Source: Escherichia phage 235Ecol030PP
Length of the DNA: 64,000 bases
Sequence record: PP355091.1
Direction: 5' to 3' (one strand)
Shown: positions 1 to 64,000 of the stretch, piece after piece
How the letters are laid out: the number at the start of each line of letters is the position of its first letter
Position numbering within the stretch: position 1 is the first letter of the stretch
The notes under the pieces: model-generated
The model's input: only the letters and a program-made list of their open reading frames with translations
Told to the model about the DNA's origin: nothing
Databases searched by the model: none
Program-made: the position numbers and the translations under genes

Positions 1-550
1 CGTAAGCGTACTGGACATTAGCGTCTTTAAACGTACCTTTAGAGGTATCTATTTCTGCCTTAAAGCCGCCTTTAGCCATAGCATCGGCAAATTCTTTACG
101 GAAAGCCATTGCATCAAGACCTTTCCATGATGATTTATGCTTGGCAAATTCAAGACCAGCGTAGTTGACAGCCTTAGCTAATTTATTATCAATAACCCAT
201 TTACCGGCTTTAGGCACAAACTTCGGGCCTTTTTGTTTAGAGAACAGTTTTAAATTCCAGCGACGAAGGTCACTGTCGGCTTTAACAAAAGCTGCGTCTA
301 AGTTACTAGCAACAACATCTTCAATATGAGCAAATTTAAGTCCGTCAACTTCAATATTTAGATCGTTACGCCAGCGAAGTCCTTCCCAAGCGAAGGCTTT
401 AAAGTCGGAAGCCTTTGTAGCTAAGTACCGTTCAATAGGAGCTGTTTTAGGGTCAAAGCCGTTTCCCGATCGGTAGGTCCACTCATCTTTATTAATGCCT
501 TTGGCCTTTACTATAGAAGCTTCGGCAATAAATTCTTGATAGGTTTTCAT
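1..550 (-). CDS. ipIII: internal head protein, IPIII-like, with capsid-targeting sequence; 3' end lies beyond window start
   Basis: ATG at 550-548; N-terminus reads MKTYQEFIAEA, the T4 internal-protein CTS with a gp21-type I-x-E site; ORF open to position 1. Confidence 0.6.
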   Translation of the reverse strand, partial: MKTYQEFIAEASIVKAKGINKDEWTYRSGNGFDPKTAPIERYLATKASDFKAFAWEGLRWRNDLNIEVDGLKFAHIEDVVASNLDAAFVKADSDLRRWNLKLFSKQKGPKFVPKAGKWVIDNKLAKAVNYAGLEFAKHKSSWKGLDAMAFRKEFADAMAKGGFKAEIDTSKGTFKDANVQYAY

Positions 551-611
551 GTGTTTCCTTGTTTGTTTTGATAGAGTAATTATACCATATTAATACTTAA
601 GCGTAAACCGT

Positions 612-872
612 TTAAGCTTTACCGCCAGAAATAATTCCGAAGTTGTTAAAATCATATCCAATATCGTCAACATCTACTTTAGGACTTGCTACAACATAAG
701 CAATTTCACTACATTTTGCACAGGTGTTGATTTCTTTACCATCGCCACCTAAGAAAGAATACCCATTACGTTTTAATGAGCCAAAGTCTTCCGCATCATC
801 AATGAAAGCTTTAACTTTAAATTTAGAACCTTTGGCATCTGCTTCAACGATAAATTCTTGATACATTTTCAT
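612..872 (-). CDS. internal protein, IPII-like, CTS-bearing
   Basis: 86 aa; N-terminus MKMYQEFIVEA; AAGGA RBS before ATG at 872. Confidence 0.6.
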   Translation of the reverse strand: MKMYQEFIVEADAKGSKFKVKAFIDDAEDFGSLKRNGYSFLGGDGKEINTCAKCSEIAYVVASPKVDVDDIGYDFNNFGIISGGKA

Positions 873-985
873 TTTTCCTTAGTAAATTGATTTACCAAAG
901 TATTTGTACCAAGTCGGACGTTGATCAATTTTTTCATCTAAGCGTGCTTGATTTATCGCAATGGACGCTTCGGACGGGTCATAAT

Positions 986-1040
986 TTCCTCCAAGTAGTT
1001 GATGAATGTATAGTATCAAAACCCTTGGAGGAAGTAAACA
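986..1040 (-). promoter_or_regulatory. early sigma70-type promoter with stem-loop (PeSL-like cassette), copy 1
   Basis: minus strand GTTTAC (fwd 1034-1039), 18-nt spacer, TACTAT (fwd 1010-1015); 10-bp inverted repeat TTCCTCCAAG/CTTGGAGGAA (fwd 986-995 and 1024-1033). Confidence 0.5.
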
Positions 1041-1041
1041 A

Positions 1042-2282
<1,241 letters not shown>

Positions 2283-2286
<4 letters not shown>

Positions 2287-2771
2287 TTTAATTTCCTGCA
2301 TTCAGTGATAAAGTTATTTAAATTTTGAGTATATTTCTTTTCATCAAAAATCTTTTGTTGTCTGCGTAAACGCCATGGCATTTCAATGAACACACACCAT
2401 ATTCCTGATAATATTGCTGTTGTCAAAATATTAACAAGTATGATTAAAAGAATCCAATCTCCCGTTCTGCCTACTGGACTTTCTCCAAAGAAGCAAAATA
2501 CAAATGATGTCACAGGAAGACTAATAATATACCACAGAATCATAATCTTATCTGTGAACCAATCAGCGTTCGTTAACTTAGCACGACCGTTTTGAATACA
2601 TACGAACTTATCATCTGTTATAATAGATGGCTTAGCTGCTTGATATCCCATTCTAAACTCCCTAATCAACAAATTTTTCATATCTTCGGAACAACCATTC
2701 CAGTCAACTCTATCAACTGGAATGCCATCATCCCCATCATCTAAATCATACCAGCGAGTTTTTAAAATCAT
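2283..2771 (-). CDS. small membrane protein, e.2-like, paralog family member
   Basis: hydrophobic segments; C-terminal motif NFITECRK; ATG at 2771 overlaps upstream stop (ATGA). Confidence 0.6.
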
Positions 2772-3130
2772 CTGATTTTCCTGCAATCACTCACAAACTC
2801 TTTCATTGCTTCATTTTCAATATAAGAAATGTAGCTATTATATTCCTTTAATTGTATTTTGTAATCTTTTTTTCTTTGCCAATTTATTTTAAAATTATCA
2901 TAATGAAAATATAACATGGTACCAAAGAATGAAAATAATGAAATAATTTTAGTATAGTGAAGTTCACTCCAAACTTCTATTATATTTACTGTGCCGTCAA
3001 TGTTTAAAATAAGACAGTCAATTAACAATCCAAAAAGACTACCCGCAAGAGCTGCAGCCAACGCCACAGCAAAAATTAAAAATGACTCAGGAAGCGAATA
3101 TTTGGCTTTATTTAGTTTTGGCTTTTGCAT
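2768..3130 (-). CDS. small membrane protein, e.3-like, paralog family member
   Basis: 120 aa; N-terminal TM helix; C-terminal motif EFVSDCRK. Confidence 0.6.
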   Translation of the reverse strand: MQKPKLNKAKYSLPESFLIFAVALAAALAGSLFGLLIDCLILNIDGTVNIIEVWSELHYTKIISLFSFFGTMLYFHYDNFKINWQRKKDYKIQLKEYNSYISYIENEAMKEFVSDCRKIR

Positions 3131-3504
3131 CGTGATTCCTTAACAAATTTCATAATTTCATTAAATTCATACTCAGCAAGTTTAAGCTGGTGTTCCTTTT
3201 TAATCTTTTTACACTGAGCTTTCCAATCGTGTACACGTTTACGATAATGTCTTCCTTGATACCAGTATCCTACCCAATTTACGGGTACTAATAAAAGTGG
3301 AACTACCAATGGAAGAATTAGCATTAACACAAGTATTTCGCCAGAATCAATATCAGTCATAACATCTAAAACACCTCCAATAATCAATAGAATTACAAAT
3401 GATATAAGTATAACAGGACCTATTAATACATCAGTAGAAATTATCTGGTGCTTTGATTCATACTTCAAAGGTTTACTTGGAAGGTATAGTGATGGTTTTG
3501 ACAT
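3112..3504 (-). CDS. small membrane protein, e.4-like, paralog family member
   Basis: ATG at 3504 (MSKPSLYLPSKPLKY); track ORF starts at TTG 3525; TM-rich; C-terminal motif KFVKESRCK. Confidence 0.6.
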   Translation of the reverse strand: MSKPSLYLPSKPLKYESKHQIISTDVLIGPVILISFVILLIIGGVLDVMTDIDSGEILVLMLILPLVVPLLLVPVNWVGYWYQGRHYRKRVHDWKAQCKKIKKEHQLKLAEYEFNEIMKFVKESRCKSQN

Positions 3505-4083
3505 ATTCTCTACATTCCTTAACAAATTTTTCTAATAATAAATCGCTTTCAAAATTGGGATTTTCCACGAATTTATCAAAAAGATCATCAACAATAGTTA
3601 AGATATTCTTTTTACTAAGAATACGCTTATTTTCATGCTTCGTTTCAGAATCAACTATAAGAGTAAAGAAATATTTCTTGCCCTGAAATTTTACAGTAGT
3701 ATCAATATAGAATAAATTTGACTTTTGTAAATTACGTTTAAACCATGCGTCGCTTAAACTATAAACGCCAAGATAATCATAATCGTCGTTTAAATAACAG
3801 ACCGTCCATTCAGGAGAAACAAAATCAGTAAATTCAACGTCAAAATCGCATATGTTAATAAATGAATTGATTCAATACTGTTAATAAGTATTCCAGGACG
3901 TATTAAAGACTTTTTACCTCTAGAAAATCTTCCAGAAAGACTTTCATCAGTTTCATATGAAGAACCCCAATAATAATTACGTCCTTCTGCCATACGTTTA
4001 AGAGCATTTAATAATTGGTCTGGAACATCAACCTGTCTTTGAAACTCTTCAAACATTGAATTGAAATCACTTTGCATTTTCAT
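3473..4083 (-). pseudogene. frameshift-interrupted ORF (e.5-like), 4th member of paralog family by C-terminal motif
   Basis: ATG 4083 frame open to 3790; a second frame with no ATG/GTG start runs 3871-3473 and ends EKFVKECREYVK; frames join with a 1-nt indel near 3855-3872. Confidence 0.45.
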
Positions 4084-4104
4084 TCCTATTTACTCCAAGT
4101 AATA

Positions 4105-4118
4105 GGGGCCGAAGCCCC
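4105..4118 (-). terminator. GC stem-loop with tetraloop downstream of 4125..4718 gene
   Basis: GGGGC-CGAA-GCCCC; same 20-nt hairpin recurs at 45073-45091. Confidence 0.4.
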
Positions 4119-4124
4119 TTATCA

Positions 4125-4718
4125 TTATTTCAGAGAATTAATGTATTCCTGAACATCGGCAGAGGTAGTTTCAACCCCAGAAATATTACCGTTAAAGGTT
4201 TCAACTCGAGCAAGAGTATCTTCAATATCAACCTTAGTCAGTGCTGCAATTTCAACTACATCATCAGCAGTACTAATTCCAAGGGCATTCGCGGCGCGAG
4301 TTTCACGGATATATTCCAATTTAACTGCAAGTTCTTGGCGAGCATCATCCAATTCAACTACTTTCTTAGCGATTTCAATTCGCATTTCAGCATAACCATC
4401 AGCTTTAGTAGTCAACTGCTCAGCTGTTCGACGATATAGTAAACCGAGTTTAGCATGCATTGTTACATCTTGACCTTCGGAAAGAAGCTTGCGAATTTCA
4501 CGCTCTTTTGATTCGGCTTGCTTATTCTTTTCGACAATAAGTTCACGAATACGCTTTTCTTCATTAATAGATTTAACGGAAGCAGTTTTTAGATCTTTAA
4601 TCTTATCAAGTAGTTTTGCTGCCGCAGCAGTATACTGTTCTTCAACAGATAGATTTTTAGCCATAGCAGAACCAAGTTTAGTGCGAATAAACTCAACAAT
4701 TTTCTTCAGTGTGTTCAT
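4125..4718 (-). CDS. coiled-coil protein (e.6-like), function unknown
   Basis: 197 aa, ATG start, K/E-rich heptad-like sequence. Confidence 0.7.
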
Positions 4719-4774
4719 AGTATTTCCTTAGGTTGGTATAATTAGATAATATCACGTTTTAATAGATTGTAAAC

Positions 4775-5110
4775 TTATTCTTCGTCTAGCTCGTCGATAA
4801 AGACGTTGATGGCCTCGATAACGGCATCATTGATAGCCAATAAAATAAAATCATCGTCAGTACCTTTAGAAGATTCTAAAGCATTGATATATGCTTGGTT
4901 GGCGAGTTCCCAAGCCTTTTTAAAATAAGGAGCTTCATCATCAGGACAAATATCCCGCACGCCTTCAAAGATACGTTTGGCATAATCTAACACCCATTGT
5001 ACAGGCATGTTTTGAGAACGTTCGTTAAACTCTTTAAAGTCCTTAGATTCAAAAAGCTCTTCAGGATAATTATTTCTATTACAAAAAGCTTTACTAAAGT
5101 TACGTTTCAT
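4775..5110 (-). CDS. hypothetical protein (e.7-like)
   Basis: 111 aa ORF with ATG start, acidic C-terminus. Confidence 0.65.
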   Translation of the reverse strand: MKRNFSKAFCNRNNYPEELFESKDFKEFNERSQNMPVQWVLDYAKRIFEGVRDICPDDEAPYFKKAWELANQAYINALESSKGTDDDFILLAINDAVIEAINVFIDELDEE

Positions 5111-5166
5111 AATGTTTTCCTCATTTGTATAGGCTCATAATATCTCAATCATGAGCCTATGTAAAC

Positions 5167-5430
5167 TTATTTCATATTATTGAAATATTCTTCTGCGATT
5201 TCGTCGTTATCATGGTAAACTTTAGAAGACAGTTTAACATAACTTTCAGCAGTGAACATGTTAATCACAACCTTTACAGTATACCACTGACCATCTTCAT
5301 TACCCATTACTGCGTAAGTTTCAAACATCGGATGATCAGGACCGATAACTTTAATATCATTCACTGTACGACCAAAATCTTCTGAAACACATTTCATAAA
5401 GAAGTTGAACAGTTCGCCGTAATTATCCAT
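5167..5430 (-). CDS. hypothetical protein (e.8-like)
   Basis: ATG at 5430 with GGAG RBS; track ORF begins at TTG 5442. Confidence 0.65.
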   Translation of the reverse strand: MDNYGELFNFFMKCVSEDFGRTVNDIKVIGPDHPMFETYAVMGNEDGQWYTVKVVINMFTAESYVKLSSKVYHDNDEIAEEYFNNMK

Positions 5431-5474
5431 TTCATTCTCCAAGTTGTTTTCTGTATCAGTAGTTGATAGTTGTA

Positions 5475-5502
5475 TAGTACCATAGAAGAACAGGGATGTA
5501 AA
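5475..5502 (-). promoter_or_regulatory. early sigma70-type promoter (PeSL-like family), copy 2
   Basis: minus strand GTTTAC (fwd 5497-5502) and TACTAT (fwd 5475-5480); shares a ~20-nt core with copies at 1010-1039, 9752-9781, 10115-10144. Confidence 0.5.
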
Positions 5503-5634
5503 CAGTTTTGTGAAAAATTTTTTAAAAAGTTTTGGGGAATTCTAGGGCAAGGAGGGGAAATTAAAGGATAGGATAATATATTATAAAGGGTAGAAACTAA
5601 ATGATGCCTAGAGAGGCCTGGAAAGGCCTAGATA

Positions 5635-5661
5635 CCAAAAAGCCCCAACCTTTTGGTCGGG
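5635..5661 (-). terminator. rho-independent terminator, minus strand
   Basis: minus RNA CCCGACC-AAAA-GGUUGGG stem-loop followed by UUUUU; near-copy at 6193-6221. Confidence 0.6.
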
Positions 5662-5671
5662 ACTAAGAATA

Positions 5672-6144
5672 TTATTTGATTTGTTTAGCAGACCAAATGC
5701 GGTCTTTAATAATTTTTTGGATGTCTTCAACATACTCAAGAGAATGAGCATGTGGGTTATCTTTAAAGCTATGAGCACGAGCTAGCTTTTGGCCTTCAGT
5801 TTTGATTACTAAAAGCTCTTTAAGGATAGCTTCATATTTGGAGATAATTCCTTTAACGATATTTTTTCTTGTGCGACTTTAGGATCTGCTTTAGGAGCAG
5901 GTTTACCCGAAGCCTTTGCAAAAGCAGCGCCAGTAGCAACTAAACTTTTCCAGGCCATACTAACTGCATTTCCCGTAAATCCTTCCGCTTTCATGTCGCG
6001 TGCGAACTGGAATCGTGATTCATCAGAAGCATCTTTGTAAGAATATTTACCCGCTGCAATGGCTGCTTTTGCGACAGCTTGAATTTCGGTGCTAGATGCT
6101 TCATTTAACACCGCTTCATTTAAAAATTGAGTATATGATTTCAT
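5672..6144 (-). pseudogene. CTS-bearing internal-protein-like gene interrupted by frameshift at A6 run
   Basis: ATG 6144, N-terminus MKSYTQFLNEAVLNEA; frame ends at 5809; a second frame continues plausibly to stop 5672 beside terminator; frames meet at fwd T6 run 5862-5867. Confidence 0.5.
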
Positions 6145-6184
6145 CTTATTTCCTGTTTTAATTCGTGGTTTTAATATACTACTA

Positions 6185-6192
6185 TATTTATA
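6185..6192 (-). promoter_or_regulatory. late promoter TATAAATA, minus strand
   Basis: fwd TATTTATA; about 40 nt upstream of ATG 6144. Confidence 0.5.
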
Positions 6193-6221
6193 CCAAAAAG
6201 CCCCAACCTTTCGGTCGGGGC
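6193..6221 (-). terminator. rho-independent terminator, minus strand
   Basis: minus RNA GCCCCGACC-GAAA-GGUUGGGGC with one G.U, followed by UUUUU. Confidence 0.65.
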
Positions 6222-6527
6222 TAAGCCTTGCGGCAACCTTGTCGGGGTTCCACCTGCTAAGGCAAGTGTTTGTACGAAACGCCGGGATTCGAACCCGGTT
6301 ATTAAGCAGTTGACGCTACTCAATATTTTTAAAAGGCCATATCTCGACCATATCCGAACGTTCCGTCAAAAACGCTACTCGGTTTACGGCAAAGATATTT
6401 CCTCGAATCGATAATTCGGTGCGCCGTTTCTGCTGTGATAGTAAAGAGCCAGAACACAGTAAAACTGTGGGAGGAAACTATACTCCAGGGAACATCAGTC
6501 CGACGACTTACCGGTAGCGACCCGGTT
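6222..6527 (-). ncRNA. probable stable small RNA(s) downstream of tRNA-Arg, T4 species 1 / species 2 type
   Basis: no ORF of 60 aa or more; tRNA-like T-arm CCGGGTTCGAATCCCGG (fwd ~6283-6299); ends at terminator 6193-6221; boundaries not determined. Confidence 0.3.
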
Positions 6528-6529
6528 TC

Positions 6530-6880
6530 TTAGTATTCTTTTAAAGCATCAACCTGTTCACGACGTTTACGCCATAAATCAATTACTTCATACGCAGATT
6601 CAGCATTTCGAATTGGACGGCATTTATATAAAGACTTGTGATTTTGATATTGTGTAGATAACGGAATTTTATCTAAAAGGTCTTTACGTTCAAAATATTC
6701 GTAACCATCTAAACCAAATGAACGATTTTTGAGAAATTGCCAATGACCATATTCGTTTTCGACATAAACATAATCTGCATGCTGATAAAGCAAATTAATT
6801 ACACGTTCAGAAATAACAGTATCATTATGATTAAAATAGAATGTTAAATCATGAACTACTAAATAAACATTACCTTTCAT
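6530..6880 (-). CDS. hypothetical protein between stable RNA region and tRNA-Arg
   Basis: 116 aa, ATG at 6880 with GAGGAAA RBS. Confidence 0.6.
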   Translation of the reverse strand: MKGNVYLVVHDLTFYFNHNDTVISERVINLLYQHADYVYVENEYGHWQFLKNRSFGLDGYEYFERKDLLDKIPLSTQYQNHKSLYKCRPIRNAESAYEVIDLWRKRREQVDALKEY

Positions 6881-6898
6881 ATTTTCCTCACTTATAAT

Positions 6899-6974
6899 TG
6901 GTCGAGGCAGTAGGGATCGAACCTACGACCCAGGACTTAGAAGGTCCTTGCTCTTCCTTCTGAGCTATGCCCCG
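6899..6974 (-). tRNA. tRNA-Arg (anticodon UCU), CCA encoded
   Basis: cloverleaf read by hand; T-arm GTAGG-TTCGATC-CCTAC; anticodon loop CUUCUAA. Confidence 0.85.
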
Positions 6975-6977
6975 TAA

Positions 6978-7643
6978 TTAAAATTTCATTTTTCGACCTT
7001 TAAACCATCCTTCTGGAATTGGGTCAGTTTTCTTAATACGTTTAGAAACTTTTTCATCTAATGAATGAATCCACATCATACCAAATTGGGAATTCTTTTC
7101 GCCCTGTTGATGTTTATTTCTGGCGTGAGATTCTTTCATTTTATTAATAGTTTCAGGAGTATGATGCTTATTTAAAAATCTGCTATTATTTAAAAATTTT
7201 TCCCTGTATTCAGGAGTTGACCACAAGCGTTTAAATACATTTGAACCATGTTTACGATATTTTTCTTGAAGTAAAATATCATTTTTAAAACGTGACTTAA
7301 ACGATTTAGCTCCTTTTAAGCTAGCATCTTTCTTCTGGTTTAGCATCCCAGGAATATTTACATGATCCCATCCACCTTCACCACCAAGTTTTAAATTATA
7401 CACATCTGGTCTATTTAAAAACTCTTCTGTGACAATATTTTTCTCGGCTTCAAGCATAGATTCTTTATCGTCAAAGAACTCTAATATTTCTTTAGAAAAA
7501 TTTTCTATACCATACTTATCTTGGGCTCTTTTTAATAATTTACCAGAACCCATATATCCATCATCTAAATTTTCGGTAGAATGAGCGCCTATATAGATTT
7601 TATTATTAATTTTATTTGTTATTTTATAAATGTAATGGAACAT
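6978..7643 (-). mobile_element. segB: GIY-YIG homing endonuclease SegB within the tRNA cluster
   Basis: 221 aa; N-terminal YIYKITNKINNKIYIGAHS GIY-YIG motif; located between tRNA-Arg and tRNA-Ile as in T4. Confidence 0.85.
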
Positions 7644-7684
7644 AAATATCTCCTATTTCTAAGAGTATTTATGTTCTCAAAATA

Positions 7685-7756
7685 TGGCCCTGGGTGGAAT
7701 TGAACCACCATCTGGCGATTATGAGTCGCTTGCTTGAACCTTCCAGCTACAGGGCC
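7685..7756 (-). tRNA. tRNA-Ile (anticodon CAU; Met by anticodon alone)
   Basis: acceptor GGCCCTG/CAGGGCC, T-arm GGTGG-TTCAATT-CCACC, anticodon loop CUCAUAA. Confidence 0.8.
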
Positions 7757-7762
7757 TTGATA

Positions 7763-7835
7763 TGCTGATTGACGGAATCGAACCGCCGACGTCCTCATTA
7801 CAAGTGAGGTGCTCTACCTACTGAGCTAAATCAGC
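7763..7835 (-). tRNA. tRNA-Thr (anticodon UGU)
   Basis: D-arm GCTC-AGTAGGTA-GAGC, anticodon loop CUUGUAA, T-loop TTCGATT. Confidence 0.85.
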
Positions 7836-7842
7836 GAAATTA

Positions 7843-7929
7843 CGGAGGCGATAGGATTTGAACCTATGAGTCGCCGGAGCGACTGCCGGTTTTCAAGACC
7901 GGTGCATTAAACCACTCTGCCACGCCTCC
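7843..7929 (-). tRNA. tRNA-Ser (anticodon UGA), long variable arm
   Basis: acceptor GGAGGCG/CGCCTCC, anticodon loop CUUGAAA, T-loop TTCAAAT. Confidence 0.85.
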
Positions 7930-7931
7930 AG

Positions 7932-8005
7932 TCTCCGTGGCAGGATTTGAACCTACGACATTCTGCTCCCAAAGCAGACGCTCTACCAAACTGAGCTACA
8001 CGGAG
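7932..8005 (-). tRNA. tRNA-Pro (anticodon UGG)
   Basis: D-arm GCTC-AGTTTGGTA-GAGC, anticodon loop UUUGGGA. Confidence 0.85.
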
Positions 8006-8017
8006 TAAATTAAATTT

Positions 8018-8089
<72 letters not shown>

Positions 8090-8095
8090 AAACTT

Positions 8096-8182
8096 TGGTA
8101 CGAGAAGTGGGACTCGAACCCACAAGGAAATCATTCCGCAGCATTTTAAGTGCTGTGTCTTTACCAATTTGACCATTCTCGC
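8096..8182 (-). tRNA. tRNA-Leu (anticodon UAA), long variable arm, CCA encoded
   Basis: anticodon loop CUUAAAA, T-arm GTGGG-TTCGAGT-CCCAC, 3' ACCA. Confidence 0.85.
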
Positions 8183-8183
8183 G

Positions 8184-8256
8184 CTGGGAATAAAGGACTC
8201 GAACCTTTGCATCCTGGAATCAAAATCCAGTGCCTTACCAACTTGGCTAATTCCCA
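8184..8256 (-). tRNA. tRNA-Gln (anticodon UUG)
   Basis: acceptor TGGGAAT/ATTCCCA, anticodon loop UUUUGAU, T-loop TTCGAGT. Confidence 0.85.
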
Positions 8257-8342
8257 ATTATTAACAAAGGCTCTTTAGCAAGAACCCTTGATGATAGAGG
8301 GTATTAATCAGTGCGGTATGAGTTAATAATAACAAATAATTC

Positions 8343-8858
8343 TTAAAGCAAATTAATCATTTTAACGGTCGGCAAAACAATTTCTTCTTCAATATAAGCG
8401 AATTCGACGCTTTCAACTACACGTAGGAAATCATAGTCATAGTATTCAGAAGCATGGCCAAGAATATCAATGAGTCCTTGGGATACCTCGTCACCACTAA
8501 TAAAGAACAAGTCGAATACACGCTCTTCATCTTCTTCAGATTTATTACCAAGGTCAACTTCAATATCAAAGACCTTTTTAATAAATTCCGGGGTGAGCTG
8601 ATCAGAGAACAGTCCTTCAACCAAGTATTCATAGATAATAGATGAGCAATCACTGAATGGTGTATTACCACAATAATGTTTAGCTTTGGTACTAGAATGA
8701 CGATTCTTAAATTTCTTCAAGAGATATTTAAACTGTTGAAGCTCATGCTCTTCTACGCCAAACAATGTTTTGGTTTTATAGTTGTCACCGTCATTTTCCC
8801 AAGTAGTGACATCAATTACATAGCCCTTAGGAATTGTACTGCCTAAACGAATATTCAT
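8343..8858 (-). CDS. hypothetical acidic protein
   Basis: ATG at 8858 (MNIRLGSTIPKG); track ORF starts at TTG 8894. Confidence 0.55.
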   Translation of the reverse strand: MNIRLGSTIPKGYVIDVTTWENDGDNYKTKTLFGVEEHELQQFKYLLKKFKNRHSSTKAKHYCGNTPFSDCSSIIYEYLVEGLFSDQLTPEFIKKVFDIEVDLGNKSEEDEERVFDLFFISGDEVSQGLIDILGHASEYYDYDFLRVVESVEFAYIEEEIVLPTVKMINLL

Positions 8859-8862
8859 TTGC

Positions 8863-9153
8863 TCACCGTACCATATTAATGTAAGTATATTCAATACAAC
8901 GTAATTTCAAATGATTCTTGAAAATATCATATTCAAGAGGACCTTTTTCTGTTTCAATAAAGAAATCAAAATTTACTGTATTAAATTTACGGTCTTCCTT
9001 CACTAATTTAACTTGAGAAGATGAACGGTCAACATAAACCTTTTCAACTTCAAAACATGTTAAAACGCCATAATCATCAATCAAGGCTTTAGCCGCGTCT
9101 TGATCATATTTATATCCATTTTCAACGGACGATACTTTAGCATAAAGAATCAT
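8863..9153 (-). CDS. hypothetical protein
   Basis: ATG at 9153; contiguous with flanking genes on the same strand. Confidence 0.5.
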   Translation of the reverse strand: MILYAKVSSVENGYKYDQDAAKALIDDYGVLTCFEVEKVYVDRSSSQVKLVKEDRKFNTVNFDFFIETEKGPLEYDIFKNHLKLRCIEYTYINMVR

Positions 9154-9155
9154 TA

Positions 9156-9536
9156 TCAACCTTCATCAACAATAGTATGAGTGTGGGCATTTACAATTTG
9201 CCACCAATCAAAGCGATTAGAACCATACATTGGTTTGTTCTCATTTTCTTTAATGATATCACGGAGTTCATCTTCAGTAGCGGCTTTCGCGATTAAATCA
9301 GCATACCCACCGCGAGGATAATAATTATCACCCGCAAAAAGTAAAAAGTTCGGTTTAATATTATTGAACTCTTCAAGAGTAATAACTTTTCCTGTCGGTT
9401 GAACAATCTCTACATATTTATATCCTAATTTTTGAGCAGCATCTACTGCTTCAAGCAGGGTATCATGAGCCCATCCAATTTGGCAATCTGGCTTTTCAGA
9501 TGGATTAGCCTGATAATCCGCGTACACTTTATACAT
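9156..9536 (-). CDS. hypothetical protein
   Basis: ATG at 9536 with AAAGGTGA RBS; track ORF begins at TTG 9575. Confidence 0.55.
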   Translation of the reverse strand: MYKVYADYQANPSEKPDCQIGWAHDTLLEAVDAAQKLGYKYVEIVQPTGKVITLEEFNNIKPNFLLFAGDNYYPRGGYADLIAKAATEDELRDIIKENENKPMYGSNRFDWWQIVNAHTHTIVDEG

Positions 9537-9537
9537 T

Positions 9538-9723
9538 CTATTCACCTTTAGAAATTTTATCCATAACGATAGCAATTAAACCAATTAAAAATGCTACTAC
9601 AAGTGAAAATACATTTTCTGCTGTAGTTAATAATCCGCATATAAATCCAACAAACATTGAAAAACTAAATGCAGAAGCAGAAATTGCAATAGCAACATTT
9701 CGAATTAATTCACAACGTTTCAT
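9538..9723 (-). CDS. small hydrophobic protein, two predicted TM helices
   Basis: 61 aa, ATG 9723 with GAGGAG RBS directly downstream of early promoter copy 3. Confidence 0.5.
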   Translation of the reverse strand: MKRCELIRNVAIAISASAFSFSMFVGFICGLLTTAENVFSLVVAFLIGLIAIVMDKISKGE

Positions 9724-9751
9724 TTTATTCTCCTCAGTAGTTGATAGGGTA

Positions 9752-9781
9752 ATAGTATCACAACTAAAACCCTATGTAAAC
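9752..9781 (-). promoter_or_regulatory. early promoter with stem-loop (PeSL-like cassette), copy 3
   Basis: GTTTAC (fwd 9776-9781), TACTAT (fwd 9752-9757); inverted repeat ATAGGGT/ACCCTAT brackets the -10. Confidence 0.5.
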
Positions 9782-9799
9782 AACTTTGTGAAAAATTTA

Positions 9800-10084
9800 T
9801 TACAAAAGATTTTTAGCAATAATTTTAAGCTGAGCTACTGAAATATGCTTGGCTTTAAACAAAGCAGTTTCTTCAGCAGGGGAGATAATGATTGTAGCAC
9901 CATCTTTCTTAGCGGACCATCCATCACCCAGGTAAACAGTACCTTTAACTTCTTCGCCATCAACCAGGCTAATCATCGGTTTACCTTCACGTCCTTTGTT
10001 TGCTTTAATAACTTCAGAAGTAAGGGTCGCTTCAGTCAAAGTAGAAGCGTTAGTGGTTGAAGTGAATTCTTGATAAGTTTTCAT
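9800..10084 (-). CDS. ipI: internal protein at the ipI position, CTS-bearing, divergent mature sequence
   Basis: 94 aa; N-terminus MKTYQEFTSTTNASTLTEA; sits immediately downstream of 57B as ipI does in T4. Confidence 0.6.
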   Translation of the reverse strand: MKTYQEFTSTTNASTLTEATLTSEVIKANKGREGKPMISLVDGEEVKGTVYLGDGWSAKKDGATIIISPAEETALFKAKHISVAQLKIIAKNLL

Positions 10085-10114
10085 TTTATTTTCCTAATTA
10101 ATTTTGATGAGGTA

Positions 10115-10144
10115 ATAGTATCACTACCTCATCAGCATGTAAAC
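10115..10144 (-). promoter_or_regulatory. early promoter with stem-loop (PeSL-like cassette), copy 4
   Basis: GTTTAC (fwd 10139-10144), TACTAT (fwd 10115-10120); inverted repeat TGATGAGGTA/TACCTCATCA brackets the -10. Confidence 0.5.
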
Positions 10145-10156
10145 AACTTTGTGAAA

Positions 10157-10841
<685 letters not shown>

Positions 10842-10842
<1 letters not shown>

Positions 10843-11567
10843 TATAGTACCTTTAGTGTATTTTTAATTTTAGAAAAAAGTTCTTCAAGAGAACCATCGT
10901 TTGTAATTACTAAATCGCCATCACGAATTGGCAATCCAGCTTCTGTAATATGTGTATCATTGGATTTTTGACCAGGACGAACTACATGAATTACTGTAGC
11001 ACCCATCGCCCTAGCCGCATCCATTTCATGATCTTGACGGGTATCAGGAACGATATAATAATCATAACCTGAGTTAAATTTATCAAGATAATCTAAAGCA
11101 AATAATTTTACCCAGTACATGCGGTCGAAGTTATTAACAATCAAATCCGTACCTAGGGCTTGCATCAGACGACGGACTGACCATTGATCTTCAATATTAT
11201 TTATAACGTCAATAATCTTGTTAAATGCTACGGAATTAACTGATTCTTGTCCTTCGTCATCAAAAACAAACACACCTTTAATTGGGCTTTTACCATTAAG
11301 ATAGCAAAATGCTTGTTCCATAATCGTGATTACTTCTAATTTAGTTAGATTTAAATTAGTCTCACGATCATAGTCAATTCCTTCAAACTCTTTACGAGTT
11401 AAGCAAGGATAGTCGGTATTTGCTGCAAATACTCCCCATGCATAAGCCAATGCATCCTTAATAGGACCAGCAAGTTGGTATTTAACTGCAGAATAATTGC
11501 TCATGATAAAATCAGCAGTAGTATCTTTTCCACTACGCTTTACACCGCTTAAAAAGATTAGTTTCAT
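10842..11567 (-). CDS. 1: deoxynucleoside monophosphate kinase, gene 1
   Basis: 241 aa with P-loop GVKRSGKDT. Confidence 0.9.
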
Positions 11568-11616
11568 ATGTTTCTCCTCAAATTTAGTTAAGATTATAAC
11601 ACATGAAACTGAAGCA

Positions 11617-12147
11617 TTAAACTTCCGCTATAATTTTTCCATCTTTTTCTACTTGAAAATACGTATAAGGAATCGTTGCTGTACATACTAAAGCCGGGTC
11701 TGAATCTTCTGTGTAGCTAAATTCTACTTCAGATAGGTCAGAAACCCAAGGCTTATAAAAATTTATTGACATCACGATTTCAGTTTTGCTATTATCTAAA
11801 ATGTAAAGCGTAATGTATTCAGGACCTGTTTTTTGGGCAGTATTTTCACCTGTAAGATAGTTGCTAGTTCCTAGCATCCATTCATACATTCCTATCCATG
11901 ACTTAAGTTCTTCATCAACTATAAATCTCACGATGAGTGGATCGTACTCAAATGTAGCACCTGGACGTTGTGCTCGGCCCAGTCCAAACGGCCCAGTCAC
12001 GGTATCAGTAACAGGTATTCTAATTCCTGGAATAGGAACTGACTGAGCATTTAAAGTAAAAGCAGATGTAGTATTACTATGTGGTATTGATACTACAAAG
12101 TTAGTTGTATTTGCTTGGTTAAAAATTTGTTGCAGTGCTTGCGACAT
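11617..12147 (-). CDS. 3: gp3 tail tube/sheath terminator
   Basis: 176 aa from ATG 12147 (MSQALQQ...); track ORF begins at TTG 12228; gene order 1-3-2-4. Confidence 0.8.
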   Translation of the reverse strand: MSQALQQIFNQANTTNFVVSIPHSNTTSAFTLNAQSVPIPGIRIPVTDTVTGPFGLGRAQRPGATFEYDPLIVRFIVDEELKSWIGMYEWMLGTSNYLTGENTAQKTGPEYITLYILDNSKTEIVMSINFYKPWVSDLSEVEFSYTEDSDPALVCTATIPYTYFQVEKDGKIIAEV

Positions 12148-12253
12148 ATATTCCTCATAATGCTTTATAACTGTTGGTGGTATAATGGGTCTAAGTCCCT
12201 TCCATTCAATTCCATTTAGAACAAACAACAGAAAAGAATGGAAGATAATAGAA

Positions 12254-13078
12254 TTAGATATTTGACCAGACTTTGTTTGCAGAGAAACGTTTTCCTTTTG
12301 AAACGAACTGCTGAAGTGGCATTAACACAACGTTCGCCCAGTCTTTCGGGGCGATTTCAACAAGGCTACCCATAATATTACCAGGTATATATGCCTTAAT
12401 CATTTGATCTGCACCCCTAAATCCTTTCACTTGACTCCAATCAATTTTTAATTTCGTTTTATTAGTAATAGTAGGTGTATTTGCATATTGCTTTAAAAGC
12501 TCTTCTAGGAATTGCTGACGAGCTTTAGGTGGAATATAGTGCAAGTTTAATCCGTACATTAAATTATGCTTACCTAAACCGAGGTAAATTATCAAAGGAA
12601 ATTTATCCCAGTAAGGAAGAGTTTCCTTGTGTTTAGCGTCATAAGCAAAAGCATATATTCGTCCCGGCTGCGGGCGAACAACTTTATGTCCTTTTACTTG
12701 CTTAATAGTTTCAGCAAACCACTTTCTGGTTTTATTATTAATTGCTGCGCCTTCATTACGAATTTTATCACGCAATGTTTGCCTGAATGAATTTATCATA
12801 AGCAGTTGTCTTTCTTGCTTATTGAGTTTATTCATTGGTTTTGATTCAAGCTTTTGAATCTTTTCAGCCGTTTTAATTCCTGAAGCATATTTTGACATTG
12901 CCGAAGTAAACGTGGAGTATTTAATTCCTCTTTCTTCAGCAAATTGCTTTCCTGTCATTCCTTTTGCTTTGGCCTTTTTATATTCAAGACCTATCTGAAT
13001 CCATTTCTTTTCGTTTAATGATTGCTTAACCTTTGGAACTTGGGGAGTGCTTTCATTAATTATTTGAAAAATAGCCAT
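12254..13078 (-). CDS. 2: gp2 DNA end protector
   Basis: 274 aa, length and position match T4 gp2. Confidence 0.85.
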
Positions 13079-13530
13079 TATGCCCCCTTAAAGCCAAGAG
13101 CTCGTAATCCATCTTCTGTTAGAATTCTAAATTTTATTCCACGCTTTTCAGCTAAAGCTTGCGCTGCTTTCCATTTGTCGGTATTAACAGAATATGTATA
13201 AATTTCATTCATAAATCTTTTCTTCGCTGCGGTTGTTAGATGTGCTGGTTTAACCGGTGGTTGTGTTTCTTTTTTAGGTTTTATTTCAATAAAAAATTCT
13301 TGTCCAGAAGAATCTTTCATCCAAATATCCATGAAGTATCTACGTTTTTTCCCTTCTGCATTACAAAAATAAGGAATTACTGCTGTTTCACTACCCCATG
13401 CAATAATTTCTGGATTTTTATCTAACCATTCAAAAAAGAATTTTTCCCAATTTGATCTATACGTAATTTTTTTAGGGTCACCTCTATACTTTGATATATT
13501 TTTAGGAACCCATTTTCCAGAATATGCCAT
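13078..13530 (-). CDS. 4: gp4 head completion protein
   Basis: 150 aa, position match. Confidence 0.85.
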
Positions 13531-13541
13531 TGGATTCTCCT

Positions 13542-13564
13542 TATAAATAGATAATATATTTATA
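13542..13564. promoter_or_regulatory. divergent late promoters TATAAATA for gene 53 (+) and gene 4 (-)
   Basis: TATAAATA at 13542-13549 on plus; TATTTATA at 13557-13564 is the minus-strand copy. Confidence 0.6.
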
Positions 13565-13577
13565 AACAGGAGGGCCC

Positions 13578-14168
13578 ATGCTCTTTACATTTTTTGATCC
13601 GATTGAATATGCGGCCAAAACGGTGAATAAAAACGCGCCGACTATTCCTATGACAGATATTTTTAGAAACTATAAAGACTATTTTAAACGCGCTCTTGCG
13701 GGATACCGCTTACGTACTTATTATATCAAAGGTTCACCACGCCCGGAAGAATTAGCAAATACTATATATGGAAATCCACAGTTGTATTGGGTTTTATTGA
13801 TGTGTAATGATAATTATGACCCGTATTATGGATGGATTACTTCACAAGAAGCAGCTTATCAAGCATCTATACAAAAATACAAAAATGTAGGTGGAGACCA
13901 AATAGTATATCATGTGAATGAGAACGGTGAAAAATTTTATAATTTAATATCATACGATGATAATCCATATGTTTGGTATGATAAAGGTGATAAAGCTAGA
14001 AAATATCCTCAATATGAAGGAGCACTTGCTGCTGTTAATACGTATGAAGATGCTGTTCTTGAAAATGAAAAACTTCGTCAAATAAAAATAATAGCAAAAT
14101 CAGACATTAATTCATTTATGAACGACCTTATACGTATAATGGAGAAATCTTATGGAAATGATAAGTAA
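13578..14168 (+). CDS. 53: gp53 baseplate wedge
   Basis: 196 aa, length and position match. Confidence 0.9.
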   Translation: MLFTFFDPIEYAAKTVNKNAPTIPMTDIFRNYKDYFKRALAGYRLRTYYIKGSPRPEELANTIYGNPQLYWVLLMCNDNYDPYYGWITSQEAAYQASIQKYKNVGGDQIVYHVNENGEKFYNLISYDDNPYVWYDKGDKARKYPQYEGALAAVNTYEDAVLENEKLRQIKIIAKSDINSFMNDLIRIMEKSYGNDK

Positions 14169-15879
14169 TAACCTTAATTGGTTTGTTGGTGTTGTTGAAG
14201 ATAGAATGGACCCATTAAAATTAGGTCGTGTTCGTGTTCGTGTGGTTGGTCTGCATCCACCTCAAAGAGCACAAGGCGATGTAATGGGTATTCCAACTGA
14301 AAAATTACCATGGATGTCAGTTATTCAACCTATAACTTCTGCAGCAATGTCTGGAATTGGAGGTTCTGTTACTGGACCGGTAGAAGGAACTAGAGTTTAT
14401 GGTCATTTTTTAGACAAATGGAAAACTAACGGAATTGTCCTTGGCACGTATGGTGGAATAGTTCGCGAAAAACCGAATAGACTTGAAGGATTTTCTGACC
14501 CAACTGGGCAATATCCTAGACGTTTAGGAAATGATACTAATGTATTAAACCAAGGCGGAGAAGTAGGATATGATTCGTCTTCTAACATTATCCAAGATAG
14601 TAACTTAGACACTGCAATAAATCCCGATGATAGACCACTATCAGAGATTCCAACCGATGATAATCCAAATATGTCAATGGCTGACATGCTTCGCCGTGAT
14701 GAAGGATTAAGACTAAAAGTTTATTGGGATACTGAAGGATATCCGACAATTGGTATTGGTCATCTTATCATGAAGCAGCCAGTTCGTGATATGGCTCAAA
14801 TTAATAAAGTTTTATCAAAACAAGTTGGTCGTGAAATTACTGGAAACCCAGGTTCTATTACGATGGAAGAGGCGACGACTTTATTTGAACGTGATTTGGC
14901 TGATATGCAACGGGACATTAAATCACATTCTAAAGTAGGACCAGTCTGGCAAGCTGTCAACCGTTCTCGTCAAATGGCGTTAGAAAATATGGCATTTCAA
15001 ATGGGTGTTGGCGGTGTAGCTAAATTTAACACAATGTTAACTGCTATGTTAGCCGGAGATTGGGAAAAAGCATATAAAGCCGGTCGTGATTCATTGTGGT
15101 ATCAACAAACAAAAGGCCGTGCATCCCGTGTTACCATGATTATTCTTACGGGGAATTTGGAATCATATGGTGTTGAAGTGAAAACCCCAGCTAGGTCTCT
15201 ATCAGCAATGGCTGCTACTGTAGCTAAATCTTCTGACCCGGCTGACCCTCCTATTCCAAATGACTCGAGAATTTTATTCAAAGAACCAGTTTCTTCATAT
15301 AAAGGTGAATATCCTTATGTGCATACAATGGAAACTGAAAGCGGACATATTCAGGAATTTGATGATACTCCTGGGCAAGAACGATACAGATTAGTTCATC
15401 CGACTGGAACTTATGAAGAAGTATCACCGTCAGGAAGAAGAACAAGAAAAACTGTCGATAATTTGTATGATATAACCAACGCTGATGGTAATTTTTTGGT
15501 AGCCGGTGATAAAAAGACTAACGTCGGTGGATCAGAAATTTATTACAACATGGATAATCGTCTTCACCAAATAGATGGAAGCAATACAATATTTGTACGT
15601 GGCGATGAAACTAAGACAGTTGAAGGCAATGGAACTATCCTAGTTAAAGGTAATGTTACTATTGTAGTTGAAGGTAATGCTGACATTACAGTTAAAGGAG
15701 ATGCTACCACTTTAGTTGAAGGAAATCAAACTAACACAGTAAATGGAAATCTTTCTTGGAAAGTTGCTGGGACAGTTGATTGGGACGTTGGTGGTGATTG
15801 GACAGAAAAAATGGCATCTATGAGTTCTATTTCATCTGGTCAATACACAATTGATGGATCGAGGATTGACATTGGCTAA
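14152..15879 (+). CDS. 5: gp5 baseplate hub with tail lysozyme domain
   Basis: 575 aa MEMISNNLNWFVGVVED...; internal lysozyme motif DEGLRLKVYWDTEGYPTIGIGHL; C-terminal VxGxxxxx beta-helix repeats. Confidence 0.97.
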   Translation: MEMISNNLNWFVGVVEDRMDPLKLGRVRVRVVGLHPPQRAQGDVMGIPTEKLPWMSVIQPITSAAMSGIGGSVTGPVEGTRVYGHFLDKWKTNGIVLGTYGGIVREKPNRLEGFSDPTGQYPRRLGNDTNVLNQGGEVGYDSSSNIIQDSNLDTAINPDDRPLSEIPTDDNPNMSMADMLRRDEGLRLKVYWDTEGYPTIGIGHLIMKQPVRDMAQINKVLSKQVGREITGNPGSITMEEATTLFERDLADMQRDIKSHSKVGPVWQAVNRSRQMALENMAFQMGVGGVAKFNTMLTAMLAGDWEKAYKAGRDSLWYQQTKGRASRVTMIILTGNLESYGVEVKTPARSLSAMAATVAKSSDPADPPIPNDSRILFKEPVSSYKGEYPYVHTMETESGHIQEFDDTPGQERYRLVHPTGTYEEVSPSGRRTRKTVDNLYDITNADGNFLVAGDKKTNVGGSEIYYNMDNRLHQIDGSNTIFVRGDETKTVEGNGTILVKGNVTIVVEGNADITVKGDATTLVEGNQTNTVNGNLSWKVAGTVDWDVGGDWTEKMASMSSISSGQYTIDGSRIDIG

Positions 15880-15913
15880 TATACTTCCAATGAGCGCTGA
15901 TTTAGGAGAATCC

Positions 15914-16408
15914 ATGGAAGGTTCTTCTATCGACGTCACCTTTACCGCTCAATTAGAAACAGGTGAAACGTTAGTATCTATAAATATAACTAGTTACGAA
16001 GAAACTCCTGGGGTTTTAGTAGAAGAAAATCGCTTATACGGAACATATGAATCTGTGTTTGGATTTGGAAATGACGCGTTGAAATATCGTTTAGGCGATG
16101 AATTTAAAACTGCTGCTTCATGGGAAGAACTTCCTACTGATTCTGATACTCAGTTGTATTTATGGAAAGCTCCTCAAAACCTCCAGAAGACATTCACTTA
16201 CGAAGTAACATTAATATATGACTACCAAGAACAAAGTGAATCTGGAGGTTCTGGCAGTAATTCTAGGTCATCTTCTGATACTACTGAACCGACAGATCCT
16301 CCTGCTCCAGTAAGAAAAACTCTCGTTAAAAATTATACTAAAACTATAGTTGGAAATTGGAGTCGTTGGGCTAATAAATTAAGAAGCTATGTGTATGAGA
16401 GGTCATAG
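15914..16408 (+). CDS. 5.1: gp5.1-like hypothetical protein
   Basis: ATG 15914 with AGGAG RBS; track ORF starts at TTG 15851. Confidence 0.6.
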
Positions 16409-16702
16409 ATGTCAGGATTAAGTTATGATAAATGTGTTACTGCTGGTCATGAAGCATGGCCTCCAACAGTTGTGAATGCTACACAAAGTAAAGTATTCAC
16501 TGGAGGAATTGCTGTTCTCGTAGCAGGTGATCCAATTACAGAACATACAGAAATTAAAAAGCCATATGAAACACATGGCGGAGTGACACAACCCAGAACT
16601 TCTAAGGTATATGTCACTGGAAAGAAAGCTGTTCAAATGGCTGATCCAATATCATGCGGTGATACTGTGGCTCAGGCATCATCTAAAGTATTCATTAAAT
16701 AG
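16409..16702 (+). CDS. 5.4: gp5.4 PAAR-repeat spike-tip protein
   Basis: 97 aa, length and position match T4 gp5.4. Confidence 0.85.
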
Positions 16703-16710
16703 GATTTAAA

Positions 16711-18693
16711 ATGGCAAATACCCCTGTAAATTATCAATTAACAAGAACAGCAAATGCTATTCCCGAGATATTCGTCGGGGGTACGTTTGCTGAAATAAAA
16801 CAAAACCTCATTGAATGGCTTAATGGCCAAAATGAATTTTTGGATTATGATTTTGAAGGCTCAAGATTAAACGTTCTGTGTGACCTTTTAGCTTATAATA
16901 CATTGTACATTCAACAGTTTGGTAATGCTGCTGTGTATGAAAGCTTTATGCGTACTGCTAACTTACGAAGTTCAGTTGTTCAAGCTGCACAAGATAACGG
17001 ATATTTACCTACTTCAAAATCCGCTGCGCAGACCGAAATTATGTTAACATGCACCGACGCATTGAATAGGAATTACATTACTATTCCTCGCGGAACTCGC
17101 TTTTTAGCATATGCAAAAGATACTTCTGTTAATCCATATAACTTCGTTTCTACCGAAGACGTTATTGCTATTCGTGATAAAAATAACCAATATTTTCCGC
17201 GTTTAAAATTGGCCCAGGGACGTATAGTAAGAACTGAAATCATTTATGATAAATTAACACCTATTATCATTTATGATAAAAATATTGATAGAAACCAGGT
17301 TAAATTATACGTTGATGGAGCAGAATGGATTAACTGGACAAGAAAGTCAATGGTTCATGCTGGTTCTACATCGACAATTTACTACATGCGTGAAACTATT
17401 GATGGAAATACTGAATTCTATTTTGGTGAAGGTGAAATTTCTGTTAATGCTTCTGAAGGAGCTTTGACCGCTAATTATATCGGAGGTCTTAAACCTACTC
17501 AGAACTCTACGATTGTTATTGAGTACATCAGTACTAATGGTGCTGACGCGAACGGAGCAGTCGGATTTTCATACGCAGATACATTAACAAATATAACTGT
17601 CATCAATATTAATGAAAATCCAAACGATGACCCAGATTTTGTTGGGGCAGATGGCGGCGGTGATCCAGAAGATATTGAGCGTATCCGCGAATTGGGTACT
17701 ATTAAACGCGAAACCCAGCAACGCTGCGTAACTGCGACTGACTATGATACATTCGTTTCAGAGAGATTTGGTTCTATTATTCAGGCAGTTCAGACTTTCA
17801 CTGATTCTACTAAACCTGGGTATGCATTTATTGCTGCTAAACCTAAATCAGGTCTGTATTTAACTACTGTACAGCGTGAAGATATTAAAAATTATCTCAA
17901 AGACTATAATTTAGCTCCTATTACGCCATCAATTATTTCTCCTAATTATCTTTTTATTAAGACTAATTTAAAAGTCACATATGCTTTAAATAAACTACAA
18001 GAATCCGAGCAGTGGCTTGAAGGTCAAATAATTGATAAAATTGATCGCTATTATACCGAAGATGTAGAAATTTTTAACTCGTCTTTCGCTAAATCTAAGA
18101 TGTTAACTTATGTAGATGATGCAGATCATTCTGTCATTGGTTCATCAGCGACTATTCAAATGGTTCGTGAAGTACAAAACTTCTATAAAACACCTGAAGC
18201 AGGTATTAAATACAATAATCAAATAAAAGATCGTTCTATGGAATCTAATACGTTTTCATTTAATTCTGGACGAAAGGTTGTAAATCCTGATACTGGTTTA
18301 GAAGAAGATGTATTATATGATGTTCGTATAGTATCAACAGACCGAGATTCTAAAGGAATTGGTAAAGTTATTATTGGTCCATTTGCTTCTGGCGATGTTA
18401 CAGAAAATGAAAACATTCAGCCATATACAGGCAATGATTTTAATAAATTAGCAAATTCTGATGGACGCGACAAATACTATGTTATCGGTGAAATAAATTA
18501 TCCGGCTGACATGATTTATTGGAATATCGCTAAAATTAATTTAACATCTGAAAAATTTGAGGTTCAGACTATTGAATTATATTCTGACCCAACCGATGAT
18601 GTTATCTTTACCCGTGATGGTTCACTGATTGTATTTGAAAATGATTTACGTCCGCAATACTTAACTATCGATTTGGAGCCTATATCACAATGA
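16711..18693 (+). CDS. 6: gp6 baseplate wedge
   Basis: 660 aa, position match. Confidence 0.93.
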   Translation: MANTPVNYQLTRTANAIPEIFVGGTFAEIKQNLIEWLNGQNEFLDYDFEGSRLNVLCDLLAYNTLYIQQFGNAAVYESFMRTANLRSSVVQAAQDNGYLPTSKSAAQTEIMLTCTDALNRNYITIPRGTRFLAYAKDTSVNPYNFVSTEDVIAIRDKNNQYFPRLKLAQGRIVRTEIIYDKLTPIIIYDKNIDRNQVKLYVDGAEWINWTRKSMVHAGSTSTIYYMRETIDGNTEFYFGEGEISVNASEGALTANYIGGLKPTQNSTIVIEYISTNGADANGAVGFSYADTLTNITVININENPNDDPDFVGADGGGDPEDIERIRELGTIKRETQQRCVTATDYDTFVSERFGSIIQAVQTFTDSTKPGYAFIAAKPKSGLYLTTVQREDIKNYLKDYNLAPITPSIISPNYLFIKTNLKVTYALNKLQESEQWLEGQIIDKIDRYYTEDVEIFNSSFAKSKMLTYVDDADHSVIGSSATIQMVREVQNFYKTPEAGIKYNNQIKDRSMESNTFSFNSGRKVVNPDTGLEEDVLYDVRIVSTDRDSKGIGKVIIGPFASGDVTENENIQPYTGNDFNKLANSDGRDKYYVIGEINYPADMIYWNIAKINLTSEKFEVQTIELYSDPTDDVIFTRDGSLIVFENDLRPQYLTIDLEPISQ

Positions 18694-21600
18694 CAGTAAA
18701 AGCACCTTCAGTCACTAGTCTCAGAATTTCCAAGTTATCCGCAAATCAGGTGCAAGTACGCTGGGATGACGTTGGTGCTAATTTCTACTATTTTGTAGAA
18801 ATCGCTGAGACAAAAACGAACTCGGGGGAAAATCTCCCGAGTAATCAATACAGATGGATTAACTTAGGATATACTGCAAATAACAGCTTCTTTTTTGATG
18901 ATGCTGACCCATTGACATCATACATTATCAGAGTAGCTACAGCTGCGCAAGATTTTGAGCAGTCTGATTGGATTTATACCGAAGAGTTTGAAACTTTTGC
19001 TACAAATGCTTATACATTTCAAAACATGATTGAAATGCAATTAGCCAATAAATTCATTCAGGAAAAATTTACTCTTAATAATTCTGATTATGTTAATTTT
19101 AACAATGACACTATAATGGCTGCATTGATGAATGAATCATTTCAATTCAGCCCATCGTATGTTGATGTTTCATCAATAAGTAATTTTATTATTGGTGAAA
19201 ATGAGTATCATGAAATACAAGGTTCCATTCAGCAAGTATGTAAGGATATTAACCGAGTTTATTTGATGGAATCAGAAGGGATTCTATATCTTTTTGAGCG
19301 CTATCAACCCGTAGTTAAAGTATCTAATGATAAAGGACAAACCTGGAAAGCTGTGAAGCTCTTCAATGACCGTGTAGGATATCCTTTATCTAAGACAGTA
19401 TATTACCAATCTGCGAACACAACATACGTTCTAGGATACGACAAGATCTTCTATGGCCGTAAATCAACTGATGTTAGATGGTCAGCTGATGATGTCAGAT
19501 TTAGTTCACAGGATATAACATTTGCTAAACTTGGCGACCAATTACATCTAGGATTTGATGTAGAAATTTTTGCCACTTACGCGACTTTGCCAGCGAATGT
19601 ATACCGCATTGCAGAAGCTATTACTTGCACCGATGATTACATTTACGTTGTCGCCAGAGACAAAGTTAGATACATAAAAACGAGTAATGCACCTATAGAT
19701 TCTGATCCATTATCTCCAACATATTCGGAAAGACTTTTTGAACCTGATACCATGACTATAACCGGAAATCCTAAAGCAGTATGCTATAAAATGGATTCTA
19801 TCGGTGATAAAGTTTTTGCTCTTATTATCGGTGAAGTTGAAACATTAAATGCTAATCCTAGAACATCAAAAATAATTGATTCTGCTGATAAAGGAATATA
19901 TGTTTTAAATCACGACACAAAAACATGGAAAAGAGTTTTTGGCAACACTGAAGAAGAAAGAAGACGTATTCAACCGGGGTATGCGAATATGTCAACTGAT
20001 GGTAAATTAGTTTCTCTATCATCGAGTAATTTTAAATTTTTAAGTGATAATGTTGTTAATGACCCTGAAACTGCAGCAAAATATCAGTTAATCGGTGCTG
20101 TTAAATACGAATTTCCTCGTGAATGGTTAGCTGATAAGCATTATCATATGATGGCATTTATAGCAGATGAAAAGTCTGATTGGGAAACTTTTACTCCTCA
20201 GCCGATGAAATACTACGCAGAACCGTTCTTTAACTGGTCTAAAAAATCTAACACACGTTGTTGGATAAACAACTCCGATAGGGTTGTAGTAGTTTATGCT
20301 GATTTAAAATACACCAAAGTTATAGAAAATATTCCGGAAACATCACCAGATAGATTAGTTCATGAATATTGGGATGATGGTGATTGTACTATAGTAATGC
20401 CAAATGTTAAATTCACGGGATTTAAAAAATATGCGTCTGGGATGCTTTTTTATAAATCTTCTGGTGAAATAATTTCTTACTATGATTTTAACTATCGTGT
20501 GAGAGATACAGTAGAAATTATTTGGAAGCCGACTGGAGTATTTTTAAAAGCATTTTTACAAAACCAAGAGCATGAGACTCCTTGGTCACCAGAAGAAGAG
20601 CATGGATTAGCTGATCCTGATTTAAGACCATTAATTGGCACAATGATGCCTGATTCTTATTTGTTGCAGGATTCGAATTTTGAGGCATTTTGCGAAGCAT
20701 ATATTCAGTATCTTTCTGATGGATATGGAACTCAGTATAACAATTTACGAAATTTAATTCGTAACCAATATCCACGAGAAGAGCATGCGTGGGAATATTT
20801 GTGGTCAGAGATATATAAAAGAAACATTTATTTAAATGCTGATAAACGTGATGCTGTTGCGAGATTCTTTGAATCACGTAGCTATGATTTTTATTCTACT
20901 AAAGGAATTGAAGCATCATACAAGTTTCTTTTTAAAGTTCTTTATAATGAAGAAGTTGAAATTGAAATTGAATCTGGGGCCGGTACTGAATATGACATAA
21001 TCGTTCAATCTGATTCTTTGACTGAAGATTTAGTAGGACAAACGATTTATACGGCAACAGGAAGATGTAATGTTACTTATATAGAAAGAAGTTATTCTAA
21101 TGGTAAATTGCAATGGACCGTAACTATTCATAATCTTTTGGGAAGATTAATTGCTGGTCAAGAAGTTAAAGCAGAAAGACTCCCTAGTTTTGAAGGCGAA
21201 ATTATTCGTGGAGTTAAAGGAAAGGATTTGCTTCAAAACAATATAGACTATATTAATAGAAGTAGATCATACTATGTAATGAAAATTAAATCCAATTTAC
21301 CTTCTTCTCGTTGGAAATCTGACGTTATTCGTTTTGTTCATCCAGTAGGATTTGGATTTATAGCAATCACGCTTTTAACTATGTTTATTAATGTCGGTTT
21401 AACTCTTAAACACACAGAGACAATAATTAATAAATATAAAAACTACAAATGGGATTCTGGATTGCCTACTGAATATGCTGATAGAGTAGCTAAATTAACT
21501 CCAACCGGTGAAATTGAGCATGATTCAGTAACAGGCGAAGCAATTTATGAGCCTGGCCCAATGGCTGGTGTAGAATATCCTCTTCCTGATGACTATAATG

Positions 21601-21788
21601 CTGAAAATAATAATTCAATATTTCAAGGTCAATTGCCGTCTGAACGACGTAAATTAATGAGTCCTTTATTTGATGCATCTGGAACAACATTTGCGCAATT
21701 TAGAGATTTAGTTAATAAACGTCTAAAAGATAATATAGGAAATCCAAGAGACCCTGAAAATCCAACACAGGTTAAAATAGATGAATGA
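18690..21788 (+). CDS. 7: gp7 baseplate wedge
   Basis: 1032 aa, position match. Confidence 0.93.
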   Translation: MTVKAPSVTSLRISKLSANQVQVRWDDVGANFYYFVEIAETKTNSGENLPSNQYRWINLGYTANNSFFFDDADPLTSYIIRVATAAQDFEQSDWIYTEEFETFATNAYTFQNMIEMQLANKFIQEKFTLNNSDYVNFNNDTIMAALMNESFQFSPSYVDVSSISNFIIGENEYHEIQGSIQQVCKDINRVYLMESEGILYLFERYQPVVKVSNDKGQTWKAVKLFNDRVGYPLSKTVYYQSANTTYVLGYDKIFYGRKSTDVRWSADDVRFSSQDITFAKLGDQLHLGFDVEIFATYATLPANVYRIAEAITCTDDYIYVVARDKVRYIKTSNAPIDSDPLSPTYSERLFEPDTMTITGNPKAVCYKMDSIGDKVFALIIGEVETLNANPRTSKIIDSADKGIYVLNHDTKTWKRVFGNTEEERRRIQPGYANMSTDGKLVSLSSSNFKFLSDNVVNDPETAAKYQLIGAVKYEFPREWLADKHYHMMAFIADEKSDWETFTPQPMKYYAEPFFNWSKKSNTRCWINNSDRVVVVYADLKYTKVIENIPETSPDRLVHEYWDDGDCTIVMPNVKFTGFKKYASGMLFYKSSGEIISYYDFNYRVRDTVEIIWKPTGVFLKAFLQNQEHETPWSPEEEHGLADPDLRPLIGTMMPDSYLLQDSNFEAFCEAYIQYLSDGYGTQYNNLRNLIRNQYPREEHAWEYLWSEIYKRNIYLNADKRDAVARFFESRSYDFYSTKGIEASYKFLFKVLYNEEVEIEIESGAGTEYDIIVQSDSLTEDLVGQTIYTATGRCNVTYIERSYSNGKLQWTVTIHNLLGRLIAGQEVKAERLPSFEGEIIRGVKGKDLLQNNIDYINRSRSYYVMKIKSNLPSSRWKSDVIRFVHPVGFGFIAITLLTMFINVGLTLKHTETIINKYKNYKWDSGLPTEYADRVAKLTPTGEIEHDSVTGEAIYEPGPMAGVEYPLPDDYNAENNNSIFQGQLPSERRKLMSPLFDASGTTFAQFRDLVNKRLKDNIGNPRDPENPTQVKIDE

Positions 21789-22785
21789 TTCAAGTGTTAT
21801 CTATCGTGCGATAGTTACTTCAAAATTTAGAACAGAAAAAATGTTGAATTTTTATAATTCAATTGGAAGTGGTCCGGATAAAAACACTATCTTTATCACA
21901 TTTGGAAGATCAGAACCGTGGTCATCAAATGAAAATGAGGTGGGCTTTGCCCCACCTTATCCAACCGATTCTGTATTAGGCGTAACTGACATGTGGACGC
22001 ATATGATGGGAACAGTAAAGGTTCTTCCATCAATGCTTGACGCAGTTATTCCTCGTCGAGATTGGGGAGATACTAGATATCCGGATCCATACACATTTAG
22101 AATTAACGATATTGTAGTGTGTAACTCAGCTCCTTACAACGCTACTGAATCAGGCGCAGGCTGGTTAGTATATCGTTGTTTAGATGTTCCTGATACTGGA
22201 ATGTGTTCAATTGCATCTTTAACTGATAAGGATGAATGCCTTAAATTAGGCGGAAAATGGACACCTTCTGTTAGGTCAATGACTCCTCCTGAAGGTCGAG
22301 GAGATGCTGAAGGAACAATTGAACCTGGGGACGGGTATGTATGGGAATATCTTTTTGAGATTCCACCCGATGTATCTATAAATAGATGCACGAATGAATA
22401 TATTGTGGTTCCTTGGCCTGAGGAATTAAAAGAAGACCCGACTAGATGGGGATATGAAGATAATCTCACTTGGCAACAAGATGATTTTGGATTAATTTAC
22501 CGGGTTAAGGCAAATACTATCCGTTTTAAAGCATATTTAGATTCAGTTTATTTTCCTGATGCTGCATTGCCAGGAAATAAAGGATTTAGACAAATATCAA
22601 TAATCACGAATCCTCTTGAAGCTAAAGCTCATCCAAATGACCCAAACGTTAAAGCTGAAAAGGATTATTATGATCCAGAAGATTTAATGAGGCATTCGGG
22701 CGAAATGATTTATATGGAAAATAGGCCACCTATTATCATGGCAATGGATCAGACAGAAGAAATCAATATTCTGTTTACATTTTAA
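21781..22785 (+). CDS. 8: gp8 baseplate wedge
   Basis: 334 aa, position match. Confidence 0.93.
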   Translation: MNDSSVIYRAIVTSKFRTEKMLNFYNSIGSGPDKNTIFITFGRSEPWSSNENEVGFAPPYPTDSVLGVTDMWTHMMGTVKVLPSMLDAVIPRRDWGDTRYPDPYTFRINDIVVCNSAPYNATESGAGWLVYRCLDVPDTGMCSIASLTDKDECLKLGGKWTPSVRSMTPPEGRGDAEGTIEPGDGYVWEYLFEIPPDVSINRCTNEYIVVPWPEELKEDPTRWGYEDNLTWQQDDFGLIYRVKANTIRFKAYLDSVYFPDAALPGNKGFRQISIITNPLEAKAHPNDPNVKAEKDYYDPEDLMRHSGEMIYMENRPPIIMAMDQTEEINILFTF

Positions 22786-22790
22786 ATTAA

Positions 22791-22814
22791 GGGAGCCCAT
22801 GGGCTCCCTTTTTC
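22791..22814 (+). terminator. rho-independent terminator after gene 8
   Basis: palindrome GGGAGCCCATGGGCTCCC followed by TTTTTC. Confidence 0.7.
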
Positions 22815-22816
22815 TT

Positions 22817-22824
22817 TATAAATA
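22817..22824 (+). promoter_or_regulatory. late promoter TATAAATA for gene 9
   Basis: exact TATAAATA about 25 nt upstream of ATG 22849. Confidence 0.65.
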
Positions 22825-22848
22825 CTATAAACTCATAAGGAAACCGCT

Positions 22849-23715
22849 ATGTTCATTCAAGAACCAAAGAAATTGATTGATACCGGCGAAATTGGTAACG
22901 CTTCTACTGGTGATATCTTATTCGACGGTGGTAATAAAATTAATAGTGATTTTAACGCAATTTATAATGCGTTTGGCGATCAGCGTAAAATGGCAGTAGC
23001 AAATGGCACTGGAGCAGATGGTCAAATTATCCATGCTACTGGATATTATCAAAAGCACTCTATCGCGGAGTACGCAACTCCAGTGAAAGTTGGCACTAGA
23101 CATGATATTGATACCTCTACTGTAGGTGTTAAAGTTATTATTGAAAGAGGAGAACTTGGCGATTGTGTTGAATTCATTAACTCTAATGGATCAATATCAG
23201 TTACTAATCCTTTAACGATTCAGGCTATTGATTCAATTAAAGGCGTTTCAGGTAATTTAGTAGTAACTAGCCCATATAGTAAAGTAACTTTACGCTGTAT
23301 TTCATCTGATAATTCTACATCGGTTTGGAATTATTCTATTGAAAGTATGTTTGGACAAAAGGAATCACCAGCTGAAGGTACATGGAATATTTCTACATCC
23401 GGATCAGTTGATATTCCACTATTTCATCGCACTGAATACAATATGGCTAAATTGCTAGTTACGTGCCAATCAGTAGATGGAAGAAAAATTAAAACAGCAG
23501 AAATAAATATTCTTGTGGATACTGTTAATTCAGAAGTTATTTCTTCTGAGTATGCTGTCATGAGAGTTGGAAATGAAACAGAAGAAGACGAGATTGCTAA
23601 TATTGCATTTAGTATTAAAACCAACTATGTAACGGCGACTATAAGTTCTTCTACCGTTGGCATGAGAGCAGCAGTTAAAGTTATCGCTACGCAGAAAATC
23701 GGGGTGGCTCAATAA
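22849..23715 (+). CDS. 9: gp9 baseplate wedge, long tail fiber socket
   Basis: 288 aa, position match. Confidence 0.92.
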   Translation: MFIQEPKKLIDTGEIGNASTGDILFDGGNKINSDFNAIYNAFGDQRKMAVANGTGADGQIIHATGYYQKHSIAEYATPVKVGTRHDIDTSTVGVKVIIERGELGDCVEFINSNGSISVTNPLTIQAIDSIKGVSGNLVVTSPYSKVTLRCISSDNSTSVWNYSIESMFGQKESPAEGTWNISTSGSVDIPLFHRTEYNMAKLLVTCQSVDGRKIKTAEINILVDTVNSEVISSEYAVMRVGNETEEDEIANIAFSIKTNYVTATISSSTVGMRAAVKVIATQKIGVAQ

Positions 23716-25520
23716 TGAAACAAAATATTAATATCGGTAATGTTGTTGATGATGGTACCGGTGACTACCTGCGTAAAGGTGGTATAAAAATAAATGAAAA
23801 CTTTGATGAACTTTATTATGAACTTGGCGATGGAGATGTTCCATATTCAGCCGGTGCCTGGAAAACTTATAATGCTTCATCTGGTCAAACATTAAAAGCT
23901 AAGTGGGGAAAATCATACGCTATTAATACCTCTTCTGGAAGAGTAACTTTACAACTTCCTAAAGGAACTGTTAATGATTATAATAAAGTAATTAGAGCTA
24001 GGGATGTATTTGCAACATGGAACATTAATCCAGTTACTTTAGTAGCTGCTTCTGGAGATACAATTAAAGGGTCGTCATCATCGGTTGAAATTAATACTCA
24101 ATTTAGTGATTTAGAGCTCGTTTATTGCGCTCCAGGACGTTGGGAGTATGTCAAAAACAAACAAATTGACAAAATTATTAGTTCAGATATTAGTAATGTA
24201 GCACGTAAAGAATTTTTAGTCGAAGTTCAAGGACAAACGGACTTTTTAGATGTTTTCCGCGGAACTAGCTATAATGTTAATAACATCCGAGTAAAACACC
24301 GTGGTAATGAATTATATTACGGCGATGTATTTAGTGAAAACAGTGACTTTGGCTCTCCTGGGGAAAATGAAGGAGAATTGATTCCTCTTGATGGATTTAA
24401 TATTAGGTTAAGACAGCCTTGTAATATTGGTGACACTGTTCAAATTGAAACATTTATGGATGGTATATCACAATGGAGAAGTTCATATACAAGACGCCAA
24501 ATAAAAGTATTAGATTCAAAATTAACGTCAAAAACTTCTTTAGAAGGAAGTATTTACGTTACTGATTTATCAACAATGAAATCAATTCCATTCTCTGCAT
24601 TTGGATTAATTCCTGGAGAACCTATTAATCCTAATTCTCTTGAAGTTCGTTTTAATGGAATTTTACAACAACAAGCTGGAACAGCAGGATATCCTCTGTT
24701 TTTGTGTGAAGGTGCTAACTCAGATACGCAAGCAGGATGTATATCTCTTGGTGGTGAATGGAAAGAATCGAACACAGATTATTCTATAGAATATGAAGAT
24801 GGAAAACCTGTCAGTCTTTTATTTGATAGAAAATTTGAATCAGGTGATATAATCGTTATAACATGGTTTAATAATGATTTAGGAACTCTTTTAGAAAAAG
24901 ATGACATTATTGAATTAACTGATGACCGTTATGTTAGTAAAGGATCATCTACCGAAGTTACTGGTGATGTAGCCTTAACAGATTTTGATAAAATCGGTTG
25001 GCCAAATGTTGAAAAAGTTGATTCTTATACTAGAACGTATAATTCAATATCATCTATTTTCGATAGCATTTATCCTGTAGGTTCAATTTATGAAAATGCT
25101 ATAAATCCAAATAATCCGGTGACTTATATGGGATTTGGTTCATGGAAATTATTTGGTAAAGGACAAGTTTTAGTAGGATGGAATGATGATGTTACGGATC
25201 CAAACTTTGCTTTAAACAATAATGATTTAGATTCTAGCGGAAATCCTTCACATACTGCCGGTGGAACAGTTGGAACAACATCGGTGACACTTGAGAACGC
25301 AAATCTTCCTGCGACTAAAACTGATGAAAAAGTTTTAATTGAAGATGAAAACGGATCAGTTATTATTGGAGGTTGTCAATATGACCCAGACGAAACTGGT
25401 CCTATATATACAAAATATCGTGAAGACTACGCAACAACAAACTCTTCACATACTCCTCCTACTAATATTAGTAATATTCAACCGTCTATTACTGTATACC
25501 GTTGGATAAGGATTGCATAA
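23715..25520 (+). CDS. 10: gp10 baseplate wedge
   Basis: 601 aa, position match. Confidence 0.92.
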
Positions 25521-26179
25521 TGAGTTTACTTAATAATAAAGCGGGAGTTATTTCCCGCTTAGCAGATTTTCTTGGTTTTAGAACTAAGAAAAATGATATT
25601 TCGGTTATGAATAATCAGCCAGTAGGCGCTGTAACAATTTCACAAATAGCAAAAGGTTTTTATGACCCGAATGTAGAATCTGCTATCAATGATGTTAGAA
25701 ATATGGCAGAGCAACCGGTTGGAGCTGTATTAGTTAATATAAGCGGCGTATCTCCTACTGGCGTGCAACAAACCGACTATTGGTCATTTGAAGGAACTGT
25801 TACTGATACTTCAGTCAAATCAGGTGACCCAGTTATTGTTAACATGTTTGGTATTCCAGTTAAAGCTACTAATGGAATGACTTCAATTGAATTTACTAGT
25901 GCCGTTAGAATAGCTCTACAGGAAATGGTTGTAAAATTTATTGCAATTGATTCATTTGAAGACCATCCTACCATAGGAAATAAAATACAAGTTAAGTATT
26001 TAGATAACCAAGAACATATCTTAGAACAATACTCTGATAAAGGAATTACTTTCAAACAGGAAATAATTTCTCCTTCTAAACCTGGGTATGGAACTTGGCA
26101 ATTATTAGGTGCGCAAACTGTTACGCTAGATAGTCACACACAACCTACAGTATTTTATTATTTTGAGAGAGTAGCATGA
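25520..26179 (+). CDS. 11: gp11 baseplate wedge, short tail fiber attachment
   Basis: 219 aa from ATG 25520 overlapping gene 10 stop (TAATG); track ORF begins at TTG 25502. Confidence 0.9.
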
Positions 26180-27726
26180 GTAACAATACATATCAGCACG
26201 TATCAAATGAATCAAAATATGTTAAATTCGATCCTACTGGATCGAATTTTCCTGGCACTGTTACGACAGTACAGTCTGCATTATCAAAAATAAGTAATAT
26301 CGGCGTAAATGGTATTCCTGATGCAACTATGGAAGTTAAAGGAATAGCAATGATTGCGTCAGAGCAAGAGGTTTTAGATGGAACTAATAATTCTAAAATC
26401 GTTACACCAGCTACATTAGCAACAAGATTATTGTATCCAAATGCTACTGAAACTAAATATGGTTTAACGCGTTATTCAACAAATGAAGAAACATTAAAAG
26501 GCTCAGATAATAATTCATCAATAACACCACAAAAACTGAAATACCACACTGACGATGTGTTCAAAAATAGATATTCGTCTGAGTCATCAAACGGGGTTAT
26601 TAAAATATCATCTACACCTGCAGCTTTGGCTGGAGTTGATGATACTACTGCGATGACTCCGCTAAAAACCCAAAAACTTGCAATAAAATTAATTTCGCAA
26701 ATAGCTCCTTCAGAAGACACTGCAACAGAATCGGTGAGAGGAGTAGTTCAATTATCTACTGTTGCACAAATTCGTCAAGGAACTCTCCGCGAAGGATATG
26801 CAATTTCCCCGTATACCTTTATGAATTCTGTTGCAACACATGAATATAAGGGTGTTATACGCCTAGGAACGCAGACTGAAATTAATAATAATTTGGGTGG
26901 TGTTGCAGTAACAGGTGAAACACTAAATGGTCGAGGAGCTACCGGTTCTATGCGTGGAGTAGTTAAATTAACGACGCAAGCCGGTATTGCCCCTGAAGGT
27001 GATAGCTCTGGAGCATTAGCATGGAACGCAGATGTAATTAATACTCGTGGTGGACAAACTATTAATGGTTCTTTAAATTTAGACCATCTTACAGCAAATG
27101 GAATTTGGTCACGCGGTGGAATGTGGAAAAATGGCGATCAACCTGTTGCCACTGAAAGATATGCGTCCGAACGAGTTCCGGTTGGAACTATTATGATGTT
27201 TGCGGGTGATTCAGCACCTCCAGGTTGGATTATGTGTCATGGTGGAACCGTGTCAGGTGACCAATTTCCTGATTATAGAAACGTAGTTGGAACAAGATTT
27301 GGTGGCGATTGGAATAATCCTGGCGTTCCTGATATGCGGGGTCTTTTCGTCAGAGGAGCCGGCACAGGCGGTCATATTTTAAATCAACGTGGACAAGATG
27401 GCTATGGAAAGGATAGACTGGGCGTAGGATGTGACGGAATGCATGTTGGTGGTGTTCAGGCACAACAAATGTCATACCATAAACATGCTGGTGGTTGGGG
27501 TGAATATAACAGAAGTGAAGGCCCATTTGGCGCGTCAGTTTATCAAGGATATCTTGGAACTAGAAAATATTCCGACTGGGATAATGCTTCATACTTCACT
27601 AATGATGGATTTGAATTAGGTGGACCGAGAGATGCTCATGGTACACTTAATCGTGAAGGATTAATTGGTTATGAAACTAGACCATGGAATATATCATTAA
27701 ACTATATTATTAAAGTTCATTACTAA
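26176..27726 (+). CDS. 12: gp12 short tail fiber
   Basis: 516 aa, position match. Confidence 0.9.
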
Positions 27727-27735
27727 GGATTACAA

Positions 27736-29193
27736 ATGATTGAATTAAAAGAGTTACCTTTTGTTGATAGCGTTCCTGACGAAGGTCAGGAACGTATTTC
27801 ATGGATTAAAAATGGTGAAGAAATATTAGGAGCTAGTACTAAGTATGGAAATGATGGATCAATGAATAGACCAATTGTTTCCGTGTTTAAAAACGTCGAA
27901 GTTCTTGATGAAAATGTGGGAATTCTTAAAACTGCCATTGAAACATCACAGAAAGATATTAAAACAATTCAAGGAGTTTTAGATGTATCAGGAGATATAG
28001 AAGCACTATCGCAGATCAGTGTTAATAAAAATGACATATCGAATTTAAAGACACTTACCAGTGAACACACTGATATATTAACTGGAACTAATAATACAGT
28101 TGACAAAATTATTGCTGATATAGGTCCATTTAATGATGAAGAAAACTCTGTTTATAGAACAATTAGAAATGATTTATTGTGGATTAAACAGGAATTAGGA
28201 CAATATTCTGGCCAAGACATTAACGGTCTTCCTGTTGTTGGTAATGCTAGCACAGGAATGAAACACAGAATAATAACAAATAGTACATTATTATCTTCAC
28301 AGGGCATTCGTTTAAGCGAATTAGAAAATAAATTTACTGAATCTGACGTAGGATCATTAACTGTTGAAGTTGGTAAATTACGTGATGAACTTGGTAATAA
28401 ACCAGTAGATTTTGGGCCAAATATTTATAATAGATTAAACACCATAGATGATAAACAAACTTTAATAATTTCTGATATAGCAGAAATTAAATCTTCTATT
28501 GGATACCCAGAAAATGTTTCTATAATAACAGAAATTAATAATAACAAAAGTAGCATTGAAGCTATTAATAATGAATTAAATCAGAGTGAAGGTGTTAAAC
28601 AGCGCTTAACGGCTATTGAAACTTCTATAGGTTCAGATGATATTCCTTCTAGTATTAAAGGAAAAATTAAAAATCACACAACTTCTATTGAGTCTTTAAA
28701 CGGAATTGTTGGTGAAAACACTTCGTCTGGTTTAAGAGCGAATGTTTCGTGGTTAAATCAAATTGTTGGAACTGACTCCAGCGGAGGACAACCGTCTCCT
28801 TCTGGATCTCTATTAAATAAAGTTTCAGTGCTTGAAGGAGAAGTTTCAGTTTTAAACAATAATGTTCAAAATATACAAGTTGAAATAGGAAATAATAGAA
28901 CAGGAATTAAAGGTCAAGTTATTGAACTTACTTCACTTATAAATGGAAATAATCCTGACGGATCAACTGTTGAAGAACGAGGATTAACTAATTCTATAAA
29001 AACGAATGAAACCAACATTGCGGCAGTCACACATGAAGTAAATACAGCTAAAGACAATATATCCTCTTTACAGAGCAGCGTTCAAGCTCTACAAGAAGCA
29101 GGTTATATTCCTGAAGCTCCAAAAGATGGCCAAGCTTACGTTCGTAAAGACGGCGAATGGGTACTACTTTCTACCTTTTTATCACCAGCATAA
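27736..29193 (+). CDS. wac: fibritin (whisker), wac
   Basis: 485 aa with long coiled-coil repeat region, position match. Confidence 0.9.
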
Positions 29194-29196
29194 CAT

Positions 29197-29212
29197 GGGG
29201 CCGCAAGGCCCC
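29197..29212 (+). terminator. stem-loop after wac
   Basis: GGGGCC-GCAA-GGCCCC; no clear U-tract. Confidence 0.4.
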
Positions 29213-29224
29213 AAAGGATTTTAA

Positions 29225-30926
<1,702 letters not shown>

Positions 30927-30967
30927 TAAATATTATAAACTAATTAAAGCCCAGATTAGGAGAAATC

Positions 30968-34105
<3,138 letters not shown>

Positions 34106-34136
34106 ATATATTAAAGCATATTAAAGAGGATTAAAA

Positions 34137-36116
34137 ATGACTTTATTATCTCCGGGCATTGAGCTCAAAGAAACTACGGTTCAAAGCACCGTGGTTAATA
34201 ACTCTACTGGTACAGCAGCTTTGGCCGGTAAATTCCAGTGGGGTCCTGCTTTTCAGATTAAACAGGTTACAAATGAAGTAGATTTAGTTAATACTTTTGG
34301 TCAACCAACCGCTGAAACTGCTGACTATTTTATGTCTGCGATGAATTTCTTGCAGTACGGAAATGACTTACGAGTAGTTCGTGCTGTTGATAGAGATACC
34401 GCTAAAAACTCATCTCCGATTGCCGGTAATATTGAATACACAATTTCTACCCCAGGTAGTAACTACGCAGTTGGAGATAAAATCACGGTCAAATATGTTT
34501 CAGATGCTATTGAAACTGAAGGTAAAATTACTGAAGTAGACGTAGATGGAAAAATTAAGAAAATTAATATTCCTACTGCAAAAATTATCGCTAAAGCTAA
34601 AGAAGTCGGTGAATATCCAGCACTAGGTTCTAACTGGACTGCGGAAATTTCTTCATCTTCCTCTGGTTTAGCTGCAGTAATAACTCTTGGAAAAATTATT
34701 ACTGATTCTGGTATTTTATTAGCTGAAATTGAAAATGCTGAAGCTGCTATGACAGAGGTTGGCTTTCAAGCAAATCTCGAAAAATACGGAATTCCAGGAG
34801 TAGTAGCGCTTTATCCAGGCGAATTAGGCGATAAAATTGAAATTGAAATAGTATCTAAAGCTGACTATGCAAAAGGAGCTTCTGCATTACTCCCAATTTA
34901 TCCAGGTGGTGGTACTCGTGCATCTACTGCCAAAGCAGTGTTTGGATATGGACCACAAACTGATTCACAGTACGCTATTATAGTTCGTCGCAATGATGCT
35001 ATTGTTCAAAGTGTTGTTCTTTCAACTAAGCGTGGTGAAAAAGATATTTACGATAGTAACATCTATATCGATGACTTTTTCGCAAAAGGTGGTTCAGAAT
35101 ATATTTTTGCAACCGCACAAAACTGGCCAGAAGGCTTCTCTGGAATTTTAACTCTGTCTGGTGGATTATCATCAAATGCTGAAGTAACAGCAGGAGATTT
35201 GATGGAAGCTTGGGACTTCTTTGCTGACCGTGAATCCGTTGATGTTCAACTGTTTATTGCGGGTTCTTGTGCCGGTGAATCTTTAGAAACAGCATCTACT
35301 GTCCAAAAACACGTCGTTTCAATTGGGGATGCTCGCCAAGATTGCTTAGTATTGTGCTCACCACCGCGTGAAACTGTAGTTGGAATTCCTGTAACCCGTG
35401 CTGTTGATAACTTAGTCAATTGGAGAACTGCGGCAGGTTCATACACTGATAATAACTTTAATATCAGTTCAACCTATGCAGCAATTGATGGTAACTACAA
35501 GTATCAGTATGACAAATATAATGATGTGAATCGTTGGGTTCCATTAGCAGCTGATATTGCTGGTTTATGCGCAAGAACTGATAACGTATCTCAGACTTGG
35601 ATGTCTCCAGCTGGTTATAATCGTGGTCAGATTCTTAACGTTATTAAACTTGCTATTGAAACTCGCCAGGCTCAGCGCGACCGTTTATACCAAGAAGCTA
35701 TCAACCCGGTAACCGGTACAGGTGGTGATGGTTACGTATTGTATGGTGATAAAACAGCTACTTCTGTTCCTTCTCCATTTGATCGTATTAACGTTCGTCG
35801 TCTGTTTAATATGTTGAAAACGAATATCGGACGTAGTTCAAAATATCGTTTGTTCGAATTAAACAACGCGTTTACTCGTTCATCATTCCGCACAGAAACT
35901 GCCCAGTACTTACAGGGAATTAAAGCTCTCGGTGGAATTTATGAATATCGTGTAGTTTGCGATACAACAAATAATACTCCGTCAGTAATTGATAGAAATG
36001 AGTTTGTTGCAACATTCTACATCCAACCGGCTCGCAGTATAAATTATATCCAACTTAATTTCGTCGCAACGGCTACTGGTGCAGATTTCGATGAGTTAAC
36101 TGGTCTTGCTGGTTAA
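34137..36116 (+). CDS. 18: gp18 tail sheath
   Basis: 659 aa, position match. Confidence 0.95.
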   Translation: MTLLSPGIELKETTVQSTVVNNSTGTAALAGKFQWGPAFQIKQVTNEVDLVNTFGQPTAETADYFMSAMNFLQYGNDLRVVRAVDRDTAKNSSPIAGNIEYTISTPGSNYAVGDKITVKYVSDAIETEGKITEVDVDGKIKKINIPTAKIIAKAKEVGEYPALGSNWTAEISSSSSGLAAVITLGKIITDSGILLAEIENAEAAMTEVGFQANLEKYGIPGVVALYPGELGDKIEIEIVSKADYAKGASALLPIYPGGGTRASTAKAVFGYGPQTDSQYAIIVRRNDAIVQSVVLSTKRGEKDIYDSNIYIDDFFAKGGSEYIFATAQNWPEGFSGILTLSGGLSSNAEVTAGDLMEAWDFFADRESVDVQLFIAGSCAGESLETASTVQKHVVSIGDARQDCLVLCSPPRETVVGIPVTRAVDNLVNWRTAAGSYTDNNFNISSTYAAIDGNYKYQYDKYNDVNRWVPLAADIAGLCARTDNVSQTWMSPAGYNRGQILNVIKLAIETRQAQRDRLYQEAINPVTGTGGDGYVLYGDKTATSVPSPFDRINVRRLFNMLKTNIGRSSKYRLFELNNAFTRSSFRTETAQYLQGIKALGGIYEYRVVCDTTNNTPSVIDRNEFVATFYIQPARSINYIQLNFVATATGADFDELTGLAG

Positions 36117-36132
36117 TACGGTGCATTCTAAA

Positions 36133-36150
36133 GGCCTGTTTCGGCAGGCC
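36133..36150 (+). terminator. stem-loop after gene 18
   Basis: GGCCTG-TTTCGG-CAGGCC. Confidence 0.45.
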
Positions 36151-36151
36151 A

Positions 36152-36218
36152 TATAAATACACTATATCCTTAATTCTTTAATTCTATATGCCCTAGGTTA
36201 AACATAGGGATATAAATA
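36152..36218 (+). promoter_or_regulatory. two late promoters TATAAATA upstream of gene 19
   Basis: TATAAATA at 36152-36159 and 36211-36218, with hairpin CCCTAG-N-TAGGG between. Confidence 0.6.
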
Positions 36219-36232
36219 CTACAGAGGCTAAT

Positions 36233-36724
36233 ATGTTTGTAGATGATGTAACACGAGCGTTTGAATCTGGTGATTTTGCTCGACCTAACTTATTCCAAGT
36301 AGAAATTTCTTATCTTGGACAAAATTTTACGTTTCAATGTAAAGCCACTGCTTTACCAGCTGGTATTGTAGAAAAAATTCCAGTCGGATTTATGAACCGT
36401 AAAATTAACGTAGCAGGCGATCGTACATTCGATGACTGGACTGTTACAGTAATGAACGATGAGGCACATGATGCTCGCCAGAAGTTCGTTGATTGGCAAA
36501 GCATTGCTGCGGGACAAGGAAACGAAATTACTGGTGGAAAACCTGCAGAGTATAAAAAGAGCGCTATCGTTCGTCAATATGCTCGTGACGCTAAAACAGT
36601 AACAAAAGAAATTGAAATTAAAGGTCTGTGGCCTACTAACGTGGGTGAACTTCAATTAGATTGGGATTCAAACAATGAAATCCAAACCTTTGAAGTAACT
36701 CTTGCTCTCGATTATTGGGAATAA
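36233..36724 (+). CDS. 19: gp19 tail tube
   Basis: 163 aa, position match. Confidence 0.95.
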   Translation: MFVDDVTRAFESGDFARPNLFQVEISYLGQNFTFQCKATALPAGIVEKIPVGFMNRKINVAGDRTFDDWTVTVMNDEAHDARQKFVDWQSIAAGQGNEITGGKPAEYKKSAIVRQYARDAKTVTKEIEIKGLWPTNVGELQLDWDSNNEIQTFEVTLALDYWE

Positions 36725-36729
36725 AATGA

Positions 36730-38381
<1,652 letters not shown>

Positions 38382-38382
<1 letters not shown>

Positions 38383-38627
38383 TGGAAGGTTTAATTGAAG
38401 CTATTAAATCAAACGACCTCGTAGCCGCTCGTAAATTATTTGCTGAAGCCATGGCTGCAAGAACGATTGATTTAATTAAAGAAGAAAAAATCGCTATCGC
38501 TCGTAATTTCTTAATCGAAGGTGAAGAACCTGAAGACGAGGATGAAGATGAAGATGATGACGAAGATAGCGATGATAAAGACGACAAAAAAGACAAAGAC
38601 TCTGACGAAGACGAGGATGATGAATAA
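38382..38627 (+). CDS. 67: gp67 prohead core protein
   Basis: 81 aa with acidic D/E-rich C-terminus. Confidence 0.9.
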
Positions 38628-39052
38628 TGCTTCTGATCCCTGAAACTCATGAATTAGTTCTCGAGAATGTCGAAGCACTTATTCCTGAAGCACAGGGTCG
38701 CTTTGACGAATTGTCTTCTGCTTTAAATAAAGACGATATAAATACAATTGTCGAGAATATGCTTGATGATGAATCTGATTTAGCAGTTGCATTAGCTTCT
38801 ATTAATGAAAACATGCCGTTAAATGAATTCATTGTTAAGCACGTTTCAGCTCGTGGTGAAATTACTCGCACTAAAGACCGCAAAACGCGTGAACGAAATG
38901 CATTTCAAACCACTGGGCTGTCTAAAGCAAAACGTAGACAAATTGCTCGTAAAGCTACCAAAACGAAGATTGCCAATCCAGCAGGTCAATCTCGTGCTCA
39001 GCGTAAGCGTAAAAAAGCTCTTAAACGCCGTAAAGCATTAGGATTAAGCTAA
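38627..39052 (+). CDS. 68: gp68 prohead core protein
   Basis: 141 aa with basic C-terminus, position match. Confidence 0.9.
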
Positions 39053-39690
39053 TGAATGAACCCCAATTACTAATTGAAACTTGGGGTCAACCTGGCGAAA
39101 TTATTGATGGCGTACCAATGCTTGAATCCCATGATGGAAAAGACTTAGGTTTAAAACCGGGTTTATACATCGAAGGAATATTCATGCAAGCGGAAGTTGT
39201 CAATAGAAATAAACGTCTTTATCCAAAACGTATATTAGAAAAAGCGGTAAAAGACTATATTAATGAGCAAGTTTTAACTAAACAAGCTCTCGGAGAATTA
39301 AATCATCCTCCACGCGCTAATGTTGACCCGATGCAAGCCGCTATCATTATAGAAGATATGTGGTGGAAAGGAAATGACGTATACGGACGAGCTCGTGTTA
39401 TTGAAGGTGACCATGGTCCTGGAGATAAATTAGCAGCTAATATTCGTGCCGGATGGATTCCAGGAGTTTCTTCTCGTGGATTAGGTTCATTGACTGACAC
39501 AAATAAAGGTTATCGTATCGTAAACGAAGGATTCAAATTAACTGTAGGTGTTGATGCAGTATGGGGTCCAAGTGCTCCAGATGCATGGGTAACTCCTAAG
39601 GAAATTACCGAATCACAGACGGCGGAAGCCGATACAAGTGCCGATGACGCCTATATGGCTCTCGCAGAGGCCATGAAAAAAGCGTTATAA
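39052..39690 (+). CDS. 21: gp21 prohead core protease
   Basis: 212 aa, position between 68 and 22. Confidence 0.93.
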   Translation: MNEPQLLIETWGQPGEIIDGVPMLESHDGKDLGLKPGLYIEGIFMQAEVVNRNKRLYPKRILEKAVKDYINEQVLTKQALGELNHPPRANVDPMQAAIIIEDMWWKGNDVYGRARVIEGDHGPGDKLAANIRAGWIPGVSSRGLGSLTDTNKGYRIVNEGFKLTVGVDAVWGPSAPDAWVTPKEITESQTAEADTSADDAYMALAEAMKKAL

Positions 39691-39720
39691 ATATTATTAT
39701 CTAAACAACAGGACTACAAA

Positions 39721-40530
39721 ATGCTTAAAGAACAACTGATTGCCGAAGCGCAGAAAATTGATGCTTCCGTTGCTCTTGATAGTATTTTCGAATCAGTTAA
39801 TATTTCTCCGGAAGCAAAAGAAACTTTCGGCACTGTATTCGAAGCTACCGTCAAGCAGCACGCCGTTAAATTAGCTGAATCTCATATCGCTAAAATTGCT
39901 GAAAAAGCAGAAGAAGAAGTAGAAAAAAATAAAGAAGAAGCCGAAGAAAAAGCTGAGAAGAAAATCGCTGAGCAAGCTTCTAAATTCCTTGACCATCTTG
40001 CAAAAGAATGGCTCACTGAAAATAAATTAGCAGTAGATAAAGGCATCAAAGCCGAACTGTTTGAATCCATGCTTGGTGGATTGAAAGAGCTCTTCGTTGA
40101 ACACAACGTTGTTGTTCCAGAAGAATCAGTTGATGTTGTAGCTGAAATGGAAGAAGAACTGCAAGAACACAAAGAAGAATCAGCTCGTCTGTTCGAAGAA
40201 CTCAATAAGCGTGACGCATATATCAATTATGTGCAGCGTGAAGTGGCATTGAGCGAAAGTACTAAAGATCTGACTGAGTCTCAAAAAGAAAAAGTCTCTG
40301 CTCTGGTCGAAGGTATGGATTATTCAGATGCATTCTCAAGTAAATTGAGTGCAATCGTAGAAATGGTGAAGAAATCTAATAAAGATGAAAGCACTATTAC
40401 TGAGAGTATAAATACTCCTGATACTGAAGCAGCCGGACTGAATTTCGTCACTGAAGCTGTAGAAGATAAATCTGCACAAGGTGCAGAAGATATTGTAAGT
40501 GTATATGCGAAAGTCGCATCTCGTTTCTAA
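39721..40530 (+). CDS. 22: gp22 prohead scaffold
   Basis: 269 aa acidic coiled-coil. Confidence 0.93.
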   Translation: MLKEQLIAEAQKIDASVALDSIFESVNISPEAKETFGTVFEATVKQHAVKLAESHIAKIAEKAEEEVEKNKEEAEEKAEKKIAEQASKFLDHLAKEWLTENKLAVDKGIKAELFESMLGGLKELFVEHNVVVPEESVDVVAEMEEELQEHKEESARLFEELNKRDAYINYVQREVALSESTKDLTESQKEKVSALVEGMDYSDAFSSKLSAIVEMVKKSNKDESTITESINTPDTEAAGLNFVTEAVEDKSAQGAEDIVSVYAKVASRF

Positions 40531-40548
40531 TTTTAAAGGTTAACACAA

Positions 40549-42114
40549 ATGACTATCAAAACTAAAGCTGAACTTTTGAACAAATGGAAGCCATTACTGG
40601 AAGGTGAAGGCCTGCCGGAAATCGCTAATAGCAAGCAGGCTATTATCGCTAAAATCTTCGAAAACCAGGAAAAAGATTTCGAAGTATCCCCTGAATATAA
40701 AGACGAGAAAATCGCTCAGGCATTTGGTTCTTTCTTGACCGAAGCTGAAATTGGTGGTGACCACGGTTATAATGCTACCAACATCGCTGCAGGTCAGACT
40801 TCTGGCGCAGTAACTCAGATTGGCCCAGCTGTTATGGGTATGGTACGTCGTGCTATTCCTAACCTGATTGCTTTCGATATTTGTGGTGTTCAGCCGATGA
40901 ACAGCCCGACTGGCCAGGTATTCGCGCTGCGCGCAGTATATGGTAAAGATCCAATCGCTTCCGGTGCTAAAGAAGCATTCCACCCAATGTATGGTCCAGA
41001 TGCAATGTTCTCTGGTCAGGGTGCTGCTAAGAAATTCGCTGCTTTGAAAGCAAGTGATACTCTTGAAGTCGGAACTATTTACACTCACTTCTTCCAAGAA
41101 ACTGGTACAGTATATCTGCAAGCTACAGCAGCTAAACAAATTGATTCAGGCGCATCTGACGCAGACAAATTAGATGCTGAAATTAAGAAACAAATGGAAG
41201 CTGGTGTACTGGTAGAAATCGCTGAAGGCATGGCTACTTCTATCGCTGAACTTCAGGAAGGTTTCAATGGTTCTACCGATAACCCATGGAATGAAATGGG
41301 CTTCCGTATCGATAAACAAGTTATCGAAGCTAAATCTCGCCAGCTGAAAGCTGCTTACTCTATCGAATTAGCACAAGACCTCCGCGCTGTTCACGGTATG
41401 GATGCTGATGCTGAACTGTCTGGTATTCTGGCTACCGAAATCATGCTGGAAATCAACCGCGAAGTTGTTGATTGGATTAACTACTCCGCACAGGTTGGTA
41501 AATCTGGTATGACCCTGACTCCGGGTTCTAAAGCTGGTGTATTCGACTTCCAGGATCCAATTGATATTCGTGGTGCTCGCTGGGCGGGTGAATCCTTTAA
41601 AGCTCTGTTGTTCCAGATTGACAAAGAAGCAGTTGAAATTGCTCGTCAGACCGGTCGTGGTGAAGGTAACTTCATTATCGCTTCCCGTAACGTAGTTAAC
41701 GTTCTGGCTTCAGTTGATACAGGCATTTCTTATGCTGCACAGGGTCTGGCTACCGGCTTCAACACTGATACTACCAAGTCAGTATTTGCTGGTGTTCTGG
41801 GTGGTAAATACCGTGTATATATCGACCAGTATGCTAAACAGGATTATTTCACTGTAGGTTATAAAGGTCCGAACGAAATGGATGCTGGTATTTACTATGC
41901 TCCATATGTAGCTCTGACTCCGCTGCGTGGTTCCGATCCGAAGAACTTCCAACCGGTAATGGGATTCAAAACTCGTTACGGTATCGGTATCAACCCATTT
42001 GCAGAATCCGCTGCTCAGGCTCCGGCTTCTCGCATCCAAAGCGGTATGCCTTCTATTCTGAATAGCCTTGGTAAAAACGCTTACTTCCGCCGTGTATATG
42101 TTAAAGGTATCTAA
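40549..42114 (+). CDS. 23: gp23 major capsid protein
   Basis: 521 aa MTIKTKAELLNKWKPLLEGEG... Confidence 0.97.
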   Translation: MTIKTKAELLNKWKPLLEGEGLPEIANSKQAIIAKIFENQEKDFEVSPEYKDEKIAQAFGSFLTEAEIGGDHGYNATNIAAGQTSGAVTQIGPAVMGMVRRAIPNLIAFDICGVQPMNSPTGQVFALRAVYGKDPIASGAKEAFHPMYGPDAMFSGQGAAKKFAALKASDTLEVGTIYTHFFQETGTVYLQATAAKQIDSGASDADKLDAEIKKQMEAGVLVEIAEGMATSIAELQEGFNGSTDNPWNEMGFRIDKQVIEAKSRQLKAAYSIELAQDLRAVHGMDADAELSGILATEIMLEINREVVDWINYSAQVGKSGMTLTPGSKAGVFDFQDPIDIRGARWAGESFKALLFQIDKEAVEIARQTGRGEGNFIIASRNVVNVLASVDTGISYAAQGLATGFNTDTTKSVFAGVLGGKYRVYIDQYAKQDYFTVGYKGPNEMDAGIYYAPYVALTPLRGSDPKNFQPVMGFKTRYGIGINPFAESAAQAPASRIQSGMPSILNSLGKNAYFRRVYVKGI

Positions 42115-42129
42115 TCTTTGACGATTTAA

Positions 42130-42145
42130 GGGACCTTCGGGTCCC
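42130..42145 (+). terminator. rho-independent terminator after gene 23
   Basis: GGGACC-TTCG-GGTCCC followed by T-rich tract. Confidence 0.7.
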
Positions 42146-42162
42146 TTTAGTTGTTTTTATGG

Positions 42163-42170
42163 TATAAATA
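42163..42170 (+). promoter_or_regulatory. late promoter TATAAATA for gene 24
   Basis: exact TATAAATA about 28 nt upstream of ATG 42198. Confidence 0.65.
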
Positions 42171-42197
42171 AATCATATAAACCAAAAGGAAAGCGCA

Positions 42198-43481
42198 ATG
42201 GCTAAAATCAACGAACTTCTGCGCGAATCAACCACAACGAATAGCAACTCAATCGGTCGCCCAAATCTCGTTGCTTTGACTCGCGCTACCACTAAATTAA
42301 TATATTCTGACATTGTAGCAACGCAAAGAACTAATCAACCTGTTGCTGCTTTTTATGGTATCAAATACCTTAACCCAGACAATGAATTTACATTTAAAAC
42401 TGGTGCTACTTATGCTGGCGAAGCTGGATATGTAGACCGAGAACAAATCACAGAATTAACAGAAGAGTCTAAATTAACTCTCAATAAAGGCGATTTATTC
42501 AAATATAATAATATCGTTTATAAAGTATTAGAAGATACACCATTTACTGATATTGAAGAAAGCGATTTAGAATTAGCTCTTCAGATTGCAATTGTTCTTT
42601 TAAAGGTTCGTCTATTTTCTGACGCAGCGTCAACAAGCAAATTTGAAAGCTCTGATAGCGAAATTGCGGATGCTAGATTCCAGATTAATAAATGGCAAAC
42701 CGCAGTTAAATCTCGTAAACTTAAAACTGGCATCACAGTTGAATTAGCGCAAGATTTAGAAGCAAATGGATTCGATGCTCCTAATTTCTTGGAAGATTTG
42801 CTTGCAACTGAAATGGCAGATGAAATCAATAAAGATATTCTGCAGTCTTTGATTACAGTATCAAAACGTTATAAAGTTACAGGAATTACTGATACTGGAT
42901 TCATTGATTTGAGTTATGCATCTGCACCTGAAGCTGGTCGTTCATTATATCGAATGGTATGTGAAATGGTTTCGCATATCCAAAAAGAATCAACTTATAC
43001 AGCAACGTTCTGTGTTGCTTCAGCTCGTGCTGCTGCGATTCTTGCTGCATCAGGTTGGTTAAAACATAAACCAGAAGATGATAAATATCTTTCACAAAAT
43101 GCCTACGGGTTCTTAGCTAATGGTTTACCTCTTTATTGCGATACTAACAGCCCATTAGATTATGTAATCGTCGGTGTGGTAGAAAATATTGGCGAAAAAG
43201 AAATTGTTGGATCAATTTTCTATGCTCCGTATACAGAAGGTCTTGACTTAGATGACCCTGAACATGTAGGCGCATTTAAAGTTGTTGTTGATCCAGAAAG
43301 CTTACAACCGTCTATCAGTTTATTAGTTAGATATGCTTTATCAGCAAATCCTTATACCGTAGCAAAAGATGAAAAAGAAGCAAGAGTAATTGATGGTGGA
43401 GACATGGATAAAATGGCGGGTCGTTCAGATTTGTCTGTTTTATTAGGTGTTAAGCTACCAAAAATTATTGTTGATGAATAA
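42198..43481 (+). CDS. 24: gp24 capsid vertex protein
   Basis: 427 aa, shares segments with gp23 (e.g. ELAQDL). Confidence 0.95.
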   Translation: MAKINELLRESTTTNSNSIGRPNLVALTRATTKLIYSDIVATQRTNQPVAAFYGIKYLNPDNEFTFKTGATYAGEAGYVDREQITELTEESKLTLNKGDLFKYNNIVYKVLEDTPFTDIEESDLELALQIAIVLLKVRLFSDAASTSKFESSDSEIADARFQINKWQTAVKSRKLKTGITVELAQDLEANGFDAPNFLEDLLATEMADEINKDILQSLITVSKRYKVTGITDTGFIDLSYASAPEAGRSLYRMVCEMVSHIQKESTYTATFCVASARAAAILAASGWLKHKPEDDKYLSQNAYGFLANGLPLYCDTNSPLDYVIVGVVENIGEKEIVGSIFYAPYTEGLDLDDPEHVGAFKVVVDPESLQPSISLLVRYALSANPYTVAKDEKEARVIDGGDMDKMAGRSDLSVLLGVKLPKIIVDE

Positions 43482-43486
43482 AACAA

Positions 43487-43502
43487 AGGGACCTTTCGGT
43501 CC
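43487..43502. terminator. bidirectional terminator between gene 24 (+) and rnlB (-)
   Basis: GGGACC-TTTC-GGTCCC flanked by A-run upstream and T-run downstream. Confidence 0.7.
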
Positions 43503-43510
43503 CTTTTTAT

Positions 43511-44515
43511 TTAACTTACCAATTCAATCCAAGCTGGACGAAGTACATCTTGCACCATTTTAACTAATTCCTTTTTAATCAAAGAAGGATTATCCGCTTG
43601 AGTTAGAGTAATACCTTCACGAGAAGTTTCTTCCAAAATATCTTGAACAGTTAGTCCCATCACCTTTCCAAAATCTTTTGGACCAATTTCGCCAATTTTA
43701 GAAATAACGTTATTTACCCGGTTCAGTGTAACGTAACAAGCTAAAATTCCTACCAATTTGTTATCAGCTTCTGATAGCTCAACTTTAGCTTTAATAGGCT
43801 TATCAGACTTTTTCTTTTCACTAAATTTAGAATTCTTGCATTTGATGGCTACACGATTGCGATTAGGCAGCCAAGAAGGATAACAAGGTTTCAATACATA
43901 TCCTTCAGCGGTAAATACTTCGCCTTTGGCTTCAGCTTTCCAAACACATTTGTTAGCGTCAATTAAACCTGCATTATCTACGGTAAAATTATAAGACGGA
44001 ACAACAGAATCCAAATCATTTGGAAGTTTAATAAGATCTTCAAATTTACCGCGACCTAAAAGTGGAGCCATTTTAAATTTAAATGTATTACAAAACGATT
44101 CCATCATGTAATCATCAACATAAGTTACATCACCACTTTCGGTAGTGACAATAATGTCAAATACATAAAAATCTTTATCGCCATAATCAACATTCTTCTG
44201 AATGCCAGGTCCAGCGAATTCGCCAAAGACTTGATAAGACACAATCGCTGAGGTTTCCATAATATCTTGTACTGCTTCGATAGAATCAGCGTAATTCTTT
44301 AGAATAATTTCATACCCAAAGAAATCTTCAGCAGGAAGAATAGGACCAGTACGTTTAGCGCAAGTTACTTTATCGCGCTCAATAATCAATGAGAAATTTG
44401 TGCCGTGAATCTTTTCACGAGCTACCCACTCCCCACCAGTCAATCCCAAGCTATAAAGTTTTTCAATAAATTTAGAGTTGTAATGATTTTCAAGACTGCT
44501 ATACTTTTTAAACAT
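43511..44515 (-). CDS. rnlB: RNA ligase 2
   Basis: 334 aa; nucleotidyltransferase motif I KIHGTN. Confidence 0.9.
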
Positions 44516-44524
44516 AATTAATCC

Positions 44525-44803
44525 TCAAAATGTAATTTCTAACCAATCACCATCACGCTGATCACTATTGACTTTAAAGCTGAATCCTTCTTTTCTCAGC
44601 CAATCACCAATTTCTTCAGTAATCAATTTATCACGAGCAATACAATAATAATTAAAATGTGTTTTACCTTGTTCAGCTGCTTTATTAGCAAGTTCCGAAA
44701 AATCTTTAATAAAACACTCTAGCTTAAACTGTTTACTTTTGAATGCTTTTTCGCGTAATTGATTAGCAAAAGATTCATTTTCATAAAGATCATACTGTTC
44801 CAT
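44525..44803 (-). CDS. hypothetical protein (24.2-like)
   Basis: 92 aa ORF with ATG start. Confidence 0.6.
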   Translation of the reverse strand: MEQYDLYENESFANQLREKAFKSKQFKLECFIKDFSELANKAAEQGKTHFNYYCIARDKLITEEIGDWLRKEGFSFKVNSDQRDGDWLEITF

Positions 44804-45005
44804 TTTTCACCTTTTTATTGATATGTCTTTTTCTATAGACAACTTTTTCTCGAGTTTCAAATTTATTTTTAGCAGTCATAGCTCGAGCCCATAATACAGC
44901 CACTTCTTTTGCCTGTAAGTTTAATTCACGAGCAATTTCAATGAATGACTTTCCAGACTCATGAAGAGTAAACACCACAACCTCAGTTCTCATAATCAAT
45001 CTCAT
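44790..45005 (-). CDS. small helix-turn-helix protein (24.3-like)
   Basis: 71 aa; HTH-like segment GKSFIEIARELNLQAKEVAVLWARA. Confidence 0.55.
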   Translation of the reverse strand: MRLIMRTEVVVFTLHESGKSFIEIARELNLQAKEVAVLWARAMTAKNKFETREKVVYRKRHINKKVKNGTV

Positions 45006-45074
45006 GTTATCGAGTTGGTGCCATTATATACATCATTTTCTGATTGTGTTTTGTGTGCTTTCAAAATGAAGAAA

Positions 45075-45088
45075 GGGGCCGAAGCCCC
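45075..45088 (-). terminator. rho-independent terminator after hoc
   Basis: minus RNA GGGGC-UUCG-GCCCC followed by U-rich tract. Confidence 0.65.
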
Positions 45089-45094
45089 TTATGA

Positions 45095-46513
45095 TTATGG
45101 ATAGGTATAGATGATACCAGTTTCTAAAGCAGTTTTATGAATGATGTATCCATTACGCGATTCTTGAACATCAACTTCTGGATAGTCTTTCATCATCTTC
45201 TGAAGAGTGTAACGATGCAGGTAGTATTTACTATCTGGATCTTCAGTTTTCCAATCTTTACCTTCTTCGGTCATTTTTTGGATTTCATCCATAACCCACC
45301 AACCGCACCAGATATAAGCTGAAGTACGGTGTGGAAGAGGATGAACATAAGGCAATTCACCTTTTGGTTCCGGAGCAACTTTATCAGTTACCTGAACTTG
45401 ACCTGTTGTTTTAACTGTTTTGCTATCATAGTCAGTTGCTGTAACGACAGCAGTAACTTCAATAGTTTGACTTCCAACAGATGAGGTATCGACAGTATAT
45501 ACGTTAGTTGACCCTTCTACAGGAGAAGAATCTTTCTTCCATGAGTAAGTAATTTGTGCTGCTTCAGGTGCGCCAGTAACATTAGCAGTAAATGTAGCCG
45601 AAGCATCTTTCTGAACGTTAATAGAAGGAGGAGTCAATGTAACCTGTGGATTCATTGTCTTCTTATTAACCGTTAATGATACTTCATTCGAAGTAACTTC
45701 CTTTTCATTGTAATTTTCTGCAGTTACTTGGGCTACGCATTTAATTCTTTTTACTCCACTTGTAGTTGGAGTATAGCTAAATGTAGAGTTAGTTTCTCCA
45801 CTAATTTGAGAATCATCTACATACCATTTATATGTAGCAGACGCTCCATCAGGTTGAGAAACTAAAGCAGCAGTAAATTGAACCGGGGTTCCAATTACTC
45901 CTGCTGGAGGACTATCAGGAGTTACTGCCAAAGTAGTTGTCTGCTCCTTTTTATTAACAGTCAGTGATACTTCATTAGAAGTAACGCTTAGTGCATCATA
46001 ATCTGTCGCGGTTACTTGAGCTACACACTTAATTTTTTTAACTCCGCTTGTGGCAGGAGTGTAATTGAATGTAGCGCTAGTTGCTTCGTCCACAGGAGAA
46101 CCGTCAACGTACCATTGATACGTAGCAGATGCACCTGATGGCTGTGAAGCTAAAGCAGCAGTAAATTCAATAGCTGTTCCGATTACTCCAGCGTCAGGGC
46201 TATTAGGAGTTACAGCTAAGGTAGTCGTTTGTGTCTTATTTTGAACTGTGATAGTTGTACTAATTTCAGCTGTTTCGGGACTACTATCGGCAACTTGATT
46301 TGTTGCAACTACTTTAATAGTCTTTTGACCGGCAGGTCCTTTTAATACATAATTAAAAGTTGCTGACGTTTCTTCCTGTTGAGCACCGTCTACAGTCCAA
46401 ACATATGTAATAGGTCCATCTCCAGTTTGACCACTGGGTGTAGCAGTAAACTGCTGAGTCTGATCTATAACTCCAGTAGGTGTTTTAGGAGTTATATCAA
46501 CTGTAAAAGCCAT
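45095..46513 (-). CDS. hoc: Hoc outer capsid decoration protein, four Ig-like domains
   Basis: 472 aa; N- and C-termini match T4 Hoc as recalled; two adjacent 96-aa Ig-like units are ~75% identical. Confidence 0.9.
   Translation of the reverse strand: MAFTVDITPKTPTGVIDQTQQFTATPSGQTGDGPITYVWTVDGAQQEETSATFNYVLKGPAGQKTIKVVATNQVADSSPETAEISTTITVQNKTQTTTLAVTPNSPDAGVIGTAIEFTAALASQPSGASATYQWYVDGSPVDEATSATFNYTPATSGVKKIKCVAQVTATDYDALSVTSNEVSLTVNKKEQTTTLAVTPDSPPAGVIGTPVQFTAALVSQPDGASATYKWYVDDSQISGETNSTFSYTPTTSGVKRIKCVAQVTAENYNEKEVTSNEVSLTVNKKTMNPQVTLTPPSINVQKDASATFTANVTGAPEAAQITYSWKKDSSPVEGSTNVYTVDTSSVGSQTIEVTAVVTATDYDSKTVKTTGQVQVTDKVAPEPKGELPYVHPLPHRTSAYIWCGWWVMDEIQKMTEEGKDWKTEDPDSKYYLHRYTLQKMMKDYPEVDVQESRNGYIIHKTALETGIIYTYP
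45653..46228 (-). repeat. tandem in-frame duplication (2 x 288 bp) encoding two Ig-like domains within hoc
   Basis: protein units aa 96-191 and 192-287 align throughout (TTTLAVTP...VKKIKCVAQVTA...EVSLTVNKK); DNA copies diverged. Confidence 0.75.
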
Positions 46514-46522
46514 AAGTTATCC

Positions 46523-47203
46523 TTATTTTAATGTTACGAAAGAAGAATTGCGTGTTTCACGAATTAGAACTGATCCGTCACGATTAATGTAGTAAATTAA
46601 GCTAAATAAAGTTTGGTGTGCTGACGCGTGTTCAAAACTAGTTGGATGAGATTTCCAATCAGGAGTTTCAGCGATCCATTGATAAATCCACCAAGGAACC
46701 GTACAGAATCCTGGATTTTTCCCCAATAATTGAAGATTCGGACTAAAGTTTTCCGGAAGAGTAAATACAGACGGCTTTTCAGATTCAATAATCTCAGCTA
46801 CAGCCTGTTCGAATTTTTCTTCAACAAAAGGAGTATCTTCAATCAAAACATCGGTATTTTCAGGAATTTTATCCGTTTCTACTACTTCAATTTTAATGTC
46901 AGATTTAACAGGAGAATCAATCAGAAGTGCTGCTTCTGGATTGACTTCTTCATCGTCATATTTTAACCCCTCTGCAGCATCAGCAGCATCAATTAAGTCT
47001 TTAATAGATAACCCATCAGTCTCTGGCATAGGTTCACTAGCGAGCTTCTGGAGGGCTTCTTCAATATCAGCAACGATATTATCAAAAGATTTATTCTTTT
47101 TGACCTTTATACCAAACTGTTCAGCGTATTCAGCTAATTTAGCTTTAGCTTCTTTGTTATCATCAAGAGCCTTCAGCTCTGCAATATAATCTTTATCTAT
47201 CAT
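46523..47203 (-). CDS. inh: Inh, inhibitor of prohead protease
   Basis: 226 aa, position between hoc and uvsW. Confidence 0.85.
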   Translation of the reverse strand: MIDKDYIAELKALDDNKEAKAKLAEYAEQFGIKVKKNKSFDNIVADIEEALQKLASEPMPETDGLSIKDLIDAADAAEGLKYDDEEVNPEAALLIDSPVKSDIKIEVVETDKIPENTDVLIEDTPFVEEKFEQAVAEIIESEKPSVFTLPENFSPNLQLLGKNPGFCTVPWWIYQWIAETPDWKSHPTSFEHASAHQTLFSLIYYINRDGSVLIRETRNSSFVTLK

Positions 47204-47216
47204 AATATTTCCTCAG

Positions 47217-47224
47217 TATAAATA
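47217..47224 (+). promoter_or_regulatory. late promoter TATAAATA upstream of uvsW
   Basis: exact TATAAATA about 30 nt upstream of ATG 47254. Confidence 0.55.
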
Positions 47225-47253
47225 TAGATATATTTATTACATGGTATTTAGAC

Positions 47254-48765
47254 ATGACTGACATTAAAGTACATTTTTATGATTTTAGTCACGTGAGAAT
47301 TGATTGTGAAGAAAGTACATTTCATGAACTCCGTGATTTCTTTAGCTTTGAAGCTGATGGGTATCGTTTTAATCCGAAGTACAGATATGGCCACTGGGAT
47401 GGACGAATCCGTCTTTTAGATTATAATCGTCTTCTTCCATTCGGCTTAGTCGGGCAAATTAAAAAGTTCTGTGATAACTTTGGCTATAAAGCCTGGATTG
47501 ACCCACAAATTAATGAAAAAGAAGAATTATCAAGAAAAGATTTTGATGAATGGCTTTCTAAATTAGAAATCTATTCAGGAAATAAAAGAATTGAACCACA
47601 CTGGTATCAAAAAGATGCAGTGTTCGAAGGATTAGTTAATCGTCGTAGAATTCTTAATCTTCCAACATCTGCAGGTAAATCTTTAATTCAAGCTTTGCTT
47701 GCGCGATATTATTTGGAAAATTATGAAGGTAAAATTCTTATCATTGTTCCAACAACTGCTCTGACAACTCAGATGGCTGATGACTTCGTCGACTATCGTC
47801 TATTCAGTCATGCAATGATAAAGAAAATTGGTGGCGGAGCATCAAAAGATGATAAATATAAAAATGATGCACCAGTCGTTGTTGGTACATGGCAAACTGT
47901 AGTTAAACAACCGAAAGAATGGTTCTCACAGTTTGGAATGATGATGAATGATGAATGCCATCTTGCTACAGGAAAAAGTATTTCATCCATCATATCAGGA
48001 TTAAATAACTGCATGTTTAAATTTGGTCTATCAGGTTCATTACGTGATGGCAAAGCCAATATCATGCAGTACGTTGGAATGTTTGGTGAAATATTTAAGC
48101 CAGTAACGACTTCTAAATTAATGGAAGATGGACAAGTAACTGAGTTAAAAATTAATAGTATTTTTCTTCGCTATCCCGATGAGTTCACTACTAAATTAAA
48201 GGGAAAAACTTATCAAGAAGAAATAAAAATTATTACTGGGCTCAGTAAAAGAAATAAATGGATCGCTAAATTAGCTATTAAGCTTGCACAAAAAGATGAA
48301 AACGCTTTTGTCATGTTTAAACATGTATCGCATGGTAAAGCTATTTTCGATTTAATTAAAAATGAATACGATAAAGTTTATTACGTATCAGGGGAAGTTG
48401 ATACCGAAACCCGCAACGTAATGAAAACCTTAGCTGAAAATGGTAAAGGAATAATTATAGTAGCTAGTTATGGTGTATTTTCTACTGGTATTTCAGTTAA
48501 AAATCTGCATCATGTTGTTTTAGCGCACGGCGTTAAATCAAAAATCATTGTATTACAAACAATCGGTCGTGTATTACGTAAGCATGGTTCTAAAACAGTC
48601 GCAACAGTCTGGGACCTCATAGATGACGCGGGCGTCAAGCCAAAATCTGCTAATACGAAAAAGAAATATGTTCATTTGAACTATCTTTTAAAACACGGCA
48701 TTGATCGTATTCAGCGTTACGCAGATGAAAAATTTAATTACGTAATGAAAACAGTCAATTTATAA
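47254..48765 (+). CDS. uvsW: UvsW DNA helicase
   Basis: 503 aa; Walker A PTSAGKS and DECH box. Confidence 0.93.
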   Translation: MTDIKVHFYDFSHVRIDCEESTFHELRDFFSFEADGYRFNPKYRYGHWDGRIRLLDYNRLLPFGLVGQIKKFCDNFGYKAWIDPQINEKEELSRKDFDEWLSKLEIYSGNKRIEPHWYQKDAVFEGLVNRRRILNLPTSAGKSLIQALLARYYLENYEGKILIIVPTTALTTQMADDFVDYRLFSHAMIKKIGGGASKDDKYKNDAPVVVGTWQTVVKQPKEWFSQFGMMMNDECHLATGKSISSIISGLNNCMFKFGLSGSLRDGKANIMQYVGMFGEIFKPVTTSKLMEDGQVTELKINSIFLRYPDEFTTKLKGKTYQEEIKIITGLSKRNKWIAKLAIKLAQKDENAFVMFKHVSHGKAIFDLIKNEYDKVYYVSGEVDTETRNVMKTLAENGKGIIIVASYGVFSTGISVKNLHHVVLAHGVKSKIIVLQTIGRVLRKHGSKTVATVWDLIDDAGVKPKSANTKKKYVHLNYLLKHGIDRIQRYADEKFNYVMKTVNL

Positions 48766-48777
48766 GGGCTTCGGCCC
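48766..48777 (+). terminator. stem-loop after uvsW
   Basis: GGGC-TTCG-GCCC followed by TTT. Confidence 0.45.
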
Positions 48778-48790
48778 TTTGGAGAAAAAG

Positions 48791-49021
48791 ATGTTACTAG
48801 GATTTAAACAATTTCTTTATGAAGCTTCTATTGATGAATTTATGGGTAAAATTGCCTCTTGTCAAACATTAGAAGGTTTAGAAGAACTTGAAGCTTATTA
48901 CAAGAAAAGAGTCAAAGAAACTGAATTAAAAGATACTGATGACATCTCAGTCAGAGATGCTTTGGCAGGAAAAAGAGCTGAATTAGAAGATTCAGACGAT
49001 GAAGTAGAAGAAAGCTTTTAA
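48791..49021 (+). CDS. uvsW.1: UvsW.1-like small protein
   Basis: 76 aa from ATG 48791 with GGAG RBS; track ORF starts at TTG 48779. Confidence 0.7.
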   Translation: MLLGFKQFLYEASIDEFMGKIASCQTLEGLEELEAYYKKRVKETELKDTDDISVRDALAGKRAELEDSDDEVEESF

Positions 49022-49076
49022 ATTAAAAAAGGCCCAACCAAAAAGGAAGGGCCAAAACTATAGACTAAAGGTCACA

Positions 49077-49245
49077 CTATAGCAAAAGTTGTGTTTCATT
49101 TAATTGTTCTTCAGAACTTTCTGAAACTGGTAGTTCTTTAATGTAATTATAGCAAGGCCCAGGATGTACAGGACCTTTGTCTGTTTCAACAACCAATGCA
49201 GAATCGATTGGAGTTTTACAGACAACACAAATCTTATCTGACATG
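49077..49245 (-). CDS. small Cys-rich protein (uvsY.-2-like)
   Basis: 55 aa from ATG 49245 (MSDKICVVCK...HPGPC) with GGAG RBS and late promoter; track ORF extends upstream from GTG. Confidence 0.6.
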
Positions 49246-49269
49246 ATTGTCTCCTTTTGAATATAGTAA

Positions 49270-49277
49270 TATTTATA
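49270..49277 (-). promoter_or_regulatory. late promoter TATAAATA, minus strand
   Basis: fwd TATTTATA, about 18 nt upstream of ATG 49245. Confidence 0.55.
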
Positions 49278-49367
49278 AACCCATTTTAATCCGCATTTCT
49301 TGTACACGGATTAAGCAAGCTTCCATCTCTGCTAATAGTCGAAATACTTCTTTACAATCTGTCATAT

Positions 49368-49595
49368 TTACCCCATATCTCTCATATGCATATCAATGCC
49401 CATATCTTTAGAATAAAAATATTCATCAAGATATCCGGCAAATTTTCCTTTAATATAAAGTACATCTTCACCGCACGGGTGGTCGGCCAGGATACGAATA
49501 TCCTGACGCTTAAGATTATGCTTTTTCATCAAGAATTGAATCTCAGTTTCAAATTCTTCTTCATAATTAAAAGCATCATCAATGCTATATCTCAT
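49368..49595 (-). CDS. hypothetical protein (uvsY.-1-like)
   Basis: 75 aa ORF directly downstream of uvsY. Confidence 0.65.
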   Translation of the reverse strand: MRYSIDDAFNYEEEFETEIQFLMKKHNLKRQDIRILADHPCGEDVLYIKGKFAGYLDEYFYSKDMGIDMHMRDMG

Positions 49596-50008
49596 TATTT
49601 TCCAGCCTCAAATGCTCGCATGTCTTGAATGTGCTTAATAGCAAATCCACGTGATTTAATAGCATCAAGAGCTCCGCTACAGAAATCTAATAAAATCCCC
49701 CAATATTGTAATGAAGTATCAACCTTTAAAACATCCTTATCGGCTGATAGAACTGTCTTCATTTCTGATTTCTCATAACGATCCATACTAAATTCATCAC
49801 CATCTCCTCGTCCCGAGTAGTAGTCTAATTTAGCTTTAAGAGCAACTTTTTTCTGCGCGTCAATTCTAAGCATTTCCTTTTTAATACTTGAATGCTTATT
49901 GAGCCATTTACTATATAACATCACATTATTAGCTGCTTCATACTGTAATTTAGTCGAATCTATAAACACATCTTTCTTCAATTCTTCTTGAAGATCTTCT
50001 AATCTCAT
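49595..50008 (-). CDS. uvsY: UvsY recombination mediator
   Basis: 137 aa, length and position match. Confidence 0.92.
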   Translation of the reverse strand: MRLEDLQEELKKDVFIDSTKLQYEAANNVMLYSKWLNKHSSIKKEMLRIDAQKKVALKAKLDYYSGRGDGDEFSMDRYEKSEMKTVLSADKDVLKVDTSLQYWGILLDFCSGALDAIKSRGFAIKHIQDMRAFEAGK

Positions 50009-50048
50009 ATTGTTCTCTATTCAATTGTTATTGGATGGACTTAGATTC

Positions 50049-50074
50049 ATTATACCACGTTTATACGTGAAGCA
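50049..50074 (-). promoter_or_regulatory. MotA-dependent middle promoter upstream of uvsY
   Basis: minus strand MotA box TGCTTCA (fwd 50068-50074), 13-nt spacer, TATAAT (fwd 50049-50054). Confidence 0.65.
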
Positions 50075-50473
50075 TTATACTCTATTACTGGAAGCCAGTT
50101 GCAGTTTTATCTGCTCAATATCATCAGGGTTATCGATGACCGAAAAGCGTATTTCTACTATCAGAGTATAATCATCATAAACTGGTATCACATTAACTGA
50201 TAATTTATCAATACGTGGCTCATAGTTTCTTACTGCGCTTTCAATATTGCGCTCAACTGTGTCAGCAGTAAGAGGAGTCATATTTTCAAAAAGCTGGTCT
50301 GATAAATCACATCCAAATTCAGGGTCAAACGGTCTTGAACCTTTTCTTGTTGTAATAATTCCCAAAAGACTGTTTTTAATTGACCTTAATCCAAGTGATC
50401 TTGAAACGTCTTTGTTCCAATCCATTTTCATTTCCGGGTCAATATCAGAATAAAGCTTATTAATATTTGCCAT
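50075..50473 (-). CDS. 25: gp25 baseplate wedge
   Basis: 132 aa, position match. Confidence 0.93.
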   Translation of the reverse strand: MANINKLYSDIDPEMKMDWNKDVSRSLGLRSIKNSLLGIITTRKGSRPFDPEFGCDLSDQLFENMTPLTADTVERNIESAVRNYEPRIDKLSVNVIPVYDDYTLIVEIRFSVIDNPDDIEQIKLQLASSNRV

Positions 50474-51099
50474 TATAGTAACTCAAAGAACTCTTTGAGA
50501 CCTCTTATTACGTGAGCATGGGTTTTTCCACACTCTGGACATTTAATTGGAACAGCCAAATAAACGGTAGGCTTTAAAAGCATATCTTTTATAGCTACAA
50601 TATCTGACTCTGTGATGATAGAATATAAATCTTCTAGTTCCTTTTCATTTAAGTCTTCAACTGGAATGCTTTCCCCGTTAGCATGAATCGTTTCTATGCA
50701 TGATACTATCATGTGGGCTATATTTTTATCATCAAAAATTTTAGGGTATCGGAATTTAATTTTAATGTCACCCAGTGTATACCAGAGGTCTTCTGGTGCA
50801 TCTATTTGTGTATGTAATAGATTTATATGGGTTGGTATTTCAGTTCCACAGGTGCACTTCCAGGAGTTTTCGTGATTAACTTCGCCGAGAGAATGTGCCC
50901 ATAAATGAATCAGCAGTAGTTCTGATTCTTGGCGGTTTAAATCTTTTGCATTTGTGCAGTCTTTGATTAGCTTTTTAACAATTACTTCTACAGAACCATT
51001 ATTTTTGGCAGTAATAAGTTCTAGATATTCTTTAAGCGTGAATGCGCGACAATTGATTATTTTAGAACCAACTCTCACATCAAATTTGTATTCATACAT
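50473..51099 (-). CDS. 26: gp26 baseplate hub
   Basis: 208 aa, position match. Confidence 0.9.
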
Positions 51100-51120
51100 A
51101 TTTAGCTCCTTTATTTATCA

Positions 51121-51132
51121 TATTTATAAATA
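51121..51132. promoter_or_regulatory. divergent overlapping late promoters for gene 26 (-) and gene 51 (+)
   Basis: TATTTATAAATA contains TATAAATA on both strands. Confidence 0.6.
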
Positions 51133-51149
51133 GAATAAAAGGAGCATCT

Positions 51150-51899
51150 ATGGCAAACATTATTCGTTGTAAATTACCAGATGGTGTTCATCGTTTTAAA
51201 CCATTTACGGTAGAAGATTATCGAGATTTTTTGTTAGTTCGAAACGATATAGAACATCGGTCACCACAAGAACAAAAAGAAATAATTACTGATTTAATTG
51301 ATGATTATTTTGGAGACTATCCGAAGACTTGGCAACCATTTATATTTTTGCAGGTATTTGTAGGGTCAATAGGTAAAACTAAAGTACCGGTCACATTTAT
51401 ATGTCCAAAATGTAAAAAAGAAAAGACAGTTCCATTTGAAATATATCAAAAAGAATTAAAGGAACCTGTTTTTGATGTAGCTAATGTTAAAATTAAATTA
51501 AAGTTTCCTTCTGAGTTTTATGAAAATAAAGCAAAGATGATTACTGAAAATATTCATTCTGTTCAAGTAGATGAAATTTGGTATGATTGGAAGGAAATTA
51601 GCGAATCAAGTCAAATAGAACTTGTTGATGCCATCGAGATAGAAACATTAGAAAAAATTCTCGATGCAATGAATCCTATTAATTTAACTCTACATATGTC
51701 ATGCTGTAATAAGTATGTAAAAAAATACACTGATATAGTAGATGTGTTTAAGCTATTAGTTAACCCAGATGAGATATTTACTTTTTATCAAATTAATCAC
51801 ACACTCGTAAAAAGTAATTATAGCTTAAATTCAATAATGAAAATGATTCCTGCTGAGCGCGGATTCGTATTAAAACTGATTGAGAAGGATAAACAATAA
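51150..51899 (+). CDS. 51: gp51 baseplate hub assembly catalyst
   Basis: 249 aa, position match. Confidence 0.9.
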
Positions 51900-53074
51900 T
51901 GAGTATGTTGCAACGCCCCGGATATCCAAATCTCAGCGTTAAATTATTTGATAGCTACGACGCTTGGAGTAATAATAGATTTGTTGAATTAGCTGCTACT
52001 ATTACCACATTAACTATGCGGGATTCTCTTTATGGCCGAAATGAAGGAATGCTGCAGTTTTATGATTCTAAAAACATCCATACAAAAATGGATGGAAATG
52101 AAATAATTCAGATTTCTGTAGCTAATGCAAATGATATTAATAATGTTAAAACACGAATTTATGGATGTAAGCATTTTTCCGTGTCAGTAGATTCAAAAGG
52201 TGATAACATCATTGCTATTGAATTGGGAACTATTCATTCTATAGAAAATCTTAAATTTGGTAGACCATTTTTCCCTGATGCAGGTGAATCTATAAAAGAA
52301 ATGCTTGGCGTCATTTATCAAGACCGCACATTATTAACTCCAGCAATAAATGCTATAAATGCTTATGTTCCTGATATTCCATGGACTAGTACATTTGAAA
52401 ATTATTTGTCCTATGTAAGAGAAGTTGCTCTAGCTGTAGGAAGTGACAAATTTGTATTTGTATGGCAAGACATCATGGGAGTTAACATGATGGACTATGA
52501 TATGATGATAAATCAAGAACCATATCCAATGATTGTCGGTGAGCCATCTTTAATAGGTCAATTTGTCCAAGAATTAAAATACCCATTAGCATATGATTTC
52601 GTTTGGTTGACTAAATCGAATCCTCACAAACGTGACCCAATGAAAAATGCTACTATCTATGCTCATTCATTTTTAGATTCTTCATTGCCAATGATTACTA
52701 CGGGAAAGGGCGAAAACTCTATTGTAGTGTCAAGGTCAGGTGCTTATTCTGAAATGACTTATAGGAATGGATATGAAGAAGCTATTCGTCTTCAAACTAT
52801 GGCACAATATGACGGTTATGCTAAATGTTCTACTGTCGGTAATTTTAACTTGACTCCTGGTGTTAAAATTATTTTTAATGATAGTAAAAACCAATTTAAA
52901 ACAGAATTTTACGTTGATGAAGTTATCCATGAATTATCCAATAATAATTCAGTAACTCATCTATATATGTTCACTAATGCAACGAAACTGGAAACAATAG
53001 ACCCAGTTAAGGTTAAAAATGAATTTAAATCTGATACTACCACTGAAGAAAGTAGTTCTTCCAATAAGCAATAA
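51899..53074 (+). CDS. 27: gp27 baseplate hub
   Basis: 391 aa, position match. Confidence 0.93.
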
Positions 53075-53552
53075 AGAAGTTTCTATTCCTAAAATGGGTC
53101 TTAAACATTATAACATTTTAAAGGATGTTAAAGGTCCTGATGAAAATTTAAAACTTCTTATTGATTCTATATGTCCGAATTTGTCACCAGCAGAAGTTGA
53201 TTTCGTTTCTATTCATTTATTGGAATTTAATGGAAAGATTAAATCTCGTAAAGAAATAGATGGCTATACTTATGACATTAATGATGTTTATGTATGCCAA
53301 AGATTGGAATTTCAATACCAAGGAAATACATTTTATTTTAGACCTCCTGGAAAATTTGAACAATTTTTAACGGTGAGCGATATGTTATCTAAATGCTTGC
53401 TTAAGGTCAACGATGAAGTTAAAGAAATTAATTTTCTTGAGATGCCAGCATTCGTTTTAAAATGGGCAAATGATATTTTTACAACTTTAGCAATTCCTGG
53501 CCCTAATGGTCCAATAACTGGAATTGGCAATATTATTGGATTATTTGAATGA
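53019..53552 (+). CDS. 28: gp28 baseplate hub distal subunit
   Basis: 177 aa, overlaps end of gene 27. Confidence 0.85.
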
Positions 53553-55321
53553 AAAAGCCACAAGAAATGCAAACGATGCGTAGAAAAGTTATTTCAGATA
53601 ATAAACCAACACAGGAAGCGGCTAAATCCGCTTCCAATACTTTATCTGGACTTAATGATATATCTACGAAATTGGATGATGCTCAAGCTGCTTCTGAATT
53701 AATAGCTCAAACTGTCGAAGAAAAATCGAATGAAATAGTTGGAGCAATTGGTAACGTAGAAAGCGCAGTGAGTGATACTACTGCCGGTTCTGAGTTAATT
53801 GCTGAAACTGTCGAAATTGGCAATAATATTAATAAAGAAATCGGTGAATCACTCGGAAGCAAATTAGATAAATTAACGAGTTTATTAGAACAAAAAATTC
53901 AGACAGCTGGAATTCAACAAACAGGAACCAGTTTAGCCACAGTTGAAAGCGCTATTCCTGTTAAAGTCGTTGAGGATGATACTGCTGAATCTGTGGGTCC
54001 TTTATTACCGGCTCCCGAAGCAGTTAATAATGATCCTGACGCTGATTTTTTCCCTACCCCTCAACCAGTTGAACCCAAACAAGAATCGCCAGAAGAAAAA
54101 CAGAAAAAAGAAGCATTTAACTTAAAATTATCTCAAGCTTTAGATAAATTAACAAAGACTGTTGATTTTGGATTTAAGAAATCCATTTCAATTAGTGATA
54201 AAATATCAAGCATGTTATTTAAGTACACCATAAGTGCTGCTATTGAAGCTGCTAAAATGACTGCAATGATATTGGCTGTTGTTGTTGGAATAGACCTTTT
54301 GATGGTTCATTTTAAATACTGGTCAGATAAATTTTCAAAAGCCTGGGATTTATTTAATACTGACTTTACTAAATTCTCTAGCGAAACCGGAACATGGGGT
54401 CCTTTATTACAGAGCATCTTTAGTTCTATTGATGAAATTAAAAAATTCTGGGAAGCGGGAGATTGGGGTGGATTGACAGTAGCTATTGTTGAAGGGCTTG
54501 GAAAGGTTCTTTATAATTTAGGAGAACTTATTCAATTAGGTATGGCTAAATTATCTGCTGCAATTCTTCGAGTCATTCCTGGCATGAAGGATACTGCTGA
54601 TGAAGTAGAAGGAAGAGCACTAGAAAATTTCCAAAATTCTACTGGAGCATCTCTCAATAAAGAAGACCAGGAAAAAGTTGCAAATTATCAAGATAAACGA
54701 ATGAACGGAGACCTTGGTCCGATAGCAAAAGGATTAGATAAAATTGCTAATTGGAAAACTCGTGCATCTAATTGGATTCGTGGTGTAGATAATAAAGAAG
54801 CACTAACTACCGACGAAGAGCGTGCAGCAGAAGAAGAAAAATTAAAGCAGCTTTCACCGGAAGAAAGAAAAAATGCTTTAATGAAGGCTAATGAAGCCCG
54901 TGCCGCAATGATTCGCTTTGAAAAATATGCTGATTCAGCTGATATGAGTAAAGACTCAACGGTTAAATCAGTTGAAACTGCCTATGAAGACCTTAAAAAA
55001 CGGATGGATGACCCGGATTTAAACAATTCACCGGCAGTTAAAAAAGAACTTGCTGCTAGATTTTCTAAAATTGATGCTACTTATCAAGAGCTCAAGAAAA
55101 ATCAGCCTAATGCCAAACCTGAAACTTCTGCTAAATCGCCAGAAGCGAAACAGGTCCAGGTTATTGAAAAGAACAAAGCACAGCAAGCTCCTGTTCAGCA
55201 AGCATCTCCTTCAATCAATAATACTAATAATGTTATTAAGAAAAATACTGTCGTTCATAATATGACACCCGTAACGAGCACAACTGCTCCTGGTGTATTT
55301 GGCGCGACTGGAGTTAATTAA
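53549..55321 (+). CDS. 29: gp29 tail tape measure
   Basis: 590 aa, position match. Confidence 0.9.
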   Translation: MKKPQEMQTMRRKVISDNKPTQEAAKSASNTLSGLNDISTKLDDAQAASELIAQTVEEKSNEIVGAIGNVESAVSDTTAGSELIAETVEIGNNINKEIGESLGSKLDKLTSLLEQKIQTAGIQQTGTSLATVESAIPVKVVEDDTAESVGPLLPAPEAVNNDPDADFFPTPQPVEPKQESPEEKQKKEAFNLKLSQALDKLTKTVDFGFKKSISISDKISSMLFKYTISAAIEAAKMTAMILAVVVGIDLLMVHFKYWSDKFSKAWDLFNTDFTKFSSETGTWGPLLQSIFSSIDEIKKFWEAGDWGGLTVAIVEGLGKVLYNLGELIQLGMAKLSAAILRVIPGMKDTADEVEGRALENFQNSTGASLNKEDQEKVANYQDKRMNGDLGPIAKGLDKIANWKTRASNWIRGVDNKEALTTDEERAAEEEKLKQLSPEERKNALMKANEARAAMIRFEKYADSADMSKDSTVKSVETAYEDLKKRMDDPDLNNSPAVKKELAARFSKIDATYQELKKNQPNAKPETSAKSPEAKQVQVIEKNKAQQAPVQQASPSINNTNNVIKKNTVVHNMTPVTSTTAPGVFGATGVN

Positions 55322-55329
55322 GGAATAAT

Positions 55330-56424
55330 ATGGCAATTGTTAAAGAAATAACTGCTGATTTAATTAAAAAGTCCGGTGAGAAAATTTCAGCTGGACAGAG
55401 TACTAAATCAGAAGTAGGAACTAAAACATACACAGCCCAGTTTCCAACTGGGCGTGCTAGTGGTAATGACACTACAGGGGACTTCCAGGTAACAGATCTA
55501 TATAAGAATGGATTATTATTTACTGCATACAATATGTCATCTAGGGATTCTGGAAGTCTTAGATCGATGAGATCTAACTACTCTTCTTCATCTTCGAGTA
55601 TTTTACGTACAGCCAAAAACACTATTAGTAGTACAGTATCAAAACTATCAAATGGATTAATATCAAATAATAATTCAGGAACAATAAGTAAAGCTCCTAT
55701 CGCAAACATTCTTTTACCGAGATCTAAATCTGATGTTGATACATCAACACATAGATTTAATGATGTTCAAGAAAGCCTTATCAGTAGAGGCGGAGGTACT
55801 GCTACTGGTGTGCTAAGTAATATTGCTTCAACCGCAGTATTTGGGGCACTGGAAAGTATAACACAAGGTATAATGGCTGATAATAATGAACAGATTTATA
55901 CGACAGCCAGAAGTATGTATGGTGGTGCTGAAAATAGAACTAAAGTGTTTACATGGGATTTAACTCCACGTTCAACAGAAGATTTAATGGCTATTATTAA
56001 TATCTATCAATATTTTAACTATTTTTCTTACGGTGAAACGGGTAAATCTCAATATGCTGCTGAAATAAAGGGGTATTTAGATGATTGGTATCGTTCTACG
56101 TTAATTGAACCTTTATCTCCGGAAGACGCAGCTAAAAATAAAACACTATTTGAGAAAATGACATCGAGTTTAACTAACGTTCTAGTAGTTTCAAACCCGA
56201 CAGTTTGGATGGTGAAAAACTTTGGCGCAACATCTAAGTTTGATGGAAAAACGGAAATATTTGGTCCATGCCAAATACAGAGCATCAGATTTGATAAAAC
56301 ACCTAATGGTAACTTTAACGGATTAGCTATTGCTCCAAACCTCCCTAGTACATTTACTCTCGAGATTACTATGAGAGAAATTATCACGTTAAACCGTGCT
56401 TCTTTATATGCGGGGACTTTTTAA
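55330..56424 (+). CDS. 48: gp48 baseplate tail-tube junction
   Basis: 364 aa, position match. Confidence 0.9.
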   Translation: MAIVKEITADLIKKSGEKISAGQSTKSEVGTKTYTAQFPTGRASGNDTTGDFQVTDLYKNGLLFTAYNMSSRDSGSLRSMRSNYSSSSSSILRTAKNTISSTVSKLSNGLISNNNSGTISKAPIANILLPRSKSDVDTSTHRFNDVQESLISRGGGTATGVLSNIASTAVFGALESITQGIMADNNEQIYTTARSMYGGAENRTKVFTWDLTPRSTEDLMAIINIYQYFNYFSYGETGKSQYAAEIKGYLDDWYRSTLIEPLSPEDAAKNKTLFEKMTSSLTNVLVVSNPTVWMVKNFGATSKFDGKTEIFGPCQIQSIRFDKTPNGNFNGLAIAPNLPSTFTLEITMREIITLNRASLYAGTF

Positions 56425-57389
56425 TGTATTCTTTAGAGGAATTTAATAATCAAGCAATAAACGCAGATTTCCAACGTAATAATATGTTTAGCTGCGTTTT
56501 TGCAACAACTCCATCAACTAAAAGCTCTTCGTTGATAAGTTCAATTAGCAACTTTTCTTATAATAACTTGGGCCTAAATTCAAATTGGTTAGGATTAACT
56601 CAAGGTGATATTAATCAGGGAATTACCACGCTAATTACAGCTGGCACACAAAAACTGATAAGAAAATCAAGGGTTAGTAAATATCTTATTGGTGCCATGA
56701 GTCAACGCACAGTTCAAAGTTTATTAGGCTCATTTACAGTTGGTACATATTTAATTGACTTCTTTAACATGGCATATAACTCATCTGGATTGATGATATA
56801 CTCTGTAAAAATGCCAGAGAATAGATTATCCTATGAAACTGACTGGAACTATAATTCTCCTAATATTCGTATAACTGGGAGAGAATTAGACCCTTTGGTT
56901 ATTTCATTTAGAATGGATTCAGAAGCTTGTAACTATCGTGCAATGCAAGACTGGGTTAACGCTGTTCAAGACCCAGTAACTGGACTGCGTGCTTTGCCAC
57001 AAGATGTCGAGGCAGATATTCAGGTTAATCTTCATTCTCGTAATGGATTGCCTCATACTGCGGTGATGTTCACCGGATGCATTCCAATATCAGTGAGCGC
57101 TCCTGAGCTATCATATGATGGAGATAACCAAATAACTACATTTGATGTTACTTTTGCGTACAGAGTGATGCAGGCTGGAGCAGTTGATAGGCAAGCTGCG
57201 CTTGAATGGCTTGAATCTGCTGCTATAAATGGTATTCAAAGCGTTCTCGGAAATAGTGGAGGTGTTACTGGACTATCTAATTCGCTTTCACGACTCAGTA
57301 GATTAGGTGGAACTGCAGGAAGCATTTCAAACATTAATACTATGACAGGAATTGTCAATTCGCAAAGTAAAATATTAGGAGCAATATAA
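56424..57389 (+). CDS. 54: gp54 baseplate tail-tube initiator
   Basis: 321 aa, position match. Confidence 0.9.
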   Translation: MYSLEEFNNQAINADFQRNNMFSCVFATTPSTKSSSLISSISNFSYNNLGLNSNWLGLTQGDINQGITTLITAGTQKLIRKSRVSKYLIGAMSQRTVQSLLGSFTVGTYLIDFFNMAYNSSGLMIYSVKMPENRLSYETDWNYNSPNIRITGRELDPLVISFRMDSEACNYRAMQDWVNAVQDPVTGLRALPQDVEADIQVNLHSRNGLPHTAVMFTGCIPISVSAPELSYDGDNQITTFDVTFAYRVMQAGAVDRQAALEWLESAAINGIQSVLGNSGGVTGLSNSLSRLSRLGGTAGSISNINTMTGIVNSQSKILGAI

Positions 57390-57393
57390 CAAT

Positions 57394-57411
57394 GGGGACC
57401 TTTCGGTCCCC
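57394..57411. terminator. bidirectional terminator between gene 54 (+) and the 57418..57708 gene (-)
   Basis: GGGGACC-TTTC-GGTCCCC followed by T-rich tract. Confidence 0.65.
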
Positions 57412-57417
57412 ATATTT

Positions 57418-57708
57418 TTATTTACGGAATGAAATGAAAGCAGCAACTGAAGCAACTAAACTGTCTTCAATATAAACTTCAATTTTTACCGGAGCTTCTG
57501 ACTCAAATTTACCTGTTACTACACCCTGAAAAATACTTTCAGTCTGTTCTGGCTTTGAAAAATTTTCAGAAGGAAAAATTCCAAACTTTTTATCTGTTCC
57601 GAAAATTTTGATAAATTCATCATAAACCGCTTCGTTAAAAGCATTATCAGCAGGAATAACGCCTTCAACTACAAGTTCTTGACCTAAAAAGCGTAAAGAA
57701 GATTTCAT
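57418..57708 (-). CDS. hypothetical protein (alt.-3-like)
   Basis: 96 aa, ATG 57708 with AGGAAC RBS. Confidence 0.6.
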   Translation of the reverse strand: MKSSLRFLGQELVVEGVIPADNAFNEAVYDEFIKIFGTDKKFGIFPSENFSKPEQTESIFQGVVTGKFESEAPVKIEVYIEDSLVASVAAFISFRK

Positions 57709-57739
57709 TTTGTGTTCCTCATGTTATGTCAGTAAGACT

Positions 57740-57769
57740 ACTATAACACAACACGAGGGACTTGTAAAC
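57740..57769 (-). promoter_or_regulatory. early sigma70-type promoter
   Basis: minus strand GTTTAC (fwd 57764-57769), 18-nt spacer, TATAGT (fwd 57740-57745). Confidence 0.4.
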
Positions 57770-57939
57770 TACATTTTGAACTTTTTAGTACGCGTAATAG
57801 GCATGCGTCGATTTTATACTGTTTCATTGTTTGAAGAGCAGTATCAAAACAGCATTAATGACACCAATTGGATTTCCACCCAAGTTTTTAAGCTTAACTA
57901 ATGATAGTTTCTCATTAACACCTATCATTACGATATGCA

Positions 57940-58125
57940 TCATTTTGTCGCCTGGTTTAACGTTTTATCTGTATCACCGCCAGAGGTGTATGTACAAAAT
58001 CTAAATCCAGGAAGCACGCTTTCTTCGCCGGCTTGAATAGCAAAAATTTGAGGTATTTTATGCTTAGGATTTAAGTTAACAACCGGCGCCGAAGCGCCGT
58101 CAAATAATTATGTAATAAGTTCCAT
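57940..58125 (-). pseudogene. decayed partial duplicate of the alt 5' end
   Basis: minus strand reads ATG GAA CTT ATT ACA TAA then in frame LFDGASAPVVNLNPKHKIPQIFAIQAGEESVLPGFRFCTYTSGGDTDKTLNQATK stop; alignable with alt codons 1-65. Confidence 0.6.
58084..58099 (-). terminator. GC stem-loop downstream of alt, inside the alt-remnant
   Basis: CGGCGC-CGAA-GCGCCG; no U-tract. Confidence 0.35.
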
Positions 58126-58128
58126 GAT

Positions 58129-60177
58129 TTATCCTTGAACGAACTTGTAAGGCATGTTTGCAATATCTATGCAAGACGCAATAATTCCAAGAGATGATTC
58201 TACTTTCTGTTTAACATTTGATGAAACAAATGATGCAAAGTCAACTCTATCTTCTATATCACCTGTCATTGTAACCAATTCACCAGTTTCCATTAAATGG
58301 TCTCCGTCATAGATTACCGATTCGGTGAGTTCTTCTGTGGTCATAACTTCAGCTTGAATAAGCTTGTTGTTAGTTCTAACTGTTCCATCGTTGTAAGATG
58401 CATCGGTTATTTTATTAACTTTGACCATTAATCCACGTGGCAAAATGACTTCCATTTCATTTGAAGGCGCTAAACTTCCACCGGGTAAAACAACATTGAC
58501 CTTATCAGCCCCAGTAATAACCCATCCAATTCCAACTAAATTATCGCTAGAATTTACTAGTCCTTCATCAGTTTTATCAATAGAAACACTTAGACGCTTT
58601 TCGTCTGGTAAAACACCTATAGATGAATCAGTCATCCAAGTACCAAAAATATTTGGATATAATGATGTTGACACAAAGTTTCTAAAATAAAAAACTCGAT
58701 TTTTTACCATTGCTTCATATATTGAAGGTAACATTCGTTGTGAACGATACAAAGTAATACCTTTTGGTAATCGTTCACCATTTTTAAAGGCTGAATCTAA
58801 ATTATCAATGGCTTGTTCTATTTCAGGTGCTGTTAAAATACTTGTACGCTCATCTGGATTATATAATCCCAAAAGAGCATTATTTATGTCTACATATCCT
58901 GAACCTACATATTCACGAATTCCGCGTTTTTGCGCTGGCGTGTATTTAGATGAATCTTTATTTTCGACTATAGGATGTAATGACCATCCAGCGGTAAGAG
59001 CATATCCACGTAATTCTCTTCGAATAATCTTTGTTTTTATTGCATTCCAAGAATTTTGTACTAACTCATTTGCAGCATCTTGGTTTAAATGCGAATGTCT
59101 GTTAATATTTCTTTCAAACCAGGCACCTTTATATTTTTCTAAAGTATCATCGACGATAGAAGCAATAGTTTCTAAAGTTTTTATTGAAGTAATAGATTCT
59201 TTTCGTAATTTTTCTAAAGCTTTATTTTTTATTTCTGCATTAATAATGGATTCTTTATCTTCAGGAATTATAGAAGCTTCTCTGAATGCCATCCCAGCTG
59301 TAACACTGCTAAGAGCATTCTCTAGTGCAAATCCTGAAGTAGAAATTACCGTTAATTCATTAGAATCAGAAATTAAAGGCGCGTCCGCTGGTTTATTTAA
59401 TTCTGCCGCTGAAGCCTCAAATTTTTGAAACATCGGTGTTTCAAATCTAGAAGATTCCAATGACTGACTTTGTGCAATTGCTCTACGGGAAATTTTAACT
59501 TTAACGATTACAGCTTGGTCAGAACGTTTATCATTTTCTTGCGCAATAGATGCTGCAATTGCCTCATTTTTAGTTACTTGGGCTCCAGTATCTTTATTGA
59601 TATAAACATCACCGACCTTCGATTCAACTTTAGTAAAGAGCTCGGTACTAATTTCCGGAACTCCTGGAATGTCTTCTAGTGATACATTTTTGCGATGTAT
59701 AAGAATATATGCATACTTTTTATCATAATCCCAGAGTTCCTTAAGAAGGACGTATCTGCCACCTGAACGACTACGGATAAGTCTATCAGCAATAACTTGA
59801 ATTTGTCGAGCTTGACCAGCGGTTTTAGACTTAAGAATACGAAGCATACAGGCATCAATTTTATACTGACGCATCGTTTGCATTGCAACAGTAAAAACTG
59901 AATTGATATAATTAATTGGGCTTGGACCAAGACCTTTCAATTTAGCAATTGAACCTTTAGCGGTTAATGTAAAAGGAACAATATGCATCATTTTATCGCC
60001 CATCTTTAAATCACGATTAGTATCACCTCCAGATGTATAGGTACATAAACGAAAGCCTGGTTGTTCAATTGCGTCATCAACATGAACTGAAAAAATTTGC
60101 GGTATTTTCTTCTTTGGATTTAAGTTTGTAATCGGAAGAGTAGTATCTTCGTCAAATAATTCTGTAATTAGTTCCAT
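58129..60177 (-). CDS. alt: Alt ADP-ribosyltransferase (packaged, injected)
   Basis: 682 aa from second Met (MELITELFDEDTTLPITNL...); track ORF starts one codon earlier at 60180. Confidence 0.93.
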   Translation of the reverse strand: MELITELFDEDTTLPITNLNPKKKIPQIFSVHVDDAIEQPGFRLCTYTSGGDTNRDLKMGDKMMHIVPFTLTAKGSIAKLKGLGPSPINYINSVFTVAMQTMRQYKIDACMLRILKSKTAGQARQIQVIADRLIRSRSGGRYVLLKELWDYDKKYAYILIHRKNVSLEDIPGVPEISTELFTKVESKVGDVYINKDTGAQVTKNEAIAASIAQENDKRSDQAVIVKVKISRRAIAQSQSLESSRFETPMFQKFEASAAELNKPADAPLISDSNELTVISTSGFALENALSSVTAGMAFREASIIPEDKESIINAEIKNKALEKLRKESITSIKTLETIASIVDDTLEKYKGAWFERNINRHSHLNQDAANELVQNSWNAIKTKIIRRELRGYALTAGWSLHPIVENKDSSKYTPAQKRGIREYVGSGYVDINNALLGLYNPDERTSILTAPEIEQAIDNLDSAFKNGERLPKGITLYRSQRMLPSIYEAMVKNRVFYFRNFVSTSLYPNIFGTWMTDSSIGVLPDEKRLSVSIDKTDEGLVNSSDNLVGIGWVITGADKVNVVLPGGSLAPSNEMEVILPRGLMVKVNKITDASYNDGTVRTNNKLIQAEVMTTEELTESVIYDGDHLMETGELVTMTGDIEDRVDFASFVSSNVKQKVESSLGIIASCIDIANMPYKFVQG

Positions 60178-60202
60178 CATATCCTCTCTAGTGTGTTTAT
60201 TC

Positions 60203-60210
60203 TATTTATA
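60203..60210 (-). promoter_or_regulatory. late promoter TATAAATA upstream of alt
   Basis: fwd TATTTATA, about 26 nt upstream of alt ATG. Confidence 0.6.
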
Positions 60211-60218
60211 AAATTAAA

Positions 60219-60230
60219 GGCCCGAAGGCC
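60219..60230 (-). terminator. rho-independent terminator after the 60232..60420 gene
   Basis: minus RNA GGCC-UUCG-GGCC followed by UUUAAUUUU. Confidence 0.6.
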
Positions 60231-60231
60231 T

Positions 60232-60420
60232 TTAGTAATCTAGCGGTAAGAGAGTACGATATATTTCAAACTTTGGTCCTTTTTCATAGGCATCAAATGT
60301 TTCTGTGAATTTATTATAAGCGTATGCATCTACAAATTCGAGAATGACTTGTGATACAGAAGTAGAAACATCTCCACCTTCTTTTTGAGCAATGACAATT
60401 GTTTCTAAGTAAGCTTTCAT
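60232..60420 (-). CDS. hypothetical 62-aa protein between ligase and alt
   Basis: ATG 60420 overlaps ligase stop (ATGA). Confidence 0.6.
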   Translation of the reverse strand: MKAYLETIVIAQKEGGDVSTSVSQVILEFVDAYAYNKFTETFDAYEKGPKFEIYRTLLPLDY

Positions 60421-61880
60421 AGACCAGTTACCTCATGAAAATCACCAAATACATCTTCGAATGTATTAGCTTTAGTTTTATCTTCGCGTAAACGAATCGC
60501 AATCGGAAGAAATAATTTAACGTAATCAGTGCGGCCATCAGATTTTAACCAACCGTTGCATTCGCACTCTAGAATTTTTCCAATATAATAATTTTGGTTT
60601 TCCATAATGCGAGTACGGTCAAGTTCATGCGATTTTACACCGGCTTTATCTTTTAAGCCTGAACCAGCATTTACCTTAATTTTTCCACACTCTGACTCAA
60701 GAATAAATCCACCTGCTTTAGTAGGGTCTTTACGGTGAGGATAAATTCCTACAATTTTTAAATCAACATCAATTACTTCTTTAAATTTATAGAGATTTTT
60801 TGAACGAGCATTTTCCCATAATCCATCGATATTTTTGAGAATAATACCTTCAAGACCTTGGTCAATATACTTTTTATAAATTACCTTAGCTTCATCTAGG
60901 TTATTTACTACCTGGTTTTCAATTAAAATTACTTTATCATAGCCTGATGTCATTTGTTCTAGTTTAGAAAAACGTACATCATACTTTAAACGAAATGCAG
61001 GAAGACCATATATTTCTACTAATGGAACATAATCCCAGACCTGAAACTTCATGCATTGTGCTTCTTTTTCAGAAATGGTTCCCTTTAAAGATTTATTAGC
61101 GATTCCATTAGAAGTAGTACGTGATTCAGCTACTTCGGCGAATTCTTTGGCTTTACTAATTTCAGGATAAGCATCAAAAAGAAAATCTAGGCCTTCTGGC
61201 TCCTTTTTAACTTGCTCATGGTATACCAATTCGCCATCAATTAACACGCCTTCTGGATGAATCTGGCGGGCTTCAGTGGTCATTTTGATTAATTCTTCCT
61301 TAAGAAGATCTAATCCTAGATATTCATTACCGGCTCGTGATAAAAGACGAACATCATCTAATTCATCACCTCTGACTTCGGCAAAGCACCGAGCCCCATC
61401 AGCTTTTAACTGAGCAAAGGCTGGAAATTTGATATTCTTATTAATGCCTTTTTCATCATAAGAACTTGCAAGCATTTGAGGTTGTTCAGGAATTAAACCT
61501 GGCCAAACTTTGTTTGCAATAGATACTGAAGCACCACATTCAAGGTCTCGCATCATCACTCGACGCAAAACTTCAACATCATCTTTTTTACCGTCAGTAA
61601 TATATCCAGTTAATTCCTCAATTGCCACATTTCCAGTCAATTTCCGAGTAGCTAATGTGAATTCAATGAAGTCAAGCATATCGGTAAGAGTCAACATTCC
61701 AAAACTCTGGGTAGCAATACCAGGTTTAGGCCATTTCTTGATATAATACTGCAACCCACGAGAATAAGTCAGACGATATACTCGTTTAAGCAATTCATTA
61801 TCTTTATTCTTTTCAAGAATTGCTTGCTTCTGCTTAGTTGAACCAATAGATGCTATTTCGTTCAGAATTTTAAGAATCAT
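60417..61880 (-). CDS. 30: ATP-dependent DNA ligase, gene 30
   Basis: 487 aa MILKILNEIASIGSTKQKQAILEKNKDNELLKRVY...; adenylation lysine motif KADGAR. Confidence 0.97.
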   Translation of the reverse strand: MILKILNEIASIGSTKQKQAILEKNKDNELLKRVYRLTYSRGLQYYIKKWPKPGIATQSFGMLTLTDMLDFIEFTLATRKLTGNVAIEELTGYITDGKKDDVEVLRRVMMRDLECGASVSIANKVWPGLIPEQPQMLASSYDEKGINKNIKFPAFAQLKADGARCFAEVRGDELDDVRLLSRAGNEYLGLDLLKEELIKMTTEARQIHPEGVLIDGELVYHEQVKKEPEGLDFLFDAYPEISKAKEFAEVAESRTTSNGIANKSLKGTISEKEAQCMKFQVWDYVPLVEIYGLPAFRLKYDVRFSKLEQMTSGYDKVILIENQVVNNLDEAKVIYKKYIDQGLEGIILKNIDGLWENARSKNLYKFKEVIDVDLKIVGIYPHRKDPTKAGGFILESECGKIKVNAGSGLKDKAGVKSHELDRTRIMENQNYYIGKILECECNGWLKSDGRTDYVKLFLPIAIRLREDKTKANTFEDVFGDFHEVTGL

Positions 61881-62146
61881 TATTCATCCTTCAGAGTTTG
61901 GTTTACAGCTCTATTATAAATCAATTCATCATTAAGCTCAGTCAAAGACTTATGATATGTGGTTCTAACTTTATTTCCTTGCATCCAGTGCTTGATATAA
62001 ATGAAACCTTGCTCTACGCATTTTTTAAAAATTCGTTCGTCTTTTTGAGATCGGAATTCTGGATTGCATCTAAAAAATTGATTTACGTGACCGTAATCAC
62101 GTGTAGTATTACCTTCATTTTCATAAATAGTGTGAACAACAAACAT
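61880..62146 (-). CDS. hypothetical protein (30.1-like)
   Basis: 88 aa, ATG overlaps upstream stop. Confidence 0.65.
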   Translation of the reverse strand: MFVVHTIYENEGNTTRDYGHVNQFFRCNPEFRSQKDERIFKKCVEQGFIYIKHWMQGNKVRTTYHKSLTELNDELIYNRAVNQTLKDE

Positions 62147-62985
62147 TAGAATGCTCCTTGGAAAATATTATCACCACAAGTAGGTCTATTATACAAATAC
62201 TCTATACCGCCGGGTTTAATATAGTTCCATGTCTGAAACGGATGTGTCTGATATGGATGATATAGATGATTATAAGGATTAAATCCAGGAGTTCTCCAGG
62301 TAGTGTTCCAAGGAAAAGAATCGTTTTTAATCATCTTTTCAATTACATCTTTTATAGCTTTTTCACTATCAAAACTTTCTTTATTTTCCTTTGGTGAAAA
62401 AAGCTTATTCTCTACATCGTTCCATGTATAAACTCGCTGAGCAGTTTTTGGAATACTGTCACGTTCCCCTCGAGCCATCCAATAAACAGGAACACTTAAT
62501 ATTTCACTCGCGTGATCGCAGTGGTGAGCGAGATCGTCAATATAACAAATTACGTTATATTTCTCTTTTGCCTTTTTGAACAACTCTTCTTTTGAAGAAT
62601 CATGACCACACATCAGTACTTCTGAGAAGGCACCAGGAAAAAGAGCATTCAAATTAAATTGACGATTCAGCAGAGCGTCAATAGAATCACCCAATGCTGT
62701 AACAGCTACAAAATTATAATCTTCTTTTAATTTGTTAATTACACACAGGGCATCTTTATATGGCGACAAGTAACGAATAAAATCTGAACGATTGTATTTT
62801 TCAATTAACTTGACGCCAAGTTCTTCATCACAATTAAAAAGTTTACCAGGAGAAATAAATTTTTCATCTTGGATCATTTTTAAAATATGTTCCAACGGAA
62901 GATTATATTTCTGAGCAAAATAAGGAAGGCCTGATTGCCAGCTTAAACATACTCCATCAATATCAGTTAAAATAGTAGGCTTCAT
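62146..62985 (-). CDS. HAD-superfamily hydrolase (nucleotidase-like) with aromatic-rich C-terminal extension (30.2-like)
   Basis: 279 aa; N-terminal HAD motif I LTDIDGVCLSW (DxDG). Confidence 0.6.
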   Translation of the reverse strand: MKPTILTDIDGVCLSWQSGLPYFAQKYNLPLEHILKMIQDEKFISPGKLFNCDEELGVKLIEKYNRSDFIRYLSPYKDALCVINKLKEDYNFVAVTALGDSIDALLNRQFNLNALFPGAFSEVLMCGHDSSKEELFKKAKEKYNVICYIDDLAHHCDHASEILSVPVYWMARGERDSIPKTAQRVYTWNDVENKLFSPKENKESFDSEKAIKDVIEKMIKNDSFPWNTTWRTPGFNPYNHLYHPYQTHPFQTWNYIKPGGIEYLYNRPTCGDNIFQGAF

Positions 62986-63440
62986 AGAGAGTCTCTTAAT
63001 AGGTTTAACACATCAATAAATTCAGCTTCGGTTAGTATTGTATCATCTTTTGTTAGACCACTAGCCATGCTGTGCTTCAAAACTTTTCCTTTCGAGGCTT
63101 GTAATGCATCACGAAAGCCCTTGTTTTGGATCGCTGCTTCAAAATATGCATTTGTGTATAATTCTTTCCACGCCGGGGAGTATCTTGAAAACGGAACTCC
63201 AAGCCAGAAGAGGGTCCCACGGTCCTGAGCTCTAGCATAAGACCTTCCAGCTTGTTGGGCGGCAAGCCCGGATAACCCAAATATACGACGTTGTTGTTCA
63301 ACATTTTTCACCTTGCACCCTTGGAGGAATCCTTCAAGACCTCCAAATTGAATACCATCCATAACGAAAGGCCATTGGGCGAAATTACTTAATGCACATG
63401 ATGGCCACCTAAAATTGCTTCTAATCTCTAACTCAGACAT
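62982..63440 (-). CDS. NADAR/YbiA-like (DUF1768) domain protein (30.3-like)
   Basis: ATG 63440; segment LSNFAQWPFVMDGIQFGGLEGFLQGCK resembles E. coli YbiA FSNFAAWPIKVDGKTWPTSEHYFQAQK as recalled. Confidence 0.55.
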   Translation of the reverse strand: MSELEIRSNFRWPSCALSNFAQWPFVMDGIQFGGLEGFLQGCKVKNVEQQRRIFGLSGLAAQQAGRSYARAQDRGTLFWLGVPFSRYSPAWKELYTNAYFEAAIQNKGFRDALQASKGKVLKHSMASGLTKDDTILTEAEFIDVLNLLRDSL

Positions 63441-63639
63441 TTTCAATGCTTATAATTTCAACATCAGCCCAATGACCATAGCAAGGAAGACAAAATTCAA
63501 CTGGCCAGTTAGGGTCCTTTTCTAATATAATAGACTCAACTCGTGGTTCTTCATGTTCATCAGTATATGGATTTTTATCTGTTACTTTATATGTGACCTT
63601 AATGTACTGAATTCCAAAAATCTTATTAATTATATTCAT
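63433..63639 (-). CDS. hypothetical protein (30.4-like)
   Basis: 68 aa, ATG start. Confidence 0.55.
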   Translation of the reverse strand: MNIINKIFGIQYIKVTYKVTDKNPYTDEHEEPRVESIILEKDPNWPVEFCLPCYGHWADVEIISIENV

Positions 63640-63833
63640 ACTAATTCCTTTAATCCGTAAATAGGAGATAATTCATCACCCATACGAAGGTCTTCATTTC
63701 CATCTACCCAGGAAACAATATAAGCCTCTTTTATTTGAATACCACTCCATTTAAATGGAGGTAGAACCTTAGAAATTAATCCAGGTATACCAACTCCCTT
63801 TAATTCAACAGTTTGACCTAAAAAGAATTTCAT
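63636..63833 (-). CDS. hypothetical protein (30.5-like)
   Basis: 65 aa, ATG start. Confidence 0.55.
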   Translation of the reverse strand: MKFFLGQTVELKGVGIPGLISKVLPPFKWSGIQIKEAYIVSWVDGNEDLRMGDELSPIYGLKELV

Positions 63834-64000
63834 TAGAACCTCATCTGAAAACCGTGCGATTTAACATTACCGCCATTAATATCAGAACTATTAATTTCAC
63901 GTGCAATTGAAGGGTCAATGTCAATTTCACGATTGAGTTTAGTGATAGCTAAAGTATCGCGCCCATTTACAGTACGAAACTCTAAAGGACAAACCACATC
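63833..64000 (-). CDS. hypothetical protein, C-terminal part only; 5' end beyond window
   Basis: open frame to window end terminating ...NGGNVKSHGFQMRF with TAA overlapping the next ATG (TAATG). Confidence 0.4.
   Translation of the reverse strand, partial: DVVCPLEFRTVNGRDTLAITKLNREIDIDPSIAREINSSDINGGNVKSHGFQMRF

What the first reader, a model, noticed from the sequence alone, without database searches (positions are those of the whole stretch)
44525..45005. Small HTH protein and partner ORF in an early transcription unit beside rnlB
The 71-aa ORF contains a helix-turn-helix-like segment (GKSFIEIARELNLQAKEVAVLWARA) and overlaps the next small ORF by 14 nt. A putative -10 TATAAT lies upstream at fwd ~45028-45033. 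A phage-encoded DNA-binding regulator next to RNA ligase 2 is uncharacterised as far as I know.
Basis: inference. Interest (0 to 1): 0.3.

Follow-up and report, generated by a model that had tools for sequence, protein, structure and literature searches.

The report
T4 genes 24.3 and 24.2
The two small ORFs are the catalogued but functionally unstudied phage T4 genes 24.3 and 24.2: 24.3 is a real, conserved, dispensable helix-turn-helix protein, and it is transcribed from an already mapped T4 middle promoter, so this is an ordinary gene pair whose job is still unknown.

Summary
The window is a T4-type phage, 99.5-99.7% identical to T4 and PhiZZ23 across this stretch. The ORFs are T4 genes 24.3 (Pfam DUF2774) and 24.2, upstream of rnlB. 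The real 24.3 start is the second ATG (44993), giving 67 aa rather than 71. The TATAAT lies at 45028-45023. The 14-nt overlap is exact.

AlphaFold2 (pLDDT 87) gives a three-helix HTH. It superposes on LuxR/NarL-type and sigma-70 region 4 domains at rmsd 1.1-1.4 Å. A disordered basic tail follows; its motif (R/K)EKVVYRKR is the most conserved part of the family.

The TATAAT is the -10 of the published MotA-dependent middle promoter P24.3, whose start site maps to window 45016. It is not a classic early promoter. A second mapped promoter, PrnlB, lies inside 24.2.

T4 omics detect both proteins (RNA class early, protein class middle). Two genome-wide screens find both genes dispensable.

DUF2774 occurs only in T4-like phages. 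rnlB follows it in 37 of 39 loci, but 24.2 in only 24 of 39. At least three loci keep DUF2774 without rnlB.

No function is published. Nucleic-acid binding is inferred from fold and charge only. Interest is low.

The parts
45073..45090 (-). Terminator-like GC hairpin (AAGGGGCTTCGGCCCCTT followed by a T-rich run) just after the hoc stop codon; it separates hoc from the 24.3 unit
   Evidence: Equivalent hairpins lie upstream of 24.3 in many related loci.
45041..45050 (-). Position where a MotA box should sit, 12 bp upstream of the -10. The sequence AACACAATCA departs strongly from the consensus (a/t)(a/t)(a/t)TGCTTtA
   Evidence: Sequence. Consensus and spacing from PMC2988021. Other genera carry canonical TTGCTTTA boxes at the same position.
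45023..45028 (-). -10 hexamer TATAAT of the T4 middle promoter P24.3
   Evidence: The hexamer occupies -12 to -7 relative to the published start site.
45016..45016 (-). Transcription start of P24.3 (T4 coordinate 110108), an A; the 5' UTR is 23 nt
   Evidence: PMC2988021 Table 1, mapped through NC_000866 onto the window.
45000..45003 (-). Shine-Dalgarno-like GAGA, 7 nt upstream of the 24.3 start codon
   Evidence: Related loci have ATGAGG/ATGAGA at the same position.
44790..44993 (-). Gene 24.3 (67 aa plus stop), DUF2774.
44853..44993 (-). Three-helix HTH domain of gp24.3 (residues 1-47): helices 3-12, 17-24 and 28-47
   Evidence: AF2 pLDDT 93-96 over this part. Foldseek finds RcsB, EvgA, NarL, DosR, GerE and SigW domain 4 at rmsd 1.1-1.4 Å over 40-46 residues.
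44826..44852 (-). Codons for the near-invariant motif REKVVYRKR (residues 48-56) at the start of the disordered basic tail (residues 48-67, 44793-44852)
   Evidence: V52, Y53, R54 and K55 are 98-100% conserved and R56 92% across 92 family members. Mean tail net charge is +7.9. Tail pLDDT is 60-68.
44807..44811 (-). Shine-Dalgarno GGTGA of gene 24.2, lying inside the 3' end of 24.3
44525..44803 (-). Gene 24.2 (92 aa), PHROG 2416. It overlaps 24.3 by 14 nt
44645..44650 (-). -10 hexamer TATTAT of the T4 middle promoter PrnlB, inside 24.2. The start site is the G at 44638 (T4 coordinate 109763)
43511..44515 (-). rnlB (RNA ligase 2, 334 aa). Its GAGGA ribosome-binding site (44522-44526) overlaps the 24.2 stop codon
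43485..43506 (.). Two-way terminator-like hairpin between rnlB and gene 24; it marks the end of the unit

Best explanation
The locus is the T4 prereplicative unit 24.3-24.2-rnlB.

Shown:
- Transcription starts at the mapped middle promoter P24.3, with the -10 TATAAT at 45028-45023 and +1 at 45016. It runs through 24.3 and the overlapping 24.2 into rnlB, which has an additional internal promoter, PrnlB.
- gp24.3 is a 67-aa accessory protein found only in T4-like phages. It consists of a LuxR/sigma-70-region-4-like three-helix HTH followed by a disordered, strongly basic tail with the near-invariant motif (R/K)EKVVYRKR.

Inferred:
- gp24.3 binds nucleic acid, most probably duplex DNA. The long third helix would lie in a groove and the basic arm would add backbone or minor-groove contacts.
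- It would then act as a small, non-essential modulator of transcription or of another nucleic-acid transaction during the early-to-middle phase of infection.

gp24.2 is a separate, faster-evolving small alpha/beta protein of unknown role. In T4 it is translationally linked to 24.3 but is not its obligate partner.
For: - Identity: 99.5-99.7% nucleotide identity to T4-type phages across the stretch. The T4T annotation names the genes 24.3, 24.2 and rnlB. The exact 67-aa and 92-aa sequences are already in public collections as T4 24.3 and 24.2.
- Family: DUF2774 at E 4e-31.
- Fold: AF2 mean pLDDT 86.9, three helices. Foldseek against the PDB returns LuxR/NarL/GerE and sigma-70 region 4 HTH domains, several solved bound to DNA, at rmsd 1.1-1.4 Å and probability about 1. 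A family profile against PDB sequences hits RpoE region 4 at E 0.004, plus the VirB and IstA HTHs. Sub-threshold GerE, HTH_38 and Sigma70_r4_2 matches recur in single members.
- Tail: VVYRK is 98-100% conserved; mean net charge is +7.9 for the tail against +1.4 for the HTH part.
- Promoter: PMC2988021 Table 1 lists P24.3 at 110108 and PrnlB at 109763. These map to window 45016 and 44638, each exactly 7 nt after a -10 hexamer. Related genera carry canonical MotA boxes or early-type promoters at the same place.
- Expression: RNA class early and protein class middle for 24.3, 24.2 and rnlB (PMC9697503 supplement).
- Selection: only synonymous differences in 24.3 among close relatives.
Against: - No binding experiment exists, and no conserved inverted repeat or operator-like motif lies near the promoter.
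- By my hand alignment with NarL, based on my recollection of the NarL-DNA complex, the positions that contact bases in NarL-type recognition helices are small hydrophobic residues here (A32, V33, A36).
- The strongest conservation is in the tail rather than in the recognition helix.
- The domain lacks the fourth helix of LuxR-type domains.
- All HTH-family Pfam scores are below the curated cut-offs.
- Foldseek E-values are not significant (0.14-1) because the domain is short.
- Knock-down and transposon disruption give no phenotype on laboratory E. coli, so any regulatory role is dispensable there.
Confidence: 0.45

Rival explanations
1. gp24.3, with or without gp24.2, is an accessory factor of the RNA ligase 2 module. 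It would bind RNA, or an RNA-DNA hybrid, through its arginine/lysine-rich arm and help Rnl2 find or hold its substrate, for example nicked tRNA or other RNA damaged by host nucleases.
For: - DUF2774 is followed on the same strand by rnlB within 0.15-1.5 kb in 37 of 39 loci from many genera. This includes Providencia/Proteus-type phages where no hoc or inh match was detected in the fetched locus.
- In T4 the three genes are co-transcribed and the cistrons overlap or abut.
- The basic tail resembles arginine-rich RNA-binding peptides (inference).
- The 24.2 family gives three weak pointers to RNA-binding folds resembling the ribosomal protein S8 N-domain or R3H.
Against: - DUF2774 persists without rnlB in RB49 (L004), in L024 and in the divergent contig L048.
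- Gene order is generally conserved among T4-like phages, so adjacency alone is weak evidence.
- rnlB has its own promoter.
- All the S8/R3H signals are below significance and rest on a low-confidence model, pLDDT 66.
- No interaction data exist.
Confidence: 0.2
2. gp24.3 does not bind nucleic acid. It would be a protein-binding host-takeover or counter-defence factor that uses the sigma-70-region-4-like domain as a mimic or docking module, for example towards RNA polymerase or an anti-sigma-like partner. The invariant VVYRKR peptide would serve as a short linear docking motif.
For: - Sigma-70 region 4 is among the best sequence and fold matches.
- The positions used for base contacts in NarL-type helices are not polar or basic here (my hand alignment; column statistics).
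- An invariant 6-9 residue motif inside a disordered tail is typical of peptide-docking motifs (inference).
- Dispensability on laboratory strains is typical of host-range and anti-defence accessory genes.
Against: - No partner is known.
- The tail's charge of +8 is at least as well explained by nucleic-acid binding.
- The conditional HIDEN-SEQ comparisons seen in the supplement show no significant change for 24.3 (log2 -0.38, p 0.61) or 24.2 (log2 -0.82, p 0.16).
Confidence: 0.15
3. One or both ORFs are chance reading frames or decaying remnants with no function.
For: - No laboratory phenotype.
- 24.2 is absent from many relatives and accumulates non-synonymous changes: 1-4 non-synonymous against 2-3 synonymous among close relatives.
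Against: - 24.3 is conserved across many genera with near-invariant residues, shows only synonymous changes among close relatives, and folds with high confidence.
- Both proteins are detected by proteomics.
- 24.2 homologues keep a conserved C-terminal motif, QRDG(D)W.EI.F, across genera.
Confidence: 0.02

Closest known systems
Phage T4 gp24.3 / Pfam DUF2774 (PF11242), PHROG 1566
   Same: The 67-aa product is identical to the protein annotated as 24.3 in T4T and many Tequatrovirus records. It matches the full length of the DUF2774 model.
   Different: Nothing differs in sequence. The NC_000866 reference entry is 11 aa shorter because 33 bp between two XhoI sites are missing there. The family is listed as having unknown function.
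LuxR/GerE (NarL/FixJ-type) C-terminal DNA-binding domains, e.g. RcsB, EvgA, NarL, DosR, GerE
   Same: The scaffold helix, positioning helix and recognition helix have the same geometry (rmsd 1.1-1.4 Å over 40-46 residues). The sequence pattern matches: G at the turn, IA in helix 2, S/T cap of helix 3. One public source already labels the protein a NarL/FixJ-type regulator.
   Different: - It is a stand-alone 67-aa protein with no receiver or ligand domain.
- There are three helices, not four; the dimerising fourth helix is replaced by an elongated helix 3 and a disordered basic tail.
- The GerE Pfam score is below the cut-off (18.3 against 23.5 bits).
- The base-contact positions are not conserved as polar or basic residues.
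Sigma-70 region 4 (4.2) of bacterial sigma factors, e.g. SigW domain 4, RpoE
   Same: The HTH fold and sequence profile are similar: RpoE E 0.004, SigW domain 4 bound to the -35 element, sigma-70 ECF models.
   Different: There is no region 2, so it is not a sigma factor. Scores are far below the family cut-offs. There is no evidence of core RNA polymerase or -35 element binding.
Small phage or transposon HTH proteins with a basic arm (resolvase/Hin HTH_7, IS30/IS21 N-terminal HTH_38)
   Same: A minimal tri-helical HTH is combined with a flexible basic arm that, in those systems, inserts into the minor groove (my knowledge). Weak HTH_38 and HTH_7 matches occur in several members, and PHROG 3356 'transposase' scores E 6e-4.
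   Different: The arm is C-terminal here rather than N-terminal. No catalytic domain is attached and no recombination sites are evident.
T4 MotA-dependent middle promoters (sigma appropriation)
   Same: The TATAAT at -12 to -7 and the start site coincide with the published promoter P24.3. Related genera have canonical MotA boxes 12 bp upstream of their -10 elements.
   Different: In this window and in T4 the MotA-box position reads AACACAATCA, a strong departure from TGCTTtA.

Membership tests
Pfam DUF2774 (PF11242) / T4 gp24.3 orthologue | Full-length match to the family HMM above the gathering score | tested here: met
   107.5 bits against a 29.2-bit cut-off, E 4e-31, profile positions 1-63 of 63. 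All 92 aligned relatives also match.
Pfam DUF2774 (PF11242) / T4 gp24.3 orthologue | Same sequence and genomic position as T4 gene 24.3 (between hoc and 24.2/rnlB) | tested here: met
   100% identity to T4T gp24.3, with the gene order hoc-24.3-24.2-rnlB-24.
LuxR/GerE-type HTH (PF00196) | Pfam score at or above the gathering threshold | tested here: not met
   18.2-18.3 bits against 23.5. Only 2 of 92 family members reach E <= 0.05.
LuxR/GerE-type HTH (PF00196) | Four-helix domain with the HTH as helices 2-3 and a fourth helix used for dimerisation | tested here: not met
   The AF2 model has three helices (3-12, 17-24, 28-47) followed by a disordered tail.
LuxR/GerE-type HTH (PF00196) | Superposable HTH core | tested here: met
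   RcsB, EvgA, NarL, DosR and GerE at rmsd 1.1-1.5 Å over 40-46 residues, probability 0.93-1.0. E-values are only 0.14-1 because the domain is short.
LuxR/GerE-type HTH (PF00196) | Sequence-specific DNA binding | not testable with these tools
No candidate operator was found.
Sigma-70 family (region 4) | Regions 2 and 4 both present; region 4 model above threshold | tested here: not met
   Only 67 aa. Sigma70_r4_2 scores 13.1 bits against 25.7; TIGR02937 scores 12.7 against 42.9.
T4 middle (MotA-dependent) promoter | Sigma-70-type -10 element TAtaaT at -12 to -7 relative to a mapped start site | tested here: met
   TATAAT at 45028-45023. The published start 110108 maps to 45016.
T4 middle (MotA-dependent) promoter | MotA box (a/t)(a/t)(a/t)TGCTTtA 12 +/- 1 bp upstream of the -10 | tested here: not met
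   AACACAATCA lies at 45050-41. The review notes that active middle promoters with strongly deviant boxes exist. Canonical boxes occur in other genera.
T4 middle (MotA-dependent) promoter | Dependence on MotA and AsiA in vivo | not testable with these tools
   Listed as an identified middle promoter in PMC2988021 Table 1, citing Stoskiene et al. 2007. That primary paper is not held, so I could not read it.
T4 early promoter | -35 element (TTGACA/GTTTAC) 16-18 bp upstream of the -10, usually with TGn and an UP element | tested here: not met
   The hexamers at 16-18 bp are AACACA, AAACAC and AAAACA. There is no TGn. The scan finds only TTGAAA-18-GAAAAT, 9 of 12 matches, out of register with the mapped start.
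T4 gp24.2 family (PHROG 2416; PF26862 in precomputed tables) | Match to the family profile | tested here: met
   PHROG 2416 at E 1e-40. Near-identical cluster representatives carry PF26862. That model is not in the local Pfam copy, so its description is unknown to me.
Ribosomal protein S8 N-domain / R3H-like RNA-binding fold (for gp24.2) | Significant fold or profile similarity | tested here: inconclusive
   Foldseek: R3H at E 0.048; S8 at E 0.2-0.6 with TM 0.42-0.50, on a model of pLDDT 66. PDB profile search: S8 at E 0.15. Pfam Ribosomal_S8 in 2 of 13 members, best E 9e-4.

The most novel reading that the evidence does not exclude
gp24.3 is not a conventional DNA-binding regulator. It would be a dedicated factor that uses a sigma-70-region-4/LuxR-like domain plus the invariant VVYRKR arm for one of two purposes: to mimic or engage part of the host transcription machinery, or to target a specific RNA or RNA-DNA structure for the neighbouring RNA ligase 2, whose role in infection is not known to me. 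Either would give a first handle on why T4-like phages keep the 24.3-rnlB module.
Probability: 0.12. Interest if true: 0.55.

Novelty: already known. Interest (0 to 1): 0.18.

Why it matters
Little changes for phage biology. The genes, their family, their promoter and their dispensability are already on record.

The useful output is tidy annotation:
- the correct 67-aa start;
- the fold assignment of DUF2774 as a LuxR/sigma-70-region-4-like HTH with a conserved basic arm;
- the exact mapping of P24.3 and PrnlB onto this window;
- the finding that 24.2 is an optional neighbour;
- the identification of several misleading public labels.

If someone later shows that gp24.3 binds a defined nucleic acid or works with RNA ligase 2, that would help explain a T4 enzyme that is much used in the laboratory. 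I know of no established role for it in infection.

Tried and rejected
- Alt.-3 relationship. One Klebsiella phage record labels the DUF2774 homologue 'anti-TA protein alt3'. T4 Alt.-3 shows no similarity to gp24.3 (no alignment at E <= 100) or to gp24.2 (E 0.087 over 17 residues), so the label is unfounded.
- 'DNA primase-helicase subunit' labels. These are 75-80-aa DUF2774 proteins. The label appears to be propagated from an older KPP95 entry.
- Classic early promoter. No -35 element or TGn is present. This reading is replaced by the published middle promoter.
- Operator search. No inverted or direct repeat lies in 44950-45110 apart from one 8-nt pair 93 nt apart. No motif beyond the promoter and ribosome-binding elements is conserved across genera.
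- RNA elements. No Rfam family reaches E <= 0.2 in 43300-45300; the weak hits all sit on the rnlB/gene 24 terminator.
- Paralogues. There is no second DUF2774-like ORF in the 64-kb window.
- Bacterial homologues. None were found in 185,579 species genomes with the motif-seeded scan.
- Word-indexed and exhaustive protein searches with single sequences found only close relatives: 4 hits for 24.3 and 3-4 for 24.2. A profile was needed to reach 114 clusters.
- 24.2 structure. With only near-identical sequences allowed into the alignment, the model is poor (pLDDT 66), so its fold matches are not reliable.
- Literature. No paper in the library holds 'DUF2774' or 'gp24.3'. Searches for gp24.2, 'gene 24.2' and 'gene 24.3' returned only unrelated papers. 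Miller et al. 2003 and Stoskiene et al. 2007 are not held.

Full report
**What the window is.**
The stretch 44400-45150 is 99.5-99.7% identical to T4, T4T, PhiZZ23 and many other Tequatrovirus genomes. In T4T the same DNA is annotated hoc - 24.3 - 24.2 - rnlB, with gene 24 on the other strand. The RefSeq T4 record agrees. The two ORFs of the finding are therefore T4 genes 24.3 and 24.2. The exact 67-aa and 92-aa products are already in public collections, seen on at least 1000 and on hundreds of contigs respectively. They are named 'Uncharacterized protein 24.3' / 'DUF2774 domain-containing protein' and 'gp24.2 conserved hypothetical protein'.

**Checking the observation.**
The ORFs are at the stated coordinates. 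The 14-nt overlap is exact. Two details need correction.

- Start codon. The 71-aa frame begins at the first ATG (45005), but the real start is almost certainly the second ATG (44993), for four reasons:
  - The transcript starts at 45016 (see below), which leaves 11 nt and no Shine-Dalgarno sequence before the first ATG. A GAG(A) lies 7 nt before the second.
  - The N-termini of homologues from eight genera align with the second methionine.
  - Related phages have the same ATGAGG/ATGAGA ribosome-binding motif, and its ATG is out of frame with the start codon in three of the four other genera checked by hand.
  - T4T and a recent T4 re-annotation use the 204-nt gene.
- TATAAT position.

The features are not chance.
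- DUF2774 matches at E 4e-31.
- tblastn finds the protein in 1075 phage records.
- A profile search finds 114 clusters, all carrying PF11242.
- Among close relatives 24.3 shows 1-4 synonymous and no non-synonymous codon differences. 24.2 shows 2-3 synonymous and 1-4 non-synonymous differences.
- T4 proteomics detects both products.

**The protein gp24.3.**
I built a 92-sequence alignment and gave it to AlphaFold2. The model has mean pLDDT 86.9, with 93-96 over residues 1-50. It shows helices at 3-12, 17-24 and 28-47, then a tail without secondary structure at pLDDT 60-68.

Fold and profile comparisons agree on the type of domain:
- Foldseek against the PDB puts LuxR/NarL/GerE-type domains (RcsB, EvgA, NarL, DosR, GerE, TraR), an archaeal transcription factor and SigW domain 4 on top. 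Rmsd is 1.1-1.4 Å over 40-46 residues and probabilities are near 1. E-values are only 0.14-1, as expected for so short a domain.
- The family profile searched against PDB sequences hits RpoE region 4 (E 0.004) and the HTHs of VirB and the IS21 transposase IstA.
- Single members give sub-threshold matches to GerE, HTH_38, Sigma70_r4_2, HTH_7 and sigma-70 ECF models.

The domain belongs with the LuxR/sigma-70-region-4 tri-helical HTHs, but it meets none of the curated family cut-offs and lacks the fourth helix of LuxR-type domains.

The most conserved part of the family is not the HTH. It is the start of the tail:
- V52, Y53, R54 and K55 are 98-100% conserved, and R56 is 92%.
- The preceding (R/K)-E-K is 85-98% conserved.
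- The tail carries a mean net charge of +7.9, against +1.4 for the HTH part.

By a hand alignment with NarL, the positions that contact bases there correspond to A32, V33 and A36 here. The NarL contact residues are from my own knowledge.

I conclude that a nucleic-acid-binding role is likely, but it is inferred. The basic arm may matter as much as the helix.

**Transcription.**
The promoter scan finds no -35 element 16-18 bp from the TATAAT. The explanation is in the literature. Table 1 of Hinton's review of T4 prereplicative transcription lists identified middle promoters P24.3 (start 110108), PrnlB (109763) and Phoc (111757), all credited to Stoskiene et al. 2007.

Mapping through NC_000866 gives the following:
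- Position 110108 is the A exactly 7 nt after the TATAAT, which is window 45016.
- Position 109763 is the G 7 nt after a TATTAT inside 24.2, which is window 44638.

Its MotA-box position reads AACACAATCA, far from (a/t)3TGCTTtA. The review notes that such deviant boxes occur. In other genera the same intergenic spot carries other promoter types:
- canonical boxes, for example TTGCTTTA-12-TTAATA;
- early-type GTTTACA-17-TAAGAT promoters;
- in RB49, TTGACA-16-TATAAT.

Prereplicative expression of the gene is therefore conserved while the promoter class varies. RNA-seq and proteomics of T4 class 24.3, 24.2 and rnlB as early RNA and middle protein. hoc RNA is also classed early, which fits Phoc inside inh. 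I could not read the primary paper, so MotA dependence rests on the review.

**Neighbours and distribution.**
I examined 39 loci from phage genomes and IMG/VR contigs.
- DUF2774 is followed on the same strand by rnlB within 0.15-1.5 kb in 37 of them.
- A 24.2 homologue lies between the two in 24.
- In several loci (L018, L038-L041) 24.3 abuts rnlB with no 24.2.
- Jiaodavirus- and Karamvirus-type loci have one or two other small ORFs in between.
- RB49 and L024 have DUF2774 but no rnlB or 24.2.
- In a divergent metagenomic T4-like contig, DUF2774 sits between uvsW and inh/hoc with no rnlB nearby.
- In CC31 the DUF2774 gene is fused in frame to the next small ORF, which is not a 24.2 homologue.

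No relative was found in 185,579 bacterial and archaeal genomes. There is no paralogue elsewhere in the window. 24.2 is thus an optional neighbour. The link to rnlB is frequent but not universal, and it is hard to separate from the general conservation of gene order in these phages.

**gp24.2.**
The family is small and divergent. Single-sequence phmmer against 1.8 billion representatives finds four proteins. Homologues from several genera share the C-terminal motif QRDG(D)W.EI.F.

The structure tool would accept only near-identical sequences, so the model is weak (pLDDT 66). It shows two helices followed by a beta-alpha-beta-beta unit. Three independent but non-significant pointers go to the N-domain of ribosomal protein S8 and to R3H domains. 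I record this as a lead, not a result.

**Genetics and literature.**
- CRISPRi-ART knock-down of rnlB, 24.2 and 24.3 gives 'Not Fit' calls, meaning no fitness effect.
- HIDEN-SEQ transposon mapping tolerates insertions at 14 of 14 sites in 24.3, 23 of 23 in 24.2 and 84 of 84 in rnlB. No significant conditional effect appears in the comparisons I could see.
- No paper in the searchable library mentions DUF2774 or gp24.3, or gives a function for either gene.

**How it most likely works.**

*Shown:*
- The unit is a prereplicative transcript from P24.3, with an extra promoter for rnlB.
- 24.3 and 24.2 overlap, and each has its own ribosome-binding site.
- gp24.3 is a conserved, expressed, dispensable protein made of a LuxR/sigma-70-region-4-like HTH and a basic arm.

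*Inferred:* gp24.3 binds DNA, or possibly structured RNA, using helix 3 and the VVYRKR arm. It would act as a minor modulator of transcription or of another nucleic-acid transaction. I put about 0.45 on nucleic-acid binding as the mechanism, and less on 'transcription regulator' specifically.

*Rivals:*

| Rival | Confidence |
|---|---|
| Substrate-targeting accessory of Rnl2 | 0.2 |
| Protein-docking mimic acting in host takeover or counter-defence | 0.15 |
| Non-functional ORF (excluded for 24.3) | 0.02 |

**Novelty and score.**
Gene, family, promoter and dispensability are all on record. One automated source even labels the protein a NarL/FixJ-type DNA-binding regulator. The finding is real but ordinary. 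I score interest at 0.18.

Noticed in passing
window 44849-44887 (two CTCGAG sites at 44849-44854 and 44882-44887); L002 around 2470-2480: The RefSeq T4 record NC_000866 lacks the 33 bp between these two XhoI sites, so its gp24.3 is 56 aa and misses RAMTAKNKFET. T4T and this window have the 33 bp. This looks like a small XhoI fragment lost from the original sequence assembly rather than a biological deletion. CRISPRi-ART (PMC11879866) still uses the 171-nt gene model.
   Followed up: partly
window 45095-46513 (-): hoc encodes 472 aa here against 376 aa in T4. That is roughly one extra Ig/PKD-like module in the head decoration protein. IMG/VR locus L015 has the same long form (93% identity over the full length).
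   Followed up: no
window 47204-47253, between inh (46523-47203, -) and uvsW (47254-48765, +): The homing endonuclease gene segE, present at this spot in T4 (112057-112674), is absent. Only 50 bp separate inh and uvsW.
   Followed up: no
L003 2977-3204; L044 1998-2240; L045 1977-2204; protein clusters: DUF2774 homologues carry several public labels: 'anti-TA protein alt3', 'DNA primase-helicase subunit', 'nucleoside triphosphate hydrolase' and 'cyanate lyase'. None fits a 63-80-aa HTH protein. T4 Alt.-3 shows no similarity.
   Followed up: yes
L046 6752-7333 (-), Enterobacter phage CC31: The CC31 gene called 24.3 (193 aa) is DUF2774 fused in frame to a roughly 115-aa ORF. That ORF is a separate, overlapping gene in fGh-Ecl01, BovinicusUrsus and Roth01, and it is absent from T4. 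This is either a natural fusion or a one-base sequencing error.
   Followed up: partly
window 44525-44803 (-), gp24.2; alignment A4: Three weak, independent pointers link the 24.2 family to the RNA-binding N-domain of ribosomal protein S8 and to R3H domains: Foldseek E 0.05-0.6, PDB profile E 0.15, and Pfam Ribosomal_S8 in 2 of 13 members at best E 9e-4. This is suggestive next to an RNA ligase gene, but it is below significance and rests on a model of pLDDT 66.
   Followed up: partly
L011, L023, L025-L031, L037, L042 (MotA-box type); L007, L016-L019, L034, L038-L041 (early type); L004 (RB49): The promoter in front of the DUF2774 gene changes class between genera. Some have a canonical MotA box plus a -10. 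Others have the T4-early-like GTTTACA-17-TAAGAT. RB49 has TTGACA-16-TATAAT. T4 has a strongly deviant MotA box.
   Followed up: partly
L003 4919-5467; L004 4165-4752; L046 4831-5376: In Jiaodavirus-type (Roth01) and Karamvirus (CC31) phages a DprA-like/SLOG (YspA) gene follows rnlB directly. In RB49 the same kind of gene sits where rnlB would be. T4 and this window lack it.
   Followed up: no
L048 3579-3812 (Logan SRR14300940 contig): A divergent T4-like contig carries DUF2774 between uvsW and inh/hoc, upstream of the head genes, with no RNA ligase gene in the 8.8-kb locus fetched.
   Followed up: no
around window 46953 (-), inside inh: The published middle promoter Phoc (T4 111757) lies inside inh. 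That explains why T4 RNA-seq classes hoc RNA as early although Hoc protein is late. I derived the window coordinate by offset from the inh start codon and did not check it against the sequence.
   Followed up: partly

What the first reader, a model, noticed from the sequence alone, without database searches (positions are those of the whole stretch)
45653..46228. Hoc carries four Ig-like domains through an in-frame tandem duplication
Hoc here is 472 aa against 376 aa for T4 Hoc as I recall it. The extra 96 aa are a second copy of the middle Ig-like domain, ~75% identical to its neighbour. Hoc decorates the capsid surface and is thought to mediate adherence to surfaces or mucus. Domain-number changes alter how far it projects and suggest repeat-mediated expansion and contraction.
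Basis: partly seen in the sequence, partly recalled or inferred. Interest (0 to 1): 0.5.

Follow-up and report, generated by a model that had tools for sequence, protein, structure and literature searches.

The report
Common four-Ig Hoc capsid fibre allele
This T4-like phage's capsid decoration protein Hoc does carry an extra immunoglobulin-like domain from an in-frame tandem duplication, but the duplication is old and about four in ten sequenced T4-like coliphages have the same 472-residue form, so it is an ordinary variant.

Summary
The extra 96 aa are a second copy of Ig-like domain 2: aa 95-190 and 191-286 are 72.9% identical in both nt and aa (z = 18 against shuffles). A structure model shows four confident beta-sandwich domains followed by the conserved capsid-binding domain.

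It is neither private nor recent. The two copies are near saturation at synonymous sites (pS 0.60, omega about 0.15), and their longest shared exact run is 18 nt. In a systematic sample of 57 T4-like records, 23 have four Ig domains, 31 have three, 2 have two and 1 has five.

DNA from eight other phages resolves three old paralogous unit types, a, b and c. They occur as D1+D3, D1+a, D1+b+D3 (T4), D1+a+b+D3 (this window, AR1), D1+a+c+D3 (ime09) and D1+a+b+c+D3 (UGKSEcP1). The order was never reversed in 120 protein clusters.

Variable Ig-domain number in Hoc homologues is already published. I found no paper describing the a/b/c unit series itself. Interest is low.

The parts
45095..46513 (-). 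hoc CDS, 472 aa plus stop (highly immunogenic outer capsid protein)
   Evidence: ORF list. phmmer to PDB T4 Hoc 5vf3_Z, E = 6e-211. 97.2% nt identity to the annotated hoc of Escherichia phage 310Ecol104PP.
46232..46513 (-). Ig-like domain 1 (aa 1-94)
   Evidence: AF2 beta-sandwich with pLDDT about 90 or higher. 70/94 identical to T4 D1.
45944..46231 (-). D2 unit 'a' (aa 95-190), first copy of the tandem pair
   Evidence: Groups with the first units of ime09, UGKSEcP1 and T4_ev151 (pS 0.21-0.27), against pS 0.49-0.60 to b-type units.
45656..45943 (-). D2 unit 'b' (aa 191-286), second copy; the unit closer to T4's single domain 2
   Evidence: 87.5% aa identity to T4 D2, against 82% for unit a. 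pS 0.25 to T4 D2 and 0.20 to AR1 unit 2. Pfam PKD PF00801 best stretch 195-267, 36.0 bits against a cut-off of 23.5.
45386..45655 (-). Ig-like domain 3 of T4 numbering (aa 287-376), the fourth Ig domain here
   Evidence: Pfam Ig_3 PF13927 at 289-355, 32.6 bits against a cut-off of 30. AF2 beta-sandwich. 79/90 identical to T4 D3.
45098..45385 (-). C-terminal capsid-binding domain (aa 377-472)
   Evidence: 91/96 identical to T4T Hoc 281-376. The function of this domain in T4 comes from the cryo-EM study PMC10385173. The AF2 confidence here is low.
45073..45090 (-). Intrinsic-terminator-like hairpin (AAGGGGC-TTCG-GCCCCTT plus a T-rich tail), 5 nt after the hoc stop codon
   Evidence: Terminator scan and sequence. 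The DalCa record annotates a rho-independent terminator at the equivalent place.
46514..46522 (-). 9-nt inh-hoc spacer holding the AAGGA ribosome-binding site
   Evidence: The sequence reads TAAAATAAGGATAACTTATG. No TATAAATA lies on the minus strand between hoc and inh. Co-transcription with inh is inferred.

Best explanation
The gene is a bona fide hoc. Its fibre part is D1 - D2a - D2b - D3, followed by the conserved capsid-binding domain. D2a and D2b are ancient tandem paralogues of the single domain 2 of T4 Hoc, and both are kept under purifying selection.

This a-b arrangement is one common state of a modular length polymorphism in T4-like coliphages. Two to five Ig domains occur, built from three old unit types a, b and c in fixed order. 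The states are interconverted rarely by in-register unequal or illegitimate recombination and patched by short gene-conversion tracts.

Inferred, not shown: each extra unit lengthens the fibre by about one Ig domain. T4's four-domain fibre is 180 A, so the increment would be roughly 45 A. Each unit also adds another copy of the conserved NEVSLT strand, which was reported to be needed for MUC2 binding in a related Hoc. Copy number would then change the reach, the valency and the antigenic surface of the capsid fibres.
For: Shown here.
- Architecture: the AF2 model has four beta-sandwich domains with pLDDT mostly above 90 at 1-93, 95-190, 191-286 and 287-376. The best Foldseek PDB matches are four-Ig chains (Dscam1 Ig1-4, Sidekick Ig1-4, ICAM-5 D1-D4), probability 1.0. 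Pfam PKD, Ig_3 and BiPBP_C score above their cut-offs. The C-terminal domain is 91/96 identical to T4.
- Age and constraint: pS 0.60, pN 0.16, omega about 0.15. Third codon positions are only 54% identical, and 33 of 70 conserved residues use different codons. 18 of the 26 amino-acid differences lie in loops.
- Shared descent: a-type units from five phages have pS 0.06-0.27 among themselves, b-type 0.20-0.33 and c-type 0.09-0.12. Between types pS is 0.36-0.63. The flanking D1 and D3+C parts have pS 0.04-0.24.
- Frequency: 23 of 57 systematically sampled T4-like records have the 4-Ig span, 31 the 3-Ig span, 2 the 2-Ig span and 1 the 5-Ig span (lengths confirmed for eight records). 472-aa protein clusters have up to 167 member sequences.
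- Order: 120 protein clusters give single units b 39, a 35 and c 5, and arrays a-b 24, a-b-c 4, a-b-b 3, a-c 3, b-c 1 plus one a-b with a weakly typed second unit. No reversed order was seen.
- Hybrids and junctions: phage 107 Hoc (P0091) switches from a to b right after FTAAL. That is the site of the longest exact a/b identity in the window (unit nt 64-81). The F2 and RPN187 deletions join at the conserved TVxNK/TDKV domain ends.

From the literature.
- Hoc homologues carry 1 to 10 Ig domains (PMC10385173).
- A Hoc lacking domain 3 binds MUC2 through N180-T185 of domain 2 (PMC11853027). That hexapeptide, NEVSLT, occurs at 180-185 and 276-281 here.
Against: - pS rests on only about 70 synonymous sites per unit (standard error about 0.06).
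- Flanking-domain pS may be lowered by recombination between phages, so 'older than the radiation' is a relative statement.
- A coarse site-painting of 79 single-unit alleles is messy: 49 complex, 9 single a>b, 4 single b>a. T4's own D2 is b-type over nt 1-216 but a-like over nt 217-288. That is the opposite polarity to a simple a x b deletion product.
- The 40% figure comes from 57 records of a redundant database.
- Nothing here measures fibre length, binding or antigenicity.
Confidence: 0.85

Rival explanations
1. A recent, private tandem duplication in this phage, acting as an actively slipping repeat that expands and contracts on short time scales.
For: The repeat is perfectly in frame and exactly one domain long. 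Copy number varies among T4-like phages.
Against: The copies are only 73% identical, with pS 0.60 and a longest exact run of 18 nt. The same a-b arrangement, with orthologous units, is present in AR1, 310Ecol104PP and many other records.
Confidence: 0.03
2. Allele stacking rather than in-situ duplication. Types a, b and c first diverged as alternative alleles of a single-unit domain 2 in different phage lineages. They were later concatenated by unequal recombination between co-infecting phages at the conserved domain ends.
For: Single-unit alleles of a, b and c type all exist. The record labelled Mosigvirus (RPN187) carries an a-type unit, whereas T4 carries a b-type unit. Unit ends (VTSNEVSLTVNKKT/QTTTLAVTP) are conserved and could serve as crossover sites.
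Against: The fixed a-b-c order with no reversed arrays in 120 clusters argues for one or very few founding events. After that, the two models predict the same data. The DalCa-type allele has a D2 equidistant from a, b and c (52-54% aa). That places their split within one allele lineage.
Confidence: 0.25
3. The multi-unit array is the ancestral state in Tequatrovirus. T4's 376-aa Hoc is a derived contraction, so relative to T4 the window did not gain a domain; T4 lost one.
For: Paralogue divergence (pS 0.36-0.63) exceeds allele divergence of the flanking domains (0.04-0.24). Single units come in a, b, c and hybrid forms, including a>b hybrids of the polarity expected from deletion (P0091, P0090, P0043). 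Two-Ig forms with clean domain-boundary junctions show that deletions do occur.
Against: T4's D2 has b>a polarity. The painting analysis is dominated by complex mosaics. No outgroup was analysed.
Confidence: 0.4
4. An assembly or annotation artefact that duplicates a segment of hoc.
For: None beyond the general fact that tandem repeats can be mis-assembled.
Against: Copies differing at 27% of positions cannot be collapsed or duplicated reads. The ORF is intact. Hundreds of independent genomes and metagenomic contigs contain the same 1419-nt gene.
Confidence: 0.01

Closest known systems
T4 Hoc (376 aa; PDB 5vf3 chain Z; cryo-EM/AlphaFold model in PMC10385173)
   Same: Same gene position. D1 is 70/94, D3 79/90 and the capsid-binding domain 91/96 identical. 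Unit b is 87.5% identical to T4 D2.
   Different: T4 has one D2 unit (b-type with an a-like 3' patch). The window has a + b, so four Ig domains instead of three.
472/474-aa Hoc of deposited Tequatroviruses (310Ecol104PP, AR1, vB_EcoM_G4507 and others)
   Same: Same D1-a-b-D3-C architecture. Nucleotide identity is 92-97% over the full 1419 nt among the closest records, and these genes are annotated as Hoc, Hoc-like head decoration or PKD domain protein.
   Different: Only allelic point differences. No record in the collection matches above 97.2%.
ime09 Hoc (472 aa) and UGKSEcP1 / T4_ev151 Hoc (568 aa)
   Same: Same unit family and the same flanking domains.
   Different: ime09 is a + c. UGKSEcP1 and T4_ev151 are a + b + c, with five Ig domains.
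Two-Ig Hoc variants: phage F2 (280 aa), RPN187 (283 aa), and the published PhiPNJ-9 Hoc 'lacking domain 3' (PMC11853027)
   Same: Same family, same C-terminal domain, and domain-boundary junctions.
   Different: These are contractions (D1+D3 or D1+D2) rather than an expansion.
Long Hoc homologues such as Serratia phage Muldoon (1174 aa, 10 Ig domains; PMC10385173)
   Same: A string of Ig-like domains on a conserved capsid-binding domain, with variable domain number.
   Different: Distant genera. The repeat history was not compared here.

Membership tests
Hoc (highly immunogenic outer capsid protein) of T4-like phages | C-terminal capsid-binding domain homologous to T4 Hoc residues 281-376 | tested here: met
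   91/96 identical to T4T. Full-length phmmer E = 6e-211 to 5vf3_Z.
Hoc (highly immunogenic outer capsid protein) of T4-like phages | N-terminal string of Ig-like domains | tested here: met
   AF2 model with four beta-sandwiches. Foldseek matches to four-Ig chains. Pfam PKD and Ig_3 above their cut-offs.
Hoc (highly immunogenic outer capsid protein) of T4-like phages | Conserved locus between inh and 24.3 in the head-gene region | tested here: met
   ORF order rnlB-24.2-24.3-hoc-inh | uvsW matches the annotated T4T locus.
Hoc (highly immunogenic outer capsid protein) of T4-like phages | One molecule bound at the centre of each gp23 hexamer; dispensable for growth | not testable with these tools
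   Needs virion proteomics or cryo-EM, and a knockout.
In-frame tandem domain duplication | Period equals one structural domain, is in frame, and the repeat boundaries coincide with domain boundaries | tested here: met
   Period 288 nt = 96 aa. The units 95-190 and 191-286 coincide with AF2 domains.
Recent or hypermutable repeat (slippage or contingency-type copy-number locus) | Near-identical copies offering long stretches of exact homology | tested here: not met
   73% identity, pS 0.60, longest exact run 18 nt.
Mucus-adhering Ig-like capsid decoration (BAM-type function) | Binding of mucin glycans by the Ig-like domains | not testable with these tools
   Only indirect evidence. The NEVSLT hexapeptide reported as essential for MUC2 binding in PhiPNJ-9 Hoc is present in both units, at aa 180-185 and 276-281.

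The most novel reading that the evidence does not exclude
The domain-2 region of Tequatrovirus hoc is an ordered array of three ancient paralogous cassettes (a, b, c). It is maintained across the genus as a presence/absence polymorphism giving 2-5 Ig domains. Recurrent in-register deletions and short conversion tracts generate the single-unit hybrids, including T4's own domain 2. Copy number would set the length of the fibre and the number of NEVSLT-type mucin-binding strands, so it would be a selectable 'reach and valency' dial for capsid adhesion or antibody evasion. I found no paper that describes this unit series.
Probability: 0.3. Interest if true: 0.4.

Novelty: already known. Interest (0 to 1): 0.2.

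Why it matters
Hoc is the protein used for T4 capsid display and is the proposed mediator of phage adherence to mucus. T4's three-Ig form is just one of several common natural lengths: 2, 3, 4 and 5 Ig domains built from defined a/b/c units. These natural variants can be used to test how fibre length and domain valency affect mucin binding, immunogenicity and display. For this particular window nothing new is implied. The gene is an ordinary allele of a class already present in hundreds of deposited genomes.

Tried and rejected
1. Recent or private duplication: rejected on synonymous divergence and on the same arrangement in many phages.
2. Megablast coverage as a proxy for domain number: unusable, because a single D2 aligns to both query copies. 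I used spans in the record instead.
3. Diagnostic-site painting of 79 single-unit alleles to infer the direction of change (deletion or duplication): inconclusive. Results were 49 complex, 16 pure b, 9 a>b, 4 b>a and 1 pure a. Several 'diagnostic' sites are polymorphic within both unit positions.
4. Test for diversifying selection in the variable loops: pN 0.39 is below pS 0.57 even in the hottest segments, so there is no evidence for pN > pS.
5. Four literature searches for an explicit description of the 472-aa form or the D2 duplication: none found. They returned only general statements on variable Ig number and the PNJ-9 domain-loss variant.
6. Search for a consensus T4 late promoter (TATAAATA) directly upstream of hoc or inh on the minus strand: none. 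The nearest on that strand is at 49270. The inh upstream region has only near-consensus AT-rich motifs. The promoter was left unassigned.
7. The AF2 model of the C-terminal domain has low confidence (pLDDT below 65), so it was not used. That domain's identity rests on sequence.

Full report
**What is there.** The window is part of a Tequatrovirus (T4-like) genome. A 24-kb stretch around the finding is about 97% identical to Escherichia phages KK4, vB_Eco_BGP, JEP6, vB_EcoM_F1 and RB27. The finding lies in the only long ORF of the region, 45095..46513 on the minus strand, which encodes 472 aa. It is flanked by inh (46523..47203, minus) and by 24.3, 24.2 and rnlB, with uvsW diverging on the plus strand. 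This is the gene order annotated in T4T.

The protein matches the PDB chain 'Highly immunogenic outer capsid protein' of T4 (5vf3_Z, 376 aa) with E = 6e-211. The match falls in two stretches, query 1-113 and query 191-472, so exactly one 96-residue block has no separate partner in T4.

**The repeat.**
- Tandem Repeats Finder reports 45659-46225, period 288, 2.0 copies, 75% matches.
- The ungapped repeat finder gives 45659-45946 against 45947-46234 at 73%.
- Cut at codons, unit a is aa 95-190 (window 45944..46231) and unit b is aa 191-286 (45656..45943). They are 72.9% identical at both nt and aa level.
- Shuffles give 26 +/- 2.6%, so z = 18. Self-identity at a 288-nt offset peaks exactly at aa 92-95.

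**Structure.** An AlphaFold2 model built on 35 homologues has four beta-sandwich domains at 1-93, 95-190, 191-286 and 287-376, with pLDDT mostly above 90. The C-terminal domain is modelled with low confidence. Foldseek against the PDB returns four-Ig chains first: Dscam1 Ig1-4, Sidekick Ig1-4 and ICAM-5 D1-D4, all at probability 1.0. TM-scores are low, as expected for flexible multi-domain chains. Pfam PKD, Ig_3 and BiPBP_C score above their cut-offs. The C-terminal 96 residues are 91/96 identical to T4's capsid-binding domain. The architecture is therefore four Ig-like domains plus the anchor, against three plus the anchor in T4. The T4 architecture is taken from PMC10385173.

**Age of the duplication.**
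- The two units differ at 46% of third codon positions.
- 33 of the 70 conserved residues use different codons.
- Nei-Gojobori estimates give pS = 0.60 (dS about 1.2), pN = 0.16 and omega about 0.15.
- The longest exact match between the units is 18 nt.
- Of the 26 amino-acid differences, 18 lie in loops. Even in the most variable segments pN (0.39) stays below pS (0.57).

Both copies are thus old and under purifying selection. This is not a fresh duplication or a slippage-prone repeat.

**How common it is.** Megablast of hoc finds 678 phage records. Coverage is misleading here, because a single D2 aligns to both query copies. I therefore used the span in the record for a systematic sample running down the whole ranking. 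Of 57 T4-like records:
- 23 have the four-Ig span;
- 31 have the three-Ig span (including T4T, T6 and RB55);
- 2 have a two-Ig span (F2, RPN187);
- 1 (slur14) is five-Ig.

In the protein database, the best 120 clusters have lengths of 376 aa (79 clusters), 472 aa (29) and 568/570 aa (8). Some 472-aa clusters hold up to 167 member sequences. RefSeq records such as AR1 (474 aa) and ime09 (472 aa) annotate these genes as Hoc-like head decoration. The closest hoc is that of phage 310Ecol104PP, at 97.2%.

**The unit series.** I fetched hoc DNA from eight other phages and cut it into units. Three paralogous types emerge.

| Comparison | pS |
|---|---|
| within a type | 0.06-0.27 among WIN, ime09, UGKSEcP1, T4_ev151; 0.27-0.45 to RPN187 and AR1 |
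| within b type | 0.20-0.33 |
| within c type | 0.09-0.12 |
| between types | 0.36-0.63 |
| flanking D1 and D3+C between phages | 0.04-0.24 |

The architectures found are:

| Phage | Length | Architecture |
|---|---|---|
| F2 | 280 aa | D1+D3+C |
| RPN187 | 283 aa | D1+a+C |
| T4 | 376 aa | D1+b+D3+C |
| this window, AR1 | 472 / 474 aa | D1+a+b+D3+C |
| ime09 | 472 aa | D1+a+c+D3+C |
| UGKSEcP1, T4_ev151 | 568 aa | D1+a+b+c+D3+C |

DalCa has a separate, strongly diverged four-Ig allele (471 aa). Its second domain is equidistant from a, b and c (52-54% aa). Its third domain is about 40% identical to every other domain, which points to an independent expansion.

I classified the units of 120 protein clusters by their central 30 residues. 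This gave single units b 39, a 35 and c 5, and arrays a-b 24, a-b-c 4, a-b-b 3, a-c 3 and b-c 1, plus one a-b array whose second unit was only weakly typed. No reversed order occurred.

Deletion junctions in F2 and RPN187 fall at the conserved domain-end motifs (TVxNKKT / VTDKV). Some three-Ig alleles are clean a>b hybrids. Phage 107 Hoc, for example, switches right after FTAAL, which is where the window's longest a/b identity lies.

T4's own D2 is b-type over nt 1-216 (19-24 mismatches to b, 50-54 to a). It is a-like over nt 217-288 (6-8 mismatches to a, 9-16 to b). This is best read as a short conversion patch.

A coarse site-painting of all single-unit alleles is dominated by complex mosaics and does not settle the direction of change.

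**Mechanism.**
- Shown: an intact, constrained five-domain Hoc with two old D2 paralogues, which is one state of a widespread modular length polymorphism.
- Inferred: rare in-register unequal or illegitimate recombination, plus conversion, interconverts the states.
- Inferred: each unit adds about one Ig length to a fibre that is 180 A for four domains in T4 (PMC10385173).
- Inferred: both units retain NEVSLT (aa 180-185 and 276-281). This hexapeptide's S183/L184/T185 were reported as essential for MUC2 binding in the PNJ-9 Hoc (PMC11853027). The four-Ig form might therefore be bivalent for that site. That report rests on mutating a beta-strand, which could simply unfold the domain, so I treat it as a lead only.

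**Expression context.** hoc starts 9 nt after the inh stop codon, behind an AAGGA ribosome-binding site. It ends 5 nt before a strong GC hairpin with a T-rich tail at 45090..45073. No consensus late promoter lies directly upstream on the minus strand.

**Comparison with what is known, and novelty.** Variable numbers of Ig domains in Hoc homologues (1 to 10) are published (PMC10385173). So is a two-Ig T4-like variant (PMC11853027). The 472-aa form has been in public genomes for years. I found no paper that spells out the a/b/c unit series or the D2 duplication in Tequatrovirus. That is a modest descriptive gap, not a surprise.

**Verdict.** The feature is already known, and interest is low (0.2).

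Noticed in passing
window 6899-8256 (minus strand): A cluster of eight tRNA genes (Arg-tct, Met/Ile-cat, Thr, Ser, Pro, Gly, Leu, Gln). A 221-aa ORF at 6978..7643 sits between tRNA-Arg and the other seven and matches the GIY-YIG nuclease domain (PF01541, 30.7 bits). From memory it resembles T4 segB, the homing endonuclease in the tRNA region.
   Followed up: partly
L004 (Escherichia phage DalCa, MH992510) 487-1902; also H116 LNA2 and H117 NRG-P0074: A second, strongly diverged hoc allele lineage in Tequatrovirus. It also has four Ig domains (471 aa). The Ig part is only 23-63% identical to the window's, while the C-terminal domain and flanking genes stay about 90% identical. Its third domain is about 40% identical to every other Hoc domain, which suggests an independent expansion.
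   Followed up: partly
related records H146 (FriedrichMiescher, MZ501066), H145 (NHEP10), H2 (vb_GEC_SH_GT), H13 (G29), H66 (UPWr_E2): In several four-Ig phages hoc is annotated as two ORFs ('Hoc part 1 / part 2', 'Hoc-like head decoration x2'). The FriedrichMiescher span is 1417 nt instead of 1419, which suggests a frameshift. This may be real pseudogenisation of a non-essential gene, or sequencing errors.
   Followed up: no
window, whole: The T4 late-promoter core TATAAATA occurs 25 times, against 9.5 +/- 3.1 expected. One copy at 47217-47224 (+) lies just upstream of uvsW. None is directly upstream of inh or hoc on the minus strand.
   Followed up: no
L002 (vB_EcoM-RPN187, OL770074): This record is labelled Mosigvirus, yet it carries a hoc locus 87% identical to the window's. 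Its Hoc has two Ig domains (D1 plus an a-type D2), the same architecture as the published PNJ-9 variant.
   Followed up: partly
records LR597660 (T4_ev151) and P0090 (T4_ev240): Two phages with sibling names ('T4_ev...') carry different hoc length classes: 568 aa (a-b-c) and 376 aa (an a>b hybrid unit). If they come from one evolution or recombination experiment, they could show copy-number change over short time scales. Their provenance was not checked.
   Followed up: no

Follow-up and report, generated by a model that had tools for sequence, protein, structure and literature searches.

A very probable alt pseudogene beside alt in a T4-type phage, traced to a second alt gene with a large internal deletion between 9-bp repeats

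What is the short minus-strand sequence that lies between alt and alt.-3 in T4-type phages, and from which gene does it come? We analyzed this locus in a T4-type Tequatrovirus segment of Escherichia phage 235Ecol030PP (PP355091.1), using a stretch of 64,000 nt that we call the window. The order alt, remnant, alt.-3, gp54 is the same as in T4, and the remnant is on the alt strand; neighboring genes are gp48 and gp54 on the plus strand and alt.-3, alt, alt.1, and the DNA ligase gp30 on the minus strand. The T4 RefSeq record annotates the same stretch as two ORFs, alt.-1 (61 aa) and alt.-2 (67 aa), with notes stating that together they are a duplication of the first part of gene alt with a stop codon introduced. 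Nolan et al. 2006 (PMC1524935) likewise list alt.-1 and alt.-2 as a paralogous duplication of alt, and they record extra alt copies elsewhere, 44RR ORF187c at full length and ORF188c and RB49 ORF183c in part. The 44RR and RB49 duplications are the same kind of event, an additional full or partial alt beside alt, but they belong to different lineages and are likened here by description. Our literature search for a published account of an intact T2-type paralog as the source of alt.-1 and alt.-2 found only that report, which notes the paralogy.

The element in the window is the already annotated alt.-1/alt.-2 of T4 in a further degraded form, and as such it is already known and represents no new kind of system. 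T4 alt.-1 (NP_049810) and alt.-2 (NP_049809) occupy the same position and have the same deletion junction, A-run frameshift, hairpin, and promoter; the window differs from T4 in that codon 6 is TAA rather than GAA and that a T-run is one base shorter, which takes alt.-2 from 67 to 39 aa. When 57380-58180 (801 bases) was used as a query, 502 phage records matched at a minimum identity of 90%, 90 of them across the whole length, and T4 (AF158101) was 97.4% identical over 801 nt. Most records matched only the right half of the query, which consists of alt.-3 and about 50 nt. The additions made by the present analysis are modest: it identifies the parent gene, defines exactly the 1,699-bp deletion between repeats, and orders the later lesions. 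The features discussed below are collected in Table 1.

Table 1. Features of the region from alt to alt.-3, with positions counted from the first base of the window.
Feature	Positions	Strand	Description
alt (resident)	58129..60180	-	682/683 aa; 99% identical to T4 Alt; ADPrib_exo_Tox at aa 374-614
alt_2 remnant, whole (very probable pseudogene)	57769..58125	-	Codons 1-116 fused, in a different frame, to the 6 terminal codons and the original TAG (57771-57769); equals T4 alt.-1 plus alt.-2
Remnant start and premature stop	58108..58125	-	ATG at 58125-58123 with upstream Shine-Dalgarno AAGGA; TAA at codon 6, 58110-58108
Hairpin CGGCGC-UUCG-GCGCCG	58084..58099	-	6-bp G+C stem, UUCG tetraloop; native alt_2 coding sequence, aa 9-15 DGASAPV
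A-run	57963..57966	-	4 A, 5 in intact alt_2; 1-nt deletion in 15/16 sequences, absent in FL44
T-run	57846..57849	-	4 T, 5 in T4 and intact alt_2; second 1-nt deletion, in 4/16 sequences (window, PD112, IME537, and CE1 only)
Deletion junction	57780..57788	-	One kept copy of the 9-bp direct repeat CTAAAAAGT
Early sigma-70-type promoter of alt.-3	57740..57768	-	TTTACA-17-TATAGT, 10/12 match plus TG extension; begins right after the original alt_2 stop
alt.-3	57418..57708	-	96 aa, DUF5498; intact downstream neighbor that fixes the right-hand boundary of the remnant and lies outside it

The first-pass annotation, made from the letters of the window, had described 57940-58128 as a decayed duplicate of the alt 5′ end and as the remnant of a tandem alt paralog. 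The reading on which it was founded, ATG GAA CTT ATT ACA TAA on the minus strand after the alt stop, is present at 58125-58108, following the alt TAA at 58131-58129. Local nucleotide alignment of 57700-58180 with 59750-60230, both read on the minus strand, gave 152 identical positions in 199 (76%) and a score of 110, whereas 200 shuffled sequences gave a mean score of 21.2 (sd 2.3) with a maximum of 29. Homology to the alt 5′ end is thus real and well above background, but it does not end at 57940. In the multiple and block alignments it extends as far as about 57789 (Alt residue ~116), beyond which 57788-57769 aligns with the final codons of the paralog. The sequence is also alignable to Alt residues 7-65, as had been proposed, although not in one frame: with one base missing from the A-run (57966-57963), the reading goes out of frame past GGDT(D/N) and meets a TGA at 57942-57940, the point at which the earlier interval stopped. 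Once the frame is repaired, the Alt-type N-terminal module is evident, and over 116 aa the protein is 60% identical to resident Alt and 95% identical to the N terminus of T2 alt_2. Resident Alt, the counterpart of the packaged RNA-polymerase ADP-ribosyltransferase gpAlt of T4, shares with the remnant the segments MELITELFD..., NLNPK.KIPQIF, PGFR.CTYTSGGDT, and QTM.QYKIDAC. The two are merely paralogous, and the enzyme domain is absent from the remnant.

An intact second alt-like gene occupies the same position, between alt and alt.-3, in T2 (locus L005, 3463-5520), vB_SsoM_113 (annotated "alt_2"), and KMB42, and the proposal of a tandem paralog is borne out by these relatives. The second Alt-like ADP-ribosyltransferase of T2 is YP_010073850; T6, vB_SsoM_113, and KMB42 carry its counterpart, and this gene is the parent of the remnant. 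Intact alt_2, annotated as Alt-like or alt_2, begins 3 nt past the alt stop and measures 2,058 nt (685 aa). It is 44-45% identical to Alt overall, and in 60-column windows the identity is 60-77% over the first ~240 alignment columns and 17-48% beyond column 240. In T2 alt_2, the catalytic PF03496 domain (ADPrib_exo_Tox) spans aa 416-620, within the part deleted from the window. This domain is absent from the remnant, and even its most intact ORF, a 128-aa frame in FL44, has no Pfam match. Two-piece matches in ESh33 and F13076 had raised the possibility of a ~530-bp insertion in alt_2, which we rejected; alt_2 is of normal length there (2,058 nt), and the extra piece is a cross-match to alt_1.

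Aligned with intact alt_2 from KMB42, vB_SsoM_113, and T2, the remnant falls into four blocks, each 92-98% identical, which are separated by two gaps of 1 nt and one of 1,699 nt. The last block, 57788-57690, comprises the final alt_2 codons, the TAG stop, and the downstream sequence. Remnant and intact gene therefore have in common the start 3 nt past the alt stop, the first 116 codons including DGASAPV, and the last codons with a stop that abuts the alt.-3 promoter, whereas the window is without the central 1,699 bp, PF03496 domain included, and is interrupted by one nonsense codon and two frameshifts. Because the blocks represent both the 5′ and the 3′ end of alt_2, the remnant is an internally deleted copy of this old, diverged paralog and not a copy of the 5′ end of the resident alt.

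In intact alt_2, two copies of CTAAAAAGT lie 1,699 bp apart; the left copy encodes L114-K-S116, and the right copy falls in the last codons, S-K-K-F-K-M-stop. The repeat is found at both breakpoints of the intact gene in T2 and KMB42, and in vB_SsoM_113 the left copy has one mismatch. The window retains a single copy at 57788-57780, so the locus has the signature of a direct-repeat deletion. As 1,699 equals 3 × 566 + 1, the deletion is out of frame, and the T4 alt.-2 ORF consequently passes over the old stop, runs into the alt.-3 promoter beyond it, and terminates at 57743-57741. The deletion took the catalytic domain and spared the early promoter of alt.-3, at whose position the vB_EcoM_Lutter record also annotates a promoter.

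The segment deleted from the window is near-complete in 402 phage records, including T2 and T6. For the junction, a 48-mer drawn across it was found in 89 phage records, with one occurrence per record. The intact tandem pair thus predominates, and we infer that the T4-type remnant is a minority state derived from it. This distribution fits the earlier suggestion that injected ADP-ribosyltransferases are gained and lost at this locus.

The following history would account for these observations. The ancestor would have carried alt and the diverged alt_2 (685 aa) as tandem late genes for two capsid-packaged ADP-ribosyltransferases, as most Tequatrovirus phages do. In the T4-type lineage, 1,699 bp between the two 9-bp repeats would then have been lost, probably through replication slippage or illegitimate recombination at the microhomology, which are established routes of deletion formation in T4. 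Such an event would remove codons 117-679 with the whole catalytic domain, join the ends out of frame, and leave the alt.-3 promoter in place. Decay would have followed through the 1-nt loss in the A-run that splits alt.-1 from alt.-2, a change of codon 6 from GAA to TAA, and, in the sublineage of the window, the 1-nt loss in the T-run. At the end of this series, the retained start site of the window would yield a peptide of at most five residues, and the alt.-2 equivalent would be cut to 39 aa.

The lesions were compared in 16 T4-type sequences, namely the window and 15 other loci, with 17 sequences in the alignment overall. The junction is common to all 16, and the disabling lesions differ between them. 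At the A-run deletion the frame is split into the T4 ORFs alt.-1 and alt.-2, whose stop and start overlap as ATGA (stop 57942-57940, start 57943-57941). Codon 6 is TAA in 11 of the 16, the window included; T4, TB004, G8, Lv5cm, and FL44 keep GAA, which is also the codon in T2. With the additional T-run deletion, the alt.-2-equivalent ORF of the window is 39 aa (57824-57943), and the only ORFs left in the remnant are this one and one of five codons, in place of the 61- and 67-aa pair of T4. Further lesions are a 7-nt duplication in HY03, an in-frame 9-nt deletion in F1, and a changed stop codon in ACG-C40. The annotated Alt-like CDS beside the HY03 remnant (locus L009, 1-126) is only 645 nt long (54637-55281), and the resident alt of that phage may be fragmented or mis-called.

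FL44, which has the junction and no A-run frameshift, reads as a single ORF of 128 aa (locus L017, 156-542), and its 5′ part has T2-like alleles. In the decay series it has the place of an intermediate state. It may be one that was reached early, it may be a recombinant, or the deletion may have arisen a second time, independently, at the same repeat of 9 bp. At the level of sequence, one common junction combined with disabling lesions that differ, and in part nest, gives the picture of a decaying pseudogene. Together, the parent gene, the junction, and the lesions make it very probable that 58125-57769 is a nonfunctional pseudogene, derived from an internally deleted alt_2 that then decayed stepwise.

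Some pieces of the remnant are nonetheless open reading frames in some phages. The 61-aa alt.-1 is open in T4, G8, Lv5cm, and TB004, and the 67-aa alt.-2 is retained in most; judging by the frames, small peptides may be expressed from one or the other in those phages. Among the polymorphic sites of the T4-type remnants (57741-58125), 13 of 18, a small count, are at third codon positions of the alt_2 frame. At face value, this bias suggests purifying selection, and the remnant may be weakly constrained. Roughly half of the alleles concerned are also found in the few intact alt_2 genes sampled, again in small numbers, so inheritance from, or recombination with, the functional pool suffices to explain the bias, and exchange with intact alt_2 genes is its likely cause. 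An alternative is that the remnant is not neutral: the 5′ piece of alt_2, with its Shine–Dalgarno sequence, start codon, and invariant UUCG hairpin, would be kept as a 3′ cis element acting in alt mRNA stability or in translation termination and reinitiation, or, where alt.-1 is open, as in T4, as a packaged and injected peptide with the capsid-targeting N terminus of Alt. Were this so, the third-position bias would reflect real constraint. We regard it as very unlikely.

The purely cis-acting form of that idea centers on the GC hairpin ~30 nt past the alt stop. According to the first-pass annotation, this hairpin had replaced the segment corresponding to Alt residues ~9-16. The hairpin is real, but it is native coding sequence rather than a product of decay: intact alt_2 proteins read MELITELFDGASAPVVNLNPK..., in which the hairpin encodes GASAP. 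It is identical in all 16 remnants and in the three intact genes examined, and a 67-nt segment containing it matches 481 records at no less than 90% identity, 479 of these at no less than 95%. T4 transcripts are known to contain C(UUCG)G hairpins, which reportedly occur in T4 intercistronic regions. The hairpin might accordingly serve as a 3′ stabilizer, processing barrier, or weak terminator for alt, with the 3′ end of the remnant serving as the alt.-3 promoter and the coding content being irrelevant. The stem is stable (it contributes a centroid structure of -11.2 kcal/mol) and invariant across the 17 aligned sequences, and the promoter at 57768-57740 has survived the deletion. The same hairpin is equally conserved inside the intact alt_2 coding sequence, however, and its conservation therefore needs no new role. 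Apart from the local hairpin, the fold of the 101-nt context is no more stable than shuffled sequences (z = -0.76). A terminator scan did not score the hairpin, which is followed not by a T-run but by GGTTGTTAAC, so the candidate role as terminator of alt transcription is unsupported. A permissive Rfam scan of 57300-58400 returned two weak, chance-level matches, both outside the remnant. Retention for a cis role would also leave ~300 nt between hairpin and promoter unexplained, and we hold it to be quite improbable.

A separate possibility is that, in this lineage, only a stretch of ~350 bp from the beginning of the resident alt was duplicated de novo in tandem and then diverged. This reading agrees with the wording of the T4 note, with the title of the first-pass annotation, and with the clear homology to the alt 5′ end. 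The remnant, however, is only 76% identical in nucleotides and 60% in protein to the resident gene, but 92-98% identical per block to the 5′ end of full-length T2-type alt_2. Moreover, the last 20 nt of the remnant match the 3′ end of alt_2 and not alt, and the junction coincides with a 9-bp repeat that lies within alt_2. The block alignment and the breakpoint repeats effectively refute such a duplication, which we consider very improbable.

Least credible of all is that alt.-1 and alt.-2 are new small genes, for instance for a packaged N-terminal Alt fragment with the capsid-targeting and prohead-protease signal MELITE/L, and that the window shows sequencing errors or strain-specific knock-outs, for although both ORFs are open in T4, G8, and Lv5cm, the start codon and Shine–Dalgarno sequence are kept, and polymorphism is biased to third positions, TAA stands at codon 6 in 11 of 16 sampled genomes, the alt.-2 frame is independently disrupted in five of 16 (the T-run in four, the 7-nt duplication in HY03), the recurrence of these lesions in independently sequenced phages means that they are not one-off errors, and the tail of the ORF beyond the junction results from reading on in the wrong frame into a promoter. 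Two plus-strand ORFs overlap the region (63 aa at 57710-57901 and 57 aa at 57831-58004), and we found no support for either.

With the remnant read as a decayed alt_2, the "hypothetical proteins" alt.-1 and alt.-2 that have been propagated from T4 into many phage records would be pseudogene fragments, a point of little importance beyond annotation. T2, T6, and most relatives still encode this paralogous injected ADP-ribosyltransferase, which the model phage T4 would have lost, and this calls for caution when T4 is taken to stand for the effector repertoire of T-even phages. The locus is also a clean case, found in nature, of a gene that lost the sequence between 9-bp repeats and then decayed in steps.

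The resident alt itself varies among these phages. Compared with T2 alt_1 (locus L005, 1366-3459), resident Alt (58129-60180, minus strand) shows a mosaic pattern: identity is 100% over the first 180 alignment columns and 98% over the next 60, only 25-68% in the middle part and the ART domain, and again 83-97% at the C terminus. Phages with the same remnant have resident alt genes of 2,049, 2,088, and 2,094 nt. This mosaicism and length variation suggest modular exchange of the effector part.

Upstream of alt, the minus strand carries a C(UUCG)G hairpin terminator, TAAAGGCC-TTCG-GGCCTTTA, with a T-run (60234-60215), directly followed by the T4 late-promoter motif TATAAATA (60210-60203); a terminator and a promoter are annotated at these positions in the Lutter record. 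On the other side of the remnant, alt.-3 (57418-57708, minus strand) is a full-length DUF5498 member (E = 1.4e-64) with its own early promoter, and it is conserved beside either intact alt_2 or the remnant. Between the convergent alt.-3 and gp54, a perfect hairpin with a 9-bp stem, ATGGGGACC-TTTC-GGTCCCCAT, lies at 57392-57413 with a T-run on the plus strand. It is probably a shared or bidirectional terminator, and the G8 and Lutter records annotate a terminator at this hairpin.

Follow-up and report, generated by a model that had tools for sequence, protein, structure and literature searches.

Genes 30.3 and 30.2 of a T4-like phage: the known anti-DarT factor AdfN beside a HAD-type phosphatase that is probably separable from DarTG1 evasion

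Main finding

The window analysed here, the whole stretch of 64,000 nucleotides from Escherichia phage 235Ecol030PP (PP355091.1), carries two adjoining genes that had been proposed, from the letters alone, as a possible ADP-ribosylation reversal module, in which a HAD-type hydrolase and a NADAR-like protein would together counter DarTG-like defence or manage the phage's own ADP-ribosylation chemistry. Our analysis points, with a probability of roughly 0.85, to a pair of T4 genes that are co-transcribed yet separable in function: 30.3, which is adfN, and 30.2, which encodes a HAD phosphatase outside DarTG1 evasion. The parts of the earlier proposal stood, in that the NADAR protein is real and has the right chemistry and the HAD protein is also real. 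The pair as a device for reversing ADP-ribosylation did not, since the linkage of the two genes is partial and insertions in 30.2 are neutral. The interest that remains is modest and concerns the function of gp30.2, its linkage to the DNA ligase gene and the T-even factor of AdfN.

Genomic context of the two genes

The genome is that of a Tequatrovirus (T4-like), and the two ORFs correspond to T4 genes 30.2 and 30.3. Over positions 61800-63700 the window shares 99.1% identity with Escherichia phage EC128 and Yersinia phage fPS-90; 658 phage records were matched. The genes follow one another on the minus strand in the order 30.5, 30.4, 30.3, 30.2, 30.1, gene 30 (DNA ligase), alt.1 and alt (Table 1). 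The proposed pair had been placed near alt, and alt is indeed found at 58129-60180, about 2 kb downstream, with the DNA ligase gene and gene 30.1 intervening. Homologues were detected by tblastn in 1510 phage records for the 152-aa protein and in 1439 for the 279-aa protein, so neither is a chance ORF. As a mechanical ORF, gene 30.3 reaches somewhat further, to a TTG at 63446.

The stop codon of 30.3 and the start codon of 30.2 overlap in an ATGA, which would fit a shared function of the two products; tight packing of this type is usual for T4 genes. Promoter and terminator predictions across 60000-64000 were no more frequent than expected by chance and gave no division between 30.2 and 30.3. 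Within adfN, the ORF 30.3' corresponds to one annotated in T4 as 'internal translation in a different reading frame'.

Table 1. Features of the 30.4 to ligase region, in positions of the window
Feature	Position	Strand	Assignment or basis
Gene 30.4, 68 aa, next gene upstream of adfN, overlapping adfN start	63433..63639	-	phrog_2042
Gene 30.3 / adfN, 152 aa from ATG	62982..63440	-	NADAR-family DNA (guanine) ADP-ribosylglycohydrolase
Codon E36 of AdfN (GAA), catalytic Glu in EGFLQ motif	63333..63335	-	conservation and published mutant
Codon K43 of AdfN (AAG), catalytic Lys	63312..63314	-	conservation and published mutant
30.3', 75-aa ORF inside adfN, other frame	63077..63304	-	ORF list
Codon H123 of AdfN, last-strand His marking the phage gp30.3 clade	63072..63074	-	conservation and model
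ATGA overlap, 4 bases, 30.3 stop / 30.2 start	62982..62985	-	sequence itself
Gene 30.2, 279 aa, HAD-superfamily phosphatase-like core and disordered tail	62146..62985	-	
gp30.2 HAD core and four-helix C1 cap, residues 1-195	62401..62985	-	pLDDT 91-98 over 1-190
gp30.2 motif I, D8xD10	62956-62964	-	alignment of 37 homologues
gp30.2 motif II, T96	62698-62700	-	alignment of 37 homologues
gp30.2 motif III, K132	62590-62592	-	alignment of 37 homologues
gp30.2 motif IV, D150-D151	62533-62538	-	alignment of 37 homologues
gp30.2 linker helix and aromatic/Pro-rich C-terminal tail, residues 196-279	62149..62400	-	
Gene 30.1 (DUF3045), between 30.2 and ligase	61880..62146	-	Pfam PF11243, E=1.4e-63
Gene 30, ATP-dependent DNA ligase	60417..61880	-	ORF and T4 annotation

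The 152-aa protein is AdfN

The product of gene 30.3 is identical to T4 gp30.3 at 151 of 152 positions, with no frameshift, and the sole substitution is conservative (M125 here, I125 in T4). Like T4 AdfN, it is encoded between 30.4 and 30.2 and has E36, K43 and the clade-specific His. Pfam places it in PF08010 (Phage_30_3; E=2.2e-70, 235 bits). The generic NADAR/DUF1768 profile, PF08719, was the one expected from the sequence-only reading, and no direct match to it was obtained at E<=1; both profiles are present in one distant homologue (P0083). The segment first singled out as NADAR-like, SNFAQWPF..DG..EGFLQ..K, spans residues 18-43. In an alignment of 48 homologues with identities down to ~35%, E36, H123 and the A-L-S-N-F segment were invariant and K43 was kept in at least 90%. 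Run against PDB sequences, the family profile found E. coli YbiA with E=0.006, the match covering the SNF...DG...E-F-Q-K segment.

The AF2 model of the protein (pLDDT 93, pTM 0.89) places H123 at the end of the strand 120-122 and includes a C-terminal helix at 138-151. Its top three Foldseek matches were YbiA (2b3w; E=1e-4, TM 0.67), PnNADAR (8bau) and the G. lovleyi NADAR (8bat), and no other significant or near-significant PDB fold match was found for this model. Of these, 8bau is a Phytophthora NADAR with ADP-ribose and 8bat a DarT-associated NADAR of Geobacter lovleyi. Because PF08719 is unmatched and the family profile matches YbiA no better than E=0.006, placement in the NADAR superfamily rests on fold and motifs. 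With the Phage_30_3 match, the YbiA/NADAR folds and the conserved E36, K43 and H123, the recognition of this ORF as a NADAR was right, and both the family placement and the catalytic residues hold.

Compared with DarG1-type NADAR antitoxins and YbiA (8bat, 8bau, 2b3w), gp30.3 has the same fold (TM up to 0.67) and the same active-site motif, S-N-F / E-x-F-x-Q-x-x-K, at a sequence identity of 15-19%. It differs from the DarG1-type proteins in having neither an N-terminal extension nor a linked DarT toxin, and its last-strand catalytic residue is His, where DarG1-type NADARs and YbiA have Asp or Glu. This charged residue has been described as Glu in YbiA, Asp in BC4488/DarG1 and His in the phage gp30.3 clade, and T4 gp30.3, unlike DarG1-type antitoxins, shows no antitoxin action in uninfected cells (PMC11125620).

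The predicted activity, removal of ADP-ribose from guanine in DNA, turns out to have been demonstrated already in the literature with the T4 protein, from which the window protein is distinguished by the one residue named above. Gene 30.3 of T4 was reportedly included among the phage NADARs by Schuller et al. in 2023. In vitro, the T4 NADAR protein carries out guanine-specific de-ADP-ribosylation of DNA (Toxins 2024, PMC11125620), and the gene has been renamed adfN, for anti-DarT factor NADAR (Johannesman et al., Nat Commun 2025, PMC11825919). Deletion mutants of adfN in T4 and T2 form no plaques on DarTG1 hosts, and AdfN supplied in trans restores plaquing of RB69, whose own allele is frameshift-truncated and inactive and has lost the C-terminal helix (PMC11825919). 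In the same work the E36A variant was impaired in vivo and inactive in vitro, K43A gave only partial rescue, and purified AdfN stripped ADP-ribose from DarT1-modified DNA; AdfN(T4) was fully active only in T-even infection, and a T-even factor is probably required (PMC11825919). In the methods of the in vitro study, the T4 NADAR construct is given as 'gp30.3; residues 1-208' (PMC11125620), against an ORF of 152 aa in T4 and here; the construct may include a tag or be a different homologue.

The 152-aa gene is the already characterised adfN, and its anti-DarTG1 chemistry is already known. As the function has been proven for this very gene, finding it again contributes nothing new. During infection AdfN would be produced as a small stand-alone NADAR enzyme and would hydrolyse the ADP-ribose-guanine bond set on phage DNA by host DarT1, so that replication would be restored, by the mechanism shown for the T4 protein (PMC11825919).

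gp30.2 belongs to a HAD family outside Pfam

The 279-aa protein is identical to T4 gp30.2 at 274 of 279 positions and falls in phrog_420 (2.9e-93). Its description as HAD-type was well founded, as all four HAD motifs are intact and the predicted fold is a HAD fold with a cap. The DxDG motif is D8-I-D10-G11. In an alignment of 37 homologues with identities down to 35%, D8 and D10 were invariant, followed by G11 and V/I; K132 was also invariant, and T96 and D150-D151 nearly so. The cap between motifs I and II is strongly conserved and rich in aromatic residues (W16, F43, F50, Y64, F69, Y72, Y76). Residues 1-195 are confidently modelled as a Rossmann-like HAD core that bears a helical C1 cap. In HAD enzymes, a motif I with two Asp residues denotes phosphatases or mutases, not dehalogenases, and a helical C1 cap is typical of HAD enzymes acting on small phosphorylated metabolites.

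Searches of Pfam and NCBIfam with gp30.2 returned nothing meaningful, and the protein has no Pfam family; matches to TPK_catalytic and thi_PPkinase were discarded as noise. Members of the gp30.2 family gave weak Pfam matches to Hydrolase, NT5C and HAD_2, that to NT5C (PF06941) in 5 of the 37 homologues. Single-sequence and profile searches of PDB sequences gave marginal matches at most, among them one of the family profile to mouse deoxyribonucleotidase 2jao (E=0.12), aligned over motif I and the cap. Beyond the family itself, the nearest viral predicted folds carry the names 5' nucleotidase, phosphoglycolate phosphatase and nucleotidase. The 5'(3')-deoxyribonucleotidases (NT5C; 3bwv, 2jao, 6g2n) have in common with gp30.2 the Rossmann-like HAD core and the four-helix C1 cap, a motif I of the form DxDGV with an aromatic residue after it, the Lys of motif III and the DD of motif IV. 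gp30.2 is set apart from them by an extra helix, a disordered aromatic tail and membership of its own family, phrog_420, without Pfam cover.

As the closest folds are those of 5'(3')-(deoxy)nucleotidases, gp30.2 is most likely to be a phosphatase of nucleotides or sugar phosphates. The model and the motifs suggest that it is an active HAD phosphomonoesterase, whose substrate would most likely be a nucleotide or another small phospho-metabolite; it is predicted to be Mg-dependent and to work with its helical C1 cap.

A search of 1.84 billion representative proteins enlarged the gp30.2 family to 1329 members. When ten matches from the wider family, including longer and possibly fused ones, were scanned against Pfam, two gave weak HAD-family matches and none gave a functional hint. 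Literature searches found no published work on gp30.2 by name and none of relevance by combined gene numbers. We report as a new observation that the gp30.2 family is a distinct and widespread HAD family outside Pfam. Its importance lies in being a widely conserved phosphatase family, with homologous sequences in ~1,400 phage records.

Insertions in gene 30.2 are neutral on DarTG1 hosts

Per-gene transposon data for T4, on control and DarTG1 hosts, are provided by the HIDEN-SEQ preprint (10.1101/2025.11.20.689424). On DarTG1, insertions in 30.3 were lost, with the mean falling from 261.0 to 0.7 (log2FC -7.25, q=0), whereas insertions in 30.2 went from 271.5 to 249.8 (log2FC -0.12, p=0.61, q=1, 71 sites), in a pooled format that may miss mild effects (10.1101/2025.11.20.689424). 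The only genes significant for DarTG1 versus control were 30.3 and 30.4; 30.1, alt, nudE and adfA were unchanged, and on DarTG2 the only significant gene was tk.4 (10.1101/2025.11.20.689424). On K-12, both 30.2, with insertions in 72 of 72 TA sites, and 30.3 were non-essential, and in minimal medium 30.2 was neutral (10.1101/2025.11.20.689424).

These values speak against the suggestion that the HAD partner has a role in countering DarTG1. The neutrality of 30.2 on DarTG1, together with the ability of purified AdfN to act on DNA by itself, argues against a part for gp30.2 in the anti-DarTG1 mechanism. A true module, in which gp30.2 would potentiate AdfN as the T-even factor or dispose of the released ADP-ribose, for instance by dephosphorylating ribose-5-phosphate or an ADP-ribose derivative, is on this evidence very improbable, although it would fit the ATGA overlap and the finding that AdfN(T4) works fully only in T-even infection. 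As 30.2 insertions are neutral, gp30.2 was dropped as the leading idea for the missing cofactor of AdfN. Under the preferred reading of two separable genes, gp30.2 would be dispensable in the laboratory and would not be required for DarTG1 evasion.

DNA ligase, not NADAR, is the stable neighbour of the HAD gene

The linkage of the two genes was surveyed from both sides. The NADAR profile gave 80 viral loci, 65 of them with full flanks, in which a HAD gene was counted if phrog_420 was found within 6 kb; for the HAD profile, 72 loci with full flanks were counted. A HAD gene lay within 6 kb in 17 of the 65 NADAR loci and was absent from that range in the other 48. Of the 72 HAD loci, 35 had NADAR on the same strand and upstream, distant T4-like phages included, and an ATP-dependent DNA ligase gene adjoined in 70 of 72.

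At least nine T4-like genomes had both genes, but with ~55-90 kb between them. In several such genomes of 160-176 kb, NADAR was ~55-70 kb from the ligase/HAD cluster, as seen when displaced-NADAR loci (L028, L029, L040, L041, L060, L062, L070 and L079) were compared with HAD loci (L144, L120, L156, L098, L114, L101, L109 and L100). The phages with a displaced NADAR were of Klebsiella, Yersinia, Erwinia and Aeromonas types. Distant environmental T4-like contigs had an inverted order, PhoH, ligase, small ORF, HAD and UvsY, with NADAR ~85 kb off from ligase and HAD; at one locus (L157) the stops and starts of the ligase gene, small ORF and HAD gene overlapped. Displaced NADAR genes sit among small ORFs, which in L062 belong to PHROGs 2143, 3355, 2290, 27825 and 2280.

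The recurrent same-strand arrangement in 35 of 72 loci speaks for a functional module of NADAR and HAD, as do the near-equal numbers of phage records and the near-identical host ranges of the two families. Both families are common in T4-like phages, over the same host spectrum, so their co-occurrence at the genome level is uninformative; the wide separation in many T4-like genomes and the 48 NADAR loci with no HAD gene nearby count against a module. The linkage is partial and does not bear out a gene pair. The stable neighbour of gp30.2 is the DNA ligase gene, by a linkage much tighter than that to NADAR, which is to our reading of the loci a new observation. As ligase rather than NADAR is the stable neighbour, and as 30.2 is dispensable on DarTG1, the adjacency of 30.3 and 30.2 is best explained by both genes lying in one early-gene cluster, and not by a module for ADP-ribose reversal.

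The constancy of the ligase neighbour raises the question of a partnership between the two enzymes, in which gp30.2 would remove 3'-phosphates at ligatable ends, as do the HAD domains of PNKP and T4 Pnk, or would clear a nucleotide by-product or an inhibitor of ligation. The adjacency persists in distant phages whose gene order is inverted and whose stop and start codons overlap, and gp30.2 has a weak match to a polynucleotide-kinase PHROG (E=0.0036) and polynucleotide kinase/phosphatase proteins among its viral fold matches. The 3'-phosphatase domain of T4 Pnk (PseT) and PNKP resemble gp30.2 in their DxDxT-type HAD chemistry, phage setting and link to nucleic-acid ends. They act, however, on polynucleotide ends and are without a C1 cap, whereas in gp30.2 the cap is well conserved and a kinase domain is absent. 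A C1 cap usually limits HAD enzymes to small substrates, and the DNA 3'-phosphatases of the HAD superfamily known to us are without such a cap; both points count against the partnership. Moreover, T4-like genomes are strongly syntenic near core genes, so the adjacency may simply be inherited, and ligase is essential while 30.2 is fully dispensable. Taken together, a partnership with ligase seems unlikely, though it deserves some weight.

Gene 30.4 and the T-even factor of AdfN

Gene 30.4, which overlaps the start of adfN by 8 nt, was confined to close T-even relatives and always abutted NADAR. Its insertions were depleted on DarTG1 (log2FC -1.79, q=0.014) and neutral in minimal medium (10.1101/2025.11.20.689424). 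Polarity on 30.3 may well account for the depletion. It could also be that 30.4, rather than 30.2, is the T-even factor needed by AdfN, and these data direct the search for that factor away from gp30.2. We hold it to be distinctly unlikely that either of two further proposals applies, namely that gp30.2 is a ligase-associated HAD phosphatase within a ligase-small ORF-HAD unit, or that 30.4 is the T-even factor of AdfN. If gp30.2 were ligase-associated, its substrate would be DNA ends or a nucleotide connected with ligation or repair, and the hypervariable aromatic tail would serve to recruit it as a lineage-specific peptide.

The aromatic tail of gp30.2

The "unusual aromatic-rich tail" that had been noticed in the HAD protein is real and is predicted to be disordered, over approximately residues 223-279. 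In the AF2 model pLDDT drops near residue 223, to values of 40-55 beyond it, and is below 50 at 229-231, 240-260 and 270-279. Of 100 homologues, ~43 lack the tail and the others have hypervariable versions of it, so that the conserved element is the enzyme core. This weighs against the view of gp30.2 as a catalytically dead or purely structural HAD fold that functions through its variable tail, for instance as a binding peptide; so does the invariance of the four catalytic motifs and many cap residues down to 35% identity. That view would account for the lack of a 30.2 phenotype in any tested condition and for the lineage-specific end motifs conserved within the disordered tail; on balance, it is hardly credible, and we retain gp30.2 as a probable active phosphatase. 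The IEYLY motif of the tail loosely recalls what we take to be the sliding-clamp-binding peptides of T4, a likeness on which we base no claim. The tail ends in GIEYLxxQPT in 14 of the 100 homologues, and other lineage-specific ends form L(R/K)AYY, LLNKVxANDS and ALLGM..LPIITG groups.
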